From positions 96,001 through 160,000 of IMG/VR virus record IMGVR_UViG_3300025405_000009: DNA of 64,000 nt; one strand, given 5' to 3'. Positions 1-64,000 of this stretch are shown here, piece by piece. The number at the start of each line of letters is the position of its first letter. Positions within the stretch are counted from its first letter, which is position 1. The notes under the pieces were generated by a model. It saw nothing but the letters and a program-made list of their open reading frames with translations, searched no databases and was not told where the DNA came from. Origin of the DNA: a virus. The position numbers and the translations under genes are program-made.

Positions 1-296
1 GAACGTACAAGTACAATATCTGATACTTTCTTCATATTAAGAAGCTGTAACCCAAGATACATAGAAAGAATTGTCTTAGATGTACCAGCAGGACCTTTAA
101 GGATCATTAATTTTGTATCCTTATCTAAAAAAAGATTAATTATCTCTTTTTGCTTATCTGTCCAAGGGAGTTCTTTGACATTGAGAGTAAAATCAATTTT
201 TTCTCTCTGAGCTACATATAGTGATGTGTCAGCTGGTTTTTCAACCGAACTAGCACCCGATGGTGGGGCTGTTTTCACAGCCTTCTTCTTTTTCAT
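1..296 (-). CDS. phoH: PhoH-like ATPase (N-terminal part; runs off the window)
   Basis: Manual translation MKKKKAVKT...WTDKQKEIINLFLDKDTKLMILKGPAGTSKTILSMYLGLQLL...IVLVR gives the PhoH-type Walker A GPAGTSKT. TAAATA lies 7 nt upstream on the minus strand. Confidence 0.85.
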   Translation of the reverse strand, partial: MKKKKAVKTAPPSGASSVEKPADTSLYVAQREKIDFTLNVKELPWTDKQKEIINLFLDKDTKLMILKGPAGTSKTILSMYLGLQLLNMKKVSDIVLVR

Positions 297-361
297 CTAC
301 AAATATTTAATCAATTTGAGCCTTGATTTACGTAGGTAAAGCAGTTAATATTATACTCAAT

Positions 362-1141
362 ATGATTGATATTAATACAGAGACATTATTTTTGTCTGAC
401 GATAAAGTGTTCTATACCATTGAAGGAGAAGGAGAATATGTAGGTGTTCCTTCTGTGTTTATGCGTATGTCAATGTGTAATTTAACGTGCATTGGTTTTG
501 CTTCTGAGGATTCACCGAATGGATGTGATTCATTTATTTCTTGGTCGGTAAAAAATAAAATGAAATTTGTCGAAATTTTCCAACTTATGGAAGATAATAA
601 TTATATTGAACATCTTCGTAATAGAGCTATTTTAAAACTTACAGGTGGTGAACCAATTATTCAGGAAAAGCAATTGCTTAAATTTATTGCAGCGTTTCAA
701 GAACGATATAATTTTATTCCACGTATTGATTTTGAAACAAATGCTACAATTATGCCTGATAATAAATGGCTTTCACCTTGTGATCATGTTGATGGATTAT
801 ACAGTGCAACCTTTACTACATCTCCTAAACTTCGTTCAAATGGAGATCCAGAAGATAAAACATATAAACCTGAGGTTCTTAAATGGCATGTAAGAAATAA
901 ATCTGGATTTAAGTTCGTTATTAATAAAGCAGAAGACATTAATGAAATTTGGGAAAAGTATGTAGATGATAATCGTGGTATTAATGTGACTAGAAATCGT
1001 ATTTGGTTTATGCCTTGTTGTGGTTCACGTGAAGAGCATGTTGAAAACGCTCCTGCAGTAGCTGAATATGCTAAAGCTATGCACGTTAACTTTAGTCCAC
1101 GGTTACAACTTTTGATTTGGAATAAAGCCTTGAAAGTTTAG
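362..1141 (+). CDS. queE: 7-carboxy-7-deazaguanine synthase (QueE-like radical SAM)
   Basis: TIEGEGEYVGVPSVFMRMSMCNLTC, a CDS third Cys, LTGGEP, FETNAT, SPKL and RLQLLIW. ATG at 362 preferred over the TTG at 323. Confidence 0.85.
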   Translation: MIDINTETLFLSDDKVFYTIEGEGEYVGVPSVFMRMSMCNLTCIGFASEDSPNGCDSFISWSVKNKMKFVEIFQLMEDNNYIEHLRNRAILKLTGGEPIIQEKQLLKFIAAFQERYNFIPRIDFETNATIMPDNKWLSPCDHVDGLYSATFTTSPKLRSNGDPEDKTYKPEVLKWHVRNKSGFKFVINKAEDINEIWEKYVDDNRGINVTRNRIWFMPCCGSREEHVENAPAVAEYAKAMHVNFSPRLQLLIWNKALKV

Positions 1142-1165
1142 TATAACGATACTAAATAGTACAAC

Positions 1166-1909
1166 ATGAGAATTGCAATTGTAGGATCCGCTTGTCAAGG
1201 TAAAACAACTCTTGTCAATGATATTATTAAAACTTGGCCTGCTTACAAAGCTCATGAGTCTGGATATAGAAAAACTGTAAAAGAAAACAATCTTTTAATT
1301 AATAAAGAAACAAATAAAATTACACAAGAAACTATTTTAAAATGTCTCGTTGATGATTTAAAAAATTATTCACCAGGTGATAAAGTTTTATTTGATCGCT
1401 GTCCATTAGATAATATTGTTTACTCTCTTTGGGCTGAGGAAAAGAGTACTTCAGATATTACGGGAGAATTTATTAAAGAATGTATTCCTCTTGTTCAAGA
1501 GAGTATGCATAACATAGATATTATTTTTTATTTACCAATTACAAAAGCAGCTCCAGTTATTCCTATTCCAAGGGAAAATCGAGAAGTAGATTATAATTTT
1601 ATTGCTGAAATTGATAATATTTTTAAGGCTATATCACATCAATATTATAGAACTGGAGCTTCTCCATTCTTCCCTAAAGAAGATAGACCGCCAATTATTG
1701 AAATTTTTGGTACACCTGAAGAGCGTATTGAGATGATTAGACTTTATCTTGATGATAGTGGTGATTTAGTTAATGATGAAAATAGTGTTTTAAATACAGA
1801 AAATTTAGATCTTATTGAAAAATTGTTAGCAGATCATAAAGAAATTAAAATTGAAGATGAAGAGTGGGAGAAATTTAAAGGTAATATAATTGTTCCGCCG
1901 CCTAAATAA
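1166..1909 (+). CDS. P-loop nucleotide kinase-like protein (AAA_28/NadR-type)
   Basis: N-terminal IAIVGSACQGKTT Walker A and LFDRCPLD motif. TAAATA 7 nt upstream. Confidence 0.7.
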   Translation: MRIAIVGSACQGKTTLVNDIIKTWPAYKAHESGYRKTVKENNLLINKETNKITQETILKCLVDDLKNYSPGDKVLFDRCPLDNIVYSLWAEEKSTSDITGEFIKECIPLVQESMHNIDIIFYLPITKAAPVIPIPRENREVDYNFIAEIDNIFKAISHQYYRTGASPFFPKEDRPPIIEIFGTPEERIEMIRLYLDDSGDLVNDENSVLNTENLDLIEKLLADHKEIKIEDEEWEKFKGNIIVPPPK

Positions 1910-1913
1910 TGGT

Positions 1914-2150
1914 GTGGATAGTTTTAATAAACAATTTAAATTAATTTTAGAAGATTTGGAAATGCCAAATCGTATTGATGTACGTAAGCGTATTTTTTAT
2001 CCAAAAAAACTTAGAGGTATGCTTTCAAAAGAATTTATTGAATGCTTTAAAGCTGAACGCAAACGCCTTATTGAAGATAATGGAATGAGCGCTAAACAAG
2101 TTAATCAAGGAATAGCTAAAGCGCTATTATTTTTCCATTCACGTTTTTAA
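1914..2150 (+). CDS. Hypothetical protein with capsid-targeting-like N-terminus (MDSFNKQFKLILE)
   Basis: In-frame GTG at 1914 lies 5 nt after TAAATA (1903-1908). Confidence 0.55.
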   Translation: MDSFNKQFKLILEDLEMPNRIDVRKRIFYPKKLRGMLSKEFIECFKAERKRLIEDNGMSAKQVNQGIAKALLFFHSRF

Positions 2151-3089
2151 TTACGCAATAACAGTTAAAGGTATAACTATATTTAAAATCCAATATACTG
2201 TAACATCTACAGATTGAGATACTCCAATATTAACTTCAAAAGTTAATCCATCATTTATACCTGAAGAGCTTGTGTATGTTCTAATTGTATTAGGTGTAAT
2301 TATTGGAGTAACATTATATGGTATATTAACTGTACCAGTTATAGTGCTACTATTAACTAAATTATTAAAATCAGATCCTGTCAATACATTAAGAATAGAA
2401 CTATTACTCCCCGGTTCAAAACCACCAGATAAATATGCAAGTTGGGATAATGCCGATAGTGCTGAAAGAGTGCTAGGAGATAATATTGATGTTATTAAAA
2501 CACTACTTAAAGTAGGTACAAAATCAGAAGTTAAACTTATATGAGCCGGAGTAATTTGTCCATTGGCATAACTCTGCGGCGGTGATTTAAAGAATGAATC
2601 AACAAAAATTTCAGCCGTTGTACTACCAGCCGGTATAAGAATATTTCCATACCCTTGTATTACAGTTGAAACACCATAACCTTTTAAGATACTACTAACA
2701 TAAAGTGGTATATCCTGACTATAGAGCTGTAAATAAGTAGGATCTTGTTGTACATTAGAAGTAGCGCTTAGAATAAGACCATTTTGTATTGAAAATTGAT
2801 TATAAAATCCAGTCGGTAAAGTAGTACCGGGACCGGCTGGAGTTGTAAAGTTACCTGCAGTAATAGAATTAACTAACAATGTATTCAAAATAGAACTCTT
2901 ACCGGATAAAACACCAGTTACAGTAGCATTTCCAGATACATCAGTTTTTACAACATTAAAATTATCGAATGTAATAGTCTGAGTACCGTTTGTAGTTTGT
3001 AAAACTAACAAATCAGAACCTACAGCAAGTTGTGATTTAGGGAGATTTACAATATTAACTGTATTACTATTGGTAGGTGTAATTGCCAT
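2151..3089 (-). CDS. Putative virion structural protein (Ser/Thr-rich)
   Basis: 312 aa, beta-rich S/T/N composition. N-terminal NIVNLPKSQLAVGSDLLVLQTTNGTQTITF resembles phage tail protein N-termini. TAAATA upstream. Confidence 0.55.
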   Translation of the reverse strand: MAITPTNSNTVNIVNLPKSQLAVGSDLLVLQTTNGTQTITFDNFNVVKTDVSGNATVTGVLSGKSSILNTLLVNSITAGNFTTPAGPGTTLPTGFYNQFSIQNGLILSATSNVQQDPTYLQLYSQDIPLYVSSILKGYGVSTVIQGYGNILIPAGSTTAEIFVDSFFKSPPQSYANGQITPAHISLTSDFVPTLSSVLITSILSPSTLSALSALSQLAYLSGGFEPGSNSSILNVLTGSDFNNLVNSSTITGTVNIPYNVTPIITPNTIRTYTSSSGINDGLTFEVNIGVSQSVDVTVYWILNIVIPLTVIA

Positions 3090-3124
3090 TTAAAATATTT
3101 ATGTTAAAATACATAATTACAACT

Positions 3125-3994
3125 ATGGATGCTAAAATTGGAGTAGGAATAATTACCTGTAATAGACCTCAGTATTTAAAAGGTCTTTTAGATTCTATTC
3201 CTCAAGACAGTAATATCAGTGAATTAATTGTTATTAATGATGGTACACCGTTAAGTGAGGATCTTCCATATGTTGGTAAGGATTATGATTTTAGCCATGT
3301 AGCTTGGATTCAAAATAAAGAAAATCTTGGTGTTGGTAAATCAAAAAACAAAGCTTTAAAATATCTTTTTAATAAAGGCTGTGATTATCTCTTTCTTATA
3401 GAGGACGATATGATTATCCTTGATCCTACAGTGTTTAAACAGTATATTGATGCATATAAAGTATCTGGTATTCAGCATTTTAATTATGGTCCCGGATCAC
3501 CTTTTAACCGTAAACAAACTATTAAAAACTTTGATTTACATAACCGTCATCTATTGAATCAAGATACAGAACCAAATCCAAAGCTTATACTAGATTATAA
3601 GACTTGTAAAATTGCATTATATGAGCATACTGTTGCTATGTTTTCTTTTTTTACAAGAGAGGTTATAGAAAAAGTAGGTTATATTGATGAACAATTTTAT
3701 AATGCTTGGGAACATGTAGATCATACATATTGTATTATTAAAGCAGGTTATCATCCTCCATTTTGGTGGTTTGCTGATTTAGCTAACAGTCATGAATTAC
3801 TTACAGAGGCCCCAGGTGCTATTGATAATTCATCTATTGCAAATAAATCTGAACAGTGGGAGAAAAATGTTTATGGAGGTAGAGAATTATACCTTAAAAA
3901 ACATGGTCACTATCCAAATCAACCACCTTATATTAGTGAAACACAAGTAATAGAAACAGTAAAACAAATAAAAAATGATATTAGAAGAAAATAA
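3125..3994 (+). CDS. Glycosyltransferase family 2
   Basis: IGVGIITCNRPQYL, VINDG, NLGVGKSKN, LIEDD, GYIDEQF..AWEHVD. Start at MDAKIG, 5 nt after TAATTA. Confidence 0.85.
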   Translation: MDAKIGVGIITCNRPQYLKGLLDSIPQDSNISELIVINDGTPLSEDLPYVGKDYDFSHVAWIQNKENLGVGKSKNKALKYLFNKGCDYLFLIEDDMIILDPTVFKQYIDAYKVSGIQHFNYGPGSPFNRKQTIKNFDLHNRHLLNQDTEPNPKLILDYKTCKIALYEHTVAMFSFFTREVIEKVGYIDEQFYNAWEHVDHTYCIIKAGYHPPFWWFADLANSHELLTEAPGAIDNSSIANKSEQWEKNVYGGRELYLKKHGHYPNQPPYISETQVIETVKQIKNDIRRK

Positions 3995-4562
3995 ACTCGA
4001 TAGTCAAGACGTAAGAGAGTTTGAAGAACTCTTAAAAGAATACGTTAAGATAAACCCATCAAAAATAATAGAAATCGGCTCCATGTATGGTTGGTCATTG
4101 CAGCATTTTATACACTACGGAGCTGATGAGTCTACCGTACTAGCAATTGATCTGCCTGTTAGAATGTTTGTTGGTCCTACAGATTGGAGAGTAGCTATAC
4201 AGGAAGATAATTATAAAAATGTTTGGCCTAAATGGGCAAAAGCTAAAAAGAGTAAACTTTATTTAATTCCTGATGCTTCTCAAAAAGATTCTACAGTTAA
4301 GCAAACTAAAGAAATTTTTAATAATGAACAAATTGATTTTTTATTCATTGATGGTGATCATCGCTATGAAGCCATTAAACAGGACTTTATTTTATACTCA
4401 CCTTTAGTCCGTAAAGGGGGTATTGTAGCATTTCATGATATTGGTGAACGTGAAGAAGGTGGAGGTGCTAAATTTTGGAAAGAAATAAAAAATAATTATA
4501 CACATAAAGAAATTTTAATAAATGAAAAAAAAGAAAAAGGTATAGGAGTGTTATATGTTTAA
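3975..4562 (+). CDS. Class I SAM-dependent methyltransferase (Methyltransf_24-like)
   Basis: IIEIGSMYGWS, IDFLFIDGDHRYE, LVRKGGIVAFHD. Confidence 0.85.
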   Translation: MILEENKLDSQDVREFEELLKEYVKINPSKIIEIGSMYGWSLQHFIHYGADESTVLAIDLPVRMFVGPTDWRVAIQEDNYKNVWPKWAKAKKSKLYLIPDASQKDSTVKQTKEIFNNEQIDFLFIDGDHRYEAIKQDFILYSPLVRKGGIVAFHDIGEREEGGGAKFWKEIKNNYTHKEILINEKKEKGIGVLYV

Positions 4563-5379
4563 AAAAATTGCTGTAGGTACAAATTTATTTGGTAGCAATA
4601 AAGCACAAGATTTAGCATCTGAAAGTTTAATCAAATGTAAAGCTAAATTTCCAGATAATATAGATCTGTTTAATATTCAGTTTGAAAATGGTAAAGATCT
4701 TACCGAGCATCCTGATTTTAAAACATTACGTTGTTTAAAACGAACAAGTAAGGCAGTTTGTAACGGTAAGCGTGAATTGCCTATTGTGCGCGATATGTTT
4801 GATGAATTAGCAAATCTTGGATATGATTATTTTTGTTTTGTTAATTCTGATATAATTGTTACACCTAAATTTTTTACGGAAATATTTGATAATGATCACA
4901 CCGCATACATCGGTTCAAGATTAGCTATAGAAGGTGAAATTAATGATTTAAATTTTTCAATTAAACTTAATGATCCAACATCATCGCCTGTTAGAAATAG
5001 TCATTATCAAGTTTCAGGATTTGATACATTTACAATTAATACAGAATGGTGGAATAAAAACCGTGAATTGTTTCCAGAATACGTATATGCAGTTGTGTAT
5101 TGGGATACACATTACGCTACAATTTTGCTTAAAAATACTGATACTTTTATGCAAAATAAAACACCTACCTTGTTTCATATTATACATGAAGATAGATCTT
5201 CAGCACCTGGAGTTGAATTTACTTATAATCAAAGCACATTTGCAGAAAAACATACAAAAGACTTTAATGATTGGCACCAATACTTTTTTAGTGTTTTAGT
5301 AAAAAGAGGGGAACATAATAACTTTTTATATCCTGCTATAAACGAAGTTGCATTACAAAAGATATATTTTAAACTCTAA
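4555..5379 (+). CDS. Putative glycosyltransferase-like protein
   Basis: YFCFVNSDII (DxD-like), GFDTF, WD motifs; lies inside the sugar cluster. Confidence 0.55.
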   Translation: MFKKIAVGTNLFGSNKAQDLASESLIKCKAKFPDNIDLFNIQFENGKDLTEHPDFKTLRCLKRTSKAVCNGKRELPIVRDMFDELANLGYDYFCFVNSDIIVTPKFFTEIFDNDHTAYIGSRLAIEGEINDLNFSIKLNDPTSSPVRNSHYQVSGFDTFTINTEWWNKNRELFPEYVYAVVYWDTHYATILLKNTDTFMQNKTPTLFHIIHEDRSSAPGVEFTYNQSTFAEKHTKDFNDWHQYFFSVLVKRGEHNNFLYPAINEVALQKIYFKL

Positions 5380-5382
5380 AAC

Positions 5383-6252
5383 ATGATTGTACAAACAACA
5401 ATGACAAAGAATGAATGTTTCCTTTTAAAGGAAATGTTACCTATCTGGACAAAATATGCTGATGGATTTGTATTTTATGATGATGGATCAGAAGACGATA
5501 CATTAGAATTTTTAACAGCAAATAAAGAAAAATACAATATATTACATATTTTTTCTAAAAATACAAGACATAATGTTGAAGAAGAACTTTGGATGGAGAC
5601 AGATAATAGACAAATAATCTTTGATAAAGCATACGAATATACAGGTAATATTACATGTTTAGATTCTGATGAATATTTTGATGGTCGTTGGACAAAAGAT
5701 CAGCTTGAATTATTTCTTGAGCAAAATAAAAACAATCTTTATTATCTACACTGGGCTCAATATACCGGTAAAAATGAACTTCGTGTAGATACAATGTGGA
5801 GATCAAATTTTACCGATCGTATTGGAAGTTATTCAGAAAAAACACAACACAAAAAAACTCAAATGCATTCGCTACATTTGCCAAATCCCGGTAATATTAA
5901 TAGCATTGATCCAAATAATTTATTTATAGCACATCTTCAGTGGATGGATAAACGTGCAGTTGGTGTAAAGCAATATTATTGGAAAGTTTTAAATTATGTT
6001 GATCATAAATTACACGGAGTAGAAGTATGCGGTAAAGAGGCATACGATAATTCTGTTAACAATTTTGCATGGGAATATAGTTATTTTCCATACGATCTTA
6101 AAGTACGTTTAGATGTTTTTAGTTCACAAGATATGAAACAAAATTTAAAACTTAAGACAATTGTTGAATATACAAATAAATATGATGTACCTAATTTAGG
6201 TGATTGGAATATGGGCATTTATGATTATGCTAAAAAACAAAATTTACGTTGA
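5383..6252 (+). CDS. Glycosyltransferase family 2-like protein
   Basis: TKNECFLL, ADGFVFYDDGSEDDT, CLDSDEYF. Confidence 0.75.
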   Translation: MIVQTTMTKNECFLLKEMLPIWTKYADGFVFYDDGSEDDTLEFLTANKEKYNILHIFSKNTRHNVEEELWMETDNRQIIFDKAYEYTGNITCLDSDEYFDGRWTKDQLELFLEQNKNNLYYLHWAQYTGKNELRVDTMWRSNFTDRIGSYSEKTQHKKTQMHSLHLPNPGNINSIDPNNLFIAHLQWMDKRAVGVKQYYWKVLNYVDHKLHGVEVCGKEAYDNSVNNFAWEYSYFPYDLKVRLDVFSSQDMKQNLKLKTIVEYTNKYDVPNLGDWNMGIYDYAKKQNLR

Positions 6253-6288
6253 GTTTATATAGCTATTACATTATAATAATTTTATTAT

Positions 6289-7608
6289 ATGCAAGATAAA
6301 AAAGACTTAATATTATCACTTGTTCAAGAATTAATTAACGAAGAAATTAGTAAAAAAACATGGCGTCCTGGACAGGATTGGGTTCAATATGCAGGACCTT
6401 ATTTTGATTCTAATGAATATGTAAAATCTATTGAAACCTTATTAGCGGGTTGGCTTGTCTTAGGTCAACAGGGAATTAAATTTGAAAATACCTTTCCAAA
6501 ATTACTCAATAAAGATTTTGGTATACTAACAAATAGCGGTAGTAGCTCTAATTTAATAATGATGTCAGCTCTTAAATCAAAGAGACTTTATAATCTACCA
6601 AAAGGTACAAAAGTTATTACACCTATTGCAGGTTTTCCCACTACGATAAATCCAATCTTTCAATGTGAGTTTGAACCTGCGTTTGTTGATATTGATATTG
6701 ATACATTAAATCTCAATCTTGAACAAGTTGAAAATCAAGCTAAACTCGGAGCTAAAGTAATAACATTTGCACATGTGCTCGGTAATCCACCGAACATGGA
6801 TGAACTAATGAGAATTATTAAACAATATAATTTAATTTTATTAGAAGATTGTTGTGATGCATTAGGCTCTACATATGATGACAAGCCATTAGGTAGTTTT
6901 GGTGAATTTGCAAGTTGTTCTTTCTATCCTGCACACCACATTACAATGGGTGAGGGTGGATTTATTGCTTGCAATACACATCAACAAGAAATTATTATTC
7001 GTAGTTTTAGAGAATGGGGTAGAGGTTGCTATTGTGTAGGTAAAAAAGCAGGGTTACTTAAAAATGGATCATGCGGTAATAGATTTTCAAATTGGTTGCC
7101 ATCTATTCCAGATGAAATCTTTGATCACAAATACGTATATGATGAGATTGGGTACAATCTTAAACCAATTGAAGTTCAAGCAGCAATGGGACTTGAGCAA
7201 ATGAAAAAATTACCTCTTATAACTGAAAAACGTAGACATAATCATGCTAAACTTTGTAGTATATTTAAAAAATATGAAGAGTATTTTGTTATACCAGAAG
7301 CTACAGATAAGAGTGTACCAAGCTGGTTTGCATTTGCGCTTACACTTCGCGATAAAGCACCGTTTAAACGTACAAATATAGTACAATTTTTAGAATCAAA
7401 TAAAATTCAAACTAGACCGTATTTTGCAGGCAATATAATGTTACAACCAGCTTATGAAGGTATTATGAATACAGAAGATGTCATTAAAAATTATCCAAAT
7501 GCAAGAAAAGTTACAACAGATACATTTTTTCTTGGTACAAGTCCTGTTATAACAGATGAACAATTACAATATATCGACGAGACTGTTGAAAAATTCTTTA
7601 AACAATAA
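6289..7608 (+). CDS. rfbH: RfbH/DdhC-like CDP-4-keto-6-deoxyglucose 3-dehydratase (DegT/DnrJ family)
   Basis: NSGSSSNL, GFPTTINP, HVLGNP, EDCCDALGS and SFYPAHHITMGEGG (His in place of the PLP Lys, the E1 hallmark), RSFREWGRGCYC, HKYVYDEIGYNLK. Confidence 0.9.
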   Translation: MQDKKDLILSLVQELINEEISKKTWRPGQDWVQYAGPYFDSNEYVKSIETLLAGWLVLGQQGIKFENTFPKLLNKDFGILTNSGSSSNLIMMSALKSKRLYNLPKGTKVITPIAGFPTTINPIFQCEFEPAFVDIDIDTLNLNLEQVENQAKLGAKVITFAHVLGNPPNMDELMRIIKQYNLILLEDCCDALGSTYDDKPLGSFGEFASCSFYPAHHITMGEGGFIACNTHQQEIIIRSFREWGRGCYCVGKKAGLLKNGSCGNRFSNWLPSIPDEIFDHKYVYDEIGYNLKPIEVQAAMGLEQMKKLPLITEKRRHNHAKLCSIFKKYEEYFVIPEATDKSVPSWFAFALTLRDKAPFKRTNIVQFLESNKIQTRPYFAGNIMLQPAYEGIMNTEDVIKNYPNARKVTTDTFFLGTSPVITDEQLQYIDETVEKFFKQ

Positions 7609-8273
7609 TGTCTAAAATTGATTTAACAAATATAACACTTTGGTGTCTAAACGGTGTCGATCCTGCAGCCGGCGTACGAGCACTACGTTATAGCATGAAA
7701 GATATACAATTTAAACGAAGTATATTATTTTCACATATTGAGCCTAATAATTTGACTCAAGATATTGAATTTGTAAAAATTGATAATATGGATCATAATC
7801 TTTCAAGTTATTTTTCAATGAAAGGTATTCATCCATATATTGATACTGAATATAGTCTTTCTATACATGATGACGGTTTTGTAATTAATCCTCATTTATG
7901 GGACCCTACATGGTTAGATTATGATTATATAGGTGCACCATGGGCAGTTGGACATGTTCATCGTGTTGGTAACGGTGGTTTTTGTTTAAAAAGTAAAAAA
8001 TTTATAGATATATGTCAAACAATACCGTGGAATGGTGAACATGATGACACACATACATGTATGACATATCATGATTATTTTGTTTCACAGGGTTGTAAAT
8101 TTGCACCTGTTGAAGTAGCAATGAAATTTTCACTTGAGTCAAAAATTCCAGAGTGTGAATATAATTTAGATAATTGTTTTGGTTTTCACGGAAGAGGAGA
8201 AGTTGCTTACGTCTTTCAAGACGGTGGACAGCAGTTTAAAGACAAGATTAAACTGCTTGATATTTTTAAATAA
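7608..8273 (+). CDS. DUF5672-like protein (glycan-cluster associated)
   Basis: SIHDDGFVINPHLWD..WLDYDYIGAPW..VGNGGFCLKSK, FGFHG. Confidence 0.7.
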   Translation: MSKIDLTNITLWCLNGVDPAAGVRALRYSMKDIQFKRSILFSHIEPNNLTQDIEFVKIDNMDHNLSSYFSMKGIHPYIDTEYSLSIHDDGFVINPHLWDPTWLDYDYIGAPWAVGHVHRVGNGGFCLKSKKFIDICQTIPWNGEHDDTHTCMTYHDYFVSQGCKFAPVEVAMKFSLESKIPECEYNLDNCFGFHGRGEVAYVFQDGGQQFKDKIKLLDIFK

Positions 8274-8296
8274 AAACATTACATATAGTATAATAA

Positions 8297-9268
8297 ATGG
8301 CACCAAAATTACAAATTAATTTATTTACTTGTAGTCAAAAAGCGCATCGATTGCCTTTTATGATTAGAATGATTGAAGAAATAAAACAAGCAAAACATAA
8401 AGCTAATTTTATTTTATATGTTTATGCAGAAGCTGCATCTATTAATAGTCTTAATACATATTTTACCAATAACAAACCTGGCTTTAAAGTAGGACTTATA
8501 CAGTTAAATACACCAAGTTATCAAGAAAAAATTAATATTGCACATAAAAGTGAATGTGAATATTCATGTAAATTAGATGATGATGTTTTAATGAGCAGAC
8601 ATGTTTGGGATTTTGCTTATGAAAATTTAAATAAAATTACAAAATTAAATCCAATAATAGCGCCTATATTTACAAATGGAATCCCATCTGCAGATTATTT
8701 TGTTGAAGATTTTTTAACAGGCAATGATATTAATCAAGCACATACATTTTTCTTAACCGATCCTATAGCAGATACGCAATGGGGTCTTGATTATACCGGT
8801 ATTAATCAAAAAATACAAAGTATGTCGATATGGAATGCTAAAGAATATTGGAATGCGGTTAATTTAATAGATACTAAATGGGAAACAAATAATGTTCCAT
8901 GGTATTATTTTATGGTTCGAGGTGTTCACCCTGCAAGATATTCAAAAAAATATAATATATTTATTGCAAATAAAATAATTGAAAATAAAAATAAATTTTT
9001 TGATAAGCAGGTCTATAAATTAGAAGCTAACTATGCTCCTTATTTTTGTAATAACCTCTTTATATGTAAAACACAATTCTGGCGCGATACATATAAATTA
9101 TTTAATGATGGTTGGGATGAGGGACAATTAACCCTACAAATGAGACTTGATAACTCATCACCGTTGTATATTAGAAACGGCTATGCTATTCACATGGCAT
9201 ACGGTATGACACGTGGTCAACAAGAAATTGAATCATACTATATACAAAATTTTGGACAAAAAATATGA
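8297..9268 (+). CDS. Putative glycosyltransferase-like protein
   Basis: YSCKLDDDV (DxD-like); position in the cluster. Confidence 0.5.
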   Translation: MAPKLQINLFTCSQKAHRLPFMIRMIEEIKQAKHKANFILYVYAEAASINSLNTYFTNNKPGFKVGLIQLNTPSYQEKINIAHKSECEYSCKLDDDVLMSRHVWDFAYENLNKITKLNPIIAPIFTNGIPSADYFVEDFLTGNDINQAHTFFLTDPIADTQWGLDYTGINQKIQSMSIWNAKEYWNAVNLIDTKWETNNVPWYYFMVRGVHPARYSKKYNIFIANKIIENKNKFFDKQVYKLEANYAPYFCNNLFICKTQFWRDTYKLFNDGWDEGQLTLQMRLDNSSPLYIRNGYAIHMAYGMTRGQQEIESYYIQNFGQKI

Positions 9269-10041
9269 AATATATAATTATTAAAAACAATGGAAGCTGT
9301 GGTATCTGCGGTTATATTTGGCAAGTACTACGTGCAATATACCATTATCCGGGTCGGCAGTACTACATAAATTTTAACGAAAATTGTCAGTATAATGATC
9401 CTGCGATTACACATACAGAGAATGTATGGGAGTATTATTTTAAACAACCTAATAATAATGATTACCCATCAGAAGTATTAATAGAAACTACTATAACTGA
9501 TATTATAGATGTACCAGAAAGTGAATTTCGTGATGTGTTTATGATTAATCCTACAGAGGAATATATTAAAAATCGAAGACACGAATATAATAAAATAATA
9601 AACGAAAATATTCAACTATTACCAGATATTACCGAAAAAATTAAAAATTTTACTGAAAAATACTTTACAGGTAAAAAAGTATTAGGAGTACATTTTCGTG
9701 GAACTGATCATCCTGATAAAAAAAATATATTTGATTATTTTCAAACTATTAAAGACAAAGCTGCAGCATATGATGTTATATTTTGTGCATCTGATGAAGA
9801 TCATCGATTACAGGCTCTTAAAACAGTTTTTGGAAATAAAGTCGTTTATTATAATAGTATTCGAAGCGAATCAGCAGAGCCGCTACACTATAGCAATACT
9901 CCAAAATTTAAAATTGGTGAAGATGTTATTATTGAAGCATATCTTATGTCAAAGACTGACTTTTTATTCTGTTGTGGTAATTCAAATGTTAATTATTTTG
10001 CACGTGCAATAAATCCTGAATTGCCATCACAAGCTTTATGA
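9265..10041 (+). CDS. NodZ/GT23-like fucosyltransferase-fold protein
   Basis: VLGVHFRGTDH, IFCASDED, EDVIIEAYLMSKTD..SNV. Confidence 0.75.
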   Translation: MKYIIIKNNGSCGICGYIWQVLRAIYHYPGRQYYINFNENCQYNDPAITHTENVWEYYFKQPNNNDYPSEVLIETTITDIIDVPESEFRDVFMINPTEEYIKNRRHEYNKIINENIQLLPDITEKIKNFTEKYFTGKKVLGVHFRGTDHPDKKNIFDYFQTIKDKAAAYDVIFCASDEDHRLQALKTVFGNKVVYYNSIRSESAEPLHYSNTPKFKIGEDVIIEAYLMSKTDFLFCCGNSNVNYFARAINPELPSQAL

Positions 10042-10895
10042 GTAATTTGATATCAGTATTTGGATCAACCGGTTTTATTGGTAAACGTTTTTGTAAAATA
10101 TACGAAAATAAAACTATTAAAATTGATCGAAATGATTATAAACCACAGTCAGATAATATTTTATATCTAATAAGCACTGTAGATAATTATAATGTACATA
10201 ATAATTTACATATTGATATTGATACTAATTTGACTGTATTAATGAACGTATTGGATAATATAAAGCATAATACATCAGCTACTTTTAATTTTATTAGTTC
10301 ATGGTTTGTATATGGTCAAAATCATGAAATTCCATTTAGAGAAGATTATTCAAAATGTAATCCAACAGGTTTTTACTCTATAACAAAACTTTGTGCTGAA
10401 CAACTAATAATTTCATTTTGTGAAACATATAATATTAAATATAGGATATTTAGATTAGCTAATGTAATCGGTGAGGGTGATTTTAAAATTTCTAAAAAGA
10501 AAAATGCTTTACAATTTTTAATTAAAGAAATTGTACATAATAGAGATGTGCCATTGTACTACGGTGGTGAAGTTTTAAGAGATTACATTTATGTTGACGA
10601 TGTTTGTAACGCAATTAAGCTTTGTATTGACTCGGCTCCAATTAACCAGATAATAAACATAGGTAGTGGACAACCATATAGATTTCTTGATATTATTAAT
10701 ACCGCTATTGATTATTCAAATTCAAAATCTGTTATACAACATATTGAACCAACAAATTTTCATAATATTGTTCAAGTAAGACATTCATATCTTGATATAA
10801 GCAAGTTATTATCATATGGGTTTAAATTAAAGTATGATATAAAGAGTATAGTTGAACGGCTTGTTAACTTTTATAAAAATGAATTATCAAAATGA
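10038..10895 (+). CDS. NAD-dependent epimerase/dehydratase (extended SDR)
   Basis: GSTGFIG, SSWFVYG, YSITK (YxxxK), RDYIYVDD, NIGSG. Confidence 0.85.
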   Translation: MSNLISVFGSTGFIGKRFCKIYENKTIKIDRNDYKPQSDNILYLISTVDNYNVHNNLHIDIDTNLTVLMNVLDNIKHNTSATFNFISSWFVYGQNHEIPFREDYSKCNPTGFYSITKLCAEQLIISFCETYNIKYRIFRLANVIGEGDFKISKKKNALQFLIKEIVHNRDVPLYYGGEVLRDYIYVDDVCNAIKLCIDSAPINQIINIGSGQPYRFLDIINTAIDYSNSKSVIQHIEPTNFHNIVQVRHSYLDISKLLSYGFKLKYDIKSIVERLVNFYKNELSK

Positions 10896-11569
10896 AAAAT
10901 GTAATCTTTATACATGCAGGTAATCTTATACACGATAAACACGGACACCCAAATTTTGATAGATGTCAAAATATTTTAAACGAAATTGCAAAATATATTT
11001 TAGACTCAAAAATATATGAAGATGTTGATTCAATTAATGTAGAGTTAGTAGGTGATAGAGATATTACCTTTAATGTACCTAAAGCTACAATTAATTATAA
11101 TGGTATAGATGTACAGCAGTGGGAATTTCCAACATTACATAAAATCATTAATCACGCAAGGCAAAATCCAACTGATAATATTTTATATCTTCATACAAAA
11201 GGATCTAGTAACTGTATACACGTACCAGAAATAAATTGGATAGAAGATGTAAGACGTTATCACCTTTATCAAAACGTTACAAGATACAAAGAGGCTTTAG
11301 AATTTTTAAAAACCTATGATACATGCGGAGCAGAATTTATTACAGATCCTGTAAATCATTATTCGCAAAATTTTTGGTGGGCAAGAGCAAGTCATATTAA
11401 CACCCTTATACTACCACAAGACAGACCTGTAATTTTTGATGAAAGGCACAAATGTGAATTTTGGATATGTTCTAATTCTAACAGTAGATATAAGAGTATA
11501 TACAACATATATAATCACTATATAGACGCTACGGATTTTTCGGAACATTTATATATTAATAAATTATGA
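10892..11569 (+). CDS. Conserved glycan-cluster protein (putative glycosyltransferase)
   Basis: EFPTL, ILYLHTKG, HYSQNFWWARASHI, CEFWI pattern typical of phage/giant-virus glycan clusters. Confidence 0.55.
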   Translation: MKNVIFIHAGNLIHDKHGHPNFDRCQNILNEIAKYILDSKIYEDVDSINVELVGDRDITFNVPKATINYNGIDVQQWEFPTLHKIINHARQNPTDNILYLHTKGSSNCIHVPEINWIEDVRRYHLYQNVTRYKEALEFLKTYDTCGAEFITDPVNHYSQNFWWARASHINTLILPQDRPVIFDERHKCEFWICSNSNSRYKSIYNIYNHYIDATDFSEHLYINKL

Positions 11570-12519
11570 AAAAAATAGTATACATTACAGGTTGTTTAGG
11601 TTTTATAGGTTCACATGTAACACGACAATGTTTAGAACGTGGATGGTATGTCAAAGGTGTAGATAAAGAAACATATGCAGCAAATCTTACTTTACTAGAT
11701 GAATTTAAGAAATATAAAAACTTTTCATATACAAATTGCGATATTAACGAATTGACATTTTTATATGAATGTGATTATATTATAAACACTGCAGCTGAAA
11801 CACATGTTGGTAATTCAATTGTAGATAGCAAAGACTTTGTAAAGTCAAATATTGATGGTGTGCACAACTTACTTGAGTTAATTAAAAATTATCGACACGA
11901 AACAAATAAAAAGCCAATACTACTACATTTTAGTACTGATGAAGTTTACGGTGATATTACTAACGGATCGCACATAGAGACAGATTTACTTAAACCTAGC
12001 AATCCATATTCTGCTACCAAAGCAGCAGCGGATATGTTAATATTAGCATGGAATAGAACGTATAATATAAATTATATTATTGTTCGACCAACAAATAATT
12101 ACGGTTGTGGACAATATGTTGAAAAATTAATTCCAAAAACATTAAAATATCTTGAACTCGGTCGCAAGATTCAGTTACATGAAGGTGGTACACCCATACG
12201 TAATTGGCTACATGCTGAGGATACAGCTAATGCTATTATGACAATTATTAATTCAGGTGTAACTAACGATATTTTTAATATTGCAGGTGGGTTTGAGCAA
12301 TCAAATATTGATACAGTTAAACAAATCATACAAAACTATTTTGGTACTTTAGATGGTTATGAGCAATATCTAGACTTATCATATAGTAGACCTGGTATGG
12401 ATACACGATATGCTCTTGATGATAATAAACTTAGATCACTTAATTGGATGCCTACAAAAAAATTTAATATTGAAATAAAAAATATTGTCAATTATTACAA
12501 AGAAAGATTTATATGGTAG
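11566..12519 (+). CDS. rfbB: NDP (dTDP-type)-glucose 4,6-dehydratase
   Basis: TGCLGFIG, DKETYAA, AAETHVGNSI, STDEVYG, PSNPYSATKAAAD, NNYG..QYVEKLIP; the nucleotide handle cannot be determined from motifs. Confidence 0.85.
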   Translation: MKKIVYITGCLGFIGSHVTRQCLERGWYVKGVDKETYAANLTLLDEFKKYKNFSYTNCDINELTFLYECDYIINTAAETHVGNSIVDSKDFVKSNIDGVHNLLELIKNYRHETNKKPILLHFSTDEVYGDITNGSHIETDLLKPSNPYSATKAAADMLILAWNRTYNINYIIVRPTNNYGCGQYVEKLIPKTLKYLELGRKIQLHEGGTPIRNWLHAEDTANAIMTIINSGVTNDIFNIAGGFEQSNIDTVKQIIQNYFGTLDGYEQYLDLSYSRPGMDTRYALDDNKLRSLNWMPTKKFNIEIKNIVNYYKERFIW

Positions 12520-12560
12520 TAGCTTGAAAACTGTTACTTAATATAATATACTATTAGCAT

Positions 12561-13211
12561 ATGCTGACAGCTGAGCAATTAATAAATTTTGAAATTAAAA
12601 TTGGTGATTTATTTAATAAAAAGCAAATAAAAGCACCTATACATCTTTATTATGGCAATGAAGATAAAATGATTGAAATATTTAAACGCATAAATTCTAC
12701 AAATGATTGGATTTGTTGCACTTGGAGAAATCATTATCAAGCTCTCTTAAAAGGCATTTCACCTGATTTACTTGAACAAAAAATTATTTCAGGTAAGTCA
12801 ATGATAATGAATCTACCTGATTATAGGTTTATCTGTAGTTCAATTGTTGGCGGTATTCCATCAATAGCAGTTGGTATAGCGCTAGGTGTTAAATTACAAC
12901 AAAGTAGTGAGCATGTCTGGTGTTGGATCGGTGATATGTCTGCTGAAACAGGTGCTTTTCATGAAGCATACAAATATGCAAGAAATTATACTTTACCTAT
13001 AACATTTGTTGTTGAATCAAATAAACTTTCTGTATTAACACCAACGGATGAAGCATGGAATCGTGATGTGCCCTATTTTATTGATAGAGTAGCTGACTTT
13101 AGATTAGAAATGAAAAATGATTGTATATACGAACAGCCTAATTTATTATATTATCAATATGAGAATACCAAATACCCGCATGCAGGTGCAGGTCAGCGGG
13201 TACAATTTTAA
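12561..13211 (+). CDS. ThDP-dependent dehydrogenase E1 alpha-like subunit
   Basis: APIHL..GNE, WRNHYQAL, SSIVGG, GDMSAETG (ThDP motif), VESNKLSV, YPHAG. Confidence 0.8.
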   Translation: MLTAEQLINFEIKIGDLFNKKQIKAPIHLYYGNEDKMIEIFKRINSTNDWICCTWRNHYQALLKGISPDLLEQKIISGKSMIMNLPDYRFICSSIVGGIPSIAVGIALGVKLQQSSEHVWCWIGDMSAETGAFHEAYKYARNYTLPITFVVESNKLSVLTPTDEAWNRDVPYFIDRVADFRLEMKNDCIYEQPNLLYYQYENTKYPHAGAGQRVQF

Positions 13212-13213
13212 AT

Positions 13214-13750
13214 ATGAATTATTTTAATGAATTAAAGCGAGCTATGAACTATCTTGCCAAAGATAGTCGTACAATTTTTATTGGACAGGCAGTAAAGTAT
13301 GGTGGTACGGGATTGTACGATACTTTAATTGAAGTACCTGATAATAAAAAAATTGAATTTCCAGTAGCTGAATATTTACAATGTGGTGTTGCTAATGGTT
13401 TAGCAATTCAAGGATTAATACCTGTATCTCTAATACCAAGATGGAATTTTTTGTTAATGGGAACAGATCAAATAATAAATCATTTAGATAAATTTATATT
13501 AATGTCAGATGGTAGTTGTACTCCCAACGTTATTATCCGTGTAGCTGTTGGTAGTGAACGTCCAGTCGATCCGCAAGATCAACACAAAGGCAATTTTACA
13601 GATGCATTTAGATCTATGTGTAAGACAATAGAAATAATAGAACTAAAAGAGCCCGAAGATATAATGCCTGCTTATATTAAAGCATTAACAAGAACGGATG
13701 GTAAGAGTACAATATTAGTAGAATTTGGTGATTTTATAAAAGAAAAGTAA
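13214..13750 (+). CDS. ThDP-dependent E1 beta/transketolase pyrimidine-binding subunit (short)
   Basis: FIGQAV, EFPVAE..QCGVANGLA, DQIINHLDK, DPQDQH. Confidence 0.8.
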   Translation: MNYFNELKRAMNYLAKDSRTIFIGQAVKYGGTGLYDTLIEVPDNKKIEFPVAEYLQCGVANGLAIQGLIPVSLIPRWNFLLMGTDQIINHLDKFILMSDGSCTPNVIIRVAVGSERPVDPQDQHKGNFTDAFRSMCKTIEIIELKEPEDIMPAYIKALTRTDGKSTILVEFGDFIKEK

Positions 13751-13751
13751 A

Positions 13752-14543
13752 ATGATAAATGTATTAATAACTGGATGTTCAGGTTATATTGCTACAGCAT
13801 TAATACATTCGTTACAAAAAAAGTATAATATTACAGCAATAGGTCGCAAAGATTTTAATTTGGCAGATCAAACTGCAACAGATAATTGGTTTAAAAATAA
13901 ACAATTTGATGTTGTATTGCATACAGCTAGTATATTAGGTGGTCGCTTTCAAGATAATAATAATAATGTTTTATTAACAAATCTTAAAATGTTTTTTAAT
14001 CTTGTTAAAAACAAAAATAAATTTAAAAAATTTATTAATTTTGGATCTGGTATAGAAAAGTACCCATATGAAAGTTATTATAGCTTGAGTAAAAGTATAA
14101 TTAAAACGTTTGTTGAACGCAAACAAACGTTTTACAATTTAAGAATATATGGTATATTTGATTCAAATGAAATGAATACACGATTTATTAAAAATAATAT
14201 AATAAATTATATTAATAAACAACCAATCATAATAAATCAAAATAGATATATGGATTTTATCTATATGGACGATTTAACAAAACTTGTTGAATATTGTATT
14301 GATAATACAATATTAAAAAAAACAATTAATTGTGTATACAAAGAAAAATATACACTTAATAATATTGCAAATATTATAAATTGTTTAGATACATATACAG
14401 TTCCTATTATTCTTAATAAGAAAGGTATGAATACAAAATATATCGGTACATTTAATCTACCAATTAATCCTATAGGATTAAAAGAAGGTATTAAAAAAAC
14501 ATTTATGCATTTGCAATCACAGCATACATCACATATAATTTAA
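13752..14543 (+). CDS. NAD-dependent epimerase/reductase (extended SDR)
   Basis: TGCSGYIA, FGSG, YSLSK (YxxxK), LRIYGIF, MDFIYMDD. Confidence 0.8.
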   Translation: MINVLITGCSGYIATALIHSLQKKYNITAIGRKDFNLADQTATDNWFKNKQFDVVLHTASILGGRFQDNNNNVLLTNLKMFFNLVKNKNKFKKFINFGSGIEKYPYESYYSLSKSIIKTFVERKQTFYNLRIYGIFDSNEMNTRFIKNNIINYINKQPIIINQNRYMDFIYMDDLTKLVEYCIDNTILKKTINCVYKEKYTLNNIANIINCLDTYTVPIILNKKGMNTKYIGTFNLPINPIGLKEGIKKTFMHLQSQHTSHII

Positions 14544-14545
14544 CT

Positions 14546-15130
14546 ATGATTATTAATATACCACTATATGACGGCGATCTTATTCATTCCCGCTTTGCCT
14601 ATAAGCACTTTCGTAAGAATACATTACCGATTGGAAATATTGTAGCGTTTCGTGCTCCTATGAAGGTTGAAGCTGAGGGCATGATTGATAATGAAGATAT
14701 TCTTAACGCAGATTATATCTATAGTGATGATGCAATTAATTTTTGCTGGGAGATTCCAAATCTTGATCCTTTCGGTGCTGTAGCTTTTCAACGTCTTCTT
14801 AATACTCAGATTGCTAATATTCTTAGTAGTAAGTATCTTAAAGCTCCGATCGAGGTAGATGGAGATGATCTTATTGTACATAAGGAGCATACCCAGGGCG
14901 GTGTTACTCAGATGAAAGGTAAATGCAGTGTGAGCATTACGTATTCAAAAAATAATGTCGCTCTGGGTCATACCGGTATTAATATTGAAGCTGGTAAGAA
15001 AGCACCAGCGTTTGCATATTCTACAAAGCTTGGTAACGCTGAGGCTGAGCAGTTTATGAAAGATATTATTGAAACGTTTTATGCAATGGTTGAGGATATC
15101 TTTATTGCAACATCTAAAGTAATTGCTTAA
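14546..15130 (+). CDS. DUF366-like protein (biotin/lipoate ligase-like fold)
   Basis: YDG..IHSRFAY, GNIVAFRAPM, D.ED, AINFCWE, AVAFQRL, DGDDL, KCSVSI, LGHTGIN match my recollection of DUF366. Confidence 0.6.
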   Translation: MIINIPLYDGDLIHSRFAYKHFRKNTLPIGNIVAFRAPMKVEAEGMIDNEDILNADYIYSDDAINFCWEIPNLDPFGAVAFQRLLNTQIANILSSKYLKAPIEVDGDDLIVHKEHTQGGVTQMKGKCSVSITYSKNNVALGHTGINIEAGKKAPAFAYSTKLGNAEAEQFMKDIIETFYAMVEDIFIATSKVIA

Positions 15131-15492
15131 TGACAATATTTGATATTATAAGTAATATCCTGTTTAAAAAACAAAATAATTGTCTATCAACAGTAGATCA
15201 AGAATCTGATTTTCAACCATATATAGTTAATAGATGGTTGAGTATGTATTCGCCTGTAATCGCTAAGCATTGTAATATATTAAACAAATATCTCAGTATA
15301 TTTGATAATAAGAAAGATCTTCTAACACTATTTACTGCAGTCTTCCCAAAGATGTCTTTTAAAAAAATAGAGTATATAAAAAAGGTAAAGGAAAATAAAA
15401 TTGACAAGGATGAAAATATTCCTTTACTTGCAACAAACTTAGAACTCTCAAAAAGAGAAATAGAACAATACATTGCATTTTTAAATAACTAA
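15130..15492 (+). CDS. Putative sliding-clamp loader small subunit (T4 gp62-like)
   Basis: FQPYIVNRWLSM motif; C-terminal LATNLELSKREIEQY; ~120 aa. Confidence 0.55.
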   Translation: MTIFDIISNILFKKQNNCLSTVDQESDFQPYIVNRWLSMYSPVIAKHCNILNKYLSIFDNKKDLLTLFTAVFPKMSFKKIEYIKKVKENKIDKDENIPLLATNLELSKREIEQYIAFLNN

Positions 15493-15507
15493 TATAATTA
15501 AAGGTAT

Positions 15508-15975
15508 ATGGTAGCTGATATTGACATGCTTGGTCCCGTCCCGAAAAGCTTAATTGACTTTTCTTCAATTCCGAAAAATTCTTTTAATTCAGTATTTTAC
15601 GGTTATAATCTTAAACACGTTTTAGATGATATTCTTCTCTGTACGTTTGTTGATGAGTCAACAGATGGCACAAGTATTATCCGTAATGGTCTACATGTAC
15701 CTGTTAATACAGATACAAAAGCTTGGCGAATTGGTCAAGTTATTCTTGCTGGTCCTAACGTTAAGCATGCTAAAGTTGGTGATTATGTTTGCTTTCCTAA
15801 CAATCTCGGTGTACCAGTAGCTAATTTAGATGTTGATAATTACGGTACGCTTAAGAGAGGAATTTTCCTTAATGAGCAACGTATTTTTGGTATTTGCTCA
15901 TTAAGAGGAGATGATAATGAAAGCGTCGCTAGCCACAATAAAAAGTCTACTACTAAACAACGTCGCAGAAATTAA
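15508..15975 (+). CDS. GroES/Cpn10-like co-chaperonin
   Basis: LDDILL, IGQVILAGPNVKHAKVGDYVCFP, FLNEQRIFGI. Confidence 0.65.
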   Translation: MVADIDMLGPVPKSLIDFSSIPKNSFNSVFYGYNLKHVLDDILLCTFVDESTDGTSIIRNGLHVPVNTDTKAWRIGQVILAGPNVKHAKVGDYVCFPNNLGVPVANLDVDNYGTLKRGIFLNEQRIFGICSLRGDDNESVASHNKKSTTKQRRRN

Positions 15976-16294
15976 ATTTTTGCGTAGGCGACCTAAGTTT
16001 GGTGGAACTGCTACCAGACGAATGCTCTGTACTAATTCTTTATCATTATTAAACAGTACAGAAGGTAGACTTGCTCTTAATTACAGGCGCGCCATTAATA
16101 TGCCAAAATTTGATCCTAATGCAAAAAATCTTGTTATAACATGGGACATTTTTATGCAAGACTACCGATGTATTAATATGGCAGCATGCGATTTGATTCA
16201 AGTAATACCTGCTAATAAAGAATTTTGGACATTCTTTAATGAAAAATTAGCAGGTATGAATCCCGTTCAAAAAATAACCTTTATGAATTCATGA
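15911..16294 (+). CDS. Conserved T4-like phage hypothetical protein (SH3/WYL-like)
   Basis: EIKFLRR...RRMLCTNS...VITWDIFMQDYRCI. Confidence 0.5.
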   Translation: MIMKASLATIKSLLLNNVAEIKFLRRRPKFGGTATRRMLCTNSLSLLNSTEGRLALNYRRAINMPKFDPNAKNLVITWDIFMQDYRCINMAACDLIQVIPANKEFWTFFNEKLAGMNPVQKITFMNS

Positions 16295-16638
16295 CACCGA
16301 CAGAAAACATTGAACAATTAATTAAGCCTCTCTTACTAAGAGATATATCTTTTACAATTGACAATAAAATTCTTAAAAGTGGTAAGTTAATTTTATTTTC
16401 TGTAAAAGACTTCTTTTGTGTTTTTACACTTACCACACCCGATCGTAGTAGTAAGCGATTTATATATGAAATACCATATCCTTTTACAACAAATGCTACA
16501 GTAAGCAGTTTAGAGTTTGATTATACGCTTGATAGTTTTTGTCTTAATAACATAAGAATATCAACAAATACTAAAAATATCACCTTCAATAGACCATCGA
16601 AAATGTTTAATAAAAAGGTAGTTGTAATAATGAATTGA
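16291..16638 (+). CDS. Hypothetical protein
   Basis: 115-aa ORF coupled to its neighbours (ATGA overlap upstream). Confidence 0.6.
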   Translation: MTPTENIEQLIKPLLLRDISFTIDNKILKSGKLILFSVKDFFCVFTLTTPDRSSKRFIYEIPYPFTTNATVSSLEFDYTLDSFCLNNIRISTNTKNITFNRPSKMFNKKVVVIMN

Positions 16639-16655
16639 CATGCTATAATCAATAT

Positions 16656-18290
16656 GTGACTGAAACATATATTGAGCATTTTCCATCCGGATTTATACCT
16701 TCTACCGGACAAATAACTGTTCTTAATGAAATTGAAAAAGCATTTAAGTCAAAAAAGAAAATAGTAATATGTTGTGCACCAACGGGGTCAGGAAAATCAT
16801 TTATAGCCAGAACGCTTGCTAACTTAAGTACAGAACCATCTAAGGAGTTTGTAAGACTTATAGAGAGTTATGATGCATATAAAAAAGACTTTGAAGGCAG
16901 TTATTCATATGGTTATGAGTGTACACAAGAACCAGCTTTCGGTACATTTGCCTTAACTATTACTAAAGCTCTTCAAGATCAGTATCTTGGATTGTTTAAT
17001 GATACAGCCATTTTAAAGGGTAAAACAAACTATCAATGTGATATTGATAATAATTTTGATACCGAATTAGCTCCATGCACATTTGCTCCTAAAATAAAAG
17101 ATCAATGTTGGATAGAAAATCGTTGTCCATATTACAACGCTCGTAATCAAGCTCTTATATCACAATTTACAGCGCTTAACTATAAAATGTTTTTAGCACT
17201 ACCAGAGCATGTAAAGCGTAAAAATTTTATTGTATGTGATGAAGCATCCGAGTTAGAAGATGAGCTTATTAGACAATTTTCCGCTGAGGTTGTATACGAA
17301 AAATTAGATAATTATAATATCAGTTATAAAACACTTGTAACTGATAATCAGCAAAGAGCTCTTAATTGGATAACAGAATTAACTATTACTATTAATGAAG
17401 AGTTAGAAAAACTCACTGCAAAGACATCAAATAAAGCTAAACCAATAACACTTACACAGTCTGAGCAAATAAAATACGGCTATCTTAAAAGCCTACATCG
17501 CTCTTTAACATCTCTTATATCTTTATGGAATAAAGGTGAATATGTTGTTGAGGTAGATTCAAAACATGTGTTAATAACACCGTTAAGAGCCGATTTTCTT
17601 ACAGATAATATTTTTAAGTTTGCGGATAAAGTGGTTTTAGTATCAGCCACTATTATCGATCATAAAAACTTTGCAAAGTCACTAGGTATTAAAGACTATG
17701 AGTATATTGAAATTGGTAGTAACTTTGATGCTAAAAAATCACCTATTTTTATATCGTCAAAATATAAACCTAATTATAAAAATCTAAAAAACGTATTACC
17801 GGGTATTTCTAGTCAAATTGAACAAATTCTCAATCACCATTCAAATGAAAAAGGATTAATTCATACACATTCGTATGAAATTACAGAATTTATACGTAAT
17901 CGAGTAAATAGCAGTAGACTACTCGTACGAGACACCAAAAATACTAATGAAGACATTCTTAAGCAACATATGGAGACTGAGGATCCTACCGTTCTTGTAT
18001 CACCTTCTATGGTATATGGTATAGATCTTAAGGATGATTTGGCTCGTTTTCAGATAATTGTTAAACTACCGTTTCTACCATTAGGATCCAAGCGTATTAA
18101 GCAGTTATTTGATATTGATAAGGAGTGGTATGAAAATAAAATGCTCAATGCAGTTGTACAGGCAGCAGGTAGGTCTACTAGAAGTAAAAATGACTACTCT
18201 TCTACATATATTCTCGATGGCAATTTCATAAACGTTGTTACAAGAGCTAAGAACAAGTTACCAAAACACTTCATCGAACGTATTCATTAA
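16656..18290 (+). CDS. DinG/XPD-like SF2 helicase with Fe-S cysteines
   Basis: APTGSGKS, LQDQY, KGKTNYQC..C..C..CPYY, CDEASE, VSATI, SPSMVYGID, VQAAGRSTR. The GTG at 16656 lies 6 nt after TGcTATAAT (the track starts at 16635). Confidence 0.85.
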   Translation: MTETYIEHFPSGFIPSTGQITVLNEIEKAFKSKKKIVICCAPTGSGKSFIARTLANLSTEPSKEFVRLIESYDAYKKDFEGSYSYGYECTQEPAFGTFALTITKALQDQYLGLFNDTAILKGKTNYQCDIDNNFDTELAPCTFAPKIKDQCWIENRCPYYNARNQALISQFTALNYKMFLALPEHVKRKNFIVCDEASELEDELIRQFSAEVVYEKLDNYNISYKTLVTDNQQRALNWITELTITINEELEKLTAKTSNKAKPITLTQSEQIKYGYLKSLHRSLTSLISLWNKGEYVVEVDSKHVLITPLRADFLTDNIFKFADKVVLVSATIIDHKNFAKSLGIKDYEYIEIGSNFDAKKSPIFISSKYKPNYKNLKNVLPGISSQIEQILNHHSNEKGLIHTHSYEITEFIRNRVNSSRLLVRDTKNTNEDILKQHMETEDPTVLVSPSMVYGIDLKDDLARFQIIVKLPFLPLGSKRIKQLFDIDKEWYENKMLNAVVQAAGRSTRSKNDYSSTYILDGNFINVVTRAKNKLPKHFIERIH

Positions 18291-18304
18291 TTAAATATTA
18301 ATGA

Positions 18305-19144
18305 ATGCAGGCACAAAGCTATTATTTTGAAACAAAGGACTTAATAACTCAATTTGTTGCAGCTTTTGATGATATTATTATCAAAAGATATGATAAAAAT
18401 CGTAACGCAATAAATAGCGTTCAAGTCCGTTATGTTTACTCTCCAAAACAGAGAGTTATGTATGATTTAGTAAATCTTGCACAAAATATTACAGTTCCTG
18501 TTGTAGCCATAAATATGACATCTATATCAAGAGATGTTAATAGAGTGTTTAATAAGCTAGATGGGTATTATGTACCAAGAGGCCTATCAGATGGCGATGG
18601 ACAACCATCAACAGCATTTTATAATTCACCAGTCCCTGTTAATATAAGCGTTTCAATGTCTATATTGACTAAGTTTCAATCAGACATGGACCAAATTATC
18701 TCAAATTTTGTCCCATATAATAATCCTTATATTATACTGTCATGGAAACTTCCAGAAGCACTTGTATCAAATGGATTCACTACACCACAAGAAATTCGTA
18801 GTGAAGTTCTCTGGGACGGTAATATTAATTTAACATATCCAACTGATATAAATGCTACTGAAAAATATAAAGTCGTTGCCGATACAAGTTTTATTATAAA
18901 AGGATGGTTATTTCCTGCTGTGCGCAATGATGCTGGAAATATTTATTATATTAATAATAATTTTCATAATGTGGGGTTAGTATCTAGTGTAGCGGAGTTA
19001 ACAGCGCGATCATATACATATCCTTTATCTTCCGGTCTCATTAGTGATATGGAAACTGTATCAATTTCCGGTAATCCACAAATATCTAATATATTTTATA
19101 ATAATCAGGGAGCTAACTCACCAACATATATCCCTTTAGTTTAA
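18305..19144 (+). CDS. Tail sheath stabilizer/terminator (T4 gp15-like)
   Basis: TQFVAAFDDIII.RY, VRYVYSPKQR, PVPVNISVSMSILTKFQSDMDQIISNFVPY; TAAATA 7 nt upstream. Confidence 0.75.
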   Translation: MQAQSYYFETKDLITQFVAAFDDIIIKRYDKNRNAINSVQVRYVYSPKQRVMYDLVNLAQNITVPVVAINMTSISRDVNRVFNKLDGYYVPRGLSDGDGQPSTAFYNSPVPVNISVSMSILTKFQSDMDQIISNFVPYNNPYIILSWKLPEALVSNGFTTPQEIRSEVLWDGNINLTYPTDINATEKYKVVADTSFIIKGWLFPAVRNDAGNIYYINNNFHNVGLVSSVAELTARSYTYPLSSGLISDMETVSISGNPQISNIFYNNQGANSPTYIPLV

Positions 19145-19161
19145 ATTAAATAATTACCAAC

Positions 19162-22100
19162 ATGGTTGTAACACAAACCCAACTTATAACTTTTGATTCA
19201 ATTACCACTTTAGGTGTTAACGCTACAAATGCTGTCGATCGTACACAACCGCTTACTTTCATTCAATGGTTACCATATAATAAATCAATTTATACAACAC
19301 CTGAAAATGCATTAAATCTTTATCAAATATACGTTAGTAGCTGGTATGCAGTACAAGGTGTATCTGTAGCTCAAACAGCTAGTTCTATACAAAATCTTTA
19401 TGTTAATTTAATTAACGAAATTTTAATTAATTACTCAACTGTAGAGGAACAACGATATCTTACAAATCTCGATGTAACTAATCCAAGAGATCTTGCAATA
19501 GCTGTACCGTTCTTTTCAAAAAAAATAAAAGATGTTTGCTTGTATTATGTTAATTTACGTGAAACTGCTCAAACAGCTACAACACAATACAATTTAAAGG
19601 GATCTAATATTGGCGTCAAAACACTATTATATAATACTATTTCGAATGCTTTACAATCTCAAGATTTAACAAGTACAATCGCAACTCTGAATCTCTCTAT
19701 TTCTTCAATAAGAAATAATATAGTTTTAGATATTGAGGATATATATGATTTAACTCCTGATTATTTTGATACAAATCCAACGCTACCAACATCCGCTTAT
19801 GATGTTTCAGGAGATTTAAGACAGACATTTTTTGCAGCAAATCAAAATAATATTGATCCATATTTAACTTTAGATTTTAGCCAAAGTATTGTAAATGCAA
19901 TTTTACAATATCCAATCTATACTGCGCAACTTGGATTACAGTTAGCAATTGCCCCTGCAGTTCAACCTAATCAACTAGGATTATTAAAAGATAGCGATTA
20001 CATTAATAATGTTAATACAGGTAATAGTAGAGATTTAACACTTAATACAGAAATAACAAATCAAGAAAAATATATAGGTGCAGATTTTTATTATGTTATT
20101 ACTGATTCTACTTTAACTACATTTACTTCAGGACAGCTCTTTGCCGCTAATTCTGAATTTGCAAACGTATTAAATAAACGCTATCCAACAATTGCTTCTG
20201 TACCCAGTCAGGAGTTTTTAAATACAGGCAAAGAAATGGGATTATTTTTTAAACCTGATAAAATAGGTTTGTTACATTTTACTAATTTTAATTTTTCAGC
20301 TTCTGTCAATTTAAACAATCTCAAACCAAATACTGTTTACTACTTTCCAGACCCTGCAAAATATGGTAATGTAACAAGTAATACCCAACAAAATTTTATA
20401 ACACCGTTAAGCTTTTTTGAAAAAAATTATTTTAATAAAGTCGATTTTTCAAATCAATATCGTTTTGGTGATGTTGATAGTAATCCGTATTACCAACTTT
20501 TTAGAAGCTATCAATCACGTGAACAAACTTTAGATCAATCTAATTTTGGTATTTCAAGATATACAGATTATCAGGATTTCTTTACTGGTGGTCTTGATAG
20601 TATTTGGAATAATATTGATGTATATCCTCTGACACCCGTTGGACAGTATCCTGTGGATCAACGAGCAAATAGTCTCATAACAATCAATAATAGTTTAGTA
20701 CAGTTTAAGAGTGATATTTACGGTAATCAATACGGTCTTTATAAAAATTTAAATACATATAAAACACCACTCTCTAGTCCAGTTATACCTAATTCTTCTA
20801 TTACAGATCTTGTACTTGATAATAATCAATTTGTTTATACAACTGCACTCGACCCAACTAATATATTAAGTGCAGGTTCATTTAATAATAACAGTTCTCA
20901 GGCTACTATCGTAATACAATCATACGGATTTCGTTTTGAAGCCTTTTCACCGAGTTATGTTAGTTCTAATTTTATTGTCAATACTCTTGAATGTCAAACA
21001 TTCATAAGTCCAACAAGTGCATACTGGTCTGATTCACCTTTAAGTAACAGTACATCGTATGTAGCTAATAATGCATATTATTATAATACACTTGTAGAGT
21101 GTGGTACAGATTTAAACGGAAATCCTGCTATAGCAGGAAATATAGCATCATTTCTTGGACAACCAACTAATTTACCGCTCTATGATGGATATCATTTTGT
21201 GGTTGATTATTATGATAATAATTTAAACATAATTACTAATTATGATCCAACGACACCTGTTCAATATAATTATGACTATATAGAGCAAAATACATTTGTT
21301 AGTACTGTACCTGCTGTTAGTTCAACTCTCGACTTTAGCTTACTACCTTCACTATCAAATACACCTATAACCTCACTGTATAATCAACGCAATAATACAA
21401 CCGGTTATCTATATTGTAGAGCACCCGACAGTGTTAACACAAATACTATCAACAATAGCCCATTAAGTGCTATTTTAACAAAATATCAATCTATTAGTAC
21501 ATTTGATGCCGCTAATACACAATCAAATATAACTCTTTATAATGAAATTGTAACAAACGGTATTTTAAACTTTGATGTTTATTATGACGTTATTCAAATT
21601 GAAACAGCAAATAATTTAATTTTTGATAAAATACGTTTTAACTACACAAATAATCAATGTAGTTCAAACTCTGTAACGTATAGCTATCTATATCGCGGTT
21701 ATAATCAGCAGTTTGAAAAATTCTCTAACGTATGGTTTAACGAAACAAAGAATCAATTAATTGTCTGTCAAACAAAACTTTATAACCAATTAAGTGCTAC
21801 AAATTATAAAATTGTTTATCCAAAGATATACATAGTTGATCTCAATTTTCCGCAACCATTACAAGTATACCCTACTACAGCAGATCAAAATATTGCTTTA
21901 AGTTCAGTTATTCAATATTCACTTTCAAGTACTAATATAAGTATCGATATTGTTGAAGTTGAAAAACCAATATTGAGTTATAACAGTTCAACAGATGTGT
22001 ATGATTTAACATATCTTTGTAAAGATACAGCTAAAGCGTTTTATACTGTTAATGTTAAATTTAGATATATAAATGGAATATTAAAAATTATATCTTCAAC

Positions 22101-22365
22101 ACTATACAAACCATCTAGTAGTACGTTACATCAAAATTTCGGTACATACAATACAACAAGTACTTTTATTTTACCATCATTGAGTACGTATGACGTATTG
22201 GGTAATAGTTATGGTAACGGATTTAAAAGTTCAATTGGTTTTGTAAATACAGGAGATTCAACATTTACATTTAATATTATTAATTATGTCAATGAATTCT
22301 TAATTGATCAAACAGCGATATATCTTATTACTCAAGAGGCTGGTGGCTTCATTGTTGTACCGTAA
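19162..22365 (+). CDS. Large virion structural (baseplate/tail) protein
   Basis: 1067 aa, N/T/S/Y-rich, next to the gp15-like gene; TAAATA 9 nt upstream. Confidence 0.55.
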   Translation: MVVTQTQLITFDSITTLGVNATNAVDRTQPLTFIQWLPYNKSIYTTPENALNLYQIYVSSWYAVQGVSVAQTASSIQNLYVNLINEILINYSTVEEQRYLTNLDVTNPRDLAIAVPFFSKKIKDVCLYYVNLRETAQTATTQYNLKGSNIGVKTLLYNTISNALQSQDLTSTIATLNLSISSIRNNIVLDIEDIYDLTPDYFDTNPTLPTSAYDVSGDLRQTFFAANQNNIDPYLTLDFSQSIVNAILQYPIYTAQLGLQLAIAPAVQPNQLGLLKDSDYINNVNTGNSRDLTLNTEITNQEKYIGADFYYVITDSTLTTFTSGQLFAANSEFANVLNKRYPTIASVPSQEFLNTGKEMGLFFKPDKIGLLHFTNFNFSASVNLNNLKPNTVYYFPDPAKYGNVTSNTQQNFITPLSFFEKNYFNKVDFSNQYRFGDVDSNPYYQLFRSYQSREQTLDQSNFGISRYTDYQDFFTGGLDSIWNNIDVYPLTPVGQYPVDQRANSLITINNSLVQFKSDIYGNQYGLYKNLNTYKTPLSSPVIPNSSITDLVLDNNQFVYTTALDPTNILSAGSFNNNSSQATIVIQSYGFRFEAFSPSYVSSNFIVNTLECQTFISPTSAYWSDSPLSNSTSYVANNAYYYNTLVECGTDLNGNPAIAGNIASFLGQPTNLPLYDGYHFVVDYYDNNLNIITNYDPTTPVQYNYDYIEQNTFVSTVPAVSSTLDFSLLPSLSNTPITSLYNQRNNTTGYLYCRAPDSVNTNTINNSPLSAILTKYQSISTFDAANTQSNITLYNEIVTNGILNFDVYYDVIQIETANNLIFDKIRFNYTNNQCSSNSVTYSYLYRGYNQQFEKFSNVWFNETKNQLIVCQTKLYNQLSATNYKIVYPKIYIVDLNFPQPLQVYPTTADQNIALSSVIQYSLSSTNISIDIVEVEKPILSYNSSTDVYDLTYLCKDTAKAFYTVNVKFRYINGILKIISSTLYKPSSSTLHQNFGTYNTTSTFILPSLSTYDVLGNSYGNGFKSSIGFVNTGDSTFTFNIINYVNEFLIDQTAIYLITQEAGGFIVVP

Positions 22366-22523
22366 CTATTATTTGTATTACGATACCGTCTTCCAGGTAT
22401 TTGAGCTCCCTTACCCTCTGCTACAAGCTGTGCTGTTGTCTTGAGAATAGGATATACATGCTCTACTTCTTTTATACCAAAAATTTGATTGGTAAATTTT
22501 TTAAAAACTTTGAGCAATTGCAT
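22332..22523 (-). CDS. Small hypothetical protein
   Basis: ORF fills the gap; TAATTA 5 nt upstream; overlaps the previous gene by 34 nt. Confidence 0.4.
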   Translation of the reverse strand: MQLLKVFKKFTNQIFGIKEVEHVYPILKTTAQLVAEGKGAQIPGRRYRNTNNSYGTTMKPPAS

Positions 22524-22577
22524 ACTTTTAATTAATTAGTCTCTAGAAGAAACCTTTTTCAATAAAAGAACAAAAAA

Positions 22578-22937
22578 TTAATGCAATGACAGCAAATATT
22601 TTAATCTATTGAATACACCAAGCATCTCATCTCTTACATTTAGAAGATCAGAATCATTAACACTATCAAGCTCGTCATTAAGACCAATAAGAAAATCTAC
22701 ATATGAATCAATCATCGTCATATAACCATCATCAATATTTTCTAATTCAATATTATATCTAAATTTAGCTTTTGAACGACCATATTTACCCATGTATATC
22801 TCAACAAATGTATCTATTAAGTCACTTATTTGCTTATATGTTTTATCAAATGCTTTATGCTGAGCATAACTCTCTGTCTGCCAGTGAAAAACCTTAATTT
22901 GATTTTGTATACTTAAAAATGGAGCAAACAGTTTCAT
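22578..22937 (-). CDS. DUF5856-like, Dps/ferritin-like four-helix protein
   Basis: KVFHWQTESYAQHKAFDKTY..ISDLIDTFVEIYMG, NVRDEMLG..NRLKYLL; start at MKLF. Confidence 0.6.
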   Translation of the reverse strand: MKLFAPFLSIQNQIKVFHWQTESYAQHKAFDKTYKQISDLIDTFVEIYMGKYGRSKAKFRYNIELENIDDGYMTMIDSYVDFLIGLNDELDSVNDSDLLNVRDEMLGVFNRLKYLLSLH

Positions 22938-22951
22938 TGTTATAGATATAT

Positions 22952-23422
22952 TTATACACCAAACGCTGCACAAAGCAAGGAAATAGGATCAAGTTGCTTA
23001 CTTGTTGTAACAACAACATTAGCAGATTCATAATCACCGTACGGATCTGAAGTATTAATTGATTCAGCATTTGCTATTATATTGGATTCTACAGGCATGT
23101 ACGGAGACTTACGAATTTTCTCTAATATTAGAGTCATAAGTTGATTGAGAACAATATCTGCCATAGCAGCTGATACAAACTCTTCAATATCTTTACGATT
23201 AAATTTACCTTTTAATACTTCAAAAGGGTTTGCATATGTACCAAAAACATAATGAGGTAAATATTTGTTAGCTAATGTAGCGCAATCTTTAATAACATGA
23301 AAAGCAGCAGGTGTTTGAATAGTAATTCCTGTCTCTGGACGTTCAGCTGCTTTTTTAGATGGTCCGTAGAGCTTAGCTTCTTTAACTTGACTATTCAGAA
23401 TGATTTGATCGATAAAGTTCAT
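22952..23422 (-). CDS. Hypothetical protein
   Basis: 156-aa ORF in the minus-strand operon. Confidence 0.6.
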   Translation of the reverse strand: MNFIDQIILNSQVKEAKLYGPSKKAAERPETGITIQTPAAFHVIKDCATLANKYLPHYVFGTYANPFEVLKGKFNRKDIEEFVSAAMADIVLNQLMTLILEKIRKSPYMPVESNIIANAESINTSDPYGDYESANVVVTTSKQLDPISLLCAAFGV

Positions 23423-24104
23423 TTATTTTATAATAATTAAGCATAGCTAATACATCATATTTTTTATATGACATTGGATAGTATGTAAATTTTTCAGTTA
23501 TTCTATCATAATAGAATACACCAATAGTATTTACACGTCTGCCAGTTATACATTGATACATGTATGCATAGGTTGATAGTTGTAGACTATAAATTGAGTA
23601 TTCACTGGCTGTTAAATGATCAAGTGGTGAGAGGAGAAATTCATTATATGGGTTAAACATATTGAACTTTTTGTTTGTCTTAAGATCAAAAACGCTAAAT
23701 CCACCATTTTTTTCGTTTCTAATTAAATCCGCAGTACCTGCTAGTTTAAAATCATGAGAGTGAAGCTTATGTTCAACAAGTAAATCATCTTTCTTATTGA
23801 CAATGTCTAAATCTAAAAATGCTTGAATAAAAACCGTATACTCTGGATCAAACGTGCCAGTTTTTAAATATTTTTCAATAACAGCATGAAAATCAGTACC
23901 GATATCCTTACTCTTATCGTTAGCAATCTTCCATCGATCAAGTACTTCTTGCTTTGTAATTCCCTCTCTTTTAGCTACCCTACTAGCTGTGCCCTCGGAG
24001 TCAAATGGCTTTTTAAACTTATGAATAACTCTTGTTACTGAATTATAAATTTCACCAGTAAATTCATTTTTATACGAGTGATTAATAGGATCAAATACTA
24101 ACAT
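23391..24104 (-). CDS. PD-(D/E)XK (Cas4/RecB-like) exonuclease
   Basis: YNSVTRVI, GTDFHAVIEKY, LAGTADL, VFDLKTNK, YSLQLSTYAYM. Confidence 0.8.
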   Translation of the reverse strand: MLVFDPINHSYKNEFTGEIYNSVTRVIHKFKKPFDSEGTASRVAKREGITKQEVLDRWKIANDKSKDIGTDFHAVIEKYLKTGTFDPEYTVFIQAFLDLDIVNKKDDLLVEHKLHSHDFKLAGTADLIRNEKNGGFSVFDLKTNKKFNMFNPYNEFLLSPLDHLTASEYSIYSLQLSTYAYMYQCITGRRVNTIGVFYYDRITEKFTYYPMSYKKYDVLAMLNYYKINELYRSNHSE

Positions 24105-24141
24105 TTACCTATTATATATCTTCTGTCAATAATTTCAAGTT

Positions 24142-24348
24142 TTATTTTTCAAGAACGTATGTACATGTATACCCTGTCTTTATAGTTGTCTTATGAACAA
24201 GTTTAAAATTTAACGACATTAACCGAATATTAAGAGCTTTAAACCATTGTTTTTTAACATTAATAATAATGCTATTCTTATTGTGGTCAACAAGAATAAC
24301 ATCGGTGAATTCTTCACATATAGATGTAACTATTTTAGAAACTGACAT
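24142..24348 (-). CDS. Hypothetical protein
   Basis: 68-aa ORF; TAAATA 9 nt upstream. Confidence 0.55.
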   Translation of the reverse strand: MSVSKIVTSICEEFTDVILVDHNKNSIIINVKKQWFKALNIRLMSLNFKLVHKTTIKTGYTCTYVLEK

Positions 24349-24398
24349 GTATAGTAATATTTATTCAATATTACCTACATATTATTTTGTGTGAATCC

Positions 24399-24596
24399 TT
24401 ATGAAATAAGGATGGACTCGTTAATAGATGCAAGAAACTTAGTAATCTTTTCACTTATCTTACTGAGAGTTTGTGTATCTGTTTCAGTAATAAGATCAGC
24501 TGTTTTATTTTGTACGGCATTAATTACAATCACAATATTTTTAAGATCACCAATTGTAAGTTCAGTAGTAAATTCTTCGCTTGCGTTTTTACCCAT
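24399..24596 (-). CDS. Hypothetical protein
   Basis: 65-aa helical ORF co-oriented with its neighbours. Confidence 0.5.
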   Translation of the reverse strand: MGKNASEEFTTELTIGDLKNIVIVINAVQNKTADLITETDTQTLSKISEKITKFLASINESILIS

Positions 24597-24641
24597 ATAA
24601 TATTATTATATTAGTGATAAATTATAGTAAATTCAACTTTT

Positions 24642-25112
24642 ATGTATATTTTTACTCTCAAACCTACTCCAAAATCAGTAGATTGGTTTAAGGAGCATAA
24701 TTACGATGTAAAATCTATGGGAGCTGCCACCTCTATGCTATTTGCTGAAGTTGAACCTGGTGCAATTACTAGAAAAATAACATTAATAGTACAAGTAGAT
24801 GTAGGGGCTGATGAGAGCGGTTATAAGTTTTATTCTAACAAAATATATCTCTGTGACGAGCCGAGAACAAAGGCAAAATCTTATAAACAAAAAGAAAGAG
24901 CGTTGTTTGAGCATTATTTACATGAGTTTAGACATTGGATGCAAAATAGAATCTATAAAGTTAGTCATACTCAACTTACTTACAATCAGGAAGACGTTGA
25001 TTTAAATCGTCATGCATACTTTCGTAATGAACATGAAGTAGATGCACGCAGATTTACAAAACAACACTTAGCAAAATTTTGTAAATACTATAAAGCCTTT
25101 AAACACGTATAA
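24642..25112 (+). CDS. Putative zinc metallopeptidase (HExxH)
   Basis: HYLHEFRHWMQ followed by EHEVDAR. Confidence 0.6.
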   Translation: MYIFTLKPTPKSVDWFKEHNYDVKSMGAATSMLFAEVEPGAITRKITLIVQVDVGADESGYKFYSNKIYLCDEPRTKAKSYKQKERALFEHYLHEFRHWMQNRIYKVSHTQLTYNQEDVDLNRHAYFRNEHEVDARRFTKQHLAKFCKYYKAFKHV

Positions 25113-25308
25113 TTAAAGAGTCCATATACGTTTTCCAGATTTTTGTTTGATATTCGGCTTTTAAATTTATTGCCTGACAGCCATTACAATTATTATCAGC
25201 TACAAGCTTATTAACCTCAGTTTGATATTGAGCACGTAACTCTAAACAATCTTTAATTGATTCAGGACACGGCCCTTCTAAATTAAAAAAATCGTTATAT
25301 ATACTCAT
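25099..25308 (-). CDS. Small Cys-containing hypothetical protein
   Basis: 69 aa; CPESIKDC and CNGC. Confidence 0.5.
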   Translation of the reverse strand: MSIYNDFFNLEGPCPESIKDCLELRAQYQTEVNKLVADNNCNGCQAINLKAEYQTKIWKTYMDSLIIRV

Positions 25309-25916
25309 ATACAGGTTTCTACTAGTTTCGCCTCTGCCTCTCTTCTTGCAAGCAATCCATCAAGACCCTTACCTTCCCATATACGCTTCATTTTTCGTAA
25401 CTCCTCTGCAATACCTCTATAATCACGCTTTGGCACAAGGAGCTTTATGTCTCTCATTTCGAGACGACTATCTCCTGTCATACTCGTTCCTCGATTAAAA
25501 ACAAGGGAGACAAGGGCTCCGTAAGCATTATCACAAAGCTGATCAAGACCTGGAAAAGCTTTCTCAGCAAGATTAGCAAACTTAGGCCATGTTAAAGTAT
25601 TGAATATATGTACAGCGTGATTCCAATCAACGGTAATATTAAGCGGTTTTATTTGTTGTACATACTCTCTACCTGCTTGCCCGGTCTTACCAGAAGCACG
25701 TCTTACAGCTTCAAGTTGATCAGACGGTAAAAAGCCAAAAATTCTTGAAAGCTCATCTGGTGTATAATAACCACAATCAATACCTATACCAAGTGTTGTT
25801 CCTGACGCACCTCCTGGCCAAGTTGGATGTGTTAGGTATTTGTTATAATATGATTCATTACCACCAACTTCATATTCAAGAATAAGATTTAATGCATCAG
25901 GTGATGGGTATTTCAT
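25305..25916 (-). CDS. Endolysin, lysozyme-like (pesticin/GH24-related)
   Basis: ILEYEVGG...HPTWPGGASGTTLGIGIDCG, ALVSLVFNRG, GLLARREAEA. Confidence 0.85.
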   Translation of the reverse strand: MKYPSPDALNLILEYEVGGNESYYNKYLTHPTWPGGASGTTLGIGIDCGYYTPDELSRIFGFLPSDQLEAVRRASGKTGQAGREYVQQIKPLNITVDWNHAVHIFNTLTWPKFANLAEKAFPGLDQLCDNAYGALVSLVFNRGTSMTGDSRLEMRDIKLLVPKRDYRGIAEELRKMKRIWEGKGLDGLLARREAEAKLVETCI

Positions 25917-26272
25917 ATATTAACATTTTGAATATTATAATCACCTTCTTTAGTGTTATTTGTTAAAAATTGCTCACTAACATTAATATTTCTGTTTTCA
26001 TTAAACAAACTGCTTTGATTACTTGTTATATTTTGATTTTCACTAATGGAATTCGATCTAAAAAGTTTCATTGTTTCGGTACCAGAGTAACCAAGAATAA
26101 AAGCACCTGCTAGAAACGTTAAAAATGTAAGATAAGGTGTAACATCTCTTAATAAATGAAAAGCATCTAAGCTCATTATTATGGTCAGATATATAAGGAA
26201 AACAATAAGCCACTTTTGTCTGTTTCCTTCACAGAATTTTTCTTTTGTAAAAAGTTTTCTTTCCTCAGACAT
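25913..26272 (-). CDS. Putative holin (2 TM helices)
   Basis: Two hydrophobic segments; immediately upstream of and overlapping the endolysin. Confidence 0.55.
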   Translation of the reverse strand: MSEERKLFTKEKFCEGNRQKWLIVFLIYLTIIMSLDAFHLLRDVTPYLTFLTFLAGAFILGYSGTETMKLFRSNSISENQNITSNQSSLFNENRNINVSEQFLTNNTKEGDYNIQNVNI

Positions 26273-26282
26273 ACATAATTAC

Positions 26283-26396
26283 TTATCCATGTAAATGGAA
26301 AAGTATACAACGTGCTATAACTACGCCAAATATTAAGCTATAAACACATATAGCATAGAAGAGATAGTTTGAGTGTGGTCTATAATCCTGATCCAT
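26283..26396 (-). CDS. Small membrane peptide (MDQDYRPH..., 37 aa)
   Basis: In-frame ATG at 26396; single hydrophobic segment; inside the lysis operon. Confidence 0.4.
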   Translation of the reverse strand: MDQDYRPHSNYLFYAICVYSLIFGVVIARCILFHLHG

Positions 26397-26398
26397 AC

Positions 26399-26626
26399 TT
26401 AGAAAAGAATACCGCAAAGAAACCCTAAGATAAAGATAGCAATAACAAGGGATGTTTTTGGGTGTAAAGCTACCCAATCAAAGAATGAATTAAATGCTTT
26501 GGATACTATTGAAGTAGCTGTATTAAGTTTAGGTGTAGCAACAGTAATAGCTTCATGAACTTTTGGTTCAAACGCTGAAACCGTATTATTTATAGTGGAT
26601 TCTATATTTTGTATAAGATCGTCCAT
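26399..26626 (-). CDS. Small protein with C-terminal TM helix
   Basis: KTSLVIAIFILGFLCGILF C-terminus; TAAATA upstream. Confidence 0.55.
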   Translation of the reverse strand: MDDLIQNIESTINNTVSAFEPKVHEAITVATPKLNTATSIVSKAFNSFFDWVALHPKTSLVIAIFILGFLCGILF

Positions 26627-26658
26627 AATAATATTTATGGTACAAGTCTATTTTTTGA

Positions 26659-27246
26659 TTAAAATAGAAGGAACCTACTGGCTCTCAACCAGATATAGCC
26701 TAAAATAGCAGTAACTAATACAATAATAGCTATACTCTTACGTAAATTTGATGCTTCTAGCTTATAAACACGTGTTTGAAGAGTTTCAGCGTTTTTAATA
26801 ATAATATCTTTCATTTCTTTTTGATGTTTAAGTTCATTTATTGTATTTTGATTATCCTTTACAAGATTAGCGTTATCTTTCTTAAGCTGTTCATTAATGG
26901 CTCTATTTTTTAATAAAGCTTGATAATCAGACGAACCAACAACTACAACTCTTTCATCTTTATATTGATCTGGTACTAAGACCACAGCTGTTTTACCTTT
27001 TTTAGGTGAATTTTTAACAACTTTATCAGCTTCATATACTGATTGAATAGGAATTCTATGTTTCGGTGTTTTTACAAGTTTTGTTGTTTCATTTGAATAG
27101 TAATAAGCAAGATCAACACGCTTCTTAATTAAAGAATCAGACGTTGCATATACATTTTGACTGAGAGCTTCGGATTGTTTCTCAGTATAATATGTACAAG
27201 AAACAAGAAAAGCAGCTATGGCTGCTAAAATAAGAATACGCTTCAT
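26659..27246 (-). CDS. Lipoprotein with C-terminal TM helix (unimolecular spanin candidate)
   Basis: MKRILILAAIAAFLVS|C lipobox, coiled-coil middle region, TM SIAIIVLVTAILGYIWL; in the lysis cassette. Confidence 0.6.
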   Translation of the reverse strand: MKRILILAAIAAFLVSCTYYTEKQSEALSQNVYATSDSLIKKRVDLAYYYSNETTKLVKTPKHRIPIQSVYEADKVVKNSPKKGKTAVVLVPDQYKDERVVVVGSSDYQALLKNRAINEQLKKDNANLVKDNQNTINELKHQKEMKDIIIKNAETLQTRVYKLEASNLRKSIAIIVLVTAILGYIWLRASRFLLF

Positions 27247-27283
27247 GTATATAATTACATAATGGCGATTAAGAAATCAACTT

Positions 27284-27451
27284 TTATTGATCAGGAAATA
27301 ATGTACGAACAATTATTTCTGTTGTATTAACGGATGGGCGTGTATGAATAACCGCTTTTCTAACTGTAGATGTTTGGTGCGCTACAAGTTTTTGTGAAAC
27401 ACTCTCATTATCACTTGAACCGCCATGAGTAGCATTCTCATTATTTGCCAT
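27284..27451 (-). CDS. Small hypothetical protein (55 aa, MANNENATHG...)
   Basis: Manually found ORF filling the gap between co-oriented genes. Confidence 0.45.
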   Translation of the reverse strand: MANNENATHGGSSDNESVSQKLVAHQTSTVRKAVIHTRPSVNTTEIIVRTLFPDQ

Positions 27452-27454
27452 ATA

Positions 27455-27889
27455 TTAATAATTATAAGCTGAAAGCTGAAAGTATTTCCAAATTGATGAC
27501 ACAGCGTTTGAACTAGTGTATCCTGTTGATACTGCAGTTATCAAAGTACCGGTTGGACCATTAACATAGTATAGAGAGTTAACAGGGTATCCACCTGCAT
27601 TAAGAGTAAACTGAACGTAATCGTATTGAGGAATACCTAATCCGGATGAATCACCTTGATTGACATTATAAGTTAAAACTGCAACTTTTGGATAAATTGT
27701 AGTAGCTGTTAATGCATTTGATAATGAATTATTTGGAAACGCCTGTGTTGTATCAGGATAATGAGTTACTGCCGTAACAGATACAGATGGAAATCTACTA
27801 TCACCAAACAAGGGAATAAATTTACCGTTTTCTAATTGTTCAAAGTTATATACTACTGAGGAATTATCACTATTGTCAGGACTTGGCAT
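27455..27889 (-). CDS. Putative structural protein
   Basis: 144 aa, S/T/N/Y-rich, in the tail block. Confidence 0.5.
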   Translation of the reverse strand: MPSPDNSDNSSVVYNFEQLENGKFIPLFGDSRFPSVSVTAVTHYPDTTQAFPNNSLSNALTATTIYPKVAVLTYNVNQGDSSGLGIPQYDYVQFTLNAGGYPVNSLYYVNGPTGTLITAVSTGYTSSNAVSSIWKYFQLSAYNY

Positions 27890-27899
27890 ATATTATTAT

Positions 27900-28190
27900 T
27901 TATTGTAGAAAGATCTTTTTATATAAAATTGATGCAAAGAAATATGTTATAACTCCACATAGTATATTAGAAATTGAAGGCGTAAAAATTAGTAAAGCTA
28001 TAGGATTATATAAAAACGAAGTTAATAAGCCAAACCAAAATGCACTGCATTCTGGACATAAAAGAGGTATACTAATAATAGGTATTTTTGAAACTAAATT
28101 GCGAACTGGTTTAAAAATTGTTGAAAAACTCCACATATATGAGACACCAAGACTCATACAAAGAAAAGATAATATTTTATCAGTAATCAT
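27900..28190 (-). CDS. Small membrane protein with CxxC (DUF1360-like)
   Basis: Hydrophobic; LLCPECSAFWFG. Confidence 0.5.
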   Translation of the reverse strand: MITDKILSFLCMSLGVSYMWSFSTIFKPVRNLVSKIPIISIPLLCPECSAFWFGLLTSFLYNPIALLIFTPSISNILCGVITYFFASILYKKIFLQ

Positions 28191-29779
28191 TACCCAATAA
28201 ATACAGCACGAATATAAGAAACATTCTTAACGCCCCATGAATTTTGTTGAATAATATTTCCATTATTATCGTATAAATTTTGCATGTCAGCAAATAGAGT
28301 TGCGGCTGTAGTGTTATTATTATGAATACCAGGGTTTGTTTGTGGGTACGCTGCAGACGAACCAGGAGCTCCATTATAAAAATATGTGCCGTTTTGTGAA
28401 ACAGGATCTTGTCCCCATGCATATATACCCTTATAATTAGGAAGATAATTAGGAGGTGAACCTGCTGTTGCTGAACTTGTAAATCCGAACTCATTTCTCG
28501 GTCCATCTTGACCATATTTTGCTGCTCCGGTTTGCCAGCCATTTAATTCAAACCAACCATTACCAGGTGTTGCAAATAAAAATGTTTGTAACCCAAAAAC
28601 TGTAGTAGTATTTGCAGGCATGTAGTAATAAGAACGTAGATACACTTCTTGACCTTGAGAATACGATGGTATTCCCTCCCACGCTGCTACATCAAGAACA
28701 CTTAACGGGCGAGTTGCAGTTGTATACGCTCTGTATGGTGGAGATAATAATGGAAAAGATCCTGTAACATTAGTCCAGCTAAGTTGATCAAAGGCACTAG
28801 GTGTTGTTGTAGTAAATGTACCTAATCTTGCCCAATTAGTAGTTGCGTTGGCACCCATTCTAACAAAAAGTCTGCCCTCTACATATACCATACGCGGACG
28901 ACTACCAGTTGTGACAGACACTCTTAAAGGATTACTTCCTGAATCTGCCATTACGTTTTGCCACATATTAGAAAAACCTGCTGTACCTTTAGAACAATCT
29001 ACACCATAAACAAAACTCGTTTCTTTATAAAATGTTGTTCCAATATCATTTATATCATACTGAGCATTATATACACTTGACGAAAGTGTTGTAATTTGTG
29101 ATTGTAACGGTGATCCATCAATTATAAAATTATATGGATCTGATCCAATGGTAATGCCATTGGATCCACTAAGATTCATCCCTCGTACGACACTAGCCGG
29201 TACATTACTACCAAGACCAACTATTTGATTATTAAGAAGAGGTACGCTTGTAGCTTTACCTGTTTTAACAGTATCTGTATTAGCAAGAATACTACTTGGA
29301 TTAACAGCTGTTACAATCTGTGTTGTTGTATTCCAGTAGCCACTTGTAGTTGAAATTAAATTTATAGCAGAAGCTATAGAGGCAACACCACTGGATAATA
29401 AAAGTGTATTTACACTCCATATACCATTATTATTTTTTAATGTATTATTATCAGCTTGAAAGTAATTAGCAGCAGGGGACCATGTATTTGCACTTGTGTA
29501 AGTATACAATGTTTGTACTTTTGAAGCATCAAAATCAAGAACTATATCACCAACTTGAGGTGATGTAACACTATTGCGACCACTAGGTACATAATTAAAA
29601 TTTCTCACTCCAACAGGGTTACCTCCCAACGTAATACCGTCACCTACAAACAATCTAGTTGTATCAGTAGTATAGCCTAACTCACCTTGCGAAAAAATAA
29701 CATTAGTTTTTCTTTGACTATCAGTTCCATTACGAACTATAATCTTAACTACTGTGTCTGTTGTTATTGTAATTGCCAT
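28190..29779 (-). CDS. Tail fibre/receptor-binding protein with Mtd-N/hyaluronidase-like N-terminus
   Basis: KIIVRNGTDSQRK...FSQGELGYTTDTTRLFVGDG.TLGG. Confidence 0.7.
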   Translation of the reverse strand: MAITITTDTVVKIIVRNGTDSQRKTNVIFSQGELGYTTDTTRLFVGDGITLGGNPVGVRNFNYVPSGRNSVTSPQVGDIVLDFDASKVQTLYTYTSANTWSPAANYFQADNNTLKNNNGIWSVNTLLLSSGVASIASAINLISTTSGYWNTTTQIVTAVNPSSILANTDTVKTGKATSVPLLNNQIVGLGSNVPASVVRGMNLSGSNGITIGSDPYNFIIDGSPLQSQITTLSSSVYNAQYDINDIGTTFYKETSFVYGVDCSKGTAGFSNMWQNVMADSGSNPLRVSVTTGSRPRMVYVEGRLFVRMGANATTNWARLGTFTTTTPSAFDQLSWTNVTGSFPLLSPPYRAYTTATRPLSVLDVAAWEGIPSYSQGQEVYLRSYYYMPANTTTVFGLQTFLFATPGNGWFELNGWQTGAAKYGQDGPRNEFGFTSSATAGSPPNYLPNYKGIYAWGQDPVSQNGTYFYNGAPGSSAAYPQTNPGIHNNNTTAATLFADMQNLYDNNGNIIQQNSWGVKNVSYIRAVFIG

Positions 29780-29782
29780 ATA

Positions 29783-30211
29783 TTATATTACACTTAATGT
29801 ATTTGGTAGAACTGATGTATTAATCCATAATGACCCTGTAGACAATCCACCAGATACTGTAGGTAAAATTGTACGAGCATTGTATTGTGTTAGTATCGGT
29901 AATATTGCGTAATTAGCAAAATTCGTACCTGGTGTACTGCTCAAATAATAAAAACAAGTAGTATTAGTATCATAAACTATATCATTTAACTGTACATACT
30001 GACATGTTTGATTAATAAAACTTTGAGATATACTATTAATAGTATAGAATTTGATAGCTGGACATATACCACCTACTGTTGAACCATCACCAACAAAGAG
30101 ACGTCCAGAGTCGATAGTAAATCCTAACTCACCCTGATCGAGGATAATTTGCTGACGTTGAGCATCAGTTCCACGTCTGACTTTAACCTTTACTATTGAT
30201 ACATTAGCCAT
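29783..30211 (-). CDS. Short Mtd-N/hyaluronidase-like tail protein (paralog of the downstream gene)
   Basis: KVKVRRGTDAQRQQIILDQGELGFTIDSGRLFVGDGSTVGG. Confidence 0.7.
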   Translation of the reverse strand: MANVSIVKVKVRRGTDAQRQQIILDQGELGFTIDSGRLFVGDGSTVGGICPAIKFYTINSISQSFINQTCQYVQLNDIVYDTNTTCFYYLSSTPGTNFANYAILPILTQYNARTILPTVSGGLSTGSLWINTSVLPNTLSVI

Positions 30212-30240
30212 TGTAATTATTTATGAAGATATACTAATTA

Positions 30241-31866
30241 TCAATTAATATATATTGGGATATTTAAATCAGGTGCTACCCTAACATCTAATTGCAGTGT
30301 ATTAAAAATTGAAACTTGTGCATCAAAAATAATTTTTAAACAACGATTAAGAATAGTATTTTGAAAAATTTCATTGCAACCAATAAAGTTTATTACATTT
30401 TGATCAAATGTTGCGTCAATCATCTCTTGCGAAGTTAGATAGCGTGTACCTTGAAAAATAAGAGTACCTCTAGTATCAGGCTCGTATAAAAATTTACTAT
30501 AAATGAGATCACGAAGACGAGTATGATTAATTATTAATTTTGCGAGTGATTTATTAAACACCCAATTCTGTACATATTCATCTGTATTAATTTGCAACGA
30601 ACTTAACGGATAAACATCAAAATTGTCTGTTACAAGAACAGTATCAAGATTTATATTATCGTAGTACACGCCAAATTTACCAGCATTATTATACGTACTA
30701 AAAATAACATTATTATCATTATTCTGAGTATTAACAATAGAAGTAAACGCTTTTATATTTTCTGATACAACGTTAAATCTGTAAAATAAATAACTACCTA
30801 TTGTATCTTGTATTGAACTGTAGAATTTTTTATAAACATTTTTATTTGTCACAAGATAAAAAATATCTGCATTTGTAGTAGACGTAGTTATACTCTGATA
30901 ATACTCGCCATCAGGCAATAACGGTAATAATGTTGCAGTAGATGATGTAAAAATGCTGTTATATCCAATAAGTTTGTTATTATTGGTTAATACGTAGACA
31001 TTGCCACTATTATTAACAGATATATCAATTGGATAATTATTATTAAAATCTCTAAACAATCTATGGGTTGTTATCCAATTAAAATCAGTGTCATACTGCT
31101 TAATGCAACCATTACCCGAATCGAGTACATATAAATTTGAATTATATATTGCAAGACTTTCCGGCTTATTATACAATAAAGCATTATCATATGTACCACT
31201 ACCACCTATACTTCTTACATAGACCAATTTATTAGCTAATACATTATTATTTGTTAAAAACCCTGTTGCGTTAAATTGATGTATTAAATTAGCACTTAAG
31301 TCAACAACATACAAGTAATTTGTATTTGGATCGAGTACAATTTTATTAATACCTGTAAAATAAACATTTGAAAATAAAGCAGTAGTATTTGTACTAAGGG
31401 CAACTGATACATTTTGTAAATTTACATCACCCGTTAATGCAACAAGGTCAGTACCGGAAGAAGTAAAAAATGTATAATAGTTTGGACTAACAGATGTATT
31501 TAAACCACCAGTTATAACTGAAGTATTATCGAGATTTGAGTAACCAGTTGTTGATAACGGAGAAAATTGACTTGATGAAATAAATTGAGAAGTTGTATAC
31601 CAACTTAATTGCGTATTTGGTAGAATATTACCTACAAATCCAATGGATGAAATAGGAATAACATTTGATGCTACATTACTATAGCGATATAACTGAATAT
31701 AATTACTATATAGCTTGTTAAACGCGTTATTAATAACAGCAGTAGTTACAACATCATTTTCTGCAATAGATATTGCTTCAAATCCTGAATAAGGTAAAGT
31801 TAATGATGTATGAAGCGTACGGTCATATACTGTTCCAACTTGACTGGCTATGTCTGCTATATTCAT
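30241..31866 (-). CDS. Structural protein with NHL/beta-propeller repeats
   Basis: YLYVVDLSANLIHQF, KPESLAIYNSNLYVLDSGNGCIKQYD, PIDISVNNSGNVYVL. Confidence 0.6.
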   Translation of the reverse strand: MNIADIASQVGTVYDRTLHTSLTLPYSGFEAISIAENDVVTTAVINNAFNKLYSNYIQLYRYSNVASNVIPISSIGFVGNILPNTQLSWYTTSQFISSSQFSPLSTTGYSNLDNTSVITGGLNTSVSPNYYTFFTSSGTDLVALTGDVNLQNVSVALSTNTTALFSNVYFTGINKIVLDPNTNYLYVVDLSANLIHQFNATGFLTNNNVLANKLVYVRSIGGSGTYDNALLYNKPESLAIYNSNLYVLDSGNGCIKQYDTDFNWITTHRLFRDFNNNYPIDISVNNSGNVYVLTNNNKLIGYNSIFTSSTATLLPLLPDGEYYQSITTSTTNADIFYLVTNKNVYKKFYSSIQDTIGSYLFYRFNVVSENIKAFTSIVNTQNNDNNVIFSTYNNAGKFGVYYDNINLDTVLVTDNFDVYPLSSLQINTDEYVQNWVFNKSLAKLIINHTRLRDLIYSKFLYEPDTRGTLIFQGTRYLTSQEMIDATFDQNVINFIGCNEIFQNTILNRCLKIIFDAQVSIFNTLQLDVRVAPDLNIPIYIN

Positions 31867-31867
31867 G

Positions 31868-34800
31868 TTAATTTATCCAATTAATTTTATTAATTTGTGA
31901 ATATACAGGAGCTGTATTATTAAGCTCTGTTAAAATTCTTGTTTGAAGTGCTTGCTGTAGAGAAGGATCAGTTATACCAGTATTTATGATATTTAAATTA
32001 TATAAAGTAGATTTTGAACCCGGTACTGTTGCTTTAAAGTATCTTTCAATTTCTTCAACATAATTTCTACGACCACAAGGTATATCTACTACAAGATCCT
32101 GTATCATCATACCCTGACGGGTAAGACTCATTATATCAAAATCATTTAATGATGTATTATACAGATTATAATTAGTAATAGTTAAATTATTAACTAAATA
32201 ATTTTTATTTTTAAGGTATTTAAATAGTGGTACATTATTTTTGAATGTAGCAGTACCAAACATAAATGGTCGTTTAATTAAATTACTAAATTTATATTTT
32301 CTCGGTTGAAAATAAGTGTTACCCACTTCTTGCCCGTCAATAAAAAGTGTCATCTCACCGTGATAACTATCAAAACGTACGGCAAAATGGTGTGGCCCAG
32401 GATCGAGACCTGACAGTGAAGTAATTATTTCGGTAGTAAGTGTATCGGCACTATTATAAACATTAGTTAATACTGCTTTTACGTTTAAATTAGCGTCACC
32501 ATATACAGCATGGACATAATTCTGTATGTAATTATCGTTAGTAGTGCTATCAAAGTTAAAATTAACAGGTGTATCTACAATTGTATTCGATATAACACCA
32601 CCGGTTAACGCTATAACATTTATTTGATACCCTGATAATGATGTATTTGGATTATATCCATTACGAGCTACAACAACCGTTTGACTTAATCCTGTTGGAG
32701 TAATATCATTTAATATATTAATGGTATTATTACTATATGTATCAATAGAAATTGTTGTATTACCAGATATATTATATCCTAACCCTGGAGCTGTATTAAA
32801 AATAATTTGATTATTACCAATTGTATAATCGAGATTAGGTTTATACGTACCGCTATACTGTACTGTATCTAATGAATAGATATTTGCAGCTATAATAACA
32901 CCTTGTGAATTAATAATTGAAGATATAGCACTTAAAGTTGTTGTATATTGATAATTTAAACTGTAATCAGAAGGATTTAACGAATAACCATTACCTGTAA
33001 GAGTAAAAGTAGTTGTTATACCATCTCCAACGAAATTAAATGGTATTATTTGCGTACTATTTGGACTAAAAGAGCCGGATAATAATAATGCTCTACTAGA
33101 TGAATATGCATAATAGTTTTTTTGACTATCTAATATCCAAATATTATTATTAAAATCAAAATTGTAATCAGCAAATGCTGAATAAGATTTAAACGCAGTA
33201 GTAACCTGTAAGAGTGTAGTATCCCATTTTAAAATTGAGGTATAATCAGGTGATAGATAATATATAAATCCATTATTTAAACGTGCCTGATCACCTAATG
33301 TTAGATATAAACTATTATTATAATAGGTTATTGTATTTGCTGTATCGATATTACATCCAGGGGCATAATATATGTTATTAAACGTTGAAGTTACATCAGT
33401 TAATGTAGCGTTAATAAGGTCAGCTTGCAAAATATTTGTAGTTGTAGGTGAACTACAGAGTATATAACCCGTATCTGCTGTATAATCAAAACTAACAGCA
33501 TATTCTAATAACGGATTTGTTATAGAAATTAAAGGTATATCCGCTACATCATATCTTACAAATGTACCATCATTAAAAATACCATAATAATCACGCATTC
33601 CTTCGAGTCTCATAAACCCAAGAGGTGTTGAGGTGTAGTTAATTGTTTTTAGTGGTGTCAAACTAGTGTTTAAAATGTTAAGACTAGTTAAACCACTAAC
33701 AAATAAGGTGGGTGTAATGTTATTAGTATTAAAAATACCAAATCCATCATGCACAAAATTACCAGCTAATTGATATCCAAGAGGTTTTTGCCAATTTGTA
33801 CTATTACCGTAAAAAGATAATGTAAATTGATTAGATAAATCAATTGTAGAAAGAGAATTACTAATAGTGTATTGGTTACCATTGAATATAAACTCATTTG
33901 CTGTTAATCCAGCTGGTAGTACATTACTGTCATCGGTTTTTAAATACGCTGAAAAACTATTATCCACCAAATACGGATTAAAGGACTGAATATACTGGTT
34001 AATATAACTATTACCTATGTGTTGATATGCATAATAGGCACCGGGCTCCAGTGTTAGCTGTGATGGTATATCAAATACTGTTATATTACCTATAATACTT
34101 GAAACAGATGATAATAAAGTAGCAAATGATGTAACATAATTAACAGACGCACCGGTAAGTGCAGCTATATAACTAATAGTTGATGGATTATAATATCTAT
34201 CAACCCAAATCGGTTCGGTTATTACATTTGTACTACCTGATAACCAACTACATAAAAATGAACCATTTGTTTCATTAGAAACTGTACCAAATGGTGATGT
34301 ATACTTAGCCGATGCAAGTTTCTTAAAAATCTTATCTGACTTCATCGGGTGATCGCCTGCAATTGCACCTGCCTCAATAAATCCTGCGTTGGCAACATTT
34401 ATATTAACATAGGGATAGAGAAATTGTGGTGTATGAAAGAATGTTGTCTTATCAGCAGGTAAAATTAAGTTGGATGTATAAGCTTGATAACCTAAGCTAA
34501 TATTATCGTCGCCTTTTAACTGATTGGACCCAGTAAACAATTTTTGATACTGTCTTGAGCTAGCATCATCTTCAGTAAAATAATTTGAGCGATTGGCTTG
34601 GAAAGGATTACCGCGACCTTGATATCCTTCAGGGGTATTTGTATTTTTTAAAGATAAAAGATTAACGTTAAGTTGACCATCTGTTACAACATTATTATAT
34701 TGAGAATTAACTAAAAGATTTGAATTAACTGTTGCTATACTTCTATCAACATTAATATCTTGGGTATTAGTTTTAAAATTGCGTTGATAGCTAACCCAAG

Positions 34801-35566
34801 CATCATATAAGAGTGTATCCGTCTTTGCGCCAGGCTTGGCCATACACAACCAAGCTGCTGTTGGTGGATAGGGAGTATTGCCTCCTTGAACTGGCTTAAG
34901 GAATGCAAGGGTAGGATTTGGACCTGGAGTATAACCTACAAATTCACAAATATTATTGCCTGAAATATCCGTTAAACTTTTTGATAAAATTAATACGTTA
35001 CTATGTTGATCATATGCATAATAAAAAATTTGTGTACTATTTGGACCAAGACTATCTTGTTGACAATCAAATTGAAAAGATAAAAAAGCATCAGTAGCTG
35101 TAAGGTATCTATTTACTCCTTTATAAGAATGTAAGATTTTACAGAATAAATCATCTAAAAACAGTACTTCAAAAAAGCTTCTATTATCCAAATTATTAGA
35201 TACACCTGTTAAGGCGACATTAGCAACACTTTGAGTTATTGCAGGCTCTTCAGTTACAAGAAAACGAGTATTATTATCAATATCTGGTGTATTGTATGTT
35301 GCAAGATATGTACTAAATCCATTAACTGGTAATGGATCCAGAGATTGAATACTAACATTAGATGTTAAAGAATCATAACGTGTAAGATAGAGATTTGAAT
35401 AGTTATTTGTTGTTGTATCTTGTAAGTTACCGTATATTTCTGTTAACGGTAAATTATACCCTTGCTCTGTAAGAAAGAAGGACTGATTTAATGTCACTGT
35501 ATCGTCCGATGCATATGCAGAGGATAAACCGATAAAGTTTGTTGGATTAAATGAGACAACATCCAT
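31868..35566 (-). CDS. Large baseplate/tail structural protein with C-terminal LamG-like domain
   Basis: 1232 aa; HHFAVRFDSYHGEMTLFIDG LamG-like segment; TAAATA upstream. Confidence 0.6.
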   Translation of the reverse strand: MDVVSFNPTNFIGLSSAYASDDTVTLNQSFFLTEQGYNLPLTEIYGNLQDTTTNNYSNLYLTRYDSLTSNVSIQSLDPLPVNGFSTYLATYNTPDIDNNTRFLVTEEPAITQSVANVALTGVSNNLDNRSFFEVLFLDDLFCKILHSYKGVNRYLTATDAFLSFQFDCQQDSLGPNSTQIFYYAYDQHSNVLILSKSLTDISGNNICEFVGYTPGPNPTLAFLKPVQGGNTPYPPTAAWLCMAKPGAKTDTLLYDAWVSYQRNFKTNTQDINVDRSIATVNSNLLVNSQYNNVVTDGQLNVNLLSLKNTNTPEGYQGRGNPFQANRSNYFTEDDASSRQYQKLFTGSNQLKGDDNISLGYQAYTSNLILPADKTTFFHTPQFLYPYVNINVANAGFIEAGAIAGDHPMKSDKIFKKLASAKYTSPFGTVSNETNGSFLCSWLSGSTNVITEPIWVDRYYNPSTISYIAALTGASVNYVTSFATLLSSVSSIIGNITVFDIPSQLTLEPGAYYAYQHIGNSYINQYIQSFNPYLVDNSFSAYLKTDDSNVLPAGLTANEFIFNGNQYTISNSLSTIDLSNQFTLSFYGNSTNWQKPLGYQLAGNFVHDGFGIFNTNNITPTLFVSGLTSLNILNTSLTPLKTINYTSTPLGFMRLEGMRDYYGIFNDGTFVRYDVADIPLISITNPLLEYAVSFDYTADTGYILCSSPTTTNILQADLINATLTDVTSTFNNIYYAPGCNIDTANTITYYNNSLYLTLGDQARLNNGFIYYLSPDYTSILKWDTTLLQVTTAFKSYSAFADYNFDFNNNIWILDSQKNYYAYSSSRALLLSGSFSPNSTQIIPFNFVGDGITTTFTLTGNGYSLNPSDYSLNYQYTTTLSAISSIINSQGVIIAANIYSLDTVQYSGTYKPNLDYTIGNNQIIFNTAPGLGYNISGNTTISIDTYSNNTINILNDITPTGLSQTVVVARNGYNPNTSLSGYQINVIALTGGVISNTIVDTPVNFNFDSTTNDNYIQNYVHAVYGDANLNVKAVLTNVYNSADTLTTEIITSLSGLDPGPHHFAVRFDSYHGEMTLFIDGQEVGNTYFQPRKYKFSNLIKRPFMFGTATFKNNVPLFKYLKNKNYLVNNLTITNYNLYNTSLNDFDIMSLTRQGMMIQDLVVDIPCGRRNYVEEIERYFKATVPGSKSTLYNLNIINTGITDPSLQQALQTRILTELNNTAPVYSQINKINWIN

Positions 35567-35600
35567 GATTACTATTATTTATCAACAAAATAGTGCGCTG

Positions 35601-36245
35601 CTATGCACTTAAAGTTAATGCATGCGTAATATAATTAGGCGAACAAGTTTCAAAAATATTAAGCAACTCATTTGAACTTACACCAACTGATATACTATTT
35701 AAAAGATGTGTATCAGATATCTCGTAAATTGATGACGGAAAGAAAGAAGCTGATATATTGTATATAAAGCTTACGAGATTGCCGTTAATAACAGTAATTG
35801 AGGGTGTATAAGTAGTACCGCTAAGACTCAATGGGTAATAATCGTGACTTATGTTTGTATTACCTGGAGTTTCAAGTAAAGCAACACCAGCAAAACTTTT
35901 ACCTATTGGATAATTTACAGTTTGTTTAGTACCATCACCAAAATTATAAAATATTTTAAAAATACCAAAAAGTGAAGTATCTAATCCTGACGTTGAAAAT
36001 ATAAGTGTATATGGACCTTTTAATGGATTAAGAATTATATTAGTAGTAAAACTTTGAATTATAAATTCCCAAGGAAAAAAAGATCCATCATTATATTGCT
36101 GTAGATATGTGGGAGTTGAACCAAATGAACCACCATCAGCTGCGGCTGAAAGAGTAGAGAGTGGTGTATTAAACGTTAATGAATCAGCAAGACCAGGAAC
36201 GCCTATAAATTGATTACTTGAAAGATTGACAGTGTATGTTCTCAC
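35601..36245 (-). CDS. Structural protein with PKD-like motif
   Basis: FYNFGDGT, SHDY motifs; GTG start after TAAATA. Confidence 0.5.
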   Translation of the reverse strand: MRTYTVNLSSNQFIGVPGLADSLTFNTPLSTLSAAADGGSFGSTPTYLQQYNDGSFFPWEFIIQSFTTNIILNPLKGPYTLIFSTSGLDTSLFGIFKIFYNFGDGTKQTVNYPIGKSFAGVALLETPGNTNISHDYYPLSLSGTTYTPSITVINGNLVSFIYNISASFFPSSIYEISDTHLLNSISVGVSSNELLNIFETCSPNYITHALTLSA

Positions 36246-36257
36246 TGTTTATATTTA

Positions 36258-38666
36258 CTATAGATATACAGGTATATACCCTATATAAGTTCCATTAGCA
36301 TCATAAGCTGATATACGTTTAGAGAAAGTACCGAGAGCACCAGTACCTGTAGTACTAAATGCAGGTTTAGCCATGACGACGGTACCTTGCGAGCTAAGAT
36401 TATTTACAAATGTATAATTAGCCGTTTTTGATACAAGATTTGATCCAAGAGCAAAACTATTAGCTCCACAAACATTATTACCGGATCCACCTGCTACGAA
36501 GGAATTTAATCCGCAAGCATAATTGTAATACCCACCTGCTATAGTTGCGTTAGCAATATTTGTTGGAATAACATTAAAGCTACCACCTGCAATGGTACCG
36601 TAATTACCAGAAGCTGTGTTACAAATACCACCACCAACAAATGATGAATATCCAGAAGCTGTGTTATTGAGACCACCACCTATTATTGAATAACATCCTT
36701 GAGCGTAGTTAGAAGAACCACCAACTACTGCAGAATATGCACTTAATGCAACATTATTTAATCCACCACCTATAAATGAATATATTCCAGAAGTAGAATT
36801 GCTCCAACCACCACCAGTAAATGAATAATTTGCATAAGCATTATTGCTTTGACCACCTACAACTGTAGCACAATTTGCATTAACAAAGTTACATATTCCA
36901 CCACCTATAAAAGATTTTAATCCACCCGCTATATTTTGTATACCACCACCAATCGTTGAAGTATTTGAAGCAGCATTACAGACACCACCAGCTATAGTAC
37001 TATAACAACCGGAAGCTGTATTCAATACTCCACCTCCTATAGTATTAAACGCTCCACAGCACGCAATATTTTGATCATAAACCCATGCAGTTGAGTTTCC
37101 ACCAAAACTTGTAAAATTACCAGGTACAACTACACTCGCACAACTACTATTACATGTAATATTTTGTATAAAAGCAGTAAATGTTTTTGTACTTGATAAG
37201 GCGGGAGCTGCAGTCGTACTTAAAAAAATAGTAGCAATATCATTTTGATTAAAATTACTGCACACTGATGGAGTATTAAAAATAAATGCTGTACAACAAC
37301 CACTACTATGGGCAGATAATTTTGCAGCGTAACTAATAGGATAAGCACCAGCTGCATTAAAGCTGCCACCTCCAATATAAGAAAAGCTTGTATTAACAAT
37401 ATTTGAATTACCGCCACCAATAAAAGAATTACAGCCATTGGATGTATTAAGTGTACCACCTACAATAGCTGAACCATTTAAAGCTGCATTACATAACCCA
37501 CCCCCCACAGTACCGTAATTGCCTGAAGAGGTATTTAAGATACCGCCTCCAATAGTATTACCTATAACAGCTTGATTTAAAGATTGATCATAAATGTATA
37601 AACTATTGGCACTTAAACTTGCAGTATTACCTGATCCTTGGGTACAATAACTAAAATCAGTAGTGCCTGTTGAACCTCCAATTATAAGACAACCTGCAGA
37701 AGCACCTGATCCACTTATTACAGATATAACGGTTGCACAAGTTGAATATAATGCAGATCCTAAATTGTTTATTGAAGTTAAAGAGGGGTTATTTGTAGTA
37801 GTGTAAATTACACCCACAGTATCACCTGTTTTGAATTTTGTAGTAAGACCTGCCCCTTGATTATCAATAATACCGGTACATTTACCATTACCAGATAATG
37901 TACCAATAACTGAGCCTGCATTACTACGGGTTTTAATATTATTAACAAATGCTATAGCAGCACCACCAATATGATTATAACCACCTGTGCCGATAAAATT
38001 ATAACATCCACCAGATATATAATTACCAATACCACCACCTAAAACATTATAGTTACCGCTGTTTGTATTGTTTATACCACCGAGAGTAGTACTGTAATTT
38101 CCACCATATCCATACGGTACACTACTAACAGGAATAATTGTACTAGTATTAATAACAGAATACGGTCCGCGATAACCACCTATGTTAGGATTCCAAGATC
38201 CTGAGTTTAGATAAACCGTTGTTTCTGTGTTTGTCCAACCTGCACTGTTTGTAATAACAGTTGTATTAGCATTTCCAGTAGCGTTCCATGTAGTTAAATT
38301 TGTTGTTACAGTATTATATGTATACTGCCAATTAGCACTGTTGCTGCTTAAAGTTGTAAGTGTGTTATTCCAATTGCCACTTAATGAGGAAAGTGTATAG
38401 TATGTTGAATTCCAAGTACCACTATTGCCACTTAACGTAGTTCCAAGGTTAACAATAGATTTAGTCCAATACGCACTTGTTGAATAAACAGTTGAGTAAG
38501 TAGATTGCCAATTAGCACTATTTGCTGTAAGGGATGTTAGAGCTGCTTGTCCGTAATATGCACTAAAATTTGATATTTGACTTACAATAGTGTTAATGGT
38601 AGCATTAGCAACTAAACCTGTAATTGCAGGTACATTAAGTGTTAGGGTAGCGGCTACTGTAGGCAT
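36258..38666 (-). CDS. Tail fibre protein with SANW repeats and Gly/Cys-rich GGxxN repeats
   Basis: Repeats such as NSANWQSTYSTV and many (F/I)IGGGxxNxA units; C-terminal YDANGTYIGYIPVY. Confidence 0.7.
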   Translation of the reverse strand: MPTVAATLTLNVPAITGLVANATINTIVSQISNFSAYYGQAALTSLTANSANWQSTYSTVYSTSAYWTKSIVNLGTTLSGNSGTWNSTYYTLSSLSGNWNNTLTTLSSNSANWQYTYNTVTTNLTTWNATGNANTTVITNSAGWTNTETTVYLNSGSWNPNIGGYRGPYSVINTSTIIPVSSVPYGYGGNYSTTLGGINNTNSGNYNVLGGGIGNYISGGCYNFIGTGGYNHIGGAAIAFVNNIKTRSNAGSVIGTLSGNGKCTGIIDNQGAGLTTKFKTGDTVGVIYTTTNNPSLTSINNLGSALYSTCATVISVISGSGASAGCLIIGGSTGTTDFSYCTQGSGNTASLSANSLYIYDQSLNQAVIGNTIGGGILNTSSGNYGTVGGGLCNAALNGSAIVGGTLNTSNGCNSFIGGGNSNIVNTSFSYIGGGSFNAAGAYPISYAAKLSAHSSGCCTAFIFNTPSVCSNFNQNDIATIFLSTTAAPALSSTKTFTAFIQNITCNSSCASVVVPGNFTSFGGNSTAWVYDQNIACCGAFNTIGGGVLNTASGCYSTIAGGVCNAASNTSTIGGGIQNIAGGLKSFIGGGICNFVNANCATVVGGQSNNAYANYSFTGGGWSNSTSGIYSFIGGGLNNVALSAYSAVVGGSSNYAQGCYSIIGGGLNNTASGYSSFVGGGICNTASGNYGTIAGGSFNVIPTNIANATIAGGYYNYACGLNSFVAGGSGNNVCGANSFALGSNLVSKTANYTFVNNLSSQGTVVMAKPAFSTTGTGALGTFSKRISAYDANGTYIGYIPVYL

Positions 38667-38710
38667 GGTGTATTAATATTTACGTTAAAAGACATTTTTT
38701 CCATTAAGAA

Positions 38711-39670
38711 TTAGCGAATGAGGATATAATTATCACCTGAAACTAATCCTGCAGTTCCACCAGAAGTTGCTATTATAAGTGGTAATGCACTGAGATATTG
38801 ATTATTAGTAATACTATTAACTGTTGTTATAGTATCACCTACATTTAGGTATGATGACAGTGATGTTAAATTTGATGTGAAAGTAAAATATGAACCTGTA
38901 AGTGTTGTTTGATCTAAACCATAATTCCAAGTTCTATATCCGCTTAAAAATACACCATTAACATTTAAGTTTTGTATTTTAAACTCTGTTACATCTTCAC
39001 CTGTTGCAAATCCTAAGCAACAATAAACACTATCCGGCCACCAAGCAGTAGTCGGTAAAATATAATTTACAAAATTAGAAAATAAGTTATCCGTTGGGCG
39101 CTTCATATCAACGACAACACGTTGACCAAAGTCAGTTAAACGCACACGGATTCTATTATATGTAACAGTGTTTGTATTACCAAAAGAACCAGTATTTGTA
39201 TAAAAAACTGTACTAAAGGGAAATGAGCTACCTGAGACATCACCACTATTATACAAGAAATTATAATTATTGTCGAATGAGTCACGGATTGTTATTGAAT
39301 TCGGTACTGGTACATTCAAACCATTAACTCCAAAATTATTTGTACCAAAATTTCCTGTTATATCAAAGCCAATACCAAGCGCTCCTCGATATACACCAGG
39401 AAATGAACTTAAAGATGCACCACTCAAAGCACTTACACCTTGTACTGGACTATAACATAACCCTGGACCTGGTCCACCCCCAGATATTGCACTCAATGTA
39501 CTAGTAAAGAATACACTAAACCCTTCACCACCGGCAGTACCAGGTCCATAACATGCATAATCAAAAGTTACAACAATATCTTTTGATATATCGAATCCCT
39601 GATTAAGGAATACAACACCTGCATTAGCATTCGGTTCTAACAAATAATTATATGGTAGAGATGTTGGCAT
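38711..39670 (-). CDS. L-type (legume) lectin-like domain protein
   Basis: IVVTFDY..GGEGFSVFF...GGGPGPGLCY...LGIGFDITGNF, VYCCLGFATG. Confidence 0.65.
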   Translation of the reverse strand: MPTSLPYNYLLEPNANAGVVFLNQGFDISKDIVVTFDYACYGPGTAGGEGFSVFFTSTLSAISGGGPGPGLCYSPVQGVSALSGASLSSFPGVYRGALGIGFDITGNFGTNNFGVNGLNVPVPNSITIRDSFDNNYNFLYNSGDVSGSSFPFSTVFYTNTGSFGNTNTVTYNRIRVRLTDFGQRVVVDMKRPTDNLFSNFVNYILPTTAWWPDSVYCCLGFATGEDVTEFKIQNLNVNGVFLSGYRTWNYGLDQTTLTGSYFTFTSNLTSLSSYLNVGDTITTVNSITNNQYLSALPLIIATSGGTAGLVSGDNYILIR

Positions 39671-39723
39671 TACATGAAGTATTTATGAATTAAGTTCAAG
39701 GATCCTACAGATTAAATATCTAT

Positions 39724-40851
39724 GTGGATTTAAATCATTTATTTAAAAAAGAACCTATTACAGAAAACAATAAACAGCCTGAATATTTGACAATATTTGG
39801 ATTTCCTACCTTTAGTAAGGTAGCAGCTATTGCTATTGACGTGGTTTATTGGTTTATTATCTTTGTTGCTTATTGTTTTGCATTCCATGCATTGAATAAC
39901 ATTTTAATTACATGGAATTGGTTGTTAGTAGGACTTGCAAGCTTTGCTGTTGTCGGATTACCTTATTGTGTTAAGATTATTCTATTTGGACGCAAGGAAT
40001 TTCCATTAAAAGCAGCATTATTGTGTTTATTCTTGAGTCTCTTACCTACTATCTTTGATTTTACAGGATTTTATTCAGAAACTGGTCTTCAAGATAGTTT
40101 ACAACAAAGTAAAGTACAGATATCTGAATCAATTTCATCGTTTGAGATACAAAGTAAGAAATCTGCTCAAGATAAAGAACTTGAAATACAAAATACCGGT
40201 AGAGATAAGAAGACAGTAGCAGAACAAACTTTATTGCAGTCATCTTCAGACATACAAAAACAGGTAGAGGATGCAAATCAAGCTGTTTTAGATGAAAAGG
40301 AAGGTGTTAAGGGGAAAGCTGGAGATGGACCTAAAGCTAAAGAACTTCAAGCACGGGTTCGTAAGCTAAAAGCACAATCTGATATTGATAATCAACAATC
40401 TAAAGCAGAACTCAAACGTCAAAATGATGTTATTGACCAAGAAACAAATGAAAAACTTCAAGCACTTAAACAATCAAATGTTTTATTGGGAGATAAACTT
40501 TTAAACTGTAAAAAAGAAGTCAATAATGCAGGAAACTTTAAAGCTTTAGAGTTGTCAGTAATAGATGCCAACAGTCTATTATCTTCGATCGCCTCTAATC
40601 TCAGTGTGTCTTATATCCCCGTGCGGATTATAGGATCTGACAACATTATTAAAGTATCTTTCGGGTCTTTAACAACTGGAGATATTACAGCTATCATATG
40701 TTTCTTGTTAGCCTTTCTTATGGAAATAGGTGATATTATTATAACGTTTGTAATGCGTTATGAAAAGAAAATACCTACACCAATTATTAAATCATCGTCA
40801 GATGATACTCTTCGTCATGTAAAATATACTAAAAGTTACGATGGGTATTAA
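39724..40851 (+). CDS. Membrane protein with long coiled coil (DUF4407-like)
   Basis: Three N-terminal TMs, EKEGVKGKAGDGPKAKE motif in the coiled coil, C-terminal TM. Confidence 0.55.
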   Translation: MDLNHLFKKEPITENNKQPEYLTIFGFPTFSKVAAIAIDVVYWFIIFVAYCFAFHALNNILITWNWLLVGLASFAVVGLPYCVKIILFGRKEFPLKAALLCLFLSLLPTIFDFTGFYSETGLQDSLQQSKVQISESISSFEIQSKKSAQDKELEIQNTGRDKKTVAEQTLLQSSSDIQKQVEDANQAVLDEKEGVKGKAGDGPKAKELQARVRKLKAQSDIDNQQSKAELKRQNDVIDQETNEKLQALKQSNVLLGDKLLNCKKEVNNAGNFKALELSVIDANSLLSSIASNLSVSYIPVRIIGSDNIIKVSFGSLTTGDITAIICFLLAFLMEIGDIIITFVMRYEKKIPTPIIKSSSDDTLRHVKYTKSYDGY

Positions 40852-41474
40852 CCCTTGTACTTTTTTGAGAATGTCTTAGCTGTAGAAAGACAGTGCTTAG
40901 TGTATTTACATTGATCACAAACTCGATCTGAATTAAGATAAAGTTGTGGAGCAATACAGGAGCCATTCTTTGTATTTTCTACAACATACTCTGTTAAATT
41001 TGAATATGTACGCGGTTCTTTTGGAATCCATTTTACTGAAATTTGACGTACTTCTTCTAAGCTCATTCGTTTATTTGTTTTTGGCTTCTTAAGGAGTTTA
41101 AGTCGTGCCAGTACTTGTTTATTTATGGAGAAAGGCTTTATATTAACAGGGCGTAATTGTTTTTGAACTTCCTCAGGAGAAATTCTTTGACGAAGTAATC
41201 TCTTTGCTTCATTAGATACATAATGTTCAGCAAACGGAACTGGTCCTCCAAATTTTTTATTTCCCTTAGCAATTCCTGCCTTTGACACTCTTCGCTCTAA
41301 CCCTGTAACAATACAGGTCATAACTTTACTCTTAATAATACTTTCATCAACGACTTTTACTTTAACAGGTTTAGTCTTAATAGGTTTTACTTTTTTTATC
41401 TTCTTAGATACAGCCTTTACCTTGACCTTTTTAACGGTCTTTTTAAGTGGTTTTTTGACTTTTTTGCCTTTCAT
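40848..41474 (-). CDS. Basic nucleic-acid-binding protein candidate (Lys-rich N-terminus, C-terminal Cys4)
   Basis: KKVKK repeats; TCIVTG domain; CIAPQ..CDQCKYTKHC. Confidence 0.55.
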   Translation of the reverse strand: MKGKKVKKPLKKTVKKVKVKAVSKKIKKVKPIKTKPVKVKVVDESIIKSKVMTCIVTGLERRVSKAGIAKGNKKFGGPVPFAEHYVSNEAKRLLRQRISPEEVQKQLRPVNIKPFSINKQVLARLKLLKKPKTNKRMSLEEVRQISVKWIPKEPRTYSNLTEYVVENTKNGSCIAPQLYLNSDRVCDQCKYTKHCLSTAKTFSKKYKG

Positions 41475-41549
41475 GTGCTGGTTATATTATAGAGTTAAAA
41501 AAATAATTCAAGAGTTGATTTATTGAAATATATAGTCTAGTATGCTGTC

Positions 41550-41801
41550 ATGCCTTACATTACACAAGAAAAAAGAGACAACTTTATGACTGGAAACGGT
41601 ACTATAGAGAATCCTGGTGACCTAAATTTTGTACTTACCAAGGTGTGTTTAGAGTACTTGGAAAACAAAACAGAGAGCTATCAATCCTATAATGATATTG
41701 TCGGAGCTTTAGAATGTTGTAAGCTCGAGATGTATCGTCGTGCTGTTTCTCCTTACGAAGATGCAAAGATTGCTGCTAATGGAGATGTTTATTCAAAGTA
41801 A
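41550..41801 (+). CDS. Conserved phage hypothetical protein (DUF6899-like)
   Basis: MPYI..GDLNF..TK....Y..YNDIVGALECCKLEMYRRAV.PYED.KI..NGDVY. Confidence 0.65.
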   Translation: MPYITQEKRDNFMTGNGTIENPGDLNFVLTKVCLEYLENKTESYQSYNDIVGALECCKLEMYRRAVSPYEDAKIAANGDVYSK

Positions 41802-41865
41802 TTCTTGCAATAATCTAAAATCACTATAATATCAAATTTATGAAACAAAAGGAGGTGAAATAACA

Positions 41866-42060
41866 ATGATCGATTACACAAATAAGAATCTCCGTCCAAA
41901 GACGTTTTTCGTCAAGATGGAGCGTAACCGTGACGGTAGTTTTACCGTTAAGCGCGCTAAGGTCCTCGAGAAGACCAATCAGTTCGAGCGCAGCACACGT
42001 CAGGTTGATGCACGCGACTTCACTCGCGCCATCCGCACAAACGATATTACCGTTGCTTAA
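41866..42060 (+). CDS. Small basic protein with strong SD and host-like codons
   Basis: AAGGAGG ends 10 nt before the ATG; AAG/GAG/CGC codons; followed by a strong terminator. Confidence 0.7.
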   Translation: MIDYTNKNLRPKTFFVKMERNRDGSFTVKRAKVLEKTNQFERSTRQVDARDFTRAIRTNDITVA

Positions 42061-42077
42061 TTCGGTATAACAATGAG

Positions 42078-42115
42078 AAGACCGGCTGTTACTACTTAGC
42101 AGCCGGTCTTTTTTT
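42078..42115 (+). terminator. Intrinsic terminator
   Basis: 11-bp stem AAGACCGGCTG/CAGCCGGTCTT followed by a T run. Confidence 0.9.
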
Positions 42116-42129
42116 GTCAACTATTTTAT

Positions 42130-42158
42130 TGCCTTTCTTTTTTAAATTTCCTATTATT
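42130..42158 (+). promoter_or_regulatory. Sigma70-like promoter
   Basis: TTGCCT-N17-TATTAT, about 8 nt before the ATG at 42166. Confidence 0.55.
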
Positions 42159-42165
42159 ATCACTA

Positions 42166-42465
42166 ATGAATGCTGCAGAAATTAACGCTAGATTTAAGAA
42201 AAGTATCTCAAACGATCCTTCCGTTCTTACTTGTATTGTAACAGGAAAGACGAGACCTACTAACAGTGCATATTTGGAAGAGAAATCAAAGAAACTCGGT
42301 TCAAAAGAAGAGTTTATTAACCATTATATATGTCGTGAGGCATTAACAATGCTTAAACAAGGGAGAACAGTGTATGATGTTCGATCTGCACTCGGTGTCT
42401 CTACAGCTATCCTACCTCCGGATGAGAAAAAACTTCTCCGTGCCTTAAAAATAAACGGAAAATAA
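42166..42465 (+). CDS. Hypothetical protein, paralog of 40848..41474
   Basis: TCIVTG...F..HY...EA..(L/M)L.Q shared domain. Confidence 0.65.
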   Translation: MNAAEINARFKKSISNDPSVLTCIVTGKTRPTNSAYLEEKSKKLGSKEEFINHYICREALTMLKQGRTVYDVRSALGVSTAILPPDEKKLLRALKINGK

Positions 42466-42502
42466 GCTTTTAATTCCTTTTGAATTCCCATATACTAATA
42501 GT

Positions 42503-43411
42503 ATGAAAATTAACCTACAGAGTACGTCGTTTACAGCAGTCAAAGATGTTCAGATTCCTGACATTTACAATCGTCGCGTCAAGTCGGGTATTCCCGAGGT
42601 TGACGAAATGTTCGGAGGTGGAATGCTTCCGGGTTCAGTTACTACAATCTCATCAAAGGCAGGTGTTGGTAAGTCGACGATGGTTCTTCAGATTCTTAAC
42701 GGTATAACAAAGAACGGTCATAGGGTTGGATTTGTATCGGCGGAGGAGTCTATTCATCAGGTTGCCTTTGCCTGTAAGCGTCTTGGTATTGAAGATGTTG
42801 GTATTTGTAACGAGTCTAATGCTAAGAAGATTATCGGGTTTATGAACGACGTTGACGTTATCGTCATTGATTCGTTCCATGCTGTCGATAAGAGCAATAT
42901 GGAAGAGAAGGAGTTCATTGAGACTCTTATTAACCGTGCTAAGGAGACAGAGTGTGTTGTTCTTATTATCTGTCATCTTACTAAGGGTGGTGTTATTAAG
43001 GGTACAAACCTGTTGACGTACGCTGTTGATGTCAATGTTTTTGTTGAACTCTCAGAGGAAGAGCCTGGTCATCGTCGGATTTACTTCGCTAAGAATCGCT
43101 TCGGTCCTGGTATTGACTATACCTGTGCGTTTACTAGTCGTGGTTATGACTTTACTCCGGTTAAGATAACCGAGGGTGCTGGTAAGACTACTAAGTCTGA
43201 TAAGAAGGAAGAAGCTCGTAAGCAAATTCTTAGTATGAACGGTAAGTTCTCAGTCTCTGACGTTTGTACAGCTCTTAAGGTTGATGCCTCCAGGGCTGGA
43301 TGGCTTCTTCGGGAGCTTACGACTGAGGGCAAGCTTACTAAGAATGATCTCCGTGGCAATAAGTGCCGGTGGAGGGTAAATAAAGTCGAAGCAATCATAA
43401 CCAAACACTAA
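42503..43411 (+). CDS. RadA/Sms-like RecA-fold ATPase with C-terminal HTH
   Basis: SGIPEVDEMFGGG, SKAGVGKST, VSAEES..QV, VIDS, HLTKGG..KG, KNRFG; helical HTH-like C-terminus. Confidence 0.8.
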   Translation: MKINLQSTSFTAVKDVQIPDIYNRRVKSGIPEVDEMFGGGMLPGSVTTISSKAGVGKSTMVLQILNGITKNGHRVGFVSAEESIHQVAFACKRLGIEDVGICNESNAKKIIGFMNDVDVIVIDSFHAVDKSNMEEKEFIETLINRAKETECVVLIICHLTKGGVIKGTNLLTYAVDVNVFVELSEEEPGHRRIYFAKNRFGPGIDYTCAFTSRGYDFTPVKITEGAGKTTKSDKKEEARKQILSMNGKFSVSDVCTALKVDASRAGWLLRELTTEGKLTKNDLRGNKCRWRVNKVEAIITKH

Positions 43412-43412
43412 T

Positions 43413-43538
43413 ATGGCAGGCAAAGGATCAAAATCACGCGTAAGCGACACAAAAAAATACAAGGAAAACTTTCCTAAGGCATCAGGCAAGGTTGAAGGCT
43501 TTGTAAAGATCAAGGGAAAGCTTGTAAAGAAATACTAA
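43413..43538 (+). CDS. Small basic protein (MAGKGSKSRVSD..., 41 aa)
   Basis: Manually found ORF; TAATG overlap with the next gene. Confidence 0.55.
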   Translation: MAGKGSKSRVSDTKKYKENFPKASGKVEGFVKIKGKLVKKY

Positions 43539-44176
43539 TGACACCAGAAAAATTCCAAGCACGCAATCATGCTTTACGGTGTGATTTTGCTGACCTTGAG
43601 ACCTATAAAAAGTCTTTTAGTCGTAAGTTTTGGAACTTTATGGACGATAAGTTTAGTATTCGTAGTGTATGGGATGTACTTCCATTCCGTTGGAAGCTAC
43701 GATACTACGATAAGATTCGTCCAATCTTTGCTCCAGAAAATAATCGTATTCGTAAGGCAATTCCACGTACCTGGACAGACACATCTCACCTTATTGAGAT
43801 TATAAATTTTGAGTTTATTAAGAGTTTTTATGAAACAGAATACCTTCATGGTCACACTGATTGGGAGGGTACAGGTGAGCACGCTGTAGCGTTCGCTAAA
43901 TGGCTTGAATCTGCTTACAATTATATTACTATTGAACGACCACAGCTAGAAAAAGATATGGATAATGCCTATCCACCTCATCAACCACTCAAGGAAATGT
44001 TTGTACCGTGTGAGACAGATGATAAGGGTAAGGTTAAGATGTTTAAGATGACACCACGAGAAGAGTCATACGAAGAACTCTATGGAGAGGTTAATCGTCT
44101 TGAGCAACTTATTCAAGATAAAGATAGTGATATTCTAACACAACTTGTTAAATATCGTTACTTCTTTTGGTCATAA
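43538..44176 (+). CDS. Conserved phage hypothetical protein
   Basis: 212-aa ORF with Trp-rich N-terminus, ending YRYFFWS. Confidence 0.65.
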   Translation: MTPEKFQARNHALRCDFADLETYKKSFSRKFWNFMDDKFSIRSVWDVLPFRWKLRYYDKIRPIFAPENNRIRKAIPRTWTDTSHLIEIINFEFIKSFYETEYLHGHTDWEGTGEHAVAFAKWLESAYNYITIERPQLEKDMDNAYPPHQPLKEMFVPCETDDKGKVKMFKMTPREESYEELYGEVNRLEQLIQDKDSDILTQLVKYRYFFWS

Positions 44177-44184
44177 AATTTAAT

Positions 44185-44268
44185 GGGTAGATACCGAAGC
44201 TGGACAAACGGGGAAGACTGTAAATCTTCTGGCTATTGCCTTCAGTGGTTCGAATCCACTTCTGCCCA
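44185..44268 (+). tRNA. tRNA-Tyr(GTA), class II; CCA not encoded
   Basis: Acceptor GGGTAGA/TCTGCCC, anticodon arm GAAGA-CTGTAAA-TCTTC, long variable arm, GTTCGAATC. Confidence 0.95.
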
Positions 44269-44286
44269 GACTAAATAATATATGCT

Positions 44287-44526
44287 ATGACTCTTATGGA
44301 TCACAATCCACCACATAATACAGCACCTATAATAGATCGCAATACCATTAAATGGAGTGGGTATTTTTCAACGTCAGAGCAGGCAGATGAGCATTTAAAA
44401 GAACAGACTAAGCATCATGCAGAAAACGAAAATAAATTGGTCGTAAGTGCTAAGAAAGAGTTTGTAAACAGACATTTTAAAGGATATTTTCTTTATCGCT
44501 TTGTTGTAATATTAACAAATAAATGA
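44287..44526 (+). CDS. Hypothetical protein
   Basis: 79 aa; TAAATA 9 nt upstream. Confidence 0.55.
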   Translation: MTLMDHNPPHNTAPIIDRNTIKWSGYFSTSEQADEHLKEQTKHHAENENKLVVSAKKEFVNRHFKGYFLYRFVVILTNK

Positions 44527-44735
44527 ACTTTAAAAAGATATTTGAATCATTATTAACCGAACACATGCACTCTAAACAGAAGGCAGGCTATGTGGCTCAT
44601 CCTGTTGATGGTCATCGCTGTGATGTATGTACGATGTGGAGACCTCCAAATAAGTGTTCTGCCGTATTCGGTGTTATTAAACCTGATGGTTGGTGTAAGT
44701 GGTGGAAGAGAACACATAGAAAGGATAGAAAATAA
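44523..44735 (+). CDS. High-potential iron-sulfur protein (HiPIP)-like, no Tat signal
   Basis: KQKAGYVAHPVDGHRCDVCTMWRPPNKCSAVFGVIKPDGWCKWW: four Cys in HiPIP spacing plus the conserved Tyr and GWC. Confidence 0.8.
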   Translation: MNFKKIFESLLTEHMHSKQKAGYVAHPVDGHRCDVCTMWRPPNKCSAVFGVIKPDGWCKWWKRTHRKDRK

Positions 44736-45370
44736 TGAAGGTATACCTCGACATGGATGGGTTACTTGCTAACCTTTTTGATACAGTTTCCATGGGAATG
44801 ATTGGTAAGCATTATAAAGCACTAACGGAACCTGAAAAAGAACATACACGTCAAATTTGGACAGATAGAGAAGGTAAAGCTAAAGAGTTCTTTCAAAAAC
44901 AGGGTGGAGTTAAGAAGTTTTTTGCCGATCTTCCTACTTTTGGCCCTCTAACTGACGCTATTATTAACACAGTTGTGAAAGAGGTAGGAGGTTATAGTAT
45001 TTGCTCCTGTCCTGCTGGTATTGATGAACAGGCTTCAGAAGCTGGAAAGAGAATTTGGATTCATAAGCACCTTAACCCACTTCCTGATGAAATGTCCTTT
45101 GTTAGAGATAAAACTATTAACGCAATTAATAAAGAAACAGGTAAGCCCAATGTTCTTATTGATGATTTTCCAAAATATATTAAAGAATGGAAAGCAGCTG
45201 GTGGTATTCCAATAGAAATGCGTACAGATAGCTTGAATAGTCCAGAAGAAGTAAGAGCATTTCTCACTAAGAAACTTAATGCAGCTAAAGAACAAATTGA
45301 TGGTGTACAACCTGAACCTAAAATACCAACGTTTGAGCAATACGTAAGAAAAGTGTTGCATTCTCTCTAA
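44735..45370 (+). CDS. HAD-family 5'(3')-deoxyribonucleotidase-like protein
   Basis: VYLDMDGLLA, FFADLP, GKRIWI, VLIDD. Confidence 0.8.
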   Translation: MKVYLDMDGLLANLFDTVSMGMIGKHYKALTEPEKEHTRQIWTDREGKAKEFFQKQGGVKKFFADLPTFGPLTDAIINTVVKEVGGYSICSCPAGIDEQASEAGKRIWIHKHLNPLPDEMSFVRDKTINAINKETGKPNVLIDDFPKYIKEWKAAGGIPIEMRTDSLNSPEEVRAFLTKKLNAAKEQIDGVQPEPKIPTFEQYVRKVLHSL

Positions 45371-45390
45371 ATGCATCCATAATTATTTGT

Positions 45391-46011
45391 ATGGGTATGT
45401 TTGATATAATTTTTATAAAGAAAGCACTTCCTCTTAATAAAGAGCTTAAAGCTCTAAAAGATATTAAGTGGGAAGAATGTGACTTTCAGACTAAAGATCT
45501 TGAAAATTCTCTCTCTATCTACGAAGTTACTAAGACCGGTAAACTTCGCTACCAAAAAGTAGAGAGGGAGTGGGTAGATGATGAAGGGGCTTTTTTTAAG
45601 GGGTATATGAAAGAGGTATCTTCTAAGTGGGTTGATACCAAGCATACAGGTACAGTAAGATTTTATCATAATTTTTCTACTAATAAATCAAACGTTAATA
45701 TTTTTTCAGATGTAATTGAAGATGATACCGATCTTGATGGATATGATTGGTGGGTGGAGTTTGAAGCTGAATTCGTAAAAGGTAAGCTTACTGAAATTAC
45801 TCTTACTGAAGCAAAGAAAGAACCTGCTAAGATTCGTATTATTCAAAATATTGAATGGGCTAAGGATCTTAAGAAAAAGGAATCAACTCTTCATCGTCGT
45901 ATTATAAAATTTTTACGTAAGTCAAAGATTTACCGCAAATTGATTAGTAGTTTATTAAAGCTTAATTCAATTATCTCTAGTAAGATTAGTTGGGTTCTTT
46001 ATAGACTCTAA
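45391..46011 (+). CDS. Conserved phage hypothetical protein
   Basis: MGMFD..., FQTKDLEN, EFEAEFVKGKL; TAATTA 5 nt upstream. Confidence 0.65.
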   Translation: MGMFDIIFIKKALPLNKELKALKDIKWEECDFQTKDLENSLSIYEVTKTGKLRYQKVEREWVDDEGAFFKGYMKEVSSKWVDTKHTGTVRFYHNFSTNKSNVNIFSDVIEDDTDLDGYDWWVEFEAEFVKGKLTEITLTEAKKEPAKIRIIQNIEWAKDLKKKESTLHRRIIKFLRKSKIYRKLISSLLKLNSIISSKISWVLYRL

Positions 46012-46033
46012 TTGTTCTTTGATAAATAATTTT

Positions 46034-46484
46034 GGGGGCGTACTGGTTTCGACTTATACTCGAAGTTTGTATGGCACGTAGTGGTTAATCAGTTGGCCAC
46101 TTTAAAAAGCTGATTAAAAACATAAATGCAGAAGATAACTCTGACGCTATCCTTGCGGAAGCATTGTATTGTCTCGAGAACGCTGACGAAATCCTCGCCA
46201 GCTTTGAAGAGCCAGCACTCCTAGCTGCCTAAGGAACCAAAAGATAATCCTATTAAAGCTTTTGGAAATAAAAATAGGTTTAGAAGGTCTTGTGATTCTT
46301 AGAAAATTGAGTGCAAGCGGTGGTATGTGGTCGTTAATCACACATACAGGTAGGACTCTAAACATGGATAGGTCGCTAGTGCCTGGTTACCTTTAGTCAA
46401 CCAAAGTACGAAAGCTAGCTAAGCGTGTAGAAGTATAAATAGAAAAGTATAAACACAGGGGTTCGACTCCCCTCGCCTCCACCA
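46034..46484 (+). ncRNA. ssrA: tmRNA with tag AEDNSDAILAEALYCLENADEILASFEEPALLAA (46128-46232)
   Basis: 5' GGGGGCGTACTGGTTTCGAC; 3' GGGTTCGACTCCCCTCGCCTCCACCA; resume context ATAAATGCA; tag ends LLAA-TAA. Confidence 0.95.
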
Positions 46485-46495
46485 TTTTATTTTAC

Positions 46496-46569
46496 GGGGA
46501 ATTAGCTCAGTTGGTAGTAGCGATAGCTTTGCAAGCTATAGGTCAGCGGTTCGATCCCGCTATTCTCCA
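46496..46569 (+). tRNA. tRNA-Ala(TGC)
   Basis: Acceptor GGGGAAT/ATTCTCC with G3:U70, loop TTTGCAA, GTTCGATC. Confidence 0.95.
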
Positions 46570-46590
46570 CAATTTTTATTAAATATATAC

Positions 46591-46953
46591 ATGGCTTCTA
46601 CACGTTTAAGCGCAGCTCGCGATATAGCACATGGTAAATTTCCAGCAACAGGAGTGAAACGATCTCCTAAATGGGCTGCTGTACGCAAGGAACATCTTAA
46701 GAATAATCCAAAATGTGCAATTTGTGAAGGTACAGAAAAACTTAATGTACATCATATTAAACCATTTCATTTACATCCGGAATTAGAACTCGATCCAAGT
46801 AACTTTATTACTCTTTGTGAAAGTGCAAGTTATGGTATTATCTGTCATATTCTTGTTGGTCATTTAGGTGATTATAAAAACATAAATCCAAATTCTGTAG
46901 AAGATGCTAAAATTTGGAACGCTAAATTAAAAGAAGATCATTTTCAGAAATAG
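46591..46953 (+). CDS. HNH endonuclease
   Basis: CAICE...NVHHIKPF...DPSNFITLCE...CHILVGH. Confidence 0.85.
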   Translation: MASTRLSAARDIAHGKFPATGVKRSPKWAAVRKEHLKNNPKCAICEGTEKLNVHHIKPFHLHPELELDPSNFITLCESASYGIICHILVGHLGDYKNINPNSVEDAKIWNAKLKEDHFQK

Positions 46954-46999
46954 CTTGCAGGAACCAATACTTGGTATTAATATAGATAAATAAATTAAC

Positions 47000-47073
47000 G
47001 CCCGGTTAGTTCAATGGTAAAACGAGGGTTTTGTAAACCTTAGTCGTGAGTTCGATTCTCACACTGGGCTCCA
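47000..47073 (+). tRNA. tRNA-Thr(TGT)
   Basis: GCCCGGT/ACTGGGC-T-CCA; loop TTTGTAA. Confidence 0.95.
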
Positions 47074-47093
47074 TACTTGATCTTTTACATTTT

Positions 47094-47168
47094 ACGTCGG
47101 TGGTACATTGGCTGTGCAGCAGTCTCCAAAACTGCCTTAGGTAGGTTCGATTCCTACCCGGCGTGCCA
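47094..47168 (+). tRNA. tRNA-Trp(CCA)
   Basis: ACGTCGG/CCGGCGT-G-CCA; GCAGT-CTCCAAA-ACTGC. Confidence 0.95.
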
Positions 47169-47179
47169 TAAATAGAATT

Positions 47180-47310
47180 ATAGTAATCGGCAAAACCCTC
47201 TCTACAACTGTTCGAAGAGTTGTATGCATGGAACCGGTTCTTCGTAAGTTCATACAAAACTAGAACATAATCAAGGACGCTTGAGGTTTTTAGGACAAAG
47301 GAACTTACAT
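47180..47310 (+). ncRNA. Candidate compact structured RNA (4-way junction plus pseudoknot)
   Basis: No ORF; helices AAAACC/GGTTTT, TACAACT/AGTTGTA, GTTCT/AGAAC, TCAAG/CTTGA, GTAAGTTC/GAACTTAC; TAAATA at 47169. Confidence 0.45.
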
Positions 47311-47317
47311 TAATTTC

Positions 47318-47389
47318 CGCAGAGTAGAGAACTGGTATCTCGTCACGCTCATAACGTGAAGGCAGTGGGTTCGATTCCCACCTCTGCCA
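47318..47389 (+). tRNA. tRNA-Met(CAT) with partial initiator features
   Basis: C1:C72 mismatch, A11:U24, anticodon arm TCACG-CTCATAA-CGTGA. Confidence 0.9.
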
Positions 47390-47398
47390 ATTTTTTAG

Positions 47399-47450
47399 TT
47401 GCCACTTCCTTATTCAGGCATTATATTAAAAGAATAAGAATTGATCTTTG
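47399..47450 (+). promoter_or_regulatory. Sigma70-like promoter plus boxA-like TTGATCTTTG
   Basis: TTGCCA-N17-TATATT (47399-47427); TTGATCTTTG at 47441. Confidence 0.6.
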
Positions 47451-47469
47451 ATAGTACATTTTGAAATTT

Positions 47470-47949
47470 GACTAGGCGCAAGTCTTAAAAGCTAAAAGAC
47501 TCCCGCGATAGGTGATAGCGAAGCATTCGGCCGAGTGAACGTGTAGCCTATAAGATAAATCTCCGTGAAAGCGAATGAGGTTTTCTAGTCATACAAATTA
47601 AGTTCCCACGTTGTAGGTATAATCCGTGGGAGAGATACGTTGAGTTGTCTGTTGGTATGTTAGTAGACGTATTTTCATAGGAGGAGCCAAAAACTTACAT
47701 ACAGCTACGATCCCTTGCTTTAATAAACACAGACTGGTCGACGAGCTGGCTCCATGCCGGCACTCGATGAGGAGAGAACAAAATCCGGAACAAAAGCTTT
47801 TCAAACACCACAAATTTTCATATAATGCTACCATGATGTCGGTCTCAAGTCCGAGCGATAGGAGATGGCCTCTCCTACGAAACGCAGAGAGAATGAAAAC
47901 ATAGACTGCAGTCTGCCCCTATTACCCTGATCAGGTAGTAGGGGTTTTC
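47470..47949 (+). ncRNA. Candidate large structured ncRNA (~480 nt)
   Basis: No plus-strand ORF in the track, GC-richer than flanking intergenic DNA, at least 8 helices, own promoter, terminal hairpin. Confidence 0.7.
47916..47948 (+). terminator. Terminator-like hairpin closing the ncRNA candidate
   Basis: CCCCTATTACC/GGTAGTAGGGG stem followed by TTTT. Confidence 0.7.
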
Positions 47950-47976
47950 TGTGTTCTAGAATGATTAAATAATTAT

Positions 47977-48105
47977 ATGCTCGATCCACTGGAAGCTGCT
48001 ATGGTGGGTTTATTTACTTTAGGTTTTATAACAGCTTATGCTATAATGTATTCTACTAAGTTGGTAACTTTACTTGCAAAGTATTTTAAGGGAATCAAAA
48101 AATAA
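47977..48105 (+). CDS. Small membrane peptide (MLDPLEAAMVGLF..., 42 aa)
   Basis: Manually found; TAAATA 5 nt upstream; one TM and a basic tail. Confidence 0.55.
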   Translation: MLDPLEAAMVGLFTLGFITAYAIMYSTKLVTLLAKYFKGIKK

Positions 48106-48108
48106 TTC

Positions 48109-48137
48109 TTGAATTCCTTTTCGAGTGCCCATATTAT
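48109..48137 (+). promoter_or_regulatory. Sigma70-like promoter
   Basis: TTGAAT-N17-TATTAT, 9 nt before the ATG at 48147. Confidence 0.6.
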
Positions 48138-48146
48138 AAAGGGGTA

Positions 48147-49250
48147 ATGAGCACAACAAACACACTAGACAAGTTCGTCGCCAAGAGCAACGATATTCGC
48201 CAGACGCTGCAAGGTTATACCCTCGCTCCTCTGGATATTGAGTCCATCGAGAAGAACGGAAATAACTTCTCTTACAATAACAACCGCCTATCCAGTACAT
48301 CTCTTAAGAGTCTCCTTGGAGTTCTTGGAGTTAAGGATCAGCTCGTTAACGAGATTAAGGATGACAGCTCTCAGTGGGCTCCTCTCCATAATGCTCTTAC
48401 GAACATTAAGAAGAACAAGCGTGTAACCGCGATTGTTAATAACCACAACAATGAGATTGTTAATCTCTTCGATCGCCCTATCAAGGAAGAGCGTCAGATT
48501 GACCTCTCAGCTGGTCTCCGTTATACAGAGGCCTTCTTGAAGGACAACGAGAATAATCTCGAACTTCGTGACTTTAACTTTGATCCTACTAACATTAGTA
48601 TTGGAATTAACTTCAAGAACCCTGATTCTGATATTGACGTATTCGGAGATGGTCATGATATGTGGAAGGGTGGTTTTGGAATGAACTTCTCTCTCAACAA
48701 GTCTCAGTTCTATCCCTATCTCCTCCGTTTGGTTTGCTCCAATGGAATGACCGCTGTTCATCGTATGGCCCAGCGTTTCATCGATAGTGCTGACTTCAGT
48801 CAGAAGACCTTCGATACTCAGGTTCGTAAGTTCCTAACTGGTGACGCTCTTCGTCAGGAGATTACGTCAAGTGCTAATCGCCTTAGGGATAACAATGCCT
48901 CCCTTAGAGAATTCAATGCTGCTCGTAGTATTACGATGAAGTATGATAAGGAGCTAGCAGTAACTGCTTTCTCTGATCACGAGATTCGTTCACGGTATAA
49001 AGAGGTCGGTATTGATCTTAATAAATCGAAGGGTACTCGTTGGCAGTCAACGGCTAACTCGAACGTTAATGCTTACGATCTCTTTAATAAGATCACAAAC
49101 GTTGCTACTCACAGTGTCTCTGACGAGAACGTAGCATTCAGGATGGAGCTCAACCGACTTGCCTCTGAGTTGTTCTTCAAGGGACCAGACTTCGCTTCAA
49201 TCGCACCGGATCCATTCCGTGAGGTTGCACCAGCAAATCTTAACGCCTAA
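48147..49250 (+). CDS. DUF932-like phage protein
   Basis: YLLRLVCSNGM hallmark, NAYDLFNKITNVATH; host-like codon usage. Confidence 0.7.
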   Translation: MSTTNTLDKFVAKSNDIRQTLQGYTLAPLDIESIEKNGNNFSYNNNRLSSTSLKSLLGVLGVKDQLVNEIKDDSSQWAPLHNALTNIKKNKRVTAIVNNHNNEIVNLFDRPIKEERQIDLSAGLRYTEAFLKDNENNLELRDFNFDPTNISIGINFKNPDSDIDVFGDGHDMWKGGFGMNFSLNKSQFYPYLLRLVCSNGMTAVHRMAQRFIDSADFSQKTFDTQVRKFLTGDALRQEITSSANRLRDNNASLREFNAARSITMKYDKELAVTAFSDHEIRSRYKEVGIDLNKSKGTRWQSTANSNVNAYDLFNKITNVATHSVSDENVAFRMELNRLASELFFKGPDFASIAPDPFREVAPANLNA

Positions 49251-49263
49251 GTAAATAAAGTAA

Positions 49264-49312
49264 ACCGGGCGGGCCTCTGCACATGCAAGCTATCTCACGC
49301 CCGGTCTTTATT
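49264..49312 (+). terminator. Hairpin (terminator or processing signal)
   Basis: ACCGGGCG/CGCCCGGT stem followed by CTTTATTT. Confidence 0.55.
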
Positions 49313-49313
49313 T

Positions 49314-49388
49314 GGAGATGTAGCATAATGGCAATGCACTTCTTTGCCAAAGAAGATACTGCCGGTTCGAGCCCGGTCATCTCCTCCA
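49314..49388 (+). tRNA. tRNA-Gly(GCC)
   Basis: GGAGATG/CATCTCC-T-CCA; CTTCT-TTGCCAA-AGAAG. Confidence 0.95.
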
Positions 49389-49391
49389 TAC

Positions 49392-49466
49392 GGTCTCATC
49401 GTCTAACGGCTAGGACACGCGGTTTTCATCCGCGTAATCGGAGTTCGAGTCTCCGTGAGACTGCCA
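49392..49466 (+). tRNA. tRNA-Glu(TTC)
   Basis: GGTCTCA/TGAGACT-G-CCA; CGCGG-TTTTCAT-CCGCG. Confidence 0.95.
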
Positions 49467-49486
49467 GGAAACAATAAATAATACTG

Positions 49487-50062
49487 ATGTTAACGTTTGA
49501 ACAGTATTTTAATCAATCTGAATCACCAGTTGTTATAGTTGGTGGTATTCATGGTGATGAACCAGCTGGTAATATAGCTGCTAAAAAATATCAAGGTAGA
49601 GAAGGTATTATTGTAATAGCTGACGTTAATACAACTGGAGAGAGAAGACTAGATGGAGTAGATCCAAATAGACATTTTGACAAAAAAGATTCTCTCCCAA
49701 TTGAGGATGAAATCTTAGCTAAAATTGAAGAGTTAAAACCAAGGTTAGTTATCGCACTTCATGAAGATGATATAACAGATGAAGTTTATGCGTATTGTTC
49801 TCCAGGTATGAAAGATAAAGTTCAAGCTGTTTTAGCTGAATTAGGAGTACCGTTAGCAAAAACGGCAATAGGAGACAAAGCAGATAAGGGTGTTATTGCC
49901 CGTGGTCATTTACCAACAGCAGGAACACTTGAGAAAGCATTGAGAAAACGTGATATCCCTAGTGTAACCATAGAGACACCTATTAAGTCATATAGCTTAG
50001 AGGATAGAGTGAAGTTACAAATACAAATAGTAAACGGATTACTTAAATCTGTTAATAGATAA
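49487..50062 (+). CDS. M14-like Zn peptidase/deacylase (AstE/AspA/MpaA-like) with capsid-targeting-like N-terminus
   Basis: GGIHGDEPAG, RR.DGVDPNRHF, ALHED, TIET; N-terminus MLTFEQYFNQSE. Confidence 0.8.
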   Translation: MLTFEQYFNQSESPVVIVGGIHGDEPAGNIAAKKYQGREGIIVIADVNTTGERRLDGVDPNRHFDKKDSLPIEDEILAKIEELKPRLVIALHEDDITDEVYAYCSPGMKDKVQAVLAELGVPLAKTAIGDKADKGVIARGHLPTAGTLEKALRKRDIPSVTIETPIKSYSLEDRVKLQIQIVNGLLKSVNR

Positions 50063-50210
50063 GCCTTCTTAAATCTAATAGCTTAAAGTCTACTTCCTTA
50101 CCGTAACGCTCTTCAAGTTTTTTTATAGCATCTTCTTTTGAGATAGCCGTAACATTAAGAATTACAGGATTCTTATCTGTTATTACCTCAAAAATATATT
50201 CCGTTAGCAT
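50052..50210 (-). CDS. Small hypothetical protein (MLTEYIFEV..., 52 aa)
   Basis: Manually found; shares a palindromic TAAATATTTA promoter with 50228. Confidence 0.5.
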   Translation of the reverse strand: MLTEYIFEVITDKNPVILNVTAISKEDAIKKLEERYGKEVDFKLLDLRRLIY

Positions 50211-50227
50211 ATGATTAAATATTTAAT

Positions 50228-50500
50228 GTGCAGATTACGAAAAATGCCATTGAAATTTGTGGGTTCCTTATGTCTTTATGTTGGTCAATAAGTTGGTTTC
50301 CTCAGCTCTATAAGCTTTTTAAAACAAAATCAGCACATGATTTTTCTCCATGGATGTTATTTTTAGTTCTCACAGGGTATATCTTTGCAATGCTTTACCT
50401 GTTCAATACAAGCTTTCAACTCTGGTTATTTGTAAATTATTGTTTTGGCATTATTTGTTATATTATTACATTATTTTTTTATTTTCGTTATAAAAAATAA
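50228..50500 (+). CDS. SemiSWEET/PQ-loop membrane protein
   Basis: SWFPQLYKLFKTKSAHDFSPWM; three TM helices; 90 aa. Confidence 0.8.
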   Translation: MQITKNAIEICGFLMSLCWSISWFPQLYKLFKTKSAHDFSPWMLFLVLTGYIFAMLYLFNTSFQLWLFVNYCFGIICYIITLFFYFRYKK

Positions 50501-50534
50501 TTGATTTATACAATATTATCTATATACTTTATAT

Positions 50535-51146
50535 ATGAAGTGGTTACTAATCTTGTTGCTAAGCCTAGCATCACTTAAAGCACAGACCTCTGTAGCGTAT
50601 TCTCCAGTCTATGGATATGATACAATGTCCTTTCCTGGTGGATGGTGTCTAGTAACTAACCCGTTTATTAATCCTCCTATCTATAGTGGCAATGCTATAG
50701 TAGATGGAGAGACATTTACAATTAATAATGTCATAACAAATAATATTATAGACATTCCTCATTATATAGAAGTTACAAGTACAAACTATAATGGATATGT
50801 TTTTGATATAACTACAAATACACAAAACATTATTACAGCTACAAATGTACCAGCTGAGCTTCAAGGACAAACTTTAGCAATTAGTATTAGACAACATACT
50901 ACTCTTCAACAGTTTGTTTCTAATTCTACAGGATTTCAAGACTACTCTGATGCTCTCTCTACCCCTGATGGTAATGGAGGGTGTGTAACGTACATTTATA
51001 TTTCAAACGGAATAGTAGCTGGAGACTTTGTAACACCAGCTGATAATACTATTCTCTATCCAGGGGAAGGACTAATTATCAATAATAGTGGAAATATTAG
51101 CTTTACCTTTTGTGGAGAGCTAGTATATACTAATGATATCAAATAA
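50535..51146 (+). CDS. Secreted beta-rich protein resembling the Verrucomicrobia TIGR02597 family
   Basis: Signal peptide MKWLLILLLSLASLKA; SPVYGYDTMSFPGG..VTNPF, YIEV, IRQHTTL, ILYPGEG, FCGE. Confidence 0.55.
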   Translation: MKWLLILLLSLASLKAQTSVAYSPVYGYDTMSFPGGWCLVTNPFINPPIYSGNAIVDGETFTINNVITNNIIDIPHYIEVTSTNYNGYVFDITTNTQNIITATNVPAELQGQTLAISIRQHTTLQQFVSNSTGFQDYSDALSTPDGNGGCVTYIYISNGIVAGDFVTPADNTILYPGEGLIINNSGNISFTFCGELVYTNDIK

Positions 51147-51154
51147 CGGATAAA

Positions 51155-51194
51155 GGTTTATTGCACACATAAATAATAACGGATGCAATAAACC
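51155..51194 (+). promoter_or_regulatory. Hairpin with late promoter in its loop, gating the HNH gene
   Basis: GGTTTATTGCA/TGCAATAAACC perfect 11-bp stem; TAAATA at 51170-51175; ATG 3 nt after the stem. Confidence 0.7.
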
Positions 51195-51197
51195 ACT

Positions 51198-51710
51198 ATG
51201 AAATCTAAACTAGAACCTTTTAAAGAAGATGTAATAAAAATGTATGTTGATGAAAAATTAACATGCAAACAAATAGGATTAAAATTTAAAATAAGACCAG
51301 GGCCTGTTTCAAGTTTTCTTATTAAAAATAATGTAAAGCTACGTAATGCTGGTCAACAGAAAGGTAGACCCGGTACGAATAAAGGAAAGAAATTTGTAGA
51401 ACGTACATTGGCATACAATACACAACTTATTGAAAGCGGTGAATATAAAAAACTTCACGAAGCAGGTATAAGGAGCCGTATACGTAAATATCTAATTAAC
51501 AAATATGGACATAAATGTCAAATATGTGGTCTGTCTGAATGGAGAGGACATGCTATACCTCTTGTATGCGATCACATAGACGGATCTGCTAAAAATTGTG
51601 AATTAGAGAATTTTAGAGTGATTTGTAATAATTGCGACTCTATACTACCTACATATAAAGGTAAAAATAGAGGCAGAGGTAGAAAACTTAACGGGAGCGT
51701 GACTGAGTGA
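51198..51710 (+). CDS. HNH homing endonuclease with N-terminal HTH
   Basis: KCQICGLSEW...LVCDHIDG..KNCELENFRVICNNCDS..TYKGKN; overlaps the tRNA by 18 nt. Confidence 0.85.
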   Translation: MKSKLEPFKEDVIKMYVDEKLTCKQIGLKFKIRPGPVSSFLIKNNVKLRNAGQQKGRPGTNKGKKFVERTLAYNTQLIESGEYKKLHEAGIRSRIRKYLINKYGHKCQICGLSEWRGHAIPLVCDHIDGSAKNCELENFRVICNNCDSILPTYKGKNRGRGRKLNGSVTE

Positions 51711-51783
51711 TTTAAAGTGATCGATTACTAATCGATTGAACCCTAATAAGGTTCCGTGGGTTTGAATCCCACCGCTCCTTCCA
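51693..51783 (+). tRNA. Class II tRNA with anticodon ACT (putative tRNA-Ser for AGT)
   Basis: GGGAGCG/CGCTCCT-T-CCA; ATCGA-TTACTAA-TCGAT; variable arm GAACC/GGTTC; T arm GTGGG-TTTGAAT-CCCAC. Confidence 0.85.
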
Positions 51784-51828
51784 TTTTTTTTCTTGACTTA
51801 ATACTTAAATACTCTAATATAAATGAAT

Positions 51829-51919
51829 GGACAGGTGGCAGAGTTGGTCTATTGCATCTGACTTGAAATCAGAAGTACCCGAAAGGGTACCGTGGGTTCG
51901 AATCCTACCCTGTCCGCCA
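51829..51919 (+). tRNA. tRNA-Ser(TGA)
   Basis: GGACAGG/CCTGTCC-G-CCA; TCTGA-CTTGAAA-TCAGA; long variable arm. Confidence 0.95.
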
Positions 51920-51927
51920 ATTTTAAC

Positions 51928-52005
51928 GCGTAGATGGCTGAGTGGTCAAAGGCAATCCTCTGCAAAAGGATAAAATCGCCAGTTCAAATCTGGCTCTACG
52001 CTCCA
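51928..52005 (+). tRNA. tRNA-Cys(GCA)
   Basis: GCGTAGA/TCTACGC-T-CCA; ATCCT-CTGCAAA-AGGAT. Confidence 0.95.
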
Positions 52006-52016
52006 TAAATACTATT

Positions 52017-52190
52017 ATGACATTTAAAGAATACGTGACAGAAAAGAATATAGATAAACCACGTCATCCCGGTATTCTCAAACGCCAGGTTAAGGGCAAA
52101 TTAACCTGTTCAAAGGCTCGTAAATTAGAAGGTAAGGGCGGTCTAACCGCTAAAGCAGCTCGTCGCTATCAAAATTATCACTGCCAATAA
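52017..52190 (+). CDS. Small basic protein with capsid-targeting-like N-terminus (MTFKEYVTE)
   Basis: ATG 5 nt after TAAATA; the longer track ORF starts inside tRNA-Cys and is spurious upstream. Confidence 0.65.
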   Translation: MTFKEYVTEKNIDKPRHPGILKRQVKGKLTCSKARKLEGKGGLTAKAARRYQNYHCQ

Positions 52191-52197
52191 TATACAT

Positions 52198-52419
52198 ATG
52201 AAACAAAAATACTACACCTTACTTGCATACTTTTTTTATTACCTTGGAGATGTATTGTGGAAGATAATCTGTTGGACGGATTGGAATGAAATTACACGTA
52301 AGCTTATTTGCGGAGCGTGTTGGTCAGGATATCAAAAATCTATGAATATTTCATTAGATTATGATGAAAAAGCGGGTTACGTTGTGTGGAAAGAGTCAGA
52401 AAATAACCTTGATAATTAG
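52198..52419 (+). CDS. Hypothetical protein
   Basis: 73-aa ORF. Confidence 0.5.
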   Translation: MKQKYYTLLAYFFYYLGDVLWKIICWTDWNEITRKLICGACWSGYQKSMNISLDYDEKAGYVVWKESENNLDN

Positions 52420-52437
52420 GGGTATTTAGTCTATAAT
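52409..52437 (+). promoter_or_regulatory. Sigma70-like promoter of nrdBA
   Basis: TTGATA-N17-TATAAT. Confidence 0.65.
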
Positions 52438-52516
52438 TCTATTTAGAAAATATAAATTTTTCCTGTGATATCCTTCGAGATTATCACTAAAATTTTAATA
52501 AATTATACTGACACAT

Positions 52517-53491
52517 ATGGCAATCTTCGACGAACAAATATCACGCAAACCTAACAACTATAAATGGACAGAGGAATTCATCGAAGCTATGCATAATGGC
52601 TTCTGGACTGATAAGGAATTCAGTTTTAAATCCGATATACAACAATTTAAAGTAAATTTATCAGACCAAGAAAGAGAAGCTATTATTAGAGTATTATCGG
52701 CTATTGGTCAGATTGAAGTATCAATTAAGACTTTCTGGGCACGCTTAGGAGATAATCTACCACATCCCTCAATTTACGATCTTGGTTATGTGATGGCTAA
52801 TACTGAAGTTATTCATAATAATGCTTATGAACGTTTGCTTTCAGTACTTGGTTTAGAAGATATATTTGAAAAAAACTTAGAGCTCCCTTGGATTCAAGGT
52901 CGAGTGAAGTATCTTAAGAAGTATACAAAACGCTGTTTTAAGGATTCCAAGAAACAGTATCTTTATGCTATAACTCTTTTTACTCTTCTTCTTGAGAATG
53001 TATCTCTCTTTAGTCAGTTCTACGTCATTAATTGGTTTGCACGTTTTAAGAACGTTCTTAAGGATACCGATCAACAGGTAAAATACACAAGAAATGAAGA
53101 AAATATTCACGGTCTTGTTGGTACAAAGATTATTAATACAATCAGAGAAGAATATCCTGAGCTTTTTGATAAGGAATTAGAGGATAAGATTCTACATGAA
53201 GCCCATGAAGCATTTAAAGCAGAAGCTGAGATTGTAGATTGGATGCTTAACGGTATTGATGAAGAGAATCTTAATGCTCCTCTTCTTAAAGAGTTTATTA
53301 AGAACAGAATTAATCATTCTTTAGAAGGTATTGGCTTTCATAAACCATTCGAGGTTGATACAGAGTTATTAAAAGCATCAACATGGTTTGAGGAAGAACT
53401 TCACGGTAATAATATGGTCGACTTTTTTCATAGTAGGCCCACGGAATACGCAAAGAAAAATCAATCATTTTCAGAAGACGACCTATTCTAG
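52517..53491 (+). CDS. nrdB: Ribonucleotide reductase class Ia beta subunit
   Basis: FWT..EF, EVIHNNAY, ENVSLFSQF, RNEENIHG, DFFHSRPTEY. Confidence 0.95.
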   Translation: MAIFDEQISRKPNNYKWTEEFIEAMHNGFWTDKEFSFKSDIQQFKVNLSDQEREAIIRVLSAIGQIEVSIKTFWARLGDNLPHPSIYDLGYVMANTEVIHNNAYERLLSVLGLEDIFEKNLELPWIQGRVKYLKKYTKRCFKDSKKQYLYAITLFTLLLENVSLFSQFYVINWFARFKNVLKDTDQQVKYTRNEENIHGLVGTKIINTIREEYPELFDKELEDKILHEAHEAFKAEAEIVDWMLNGIDEENLNAPLLKEFIKNRINHSLEGIGFHKPFEVDTELLKASTWFEEELHGNNMVDFFHSRPTEYAKKNQSFSEDDLF

Positions 53492-53527
53492 TTGTTATCT
53501 ATAAACTAGCTATTAATATAAAACTAT

Positions 53528-55177
53528 ATGCATAAGGATATCTATTGGCTTAATAAGGATTCAAGAAAGTTTCTTGAAAGGGGTTACCTTCTAGAAGGAG
53601 AAACTGCTGAACAACGTATTACTGACATTGCCAAGACAGCTGAAAAGCTTCTTAAGAAAAAAGGCTTTGCTCATAAATTTGAGGACTATATGCATAAGGG
53701 ATTTTATTCCTTATCATCTCCTATCTGGTCCAATTTTGGTCGTGATCGCGGATTACCAATCTCGTGCTTTGGTTCATATGTAGATGATGATATGGATGAT
53801 ATTCTTTATAAGATGTCCGAAGTAGGTGTTATGTCAAAAGTGGGTGGTGGTACATCAGGATACTTTGGAGCAATTCGACCAAGAGGGGCTAAGATTTCTT
53901 CAGGTGGTGAAGCAACAGGCGTACATCATCAGTTATCTGTCTTTGAGTCATTAACGAATTATATCTCTCAAGGTAATGTTCGTCGTGGGTCGTTTGCAGC
54001 TTACCTTCCTATTGATCATCCAGATATTGAAGAATTTCTTAAGATTAGAGGAGAAGGAGATGATATTCAGAATCTTTCAATTGGTGTCTGTATCACTGAT
54101 AAGTGGATGAAAGCTATGATGGAAGGTGATAAGGAGAAGCGTGCCATCTGGGGATTAGTTATTAAGAAGCGTTTTGAATCTGGATATCCTTATATCTTCT
54201 TTTCTGATAATGCTAACAATCAAGCACCTCAAGTCTATAAGGATAAGAAATTAAAGATTCATCATAGCAATTTGTGTTCAGAGATTATGCTCTCCAATGG
54301 AAAAGACGAATCATTTGTTTGTGATTTATCTTCGTTAAATCTTGAGCGTTGGGAAGAGTGGAAGGAAACAGATGCTGTTGAAACGTTAGTTTATTTTCTC
54401 GATGCTGTAATGACAGAATTCATTAATAAGACCGAAGGAATGAAGTTCATGGATCACCCTAGAAACTTCGCTATTAATCAACGAGCAATTGGTGTTGGTG
54501 TTCTCGGATGGCATTCTCTTCTCCAACAGAAGATGGTAGCATTTGAATCCATGCAAGCAAAGCTTCTTAATACTCAAATTTGGAAAACAATTAGAGATAA
54601 AGCAGATAAAGCTTCTGTAGAACTTGCTAAGGAATTTGGTGAACCACCTATTCTTAAGGGGTACGGTCGTAGGAATACAACAACACTTGCTGTAGCTCCA
54701 ACCACTTCTAGTTCATTCATTCTCGGTCAAGTAAGTCCATCTATTGAACCACAGAATTCAAATTATTATGTCAAGGATTTGGCTAAAGGTAAGTTTACTT
54801 TTAAGAACCCTTACCTCAAACATCTTCTTAAAGAGAAAGGAAAGCATGATGATGAGACATGGATGTCTATCTTAAAGAAAGGCGGTTCTGTTCAACATTT
54901 AGATTTCTTAACGCAACATGAAAAAGATGTCTTTAAGACGTTTGGTGAGATTAGTCAAAAAGAAGTCATTATTCAAGCTGCTGGTCGTCAGAAATACATT
55001 GATCAGGGTCAGTCATTAAATGTAATGATTCCACCGAATACCAAACCTAAGGACGTTAATGAACTTATGATATTTGCCTGGGAACAGGGAATTAAAGCTT
55101 TGTATTATCAGCGTTCAGCCAATCCTGCACAAGAATTAGCTCGTTCTATTCTAGCTTGTGCAAATTGTGAAGCATAA
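53528..55177 (+). CDS. nrdA: Ribonucleotide reductase class Ia alpha subunit (short, no ATP cone)
   Basis: PISCF, GGGTS, SNLCSEI, FVCDLSSLNL, APTTSSS, DQGQSLN, KALYY, C-terminal CANC. Confidence 0.95.
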   Translation: MHKDIYWLNKDSRKFLERGYLLEGETAEQRITDIAKTAEKLLKKKGFAHKFEDYMHKGFYSLSSPIWSNFGRDRGLPISCFGSYVDDDMDDILYKMSEVGVMSKVGGGTSGYFGAIRPRGAKISSGGEATGVHHQLSVFESLTNYISQGNVRRGSFAAYLPIDHPDIEEFLKIRGEGDDIQNLSIGVCITDKWMKAMMEGDKEKRAIWGLVIKKRFESGYPYIFFSDNANNQAPQVYKDKKLKIHHSNLCSEIMLSNGKDESFVCDLSSLNLERWEEWKETDAVETLVYFLDAVMTEFINKTEGMKFMDHPRNFAINQRAIGVGVLGWHSLLQQKMVAFESMQAKLLNTQIWKTIRDKADKASVELAKEFGEPPILKGYGRRNTTTLAVAPTTSSSFILGQVSPSIEPQNSNYYVKDLAKGKFTFKNPYLKHLLKEKGKHDDETWMSILKKGGSVQHLDFLTQHEKDVFKTFGEISQKEVIIQAAGRQKYIDQGQSLNVMIPPNTKPKDVNELMIFAWEQGIKALYYQRSANPAQELARSILACANCEA

Positions 55178-55185
55178 ATAATTCT

Positions 55186-55557
55186 ATGAGATTAGAAGCA
55201 TTAATGGAAGCAGTTAAGTCGGGATTGAATACAGCAGAAAGCTTTTTAGAGTTTCTCCATAAGCGTTTAGCTGGAGCTATTAAGATTGAAAAAATGACTC
55301 GTAAGAAAGGTGGATATAGTTTACTTACAGCAATTCATTACAAGGCAAAATTTGCTCCATATAAAGATGCTATTAGACATGCTAAAAAAGATAATAAAGA
55401 ATCTCATTATAAAGCAATGGCTGATGAGACCTATAGAAAGCTTAAGAATTGGGATAAGATGTCTCAACGTGAATTTCAAGCTGCTATGGGTGTTTTAGAG
55501 GTATACGGTGAAGTTTATATTCGTTCTACAAAACCTGAAAGTATTCGCTTGAATTAA
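55186..55557 (+). CDS. Hypothetical late protein
   Basis: 123 aa; TAAATA 5 nt upstream. Confidence 0.6.
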   Translation: MRLEALMEAVKSGLNTAESFLEFLHKRLAGAIKIEKMTRKKGGYSLLTAIHYKAKFAPYKDAIRHAKKDNKESHYKAMADETYRKLKNWDKMSQREFQAAMGVLEVYGEVYIRSTKPESIRLN

Positions 55558-55583
55558 TTTATAATATCGCTATTATAGGTGGT

Positions 55584-55817
55584 ATGGCAAAACAAGCTAC
55601 TAAAGCAAAAAAACCAGTTAAGAACGAAAAGTCATATACGAGGACAATTGTCTTTAAATATGAACCTACCTACGAGGAGCGAGAATCAATTATAAATCGT
55701 GCTATTTACGTTGAGCAAGAGCAGTATAAAAATAAGCCATTCCGTTTTATTGTAACTGAAAAAACAATGGAGCTAGTTAAGATTAAATTTTTTGTTAAAG
55801 GAAATGGACGACAATAA
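55584..55817 (+). CDS. Hypothetical protein
   Basis: 77 aa; TTGAAT-N16-TATTAT 7 nt upstream. Confidence 0.55.
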   Translation: MAKQATKAKKPVKNEKSYTRTIVFKYEPTYEERESIINRAIYVEQEQYKNKPFRFIVTEKTMELVKIKFFVKGNGRQ

Positions 55818-56100
55818 TGATTTTGATATACTAGCGTACTTTTACGCAGATACTTTTGCAGGTCATGTTTATCAATGGTACAAGAATGAGTGTATGGTAG
55901 GTAATGCTACACTACTTTTAGCTGAGAAACGAGGCGGACGACGACATTATATTAAACAAAATTTTGATGATCTAAATGAAATACCAAAATTTATAAGAGA
56001 CGGTAAAAAGAGGGAAGCTCTTTCATGGATTTCAAATGTCCTATCAGAGGAGGCAAGGAAGCAAGTAACTCCAGATATTTATGAGTATTTACAAAATTGA
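55804..56100 (+). CDS. Hypothetical protein
   Basis: Start at MDDNNDF (ATG 55804). Confidence 0.55.
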   Translation: MDDNNDFDILAYFYADTFAGHVYQWYKNECMVGNATLLLAEKRGGRRHYIKQNFDDLNEIPKFIRDGKKREALSWISNVLSEEARKQVTPDIYEYLQN

Positions 56101-56224
56101 TGGTTATGTAAATATGACTCCAGAAGATAGAAAGTACTATCAAGAGGTACGTAAAAAATATTATCCACCAGAGTATGTACCTCATTTAAGACATTTTAAA
56201 AAAAATAAATATAAGAAGAAATGA
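56081..56224 (+). CDS. Small basic protein (MSIYKIDG..., 47 aa)
   Basis: Manually found; ATGA overlap with the next gene. Confidence 0.45.
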   Translation: MSIYKIDGYVNMTPEDRKYYQEVRKKYYPPEYVPHLRHFKKNKYKKK

Positions 56225-56451
56225 AAACATTATTATTGTTTTTAATTCTATGTACTGTATGTTTTGCTGATACTAATAATACTACATCACCTACAAATTA
56301 CCCTTATCTCAATCAATACGATATTATTAACAAATATACTGAAGAGAATTTTTATCTTAAAAAGAATAATATTATTATAACTGGCGAATTTCTTAAAGAT
56401 TATACCTTGAATCGTATAACATCTTTTACTACACTTAAAATACAATTTTAA
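56221..56451 (+). CDS. Small secreted protein
   Basis: Signal peptide MKTLLLFLILCTVCFA. Confidence 0.5.
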   Translation: MKTLLLFLILCTVCFADTNNTTSPTNYPYLNQYDIINKYTEENFYLKKNNIIITGEFLKDYTLNRITSFTTLKIQF

Positions 56452-56454
56452 TTT

Positions 56455-57036
56455 ATGACTAACTTAAACTGCGCATCCGTTCTTATTTTAAACCGAAATT
56501 GGCAAGCAATTCATGTAAAATCAGCGGCAGAGGCTCTTTCTATGATGTATGTAGGTAACGCTACAGGCTTAGATATCGCCGGCTTTGATAATATGGTACC
56601 ATACAAGTGGGAGAATTGGGTCTCTCTACCTTTTGATGAAAAGGCTGAATATGTCAGCACCATACGTGGTCAAATAAAGGTCCCCAAGGTTATTGTGTTA
56701 TGTGAATATGATAAAGTTCCAAAGAGAAGACCGAAATTTTCATCTAAAGCTATTTGGAATAGAGATGAAGGTACCTGTCAATATACTGGTAAGAAGCTAA
56801 CACCGAATGAAGCAAATATCGATCATGTTTTACCAAGAAGTAAGGGAGGTAGGACAACATGGACAAATTGTGTTCTCTCCCACAAAGAAGTAAATCATAA
56901 GAAAGGTAATAGAACACCTGAAGAAGCTGGACTCAAACTCATCCGTCAACCATATGAGCCTAGAGCAGTTCCAACAATGCTTTATATTAACAATCACCAG
57001 AATATTCCTGAATGGGATATCTTTTTAAAGCTATGA
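56455..57036 (+). CDS. HNH endonuclease (McrA-like)
   Basis: VLILNRNWQ, RDEGTCQYTG, NIDHVLPRSKGG.TTWTNCV....N.KKGNRTPEEAG. Confidence 0.9.
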   Translation: MTNLNCASVLILNRNWQAIHVKSAAEALSMMYVGNATGLDIAGFDNMVPYKWENWVSLPFDEKAEYVSTIRGQIKVPKVIVLCEYDKVPKRRPKFSSKAIWNRDEGTCQYTGKKLTPNEANIDHVLPRSKGGRTTWTNCVLSHKEVNHKKGNRTPEEAGLKLIRQPYEPRAVPTMLYINNHQNIPEWDIFLKL

Positions 57037-57467
57037 GTAGACCTTCATGGGATGAATACGCCATGCAACTTGCAATGGTGGCAGCATTAAGATCAGAAGA
57101 TCCAAGAACTAAAGTTGGTTGTTGTCTTTTACGATATGATCATACAGTAGCAAGTTTAGGGTATAATGGAGCTCCATCAGGAGTAGAAATTGAGTGGCAC
57201 AATCGAGTGGAAAAACATAAAAGAGTAATTCACGCTGAGGTTAATGCTTGTAGAATGATAAAGCCTGGAGAGTGTTATCTTGCTGCTATAACTCACGCTC
57301 CTTGTAATGATTGTCTAAAAACATTAGCAGCTTACGGAATTAAAAAGATAGTTTATGTAGAGTCATATAAATTTGATGAATCATATTCACCTGAAAACAT
57401 TGCAAAAGATTATGGAATTGAAATAATACAGCTATCTGCATCATTGAAATCTGTTTTTATGTCTTAA
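57033..57467 (+). CDS. dCMP deaminase
   Basis: MSRPSWDEY, KVGC, GYNGAPSG, HAEVNA, PCNDC. Confidence 0.9.
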   Translation: MSRPSWDEYAMQLAMVAALRSEDPRTKVGCCLLRYDHTVASLGYNGAPSGVEIEWHNRVEKHKRVIHAEVNACRMIKPGECYLAAITHAPCNDCLKTLAAYGIKKIVYVESYKFDESYSPENIAKDYGIEIIQLSASLKSVFMS

Positions 57468-57475
57468 ATATTCAT

Positions 57476-57919
57476 GTGCTTAATGATATTTTAATAAACA
57501 ATAATACAACATGTAAGTTTGTAGATATAGAAGGTGCGGAAAATGTAATTTATTGTAGACCTTTTGAAGAGAGTCTTGATAATGTTGCTGTAATTGTTAC
57601 TAATGGTAGTGAATTTGTTCATAAAATTATTACTGAGTCAACAGGTGATAATTATCTAGTGACAAGTGTGCAGCTATCTGATGGCGAAGTTTTCGATAAT
57701 GTAAAATTTAAATTAGCAGTTTGTGAAGAGGTAGAGTTACCTCATTCAACTATAGATACATTAGCATTTGATTTACCCTCAGATTTTCATGAAATATCTG
57801 CACCACCTGCTCTTATTCGTGAAAGTAATTCTAATTATGCTGCTACCACAGCTCCTATAAATTATACTAAACATTTAAGAAGTTATCTAAATAAGATAAT
57901 AAAGTCTAAAGCACTATAA
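57476..57919 (+). CDS. Hypothetical late protein
   Basis: GTG 5 nt after TAAATA. Confidence 0.55.
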   Translation: MLNDILINNNTTCKFVDIEGAENVIYCRPFEESLDNVAVIVTNGSEFVHKIITESTGDNYLVTSVQLSDGEVFDNVKFKLAVCEEVELPHSTIDTLAFDLPSDFHEISAPPALIRESNSNYAATTAPINYTKHLRSYLNKIIKSKAL

Positions 57920-57947
57920 TTTAAGGGTTTTTACTTTAAATAATGAC

Positions 57948-60900
57948 GTGGAACAGGATCCGTTAATAAACTTTCTATCTAATCTTTCCCAAAAGATTAA
58001 TGTAGAGAAAGAGCACAAGGCCATTATGGAAGGACTTGAGGCTCCGGAAACTGTTACTCCTCTTGCTGTTACCTTAGCTAATTTACAAGAAAAAATTGCT
58101 AAACAAGTTCAGGCTCACCTTCCTTCTACTGAAGCTACTGTAGAACAACCAGTAATAGCTATAGAAGAGTCTGAAGAGATTTTAGAAGATAAAGACAATT
58201 TTGGTGATTTTTTAGGTAAATTAAAGGATATATTGGCAAACCCAAAAGATCCTACTGTCCCTGAAGTTAAAGTACCGATTGTAGAAGAGATTGAAGAAGA
58301 AATACCGGTAGAAGTACCAAAAGCTCCTATTGTTACTGCTACACCAAAGAACGATTATATTCAGGAACTGGAGAGACAATCTAAACCGCCTGCTGCTAAA
58401 AAAACAGCTAATGATTATACATTAGAACTTGATAAACTTAGTACTGATATTATTAGCGAAACCGAACCTGTTAAAATGGAGAGTATTAAGAAACTTCTTG
58501 AGGAGTACATGGAGAAGTATCTTAAGAAGGCTGCTGTCATGGCTGAGTACGCAGGAGGTGGAGGCTCAGTAGCTCAACAATTTGCTAATGGCGGTACAAT
58601 GAACGGTACCTTAAACGTCACTGGTCAATACCTCTCCGGTGGTGTAGATATTGCTACATTGTTCTCAACAGGGAGCGGTAGCGGTGGAAGCGGAAATGCA
58701 GCTGTTAATAGTGTAGTCATTTCAAGTTCTGCTAACTGGAATAATACCTATACAACCGTACAAGGCAATAGCGCTAGTTGGGGTGCAGGTGGTACACCGC
58801 AAACTCTTTCCTTCAACTCTAATACCGCGGCTTTATCTATTAGTAATGGTAACACAGTTAGTCTCTCGGCTTTAAGTGCAACAAGTACATCTGCCAATCT
58901 CGGTCAAATACCTACATTAAGTGCTAACTGGAATAGTAGTTATACAACTTTAACAGCAAATAGTGCTAGCTGGAATAGTGTATATAGCTATGTAAATTCA
59001 ACTTCTGCTACAAATAATCCAGGCTATAATGCAACAACATTTAGTAAGTTATCTAGTCAAGCCTTTACGTATATCCCGTCTACATCGTCTGTCAATACAG
59101 TAATTGGTAATAATATTTTATCCGGATATGGTATTGTTACACCTAATCAAAATCACCCTAACTATGGATATATTTGTAATTCGTCTATTTTAGGGGGATG
59201 TAATAATGCTCTTTATGCCGTTGGTACCGACGCTAACGATAGTGGATGTAGTGATGGAGCCGGGACATCTTGTATTACAAATTCTATAATTTTAGGTGGT
59301 GTACAAAATCAAATTTGTAATACAGCATCTGGCTATTATAGTAGTGTTGCTTTTGGTAATAGTTATTCCAACGTTTATAATTCTGTTATTTTAACCGGTA
59401 ATCAAAATTTAATACGAGCTACTAATTGTGGTTTACCTAATTCTTGTACAGGTAGCGCTACAATTTTAGGAGGTAGTAATAATACTATATCTAGTAGTTA
59501 TGGCCGTGCATCTTGTAGTACAATTACTAATGGTGTTTCAGGGTATATTGGAGCAGCTTTATCGTTTATTGGTAATGGTTCATGTAATACTGTTAATAGT
59601 GGTTTAACATTTATTGGTACAGGTTGTAATAATACTATTAACGGTGGTGGTACTTCTGCTTTATTAAATGGTATTTGTAACTCAATAACTGGTGCTGGTT
59701 TATTAATTGGTAATGGTTGTGGTAATAATTTACAGGCAAATTATAGTACTATTTTAAATGGAACGTGTAATGTAAATTTTTGTAATTTCTCTAATGTATT
59801 AAATGGTTCACTAAATTGTGCAACTGCATTGAGTGTAGCAATTAATAACGGATTTTGTAATACTGCCAGTAGTCAATATTCTACTATTGTTAATGGTAAA
59901 CAAAATACAGCTACATATGGCTTAGGTCCATACCCTAGAATATTATTACATTTTGATTCATTTATCGGAATTGCTGATTCTTCAATATATGGGCTTACAG
60001 TCACTAATCCGAGTAATTTAACAGTAGGTGTATCAGGTAAATTTAATAATGGAATTTATTTTCCAGGATCAGCTTTCCTAGCTATTAATACAAACTCCCC
60101 AATAGGAACTGGTAATTTTTCAGTCGACTTATGGTTCAATAATAGTGGTAATAATACTGGATTTATACTTGGAAACTATACTACTGGTAGTGCTGGAAAT
60201 CCTCGTATATACGTAAATAACGGAAATATAAGTTATCGCACAACATCTACTGGTAGTGATCTAATAATATCTAGCTTTACACCAAATGTTTGGAATCACG
60301 TTGCTTTAAGTCGAGTTAGTGGTACTACAACACTCTATTTAAATGGTGTTAGTGTTGGTACATATGCTGACAGTGCTAATTACAGTAATAACTGGAATTT
60401 TAGATTAGGTATAGGTAATTCTGGTGGAGGTAGTTTTTATACAGGCTATATTGATGAGGTAAGAGTGTTTAACGGTTATTCTCCTTATTCAGGTAATTTT
60501 ACTCCTCCTACAGCTCCCTATTCGTTAGGTTCATCGAGTGTTCTCGGTGGTGTGTATAATAGCGTATATGGAGATAATTCTTCTATTATCGGTGGCACTA
60601 ATAATACATTAAGTGCTAATAATTCATTTATCTTAGGATCTAATATTTTTGTTAGTGCTGTTAATAACTTTACATTTGTTAACAATATCTCTTCACAGGG
60701 ATTAGTTTATGATGGTACAGGTAATAGTAGTCAATGGAATAGTACATTTACAACGGTATCAGCTAATAGTGCTAATTGGAATACTGCTTATACATTAGCT
60801 ACTGGATTAACCTCTCTAAGTAGTAATTGGCAATCAACCTATACAACTGTTAGTTCAAATAGTGCTAATTGGAATACTTCTTATACCCTGGTTCAAAATA

Positions 60901-61481
60901 ATTCTGCAGGATGGAATAATCCATTAAGCGCTTACTCTTTTATTACCAATGGCAGTACATCTATTTTTAATCTTAGCACAACAGCGCCATTCACGAATGC
61001 TGCAGCGTATATTGTATCTCTAAATGGAGCTATTCAAACTCCTACTACAGACTTTACAATAACATATAGTGGAACGAATTATCTTAACCTTAATTTTACC
61101 CCTAGAGCTGGAGCTTTAATCGATGTCCAGGTTCTTGGTAATGGTGTTATAACAAACAGTAGTGTAGTAACGGTTAGTTCGAGTACCTATAACCCGTTAT
61201 ATGCTTACGTAAATAGTAATTTCTCTGTCAATGTACCAACTGGTAATTATATGGTAGATACTACAACTTCTGGAGTTACTGGCGTATTACCTACAACACC
61301 GACCATTGGAACAGTAATTGGATTTATGGACCCCTATTATACCTGGGCTACTAATAATTTTACTCTATCTGCTTCTACTAACATAGAGAATCAAAATCAA
61401 ACAGTTGCTATGAATATTGCAGGTTTTTCTCTAAAAGCTATCTATGTTGGTGGTACATACGGATGGAGGCTTGTACAATAA
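57948..61481 (+). CDS. Tail fibre/receptor-binding protein with acidic N-terminus, SANW repeats, Gly/Cys repeats and LamG domain
   Basis: GGGGSVAQQFANGGTMNG linker; NSANWN repeats; LamG (FSVDLWF..WNHVALSR..LYLNG..YIDEVRV); C-terminal IYVGGTYGWRL. Confidence 0.75.
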   Translation: MEQDPLINFLSNLSQKINVEKEHKAIMEGLEAPETVTPLAVTLANLQEKIAKQVQAHLPSTEATVEQPVIAIEESEEILEDKDNFGDFLGKLKDILANPKDPTVPEVKVPIVEEIEEEIPVEVPKAPIVTATPKNDYIQELERQSKPPAAKKTANDYTLELDKLSTDIISETEPVKMESIKKLLEEYMEKYLKKAAVMAEYAGGGGSVAQQFANGGTMNGTLNVTGQYLSGGVDIATLFSTGSGSGGSGNAAVNSVVISSSANWNNTYTTVQGNSASWGAGGTPQTLSFNSNTAALSISNGNTVSLSALSATSTSANLGQIPTLSANWNSSYTTLTANSASWNSVYSYVNSTSATNNPGYNATTFSKLSSQAFTYIPSTSSVNTVIGNNILSGYGIVTPNQNHPNYGYICNSSILGGCNNALYAVGTDANDSGCSDGAGTSCITNSIILGGVQNQICNTASGYYSSVAFGNSYSNVYNSVILTGNQNLIRATNCGLPNSCTGSATILGGSNNTISSSYGRASCSTITNGVSGYIGAALSFIGNGSCNTVNSGLTFIGTGCNNTINGGGTSALLNGICNSITGAGLLIGNGCGNNLQANYSTILNGTCNVNFCNFSNVLNGSLNCATALSVAINNGFCNTASSQYSTIVNGKQNTATYGLGPYPRILLHFDSFIGIADSSIYGLTVTNPSNLTVGVSGKFNNGIYFPGSAFLAINTNSPIGTGNFSVDLWFNNSGNNTGFILGNYTTGSAGNPRIYVNNGNISYRTTSTGSDLIISSFTPNVWNHVALSRVSGTTTLYLNGVSVGTYADSANYSNNWNFRLGIGNSGGGSFYTGYIDEVRVFNGYSPYSGNFTPPTAPYSLGSSSVLGGVYNSVYGDNSSIIGGTNNTLSANNSFILGSNIFVSAVNNFTFVNNISSQGLVYDGTGNSSQWNSTFTTVSANSANWNTAYTLATGLTSLSSNWQSTYTTVSSNSANWNTSYTLVQNNSAGWNNPLSAYSFITNGSTSIFNLSTTAPFTNAAAYIVSLNGAIQTPTTDFTITYSGTNYLNLNFTPRAGALIDVQVLGNGVITNSSVVTVSSSTYNPLYAYVNSNFSVNVPTGNYMVDTTTSGVTGVLPTTPTIGTVIGFMDPYYTWATNNFTLSASTNIENQNQTVAMNIAGFSLKAIYVGGTYGWRLVQ

Positions 61482-61500
61482 CGAATAAATAAACACGACG

Positions 61501-63198
61501 ATGATCTACTTAACCTCATTATTAAATCCGACTAGTAGTTACGTACTACCACAGCCCCTTTCGGTTACTACAACAAACCCTGTAACCTCATTAAGTGCTA
61601 CGATAACAAATGCTGTTTCAACAATACCATCTGGTATTCAGTTAGTAAGTAACGCACCAGGTTATCAGCTTGATCAAACCGGTCGTGCAAGAACTGCTAT
61701 ACTCGGTCAACAATGGTGGTATAATTCAACAACTGATAAGGATGGAGATTATCGAATGATTGAATCCTTTACGTCGACGGCAACTAGTATCTATGTTCAG
61801 AATTATGCTAGTACATTGATGACATCAGGGACGGCAAATGGAGCTACAGCAATTAGAACAAGTCGTCGTAGACATAAACTACGTCCCGGTGTAGGTATGC
61901 AGTATTTTGGTACCTGGTGCTGGGATGGTTATGATACAAATGTTGTAAAGCGTAAGGGTTGGTTTACTGGCTTTAATGGTTTCTTCTTTGAATTATCAGG
62001 CGGGGACATGAACGCGGTTGTTCGTATGAGATTAATGGATGGATCTCTACTGGAAACAAGAGTACCAAGAAGTCAATTTAATGGTGATAAAATAGATGGT
62101 AATGGACCGAGTGGAGAGAACTGGAATTTACCTGCCTTATCTGCTTATACTACTAATACAATAACTCCAACAGTTACTGCTGTTTCCGTTGGTAGTACTA
62201 CAGTTTGGAATGTACGATATAGTGTAACAAATGCTGCTCAGGCTAGTGCCTTCCCTATTGGTTCTAAAGTTACTGTAAATGGATTTACTCCGTTTACGCT
62301 TAACGGACCTGCTATTGTTCAGTCCTATAATACGGCTACTCCTTCTATTACTCTAACCTACCCATTAAGTGTTGGTAATTATAGTTCAGGGGCTAGTACT
62401 GGAAATATAATACAAACTGCCTTCCACGGAACCCATACCTATTGGTTAGATATTATTGGTAATAGAACTAATCAAGTTCGTTTCGGTAAGGTAACCGATA
62501 AGGGTGAAGTCATTCTACATACAATGGCCTTTGACGGTCAATTTGGTTCTCCTTATGCTAATGCTCCAGCAATGCCAGTTAGAAAAGAAATTTATAATAC
62601 AGGAACTGTTAATTATAACCCAACAATATCTATGTTCGGTTGTTCTATTAACGTTGAAGCAAATGTTGAGCTTAATCCTTATTTTTCTTCCGTATATAAT
62701 AATACAATAATTAACTGTAATTTAAACCAAGAAGTAGTTATTCTAGGAGTCGGTCAGAGATTTGGTGAACCATGGCAGAGAGGAGACATTCAGGTTCAGA
62801 GTATTGGTATTCAAGATACTGCTAATGGACCAGGCAAAAATTCGAGTCAATCACTCATCTTTTGGCGGCTCTTATTAAACCCAGGATTAAGTGGATTACC
62901 AACTCCTGTTAATACAGGTAAGTCAATTCAGTATTGGCCCTGTACTTCAACAACTGGACTAACAGGTAGTCAACCTAGTGGCTATGCTAATATGGGTGGA
63001 GGTTGGGAGTTATTAACAGGATATGCATCATCAGGTGATACAATTAACGTTAATACTCAGTTAAACTTCCTTAACCTCGGATCTAATATTCAATATACAG
63101 ATGCTGACAAGATTTTCTTAACAGCTAAAATAATAGCAGCAGGTGGTGCAACTCCAGCAACTCTAGTTGGTAACATGAATGTCATTGAATCACTATAA
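61501..63198 (+). CDS. Putative virion structural protein
   Basis: 565 aa, beta-rich; RTSRRRHKLRPG, KRKGWF..FNGFFFE; between fibre genes; TAAATA upstream. Confidence 0.6.
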   Translation: MIYLTSLLNPTSSYVLPQPLSVTTTNPVTSLSATITNAVSTIPSGIQLVSNAPGYQLDQTGRARTAILGQQWWYNSTTDKDGDYRMIESFTSTATSIYVQNYASTLMTSGTANGATAIRTSRRRHKLRPGVGMQYFGTWCWDGYDTNVVKRKGWFTGFNGFFFELSGGDMNAVVRMRLMDGSLLETRVPRSQFNGDKIDGNGPSGENWNLPALSAYTTNTITPTVTAVSVGSTTVWNVRYSVTNAAQASAFPIGSKVTVNGFTPFTLNGPAIVQSYNTATPSITLTYPLSVGNYSSGASTGNIIQTAFHGTHTYWLDIIGNRTNQVRFGKVTDKGEVILHTMAFDGQFGSPYANAPAMPVRKEIYNTGTVNYNPTISMFGCSINVEANVELNPYFSSVYNNTIINCNLNQEVVILGVGQRFGEPWQRGDIQVQSIGIQDTANGPGKNSSQSLIFWRLLLNPGLSGLPTPVNTGKSIQYWPCTSTTGLTGSQPSGYANMGGGWELLTGYASSGDTINVNTQLNFLNLGSNIQYTDADKIFLTAKIIAAGGATPATLVGNMNVIESL

Positions 63199-63204
63199 AA
63201 TAAA

Positions 63205-64000
63205 ATGCCAAACTTAATTAATAGTTATTCTCTTTCTTCTGTAATTGGAATCGGTACCGATACTCCAAATCAGAATCTTACTGTTGTCGGTGGTATTAGT
63301 GGTAATGCTTTGGTTTATGATCAAACCGGAAACAGTAGTCAATGGAATAGTGTTTATACTAGTGTAAAAGCTAATTCCGGTTCTTATGCTACAACAAGCT
63401 ATGTACAATCAAATTACCTTAATTTAACTGGCGGTACAGTAAGAGGCAGTGTAACATTTACTGGGAATATCTCAGCACAAGGTAGCGCATATTTTGCCAA
63501 CACTTTCTTTACAACAACAAGTGCTTTGTGTGCTGTAGTTAACAGTCAGGGACCTGGTTTATACATTATACAAAAAGGATCTGGCGACATTGCTTCTTTC
63601 TATGATGGTAATACCAATGGTGAAGTAATGCATATTGGTGCTTCATTAGGTTTACCTGGTGTTGGAATTTATACTTCAAATCCTGTTCCGGGTATTGCGT
63701 TAACTGTTAACGGTAGCATTTCATCAAATAAAGTAATATACGCAAGCGGTGGTAATAGTAATTTATGGAATAGTGCTTATAATTATGTAAATTCTACTTC
63801 AGCCACAAATAATCCAACATATAACGCAACCACATTTAGTAAACTTTCTAGTCAAGCCTATACATTAATACCTTCTACATCTTCTATTTTACCAACTATT
63901 GGTAACAATCAATCCATAGGTTCAGTTTGTTCTTATGTAGGTAGCGGTCAGAATAATAATATTTGCGCTACTAATACTTCTATATATGCTGGTGCTTGTA
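63205..64000 (+). CDS. Tail fibre protein (5' part; runs off the window)
   Basis: Manual ORF MPNLINSY..IGIGTDTP..LTVVGGISG..GNSSQWNS; shares modules with 57948..61481. Confidence 0.75.
   Translation, partial: MPNLINSYSLSSVIGIGTDTPNQNLTVVGGISGNALVYDQTGNSSQWNSVYTSVKANSGSYATTSYVQSNYLNLTGGTVRGSVTFTGNISAQGSAYFANTFFTTTSALCAVVNSQGPGLYIIQKGSGDIASFYDGNTNGEVMHIGASLGLPGVGIYTSNPVPGIALTVNGSISSNKVIYASGGNSNLWNSAYNYVNSTSATNNPTYNATTFSKLSSQAYTLIPSTSSILPTIGNNQSIGSVCSYVGSGQNNNICATNTSIYAGAC

Follow-up and report, generated by a model that had tools for sequence, protein, structure and literature searches.

The segment 47399-47949 of the window (the whole 64,000-nucleotide stretch of DNA that was analysed) is a modular stable-RNA unit, composed of a promoter-like site, a leader, a structured module named module A, a new, uncatalogued, pseudoknot-rich core RNA of about 215 nt, a twister ribozyme, a small hairpin and a terminator (Table 1). 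It is non-coding, it recurs in uncultured viral and metagenome contigs, of which 22 are distinct, and many of its helices covary, which agrees with the original prediction of a discrete structured non-coding RNA inside the tRNA cluster. We consider, with a probability of about 0.7, that it is best explained as a tRNA-operon-like modular transcription unit for stable RNA, from which the twister would release the core-containing RNA. Conservation, helix covariation, twister architecture and modularity were observed among the homologues; the transcription start, the actual self-cleavage, the separation of modules and the dimerisation discussed below are inferred.

Table 1. Features of the RNA unit, with positions in the window.
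Feature	Position	Strand	Basis
Sigma-70-like promoter, TTGCCA-N17-TATATT	47399-47427	+	10/12 consensus positions, pattern-level
Leader with TTGATCTTTGATAGTACATTTT	47430-47469	+	nearly invariant in relatives
Module A, multi-branch, closed by GACTAG/CTAGTC	47470-47590	+	MFE, consensus fold
Palindrome TCGGCCGA in module A hairpin loop	47527-47534	+	sequence
AU-rich linker ATACAAATTAAG, module A to core	47591-47602	+	AATTT/AATTAA-like linkers in relatives
Core RNA, ~215 nt, constant in all relatives	47597-47812	+	22 distinct homologues
Core helix H1	47603-47610/47625-47632	+	covaries
Core pseudoknot PKa	47612-47617/47694-47699	+	changes on one side only
Core helix H2	47633-47641/47666-47674	+	covaries
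Core pseudoknot PKb, long-range	47648-47652/47729-47733	+	covaries
Core pairing GGAGCC/GGCTCC	47683-47688/47748-47753	+	invariant
Core helix H4	47734-47741/47764-47771	+	covaries
Core helix H5	47771-47776/47797-47802	+	covaries
Palindrome TCCGGA, centre of A-rich H5 loop; candidate kissing site	47784-47789	+	relatives' variants
Type-P1 twister ribozyme	47815-47899	+	Rfam twister-P1 match, covariation
Twister P1	47815-47821/47893-47899	+	6/6 pairs changed on both sides
Predicted scissile bond U47823^A47824	47823-47824	+	U-A step of UAA, P1-P2 junction
Twister P2	47826-47828/47884-47886	+	1/3 pairs changed on both sides
Twister pseudoknot T2	47830-47831/47849-47850	+	L2 dinucleotide with two bulged L4 nucleotides
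Twister P4	47839-47841/47852-47854	+	3/3 pairs changed on both sides
Twister pseudoknot T1	47844-47846/47889-47891	+	three Watson-Crick pairs, L4 with internal loop L1
Twister optional P5	47859-47865/47871-47877	+	TAGGAGA/TCTCCTA
Small palindromic hairpin AGAC-TGCA-GTCT	47903-47914	+	read from sequence
Intrinsic terminator, 12-bp stem, loop CTGATCA, U-rich tail	47915-47955	+	terminator scan

Locus, homologues and coding potential

The source phage is uncultured and has a genome of about 199 kb, in which the RNA unit lies inside the tRNA cluster and the core is present as a single copy. A neighbour-gene search and pattern scans collected 22 distinct cores and 20 distinct twisters, and every one of them came from a viral or metagenome contig; the pattern matches L026, L027 and L029 were unrelated sequences and were excluded. 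The core relatives belong to a clade of large uncultured phages, where the core adjoins their tmRNA and tRNAs. Since the 22 sequences group into a few clades, the compensated cells are not independent events.

The G+C content was 0.43-0.46 over 47500-47900 vs 0.27-0.35 in the adjoining spacers, as had been noted from the sequence, and the earlier statement that no credible protein gene is present also held. A conserved ORF was sought in 47399-47949 across the 22 homologues and none was found. The longest ORF (47598-47834, minus strand, 78 aa) showed no match in Pfam. That a small protein is made from it is scarcely credible: the frame is open across almost the entire core in about half of the homologues, but stops interrupt it in the other half, single-base indels shift it between clades and the substitutions are compensatory in RNA helices. 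The protein reading is largely refuted. With about eight stop-equivalent triplets per 225 nt, one open frame of six is not unusual.

The expectation that the segment folds better than shuffled controls was borne out in part. Its folding energy was modestly better as a whole (z = -1.99), and that of module A was matched by none of 200 shuffles (z = -2.83). The core alone (z = -0.79) and the twister alone (z = -0.84) were not significant against shuffles, so that for these two the evidence beyond chance is covariation and not energy. Covariation among the homologues, by which the predicted structure could be judged, was found in H1, H2, H4, H5 and PKb of the core and in P1, P2 and P4 of the twister. 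Most helices listed originally proved genuine, namely the set of module A, H1, GGAGCCA/TGGCTCC, P5, the small hairpin and the terminator.

The core RNA

Four helices of the core covary, and it also has two or three pseudoknots. Over the 22 homologues 99.1% of 860 cells were paired, vs 36-49% when the partners were slid by 1-3 columns, and 14 of the 41 pairs had changed on both sides (3-4 each in H1, H2, H4 and PKb). The stem of H5 occurs as GGAGAG/CUUUUC, GGAAGGA/UCCUUUC and UUGAG/CUCAA. The predicted TCCCACG/CGTGGGA is helix H1. For GGAGCCA/TGGCTCC the complementary strands are present as described, but covariation does not support the pairing because it is invariant among these relatives. 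The nearby pairing GTCT..AGAC was not upheld, as the GTCT strand (47647-47652) instead pairs at long range with ACAGAC (47729-47734) in the covarying PKb. Many unpaired bases of the core are invariant, which suggests that the RNA adopts a particular tertiary structure or binds a partner.

The core had no match in Rfam 15 at E <= 10. It was absent from 50,697 GenBank phage records, blastn with core plus twister returned nothing, blastn against GenBank phages returned tRNA-Met only, and a core pattern scan of 185,579 prokaryotic species genomes returned nothing. In the window and in L008, Rfam at gathering score and at E <= 10 recovered only tRNAs, tmRNA and a weak twister match, and no RNase P, group I/II intron, HEARO, manA, Y RNA or riboswitch; for the RNA unit, the Rfam check proposed with the original prediction yielded no family at gathering score. 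We found no published description of the RNA unit in a literature search. A likeness of GGCUCCAU and GAGGA..UCCGG to RNase P was rejected, as the order of elements differs and no model matched. Genes for RtcB ligase (as a test of circularisation) and for Ro60/TROVE (as a test of a Y RNA) were sought in the phage genome and were absent.

The twister ribozyme

The 3' quarter of the segment is a twister ribozyme, which did not figure in the original interpretation; the TAGGAGA/TCTCCTA helix listed there is genuine and forms its optional P5 stem. Twister-P1 (RF03160) scored 25.8 bits (E 0.005), below the Rfam gathering cut-off of 67.2, and was the best Rfam match, tRNAs and tmRNA apart, both in the window and in L008. 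L022 has the identical twister core, which there passes Rfam Twister-P5 (RF02684) with 45.7 bits vs a cut-off of 37.6, and in Lachnospiraceae contigs this twister core adjoins pistol ribozymes. Over the 20 distinct homologues 96.2% of cells were paired vs 28-54% with slid partners, and 10 of 17 pairs had changed on both sides. A second twister-like match in the window (18395-18467; 19 bits, E 0.2), without conserved loops, was taken as chance.

In the Rfam alignment the UAA at 47823-47825 falls on the consensus UAA, and among the 20 homologues neither A varies and at least 90% retain the U. A U-A scissile step between P1 and P2 has been described for twisters (PMC5408937, PMC6154101). Cleavage between U47823 and A47824 is predicted here, and it would give a 5' product with 2',3'-cyclic phosphate and a 3' product with 5'-OH.

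In pseudoknot T1, C47844, U47845 and C47846 pair with G47889, A47890 and G47891, and in T2, A47830 and C47831 pair with G47849 and U47850. Both were 100% paired in the 20 sequences, and covariation inside the set gives them no support because they are invariant within these twisters. The pairing scheme, with a T2 consensus of GC with GC, follows PMC5408937. The Rfam consensus has GCC, GUCCCAAGCC and GAGGG where the window has ACC, GUCUCAAGUC and GAGAG, and the departures are compensatory: G-C became A-U in T2, and the central C-G became U-A in T1. P2 has three Watson-Crick pairs only (U-A, G-C, C-G) vs four in the consensus; at the fourth position U47829 stands opposite C47883 in the window, U opposite U in most relatives, and a U-A pair is found in L023.

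The twister lies directly 3' of the core RNA in 15 of 20 cases, and it probably trims the tail of the upstream RNA. In L037 a tRNA-like sequence sits between core and twister, and the predicted cut would leave about 14 nt behind this element, so the ribozyme would not be a precise maker of tRNA 3' ends. Further downstream, the small hairpin is present as predicted, and relatives have GAGT-TCGA-ACTC at its position. The terminal hairpin and U tract are present too, with a stem of 12 bp where 11 had been counted, and this stem covaries among relatives (e.g. CCCCTATTACC/GGTAGTAGGGG vs CCCTTACTACC/GGTGGTAAGGG).

Module A, leader and promoter-like site

The predicted helices GACTAG/CTAGTC, AGTCTT/AAGACT, ATAGG/CCTAT and CGT-GAAA-GCG are those of module A, and in its consensus fold over 7 homologues 4 of the 40 pairs are compensated. 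At the position of module A other relatives have A', B or other modules, and the core is constant. The core stands directly after tRNA-Met in L010 and L042, and in L012 there is no twister adjacent to it. AATTT/AATTAA-type linkers are found after tRNA-Met and between all modules in relatives, and the AU-rich linker of the window may be a processing site.

The claim that the unit has its own promoter fits the data, since both the promoter-like site and the terminator hold their position across relatives. The same hexamers occur at the same distance to the leader in L002, L003, L004, L006, L021, L036 and L042, and TATAAATA stands at this position instead in L025, L053 and L054. An internal promoter-like TTTTCA-N17-TATAAT (47798-47826) is unconserved in relatives and was taken as chance.

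The leader most likely represents a 5' leader of the pre-tRNA type or a spacer for processing, and it lies directly 5' of a tRNA-Met in five relatives (L021, L042, L033, L053 and L038). The element TTGATCTTTG, which had been called boxA-like, is present, yet it belongs to a motif TTGATCTTT..ACATTTT, and the composite recurs at 47077-47093 just before tRNA-Trp, where 0 are expected by chance. With respect to an rRNA-type boxA, the motif is promoter-proximal, and it is also found in the spacer before tRNA-Trp and in the leader before tRNA-Met in relatives; these positions would fit a pre-tRNA leader better than an antitermination boxA. The motif resembles what we take to be the boxA of E. coli. 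A closing helix between leader and tail, GAAATTTG with CAAATTTTC, was dropped as it is unconserved and the tail segment is missing in L003.

Self-complementary loops

The H5 loop was found in five variants among the relatives (UCCGGA, UUCCGGAA, AUACUAGUAU, UCGGCCGA and UUCUAGAA), all of them palindromes of 6-10 nt. A palindrome that varies yet stays palindromic suggests that the core RNA pairs with itself, and probably this loop would let two copies of the core pair loop to loop. The palindrome in the module A loop is replaced by GTGCAC in L048, which is presumably, as GUGCAC, an HIV-1 dimerisation-site hexamer. Palindromic tetranucleotides also stand on other hairpin tips, GGCC in module A and in the P5 loop and TGCA in the small hairpin, and the terminator loops of relatives contain GATC, TGCA and CGCG. 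Because palindromes cap these other hairpins, terminators included, the specificity argument for self-pairing is weakened.

It is possible that the palindromes are not RNA-RNA contacts and the core is monomeric, if they reflect a DNA-level bias (e.g. templated correction of quasi-palindromes), a preference of hairpin tips or sites of dimeric proteins. Self-complementary tips on many hairpins here and in the relatives, among them terminators, in which kissing is not expected, would agree with this; but in H5 the palindrome stands alone, with an A-rich strand of 4-8 nt on either side and no complementarity between these two strands, so that a tip of 1-3 pairs would not be stable and cruciform formation in the DNA would be unlikely, and every one of the five variants is a perfect palindrome. 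We tentatively raise the idea that the core, alone or with module A, may represent a new class of self-assembling phage RNA that is freed by its built-in twister. If true, one self-complementary loop per module could give dimers or larger closed assemblies, which would be a small-scale counterpart of the RNA-only complexes of ROOL, GOLLD and manA, and the twister would provide the first example from nature of a multimeric non-coding RNA that is matured by a self-cleaving ribozyme.

Proposed pathway and alternative explanations

Transcription would probably start at the promoter-like site, and read-through from the upstream tRNAs is also possible. The transcript would carry the pre-tRNA-type leader, module A, the core RNA and the twister in this order and end at the terminator. 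The twister would fold during transcription and cut at U47823/A47824, which would set the RNA upstream free and leave twister, small hairpin and terminator on the 3' fragment. The freed RNA would contain the core, with or without module A, and have a defined 3' end with a 2',3'-cyclic phosphate. Our best guess is that the phage makes a stable RNA which works alongside its tRNA/tmRNA set, with host translation or RNA-targeting defence as the target.

The twister may have a different main task, the insulation of the stable RNAs from read-through mRNA, with maturation of the upstream RNA as a side effect and with a 5'-OH end gained by the downstream mRNA (small ORF at 47977, DUF932-like gene at 48147). 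Such use is suggested by L023, in which the same twister subtype is flanked by two protein genes and its P1 3' strand overlaps an RBS-like AGGGAGA before ATG, by L012/L017, in which the twister follows an ORF, and by the twisters and pistols clustered between genes in the Lachnospiraceae contigs. We regard it as unlikely for this unit, where a strong-looking terminator stands within 20 nt of the twister and a conserved promoter-like site of its own serves the downstream gene, and where most twisters of the set directly follow the core. It is highly unlikely that the core is a ligand- or partner-sensing domain controlling the twister as an allosteric ribozyme, its 3' tail serving as the P1 5' strand. 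The tail does continue straight into P1, and the richness in invariant unpaired bases is aptamer-like, but the core stands without an adjacent twister in L012, the tRNA-like element intervenes in L037, P1 is reported to be dispensable for twister cleavage (PMC6154101), and the unit has no regulated gene downstream within it.

The original prediction had proposed a divergent GOLLD/ROOL-type RNA or a new class, about 500 nt long or about 770 nt if joined with upstream structure. Read in the GOLLD/ROOL sense, it would be one continuous ornate RNA that folds as a single molecule. Like GOLLD and ROOL (PMC12286853), the unit adjoins phage tRNAs; helices and pseudoknots are numerous in it, multimers could be held together by self-complementary loops, and the separation of module A from the core after transcription is itself only proposed. 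This kinship did not survive the searches: no GOLLD, ROOL or other large-RNA model matched at E <= 10 in a 1-kb search, and GOLLD and ROOL gave no match at gathering score. A single conserved molecule is also at odds with the relatives, where module A is exchanged for unrelated modules or absent and only the core of about 215 nt is constant. The 3' quarter, as self-cleaving ribozyme and terminator, falls outside any ornate fold, and the upstream structured segment (47169-47317) lies 5' of both the promoter and tRNA-Met. We thus consider the single ornate RNA quite improbable and prefer the modular unit with a releasing twister.

The biological roles of most twister ribozymes have been described as speculative (PMC5408937). 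The genomic context found here offers a concrete candidate job, the freeing of a stable RNA at the end of a phage tRNA-type operon, and we found no paper in the literature that describes a twister in such a position, closing a phage stable-RNA/tRNA operon shortly ahead of its terminator. If the palindromic loops drive self-assembly, a small natural example would be added to the newly recognised RNA-only quaternary structures. The core is a well-defined target for cleavage assays, native gels, cryo-EM and phage genetics.

Comparison with known systems

The ribozyme shares with twister type P1 (RF03160, clan CL00120), a class described by Roth et al. 2014 as reviewed in PMC5408937 and PMC6154101, the order P1, UAA, P2, L2, P4/L4, P2', P1', the U-A scissile step, the L4 pattern G-U-NNN-A-A-G-N-C and the double-pseudoknot complementarity of T1 and T2. 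It differs by A-U in T2, U-A in T1, the three-pair P2 and the score below cut-off. It has the optional P5 stem, which is replaced by a P3 stem in some relatives; most twisters of our set have P5, whereas P5 is reported in about 1% of twisters (PMC6154101).

Homodimerisation of natural RNAs through palindromic base-pairing has been documented, and the HIV-1 dimerisation site and HYER1 likewise have a self-complementary sequence of 6-10 nt in a purine-rich hairpin loop (PMC12990946). The H5 loop, of about 18 nt, is larger than classical kissing loops, and its dimerisation is a proposal.

The rnaC (species 1) and rnaD (species 2) of T4 are likewise stable non-tRNA RNAs at the 3' end of a phage tRNA cluster. 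They are about 120-140 nt long, of unknown function (annotation of AF158101) and without a ribozyme annotated beside them; the best match of the core model in the T4 tRNA region (8.1 bits, E 1.2) fell outside rnaC/rnaD and indicates no similarity. GOLLD (RF02032) and ROOL (RF03087) are also phage-associated, tRNA-adjacent, pseudoknot-rich, of unknown function and possibly self-associating (PMC12286853). Unlike them, our RNA has a conserved unit of about 215 nt, is modular, carries a ribozyme in cis and does not match them in sequence or structure.

The proposed release follows the same logic as that of the theta ribozymes, which are minimal HDV-like ribozymes cutting downstream of phage tRNAs (PMC10879173). 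They too are small self-cleaving ribozymes that directly follow a stable RNA within the tRNA region of a phage. They come from a gut-phage set, and the RNA unit described here from outside that set. Our ribozyme is a twister and not HDV-like, its upstream RNA is structured and not a tRNA, and the cut is predicted to leave a tail of about 10-20 nt including the P1 5' strand, in place of an exact tRNA 3' end. In both systems the cut would free the 3' end of the upstream RNA without host nucleases, as is predicted here for the core-containing RNA.

Genome setting and non-coding character

The source record, an IMG/VR virus, is 198,847 bases long with an estimated completeness of 91%, and the window spans its bases 96001-160000. 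The window carries ten tRNA genes and a full-length tmRNA, and the RNA unit is placed between tRNA-Met and a 42-codon ORF, which is followed by a DUF932-like gene. tRNA-Ala and tRNA-Thr are separated by an inserted HNH endonuclease ORF. For tRNA-Met, the Rfam alignment marks both end positions of the acceptor stem, first and last, as non-standard; bacterial initiator tRNAs typically have a mismatched 1-72 pair. At L003:1872-2492 in a related contig, the tmRNA match shares its 3' part with a group I intron (RF00028, 84.6 bits, L003:2260-2492), and this tmRNA gene may be intron-interrupted.

The original prediction of a structured non-coding stretch at 47399-47949 was confirmed. The stretch is G+C-rich as claimed (0.43-0.46 vs 0.27-0.35 in adjacent spacers), and it holds no credible protein gene, the overlapping ORFs all having at most 78 codons and none a Pfam match. 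A minus-strand frame (47598-47834) was rejected as a gene: about half of the homologues keep it open, the others carry interruptions, and single-base indels shift it. As a whole, the first reading was partly supported. The RNA is not a GOLLD or ROOL member, and the core had no Rfam family match at E <= 10.

The folding energy of the whole 510 nt was only modestly better than that of shuffles (z = -1.99). Module A was significant (z = -2.83, 0/200 shuffles as good), and the core (z = -0.79) and twister (z = -0.84) were not significant, so the case for both rests on comparative evidence.

Features of the RNA unit and its surroundings (window positions)
Feature	Position	Observation
tRNA genes	44184-52005	ten genes
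tmRNA	46034-46484	114.8 bits
HNH endonuclease ORF	46591-46953	Pfam PF01844, E 2e-5
Composite motif, copy 1	47077-47093	spacer immediately before tRNA-Trp
Upstream element	47169-47317	between tRNA-Trp and tRNA-Met
tRNA-Met	47318-47389	
Promoter-like site	47399-47427	TTGCCA-N17-TATATT, 10/12 positions (promoter scan)
Composite motif, copy 2	47441-47462	RNA-unit leader
Module A	47470-47590	closed multi-branch domain
Core	47597-47812	~215 nt
H1	47603-47610 / 47625-47632	covaries
PKa, H1 loop to CTTACA	47612-47617 / 47694-47699	one-sided, wobble-compatible changes only
H2	47633-47641 / 47666-47674	covaries
PKb, H2 loop to segment before H4	47648-47652 / 47729-47733	covaries
GGAGCC / GGCTCC	47683-47688 / 47748-47753	invariant
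H4	47734-47741 / 47764-47771	covaries
H5	47771-47776 / 47797-47802	covaries: GGAGAG/CUUUUC, GGAAGGA/UCCUUUC, UUGAG/CUCAA
Twister	47819-47895	type-P1 match
Predicted cleavage site	U47823 / A47824	
Twister L2		ACC (consensus GCC)
Twister L4		GUCUCAAGUC (consensus GUCCCAAGCC)
Twister L1		GAGAG (consensus GAGGG)
Terminator	47915-47955	12-bp hairpin and U-rich tail (terminator scan)
42-codon ORF	47977-48105	
DUF932-like gene	48147-49250	

Core RNA

With the DUF932-like protein encoded downstream as query, nine related viral loci were retrieved, and 9/9 carry DNA resembling 47595-47947 (68-87% identity). Three pattern scans, two on viral and one on metagenome contigs, enlarged the set to 22 distinct core and 20 distinct twister sequences. 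Nothing similar was present among 50,697 GenBank phage records, and none of 185,579 prokaryotic species genomes contained the core pattern.

The core lies upstream of the twister, is found in every relative and is single-copy in the genome. Its structure was assembled from RNAalifold and an exhaustive search for conserved complementary runs, and was tested on the 22-sequence alignment: 99.1% of 860 cells were paired, vs 36-49% in slid controls with partners shifted by 1-3 columns. Changes on both sides were seen in 14/41 pairs, three or four each in H1, H2, H4 and PKb. The long invariant unpaired blocks, including GUUGUAGG, GUUGGU, GGAGCCAAA, GCUUUGAUCC and UGGCUCCAUGCC, point to a defined tertiary fold or partner. 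We regard the core as a genuine new structured RNA with a probability of about 0.9, and it is a new RNA family.

H5 encloses an A-rich loop with a central palindrome, which is UCCGGA, UUCCGGAA, AUACUAGUAU, UCGGCCGA or UUCUAGAA across relatives, and module A holds a similar element (UCGGCCGA in the window, GUGCAC in L048). The H5 palindrome is unable to fold on itself because the flanking A-rich strands are non-complementary, and palindromic pairing is a recognised RNA dimerisation motif (PMC12990946). Loop-loop pairing between two RNA copies may best explain it. It is also possible that the palindromes come from a DNA-level or hairpin-tip bias; palindromic tetranucleotides cap other hairpins here, including the terminators of relatives, and we therefore hold self-pairing only at about even odds.

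Twister ribozyme

In a permissive Rfam search, the type-P1 twister match (25.8 bits, E 0.005; gathering score 67.2) was the only notable non-tRNA match, and type-P1 twister was likewise the best match in the relative L008. The UAA junction, P2, the P4 hairpin with L4 loop, the AAA-P2'-GAGNG segment and P1 are kept, with three linked departures from consensus, in L2, L4 and L1. Crystal structures have established two long-range pairings in twisters: T2, between the L2 dinucleotide and the two bulged L4 bases, and T1, between the following three L4 bases and L1 (PMC5408937). Read in this way, the departures are exactly compensatory, T2 changing from G-C to A-U and T1 from C-G to U-A.

In the alignment of 20 distinct sequences 96.2% of cells were paired, vs 28-54% in slid controls, and 10/17 pairs changed on both sides (P1 6/6, P4 3/3 and one P2 pair, G-C to A-U in L036 and L044). 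The TAGGAGA/TCTCCTA helix, originally read as part of one ~500-nt RNA, is real and belongs to the twister as an optional P5 stem; some relatives have a P3 insertion in its place. An identical twister core motif stands after an ORF in L012/L017, and in viral contig L022 it passes the Rfam Twister-P5 threshold (45.7 vs 37.6 bits). We accept the region as very probably a genuine twister subtype, with two caveats: P2 has only three Watson-Crick pairs, and the score is below the Rfam P1 threshold. It extends a known ribozyme class by a new subtype and a new context. When the 199-kb genome was searched with a model derived from these twisters, no other convincing copy emerged.

In viral contig L023 (2638-2707) a twister lies between two ORFs, and the 3' strand of its P1, AGGGAGAA, coincides in part with a sequence resembling a ribosome-binding site immediately ahead of an ATG; it may be a natural ribozyme insulator. 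The same subtype (AAUGCUAC..GGUCUCAAGUCC) occurs in two Lachnospiraceae MAG contigs (L062:4364-4425 and L063:2075-2135), in a ribozyme-cluster context within 1-2.5 kb of pistol ribozymes passing the Rfam threshold.

Modules and expression signals

Four of the helices listed originally were recovered within the module A fold. In relatives, module A gives way to A', a distinct module with GACCG/CGGTC as its closing helix, to yet another module or to none, and some have an extra module B closed by GATTACTG/CAGTAATC. The core directly follows tRNA-Met in L010 and L042, and in L012 has no adjacent twister. In L037 a tRNA-like sequence with acceptor stem and T arm GGTTCAAATCC (about L037:146-246, minus strand) separates the core from the twister; ARAGORN makes no tRNA call for it, and it may be interrupted or degenerate. 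AU-rich linkers (AATTTGAC, ACAAATTAAG) join all modules and resemble those 3' of tRNAs. The conserved non-coding element upstream of tRNA-Met, directly upstream of the promoter in L021, L042 and L036, resembles an independent structured module and matched no Rfam family at E <= 10.

The scans recovered both the promoter-like site and the terminator that had been proposed. A sigma-70-like promoter stands at fixed distance from the leader in seven relatives, and in L025, L053 and L054 it is replaced by TATAAATA, the T4 late-promoter consensus. Together these observations support a real start site, apparently rewired for timing, and suggest that the RNA unit is expressed at different times in different phages. 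The "boxA-like" TTGATCTTTG is present, as part of a leader that lies directly 5' of tRNA-Met in five relatives. The composite motif TTGATCTTT..ACATTTT occurs twice in the window (0 expected by chance). The place of the leader before tRNA-Met in relatives, and of the motif before tRNA-Trp in the window, fits a pre-tRNA leader or processing spacer better than an antitermination box, and the composite motif is a candidate signal of this kind in this phage group.

Proposed processing and comparison with known systems

We propose a stable-RNA operon whose own promoter would drive its transcription, with read-through from upstream tRNAs as a possible further source. The twister would cleave during transcription and remove itself, the small hairpin and the terminator, and the upstream RNA would keep a 2',3'-cyclic phosphate end ~10 nt past the conserved ACC tail of the core. 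The AU-rich linkers may be where host nucleases cut the modules apart, as must happen for the tRNAs. The phage encodes neither RtcB nor Ro60, so there is no support for a Y-RNA or for an RNA circularised by a phage-encoded ligase.

The literature searched held no description of the core and twister combination. T4 rnaC and rnaD are the classical case of unexplained stable RNAs located where a phage tRNA cluster ends; the core has no similarity to them and is unrelated. For theta ribozymes that follow phage tRNAs, the same cleavage logic has been put forward (PMC10879173); the RNA unit would share this logic but use a different ribozyme class, the twister.

Follow-up and report, generated by a model that had tools for sequence, protein, structure and literature searches.

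The virus genome studied here carries a real tRNA-Ser(ACU) gene that has been maintained in evolution and is neither an assembly error nor a decaying copy. It lies within the window, the 64,000 nucleotides analyzed here, which are bases 96001-160000 of a 198,847-bp IMG/VR virus record (G+C ~34%, completeness estimate 91%). The gene adds a well-documented example to a class of tRNAs that has been overlooked, and the marks specific to its clade or lineage are the discriminator U73, the pair G1-U72 and the tertiary pair A19-U56 (Table 1). We think it probable that its product is a working tRNA charged by the host seryl-tRNA synthetase and dedicated to AGU codons, with an unmodified A34 and a compensatory A19-U56 pair, and that the HNH endonuclease gene overlapping it is a mobile passenger.

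The initial annotation had described a class II cloverleaf with the anticodon ACT in the loop TTACTAA, and a discriminator U instead of the G usual for serine tRNAs. Both descriptions agree with the sequence, and the cloverleaf also with ARAGORN, which calls a tRNA-Ser(act) on the plus strand, and with Rfam (RF00005, 50.6 bits, E 6.8e-8; gathering score 29). The lowest-energy fold is the long-arm cloverleaf (-29.6 kcal/mol, z -3.43), equaled by none of 200 shuffles. It consists of the acceptor stem GGGAGCG/CGCTCCT, a D stem of 3 bp (A10-U25, C11-G24 and U12-A23), the anticodon stem ATCGA/TCGAT, a long variable arm with the 5-bp stem GAACC/GGTTC, and the T stem GTGGG/CCCAC with the T loop TTTGAAT. 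The D loop has 11 nt, GAGTGATTTAA, and position 19 was placed in it by alignment on the standard serine D loop GAGYGGYYNAA. An encoded CCA directly follows the discriminator T at 51780. The pair 1-72 is G-U (51693/51779), a point absent from the initial annotation.

Table 1. Coordinates, in the window, of the tRNA-Ser(ACU) gene, its diagnostic positions and its neighbors
Feature	Position	Strand	Basis or remark
HNH endonuclease gene, 170 aa	51198..51710	+	ORF list; PHROG HNH endonuclease, E 7.7e-20
tRNA-Ser(ACU) gene	51693..51783	+	Class II, 91 nt, CCA encoded; ARAGORN, Rfam, MFE, covariation
A19, D loop (normally G19); also last base of the HNH stop TGA	51710..51710	+	Sequence
Anticodon ACT (A34 C35 U36), loop TTACTAA	51727..51729	+	Sequence; loop invariant in all clade copies
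U56, T loop TTTGAAT (normally C56); partner of A19	51763..51763	+	Sequence
U72 (G1-U72 with 51693) and U73 discriminator	51779..51780	+	Sequence; clade alignment
Promoter-like site TTGACT, 16 nt, TAATAT, for the next gene	51793..51820	+	Consensus scan
Partner tRNA-Ser(UGA)	51829..51919	+	ARAGORN; Rfam 60.4 bits

An exact-pattern scan of IMG/VR with the gene's own anticodon arm, any anticodon being allowed, returned no matches, and relatives were reached through the adjoining 367-aa protein, which led to nine related contigs. At the corresponding position, five of the nine carry a tRNA-Ser(act), with tRNA-Ser(tga) and tRNA-Cys usually coming next. The partner tRNA-Ser(UGA) of the window has the canonical G1-C72 and G73, and this neighbor stays adjoining the ACU tRNA in six related loci (L001, L003, L005, L145, L146 and L153). 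Against cultured phages, neither blastn with the ACU tRNA nor tblastn with the 367-aa protein gave a match. A ribonucleotide reductase search gave distant matches only, uninformative on the host.

We aligned 14 clade copies of tRNA-Ser(ACT) for a covariation test, with 500 shuffles and slid registers as controls. The loop TTACTAA is invariant and the stems have diverged; 99.7% of the cells of the alignment form a standard pair, and both sides have changed in 21 of the 26 pairs. None of the 500 shuffles reaches the covariation values of the clade, and the slid registers come nowhere near them. All five pairs of the variable-arm stem covary, and G2-C71 is invariant in all 14 copies. The proposal of a functional, selected tRNA is thus borne out, and the relatives hold intact copies, not decayed ones. 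Since the same features recur in independent metagenomes, an assembly error is ruled out, and the strong purifying selection on the fold in the clade copies excludes a relic.

G19 and C56 normally form a conserved tertiary pair of Watson-Crick type at the tRNA's outer corner, with R57 stacked between this pair and G18-U55 (PMC7912444). The claim that A19 and U56 preserve this contact as an A-U pair holds across the viral ACT tRNAs. Our set comprised the 121 ARAGORN-confirmed tRNA-Ser(act) genes in the matching loci listed. All 117 copies with C56 (T loop TTCGAAT) have G19, with GG in the D loop, and all four with U56 have A19, with GA, a motif that among the ACT matches listed occurs only there; the mixed states A19/C56 and G19/U56 are absent from the ACT tRNAs among these matches. 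Within the 14 clade copies the pair is GC in 10, AU in four, and mismatched in none. A second scan that demanded TTTGAAT matched 32 contigs, three of them with an ACT tRNA (L145, L146 and L153); the other 29 have no ACT tRNA and were treated as chance matches.

The four A19/U56 copies, those of the window, L145, L146 and L153, come from different metagenomes. They have a common acceptor stem, whereas their anticodon stems (A-U/U-A versus U-A/C-G) and variable loops show compensatory differences. Because they have diverged further elsewhere, the swapped pair must have persisted through that divergence. These patterns argue that A19-U56 is a genuine compensatory replacement of G19-C56 and that selection has acted on the fold; the replacement would have arisen in one sub-lineage, keeping the fold intact. 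The swap is no one-off. It is a rare but recurrent variant across phage tRNAs: U56 occurs in nine of 700 phage tRNAs of the sampled loci, eight of the nine with GA in the D loop, and the isotypes with U56 and GA include Lys, Gln and a tRNA with a CUA anticodon. Such tRNAs ('Pyl'/CUA suppressor-like, Lys, Gln) lie at L023 2704-2774, L028 8738-8811 and 9901-9973, and L076 8864-8937.

Serine tRNAs with this anticodon are far from confined to the clade. A review describes A34 as 'universally missing' in the Ser-Arg box and in split codon boxes, with phages lacking the same genes, and tRNA-Gly(ACC) as universally missing too, in phages and cells alike (PMC8007984). We scanned viral sequences for the loop TTACTAA with a T arm 20-36 nt downstream of it. 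At least 119 IMG/VR contigs match, and ARAGORN confirmed the 121 tRNA-Ser(act) genes across viral loci (the matches listed plus the scan for U56); ACT serine tRNAs thus occur in more than 110 IMG/VR contigs. The same pattern, run on one genome per prokaryotic species, matches at least 120 loci, and 82 of the 120 listed were confirmed by ARAGORN, mostly in MAGs of Patescibacteria (CPR). These cellular copies share the anticodon loop on a serine body. G1-C72 and G73 are present in nearly all of those listed and G19/C56 in every one, and 39 of the 82 confirmed have tRNA-Ser(gct) in the same locus, whereas the phage has no GCT gene.

Cultured jumbo phages have the class as well. The gene at 266654-266744 of Salmonella phage Munch (MK268344.1), annotated only as 'tRNA-Ser', has the anticodon ACT according to ARAGORN, and matches to this type of tRNA are also found in Salmonella phages 7t3 and SE_PL, Klebsiella phage fENko-Kae01 and Erwinia phage Hallingskeid. 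Like the gene of the window, the Munch gene combines a class II serine-type body with ACT and lies among the phage's own genes; it differs in its loop CTACTAA (C32 instead of U32), in A73 and G1-C72 (instead of U73 and G1-U72) and in G19/C56 (instead of A19/U56), and the similarity is too low for a direct blastn link. Our literature search turned up no paper centered on phage tRNA-Ser(ACU), which appears there as table entries for chloroviruses only (PMC4810235, PMC7589089). The rarity attributed to this anticodon in the initial annotation therefore holds for the textbook picture, but not for uncultured phages and Patescibacteria, where it is common.

A parallel case involves glycine. The relatives L003 (9530-9605) and L008 (752-826) carry a tRNA-Gly(ACC), by alignment a clear orthologue of the tRNA-Gly(GCC) at 49314-49388 of the window. 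The change from Gly(GCC) to Gly(ACC) in these two relatives is thus another case of A34 in place of G34, again in favor of a codon ending in U.

Codon usage fits a dedicated reader of AGU. Across 199 long ORFs of the whole genome, AGT is the commonest serine codon (1337 occurrences, 30% of Ser codons) and outnumbers AGC (341) by about 4:1; AGA is the commonest arginine codon (724, 41% of Arg codons), and GGT makes up 63% of Gly codons. The largest ORFs are the densest in AGT, with 4-5 per 100 codons. Its abundance had been noted from the sequence and ascribed to fiber genes; the abundance stands, but the fiber label is not confirmed, the PHROG searches of the AGT-richest large ORFs having returned no named function. 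ARAGORN counts 17 tRNA genes in the genome, 10 of them within the window, and none of the 17 is a tRNA-Ser(GCT). Indeed, ACT and GCT are mutually exclusive in the sampled phage loci: GCT is present in one of 115 ACT loci, and ACT in none of 107 GCT loci. In phages, then, the ACU tRNA fills the place that the GCU tRNA holds in other phages. The AGT share of serine codons is 29% in ACT phage loci versus 18% in GCT phage loci, a difference that, when matched for GC, is significant in the 35-40% bin only and comes from loci that are not phylogenetically independent. This comparative test weakly supports codon matching.

The standard AGY reader, tRNA-Ser(GCU), has the same class II architecture and serves the same codon box, and its G34 reads both AGC and AGU; the A34 of the phage tRNA is expected to read AGU only. 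We propose that A34 stays an unmodified adenosine and that the tRNA would pair by Watson-Crick geometry with AGU alone, so that an AT-rich phage would gain a dedicated reader for a codon for which the host tRNA-Ser(GCU) depends on G-U wobble. Since a GCU tRNA suffices for many AT-rich phages, an advantage of A34 over G34 is something that we only infer. The only direct decoding data for the anticodon come from an orthogonal ACU tRNA in E. coli, engineered from an M. jannaschii tRNA with a synthetic, class I, Tyr-accepting body as opposed to the natural serine-type body of the phage tRNA (PMC11066159). It decoded AGU at 9.4% and AGG at 0.36%, with AGC and AGA below detection, and its cDNA contained no inosine; changes at loop position 32 are enough to block TadA (PMC11066159). 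The earlier suggestion that the tRNA boosts AGT decoding fits both the codon usage and these data (PMC11066159). The AGU-only mechanism thus draws on comparative data, on the gene content and codon usage of the phage, and on a single published experiment in E. coli.

Alternatively, A34 could be converted to inosine by the TadA of the host or by an unrecognized phage enzyme, which would extend the reading of this one tRNA from AGU to AGC and, weakly, to AGA. Bacterial A34 tRNAs are classically I34 tRNAs (PMC8007984), and the host of the relative L402 presumably has TadA, since L402 carries a tRNA-Arg(ACG). This gene (L402 3374-3450) lies three genes from tRNA-Ser(ACT), placing a classical TadA substrate together with a presumed non-substrate A34 tRNA. 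We nevertheless regard inosine at A34 as unlikely. tRNA-Arg(ACG), the one standard bacterial A34 tRNA, likewise has an encoded A34 and the loop bases U33-A34-C35, but the phage loop departs from this TadA substrate at two positions, with U32 and U36 instead of C32 and G36, and it serves a split codon box. There inosine would misread AGA, risking serine-for-arginine errors at the commonest arginine codon of the phage. The ACU tRNA tested in E. coli was not deaminated and left AGC unread (PMC11066159). Moreover, we found no TadA-like deaminase in the phage genome: its sole protein with a cytidine/adenosine-deaminase fold (57012-57467) matches dCMP-deaminase/ComEB-type families and has no TadA-family match. 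(Just before this gene lies a second HNH-domain ORF, at 56455-57036 of the window, of 193 aa and with Cas9/IscB-type HNH matches.) In Patescibacteria, finally, the frequent adjacency of ACT to GCT would be redundant if I34 read AGC.

Another possibility is that the tRNA is a spare that replaces a host tRNA-Ser(GCU) cleaved by a defense nuclease, with A34, and perhaps also U73, G1-U72 and A19-U56, making it a poor substrate. Some phage tRNAs are known to escape host nucleases by way of altered anticodon loops, and the acceptor end and elbow of the clade copy are unusual where those of the co-resident Ser(UGA) are canonical. We know of no nuclease, however, that targets tRNA-Ser(GCU), and an A34 that narrows decoding to AGU would not replace the GCU tRNA at AGC codons. 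Free-living Patescibacteria keep the ACU tRNA beside a GCU gene, which points to a role in decoding, and A19-U56 is also found in unrelated phage tRNAs (Lys, Gln). Evasion of a nuclease, raised in the initial annotation, finds no support in our results and has, in our judgment, a small chance of being the explanation, and we return to a dedicated AGU reader as the preferred reading.

For such a reader to insert serine it has to be charged with serine, which we infer to be likely. With the anticodon masked, we compared the body of the tRNA with class II tRNAs for Ser, Leu and Tyr. The best identities to serine tRNAs of every anticodon are 0.72-0.77 (medians 0.63-0.65), against 0.61-0.68 for Leu and Tyr, so that the margin in favor of serine is modest. 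The best identity to any sampled GCT tRNA is 0.76; the ACU tRNA is thus no recent point mutant of a GCT tRNA. In a noisy tree of class II tRNAs, whose resolution is too poor to tell a single from a multiple origin of ACT, the ACT genes group with those for Ser and separately from the Leu and Tyr clusters. In E. coli, C11-G24, G2-C71 and the long arm are serine identity elements, and the phage tRNA has these along with a 3-bp D stem, an 11-nt D loop and a stem in the long arm. The synthetase of E. coli is said to prefer G73 and G1-C72, the bases of bacterial tRNA-Ser, where the phage gene has U73 and G1-U72. Twelve of the 14 clade copies have U73 and the remaining two A73; G1-U72 is found in 10 of the 14. 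Among the 91 viral ACT copies with a clear register in the matches listed, 73 have G73 and 15 have U73. Since most viral ACU tRNAs have G73, U73 marks this phage clade and not ACU tRNAs generally.

No SerRS-type catalytic core was found in this phage genome, so the host enzyme must serve both Ser(ACU) and Ser(UGA). The host synthetase would charge the ACU tRNA on recognizing its long arm and acceptor stem, irrespective of the anticodon, and would evidently tolerate U73 and G1-U72 as features of the clade. It is very improbable that these two features instead direct the charging of another amino acid, with AGU partly recoded, or that the gene is a non-functional relic. Bacterial Gly and Cys tRNAs have U73 as their discriminator, and the A73 of two clade copies is that of Leu and Tyr; but the D arm, the long arm and the sequence of the body as a whole resemble those of serine tRNAs, and class I-type Gly and Cys synthetases would not, to our knowledge, accept a long-arm tRNA with an ACU anticodon. 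Recoding would be lethal with AGT the commonest serine codon in conserved proteins, and the relic version is excluded by the selection on the fold.

Other odd tRNAs accompany this one. Outside the window, the same genome (G000) has at 168588-168680 a 93-nt tRNA called Ile(tat) by ARAGORN, with a class I-type D arm and a variable region of ~23 nt; this type is also present at L002 15898-15988 and L007 16409-16503, and recurs in 9-14 other phage loci. At G000 169080-169155, again outside the window, and at L002 16328-16403 lies a 76-nt tRNA with the anticodon TAA ('Leu') and no long variable arm. Bacterial Leu tRNAs belong to class II.

The adjacent HNH ORF had been reported to overlap the 5' end of the tRNA, and it does so by its last 18 nt, its TGA stop (51708-51710) ending on A19. 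Its HNH assignment comes from the best PHROG match (Table 1) and from visible CxxC...DH...N...CxxC motifs. The gene is patchy at one and the same site, being present in the window, L402 and L403 and absent from L005, L145 and L153. Its homologues lie beside serine tRNA genes in seven of nine related loci, immediately upstream of Ser(ACT) or Ser(TGA) in six and just after Ser(GCT) in the seventh; they are found at L402 2501-3087 and L403 2501-2988, and also in L404-L406 and L407. We therefore read the gene, from its distribution, as behaving like a homing-type gene with serine tRNA genes as its landing area, a mobile passenger that would merely happen to end inside the tRNA. Phage T4 SegB is a GIY-YIG homing endonuclease of the T4 tRNA gene region, and the two are alike as free-standing endonuclease genes in a phage tRNA cluster that are present or absent among close relatives; the gene of the window differs in encoding an HNH protein and in overlapping a tRNA by 18 nt. 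The closest relative with G19/C56, L005, has a GIY-YIG-like ORF (11942-12511, minus strand) and a Cys-rich ORF (13411-14265, minus strand) that overlaps tRNA-Cys, which suggests that several mobile nuclease genes populate the tRNA cluster.

That G19 became A to provide the HNH stop codon or immunity to the endonuclease, with C56 to U repairing the tRNA, could call on the shared base, on the repeated place of the family beside serine tRNA genes and on the presence of both an HNH gene and A19/U56 in the window and L146, but it has almost no probability and is largely refuted by distribution: L145 and L153 have A19/U56 with no HNH gene within reach, the 79% identical HNH gene of L402 runs into a Ser(ACT) gene that has G19/C56, its ORF just ending at a TAA within the D loop, and with G19 the ORF of the window would gain only seven codons before a TAA. 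The part that A19 plays in the stop codon is thus incidental, and the HNH overlap does not explain A19.

The overlap may have consequences for expression. The consensus scan finds no promoter-like site between the HNH gene and the tRNA of the window, the nearest candidates being inside the HNH gene. L145 and L153 have such a site directly upstream of the tRNA, and in L146 (same contig as L403) the HNH gene lies 61 nt upstream of the tRNA with a promoter-like site in between. Since the window, unlike these relatives, has no such site directly upstream, its tRNA may be cut from the HNH transcript. The site downstream of the tRNA, which precedes the next gene (Table 1), delimits the ACU tRNA unit on its 3' side, and the same element follows the tRNA in L005. 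Co-transcription and a processing conflict are possible. A more speculative suggestion, which we consider a long shot, is that the overlap is a built-in switch, each transcript yielding either the tRNA or the endonuclease, with the nuclease kept scarce. RNase P cutting at 51692/51693 would remove the last six HNH codons and the stop, and the resulting non-stop mRNA would be handled by trans-translation through the phage's own tmRNA. This tmRNA is encoded at 46034-46484 of the window (Rfam RF00023, 114.8 bits), at the head of the tRNA cluster. The U73, G1-U72 and A19-U56 changes of the clade could tune the processing of the HNH/tRNA junction.

The finding bears on several questions. That G19-C56 and A19-U56 replace each other so strictly offers a clean example from nature of a near-invariant elbow pair that is held by pairing and not by base identity, and the HNH family beside serine tRNA genes is an added case of mobile nucleases landing in tRNA clusters. 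The clade keeps a tRNA-Ser(ACU) under clear purifying selection, against the 'universally missing' of reviews (PMC8007984). Carriers of Ser(ACU) and Gly(ACC) are a natural test bed for why cells avoid A34, for whether an unmodified A34 reads only U-ending codons, and for how AT-rich phages tune their translation.
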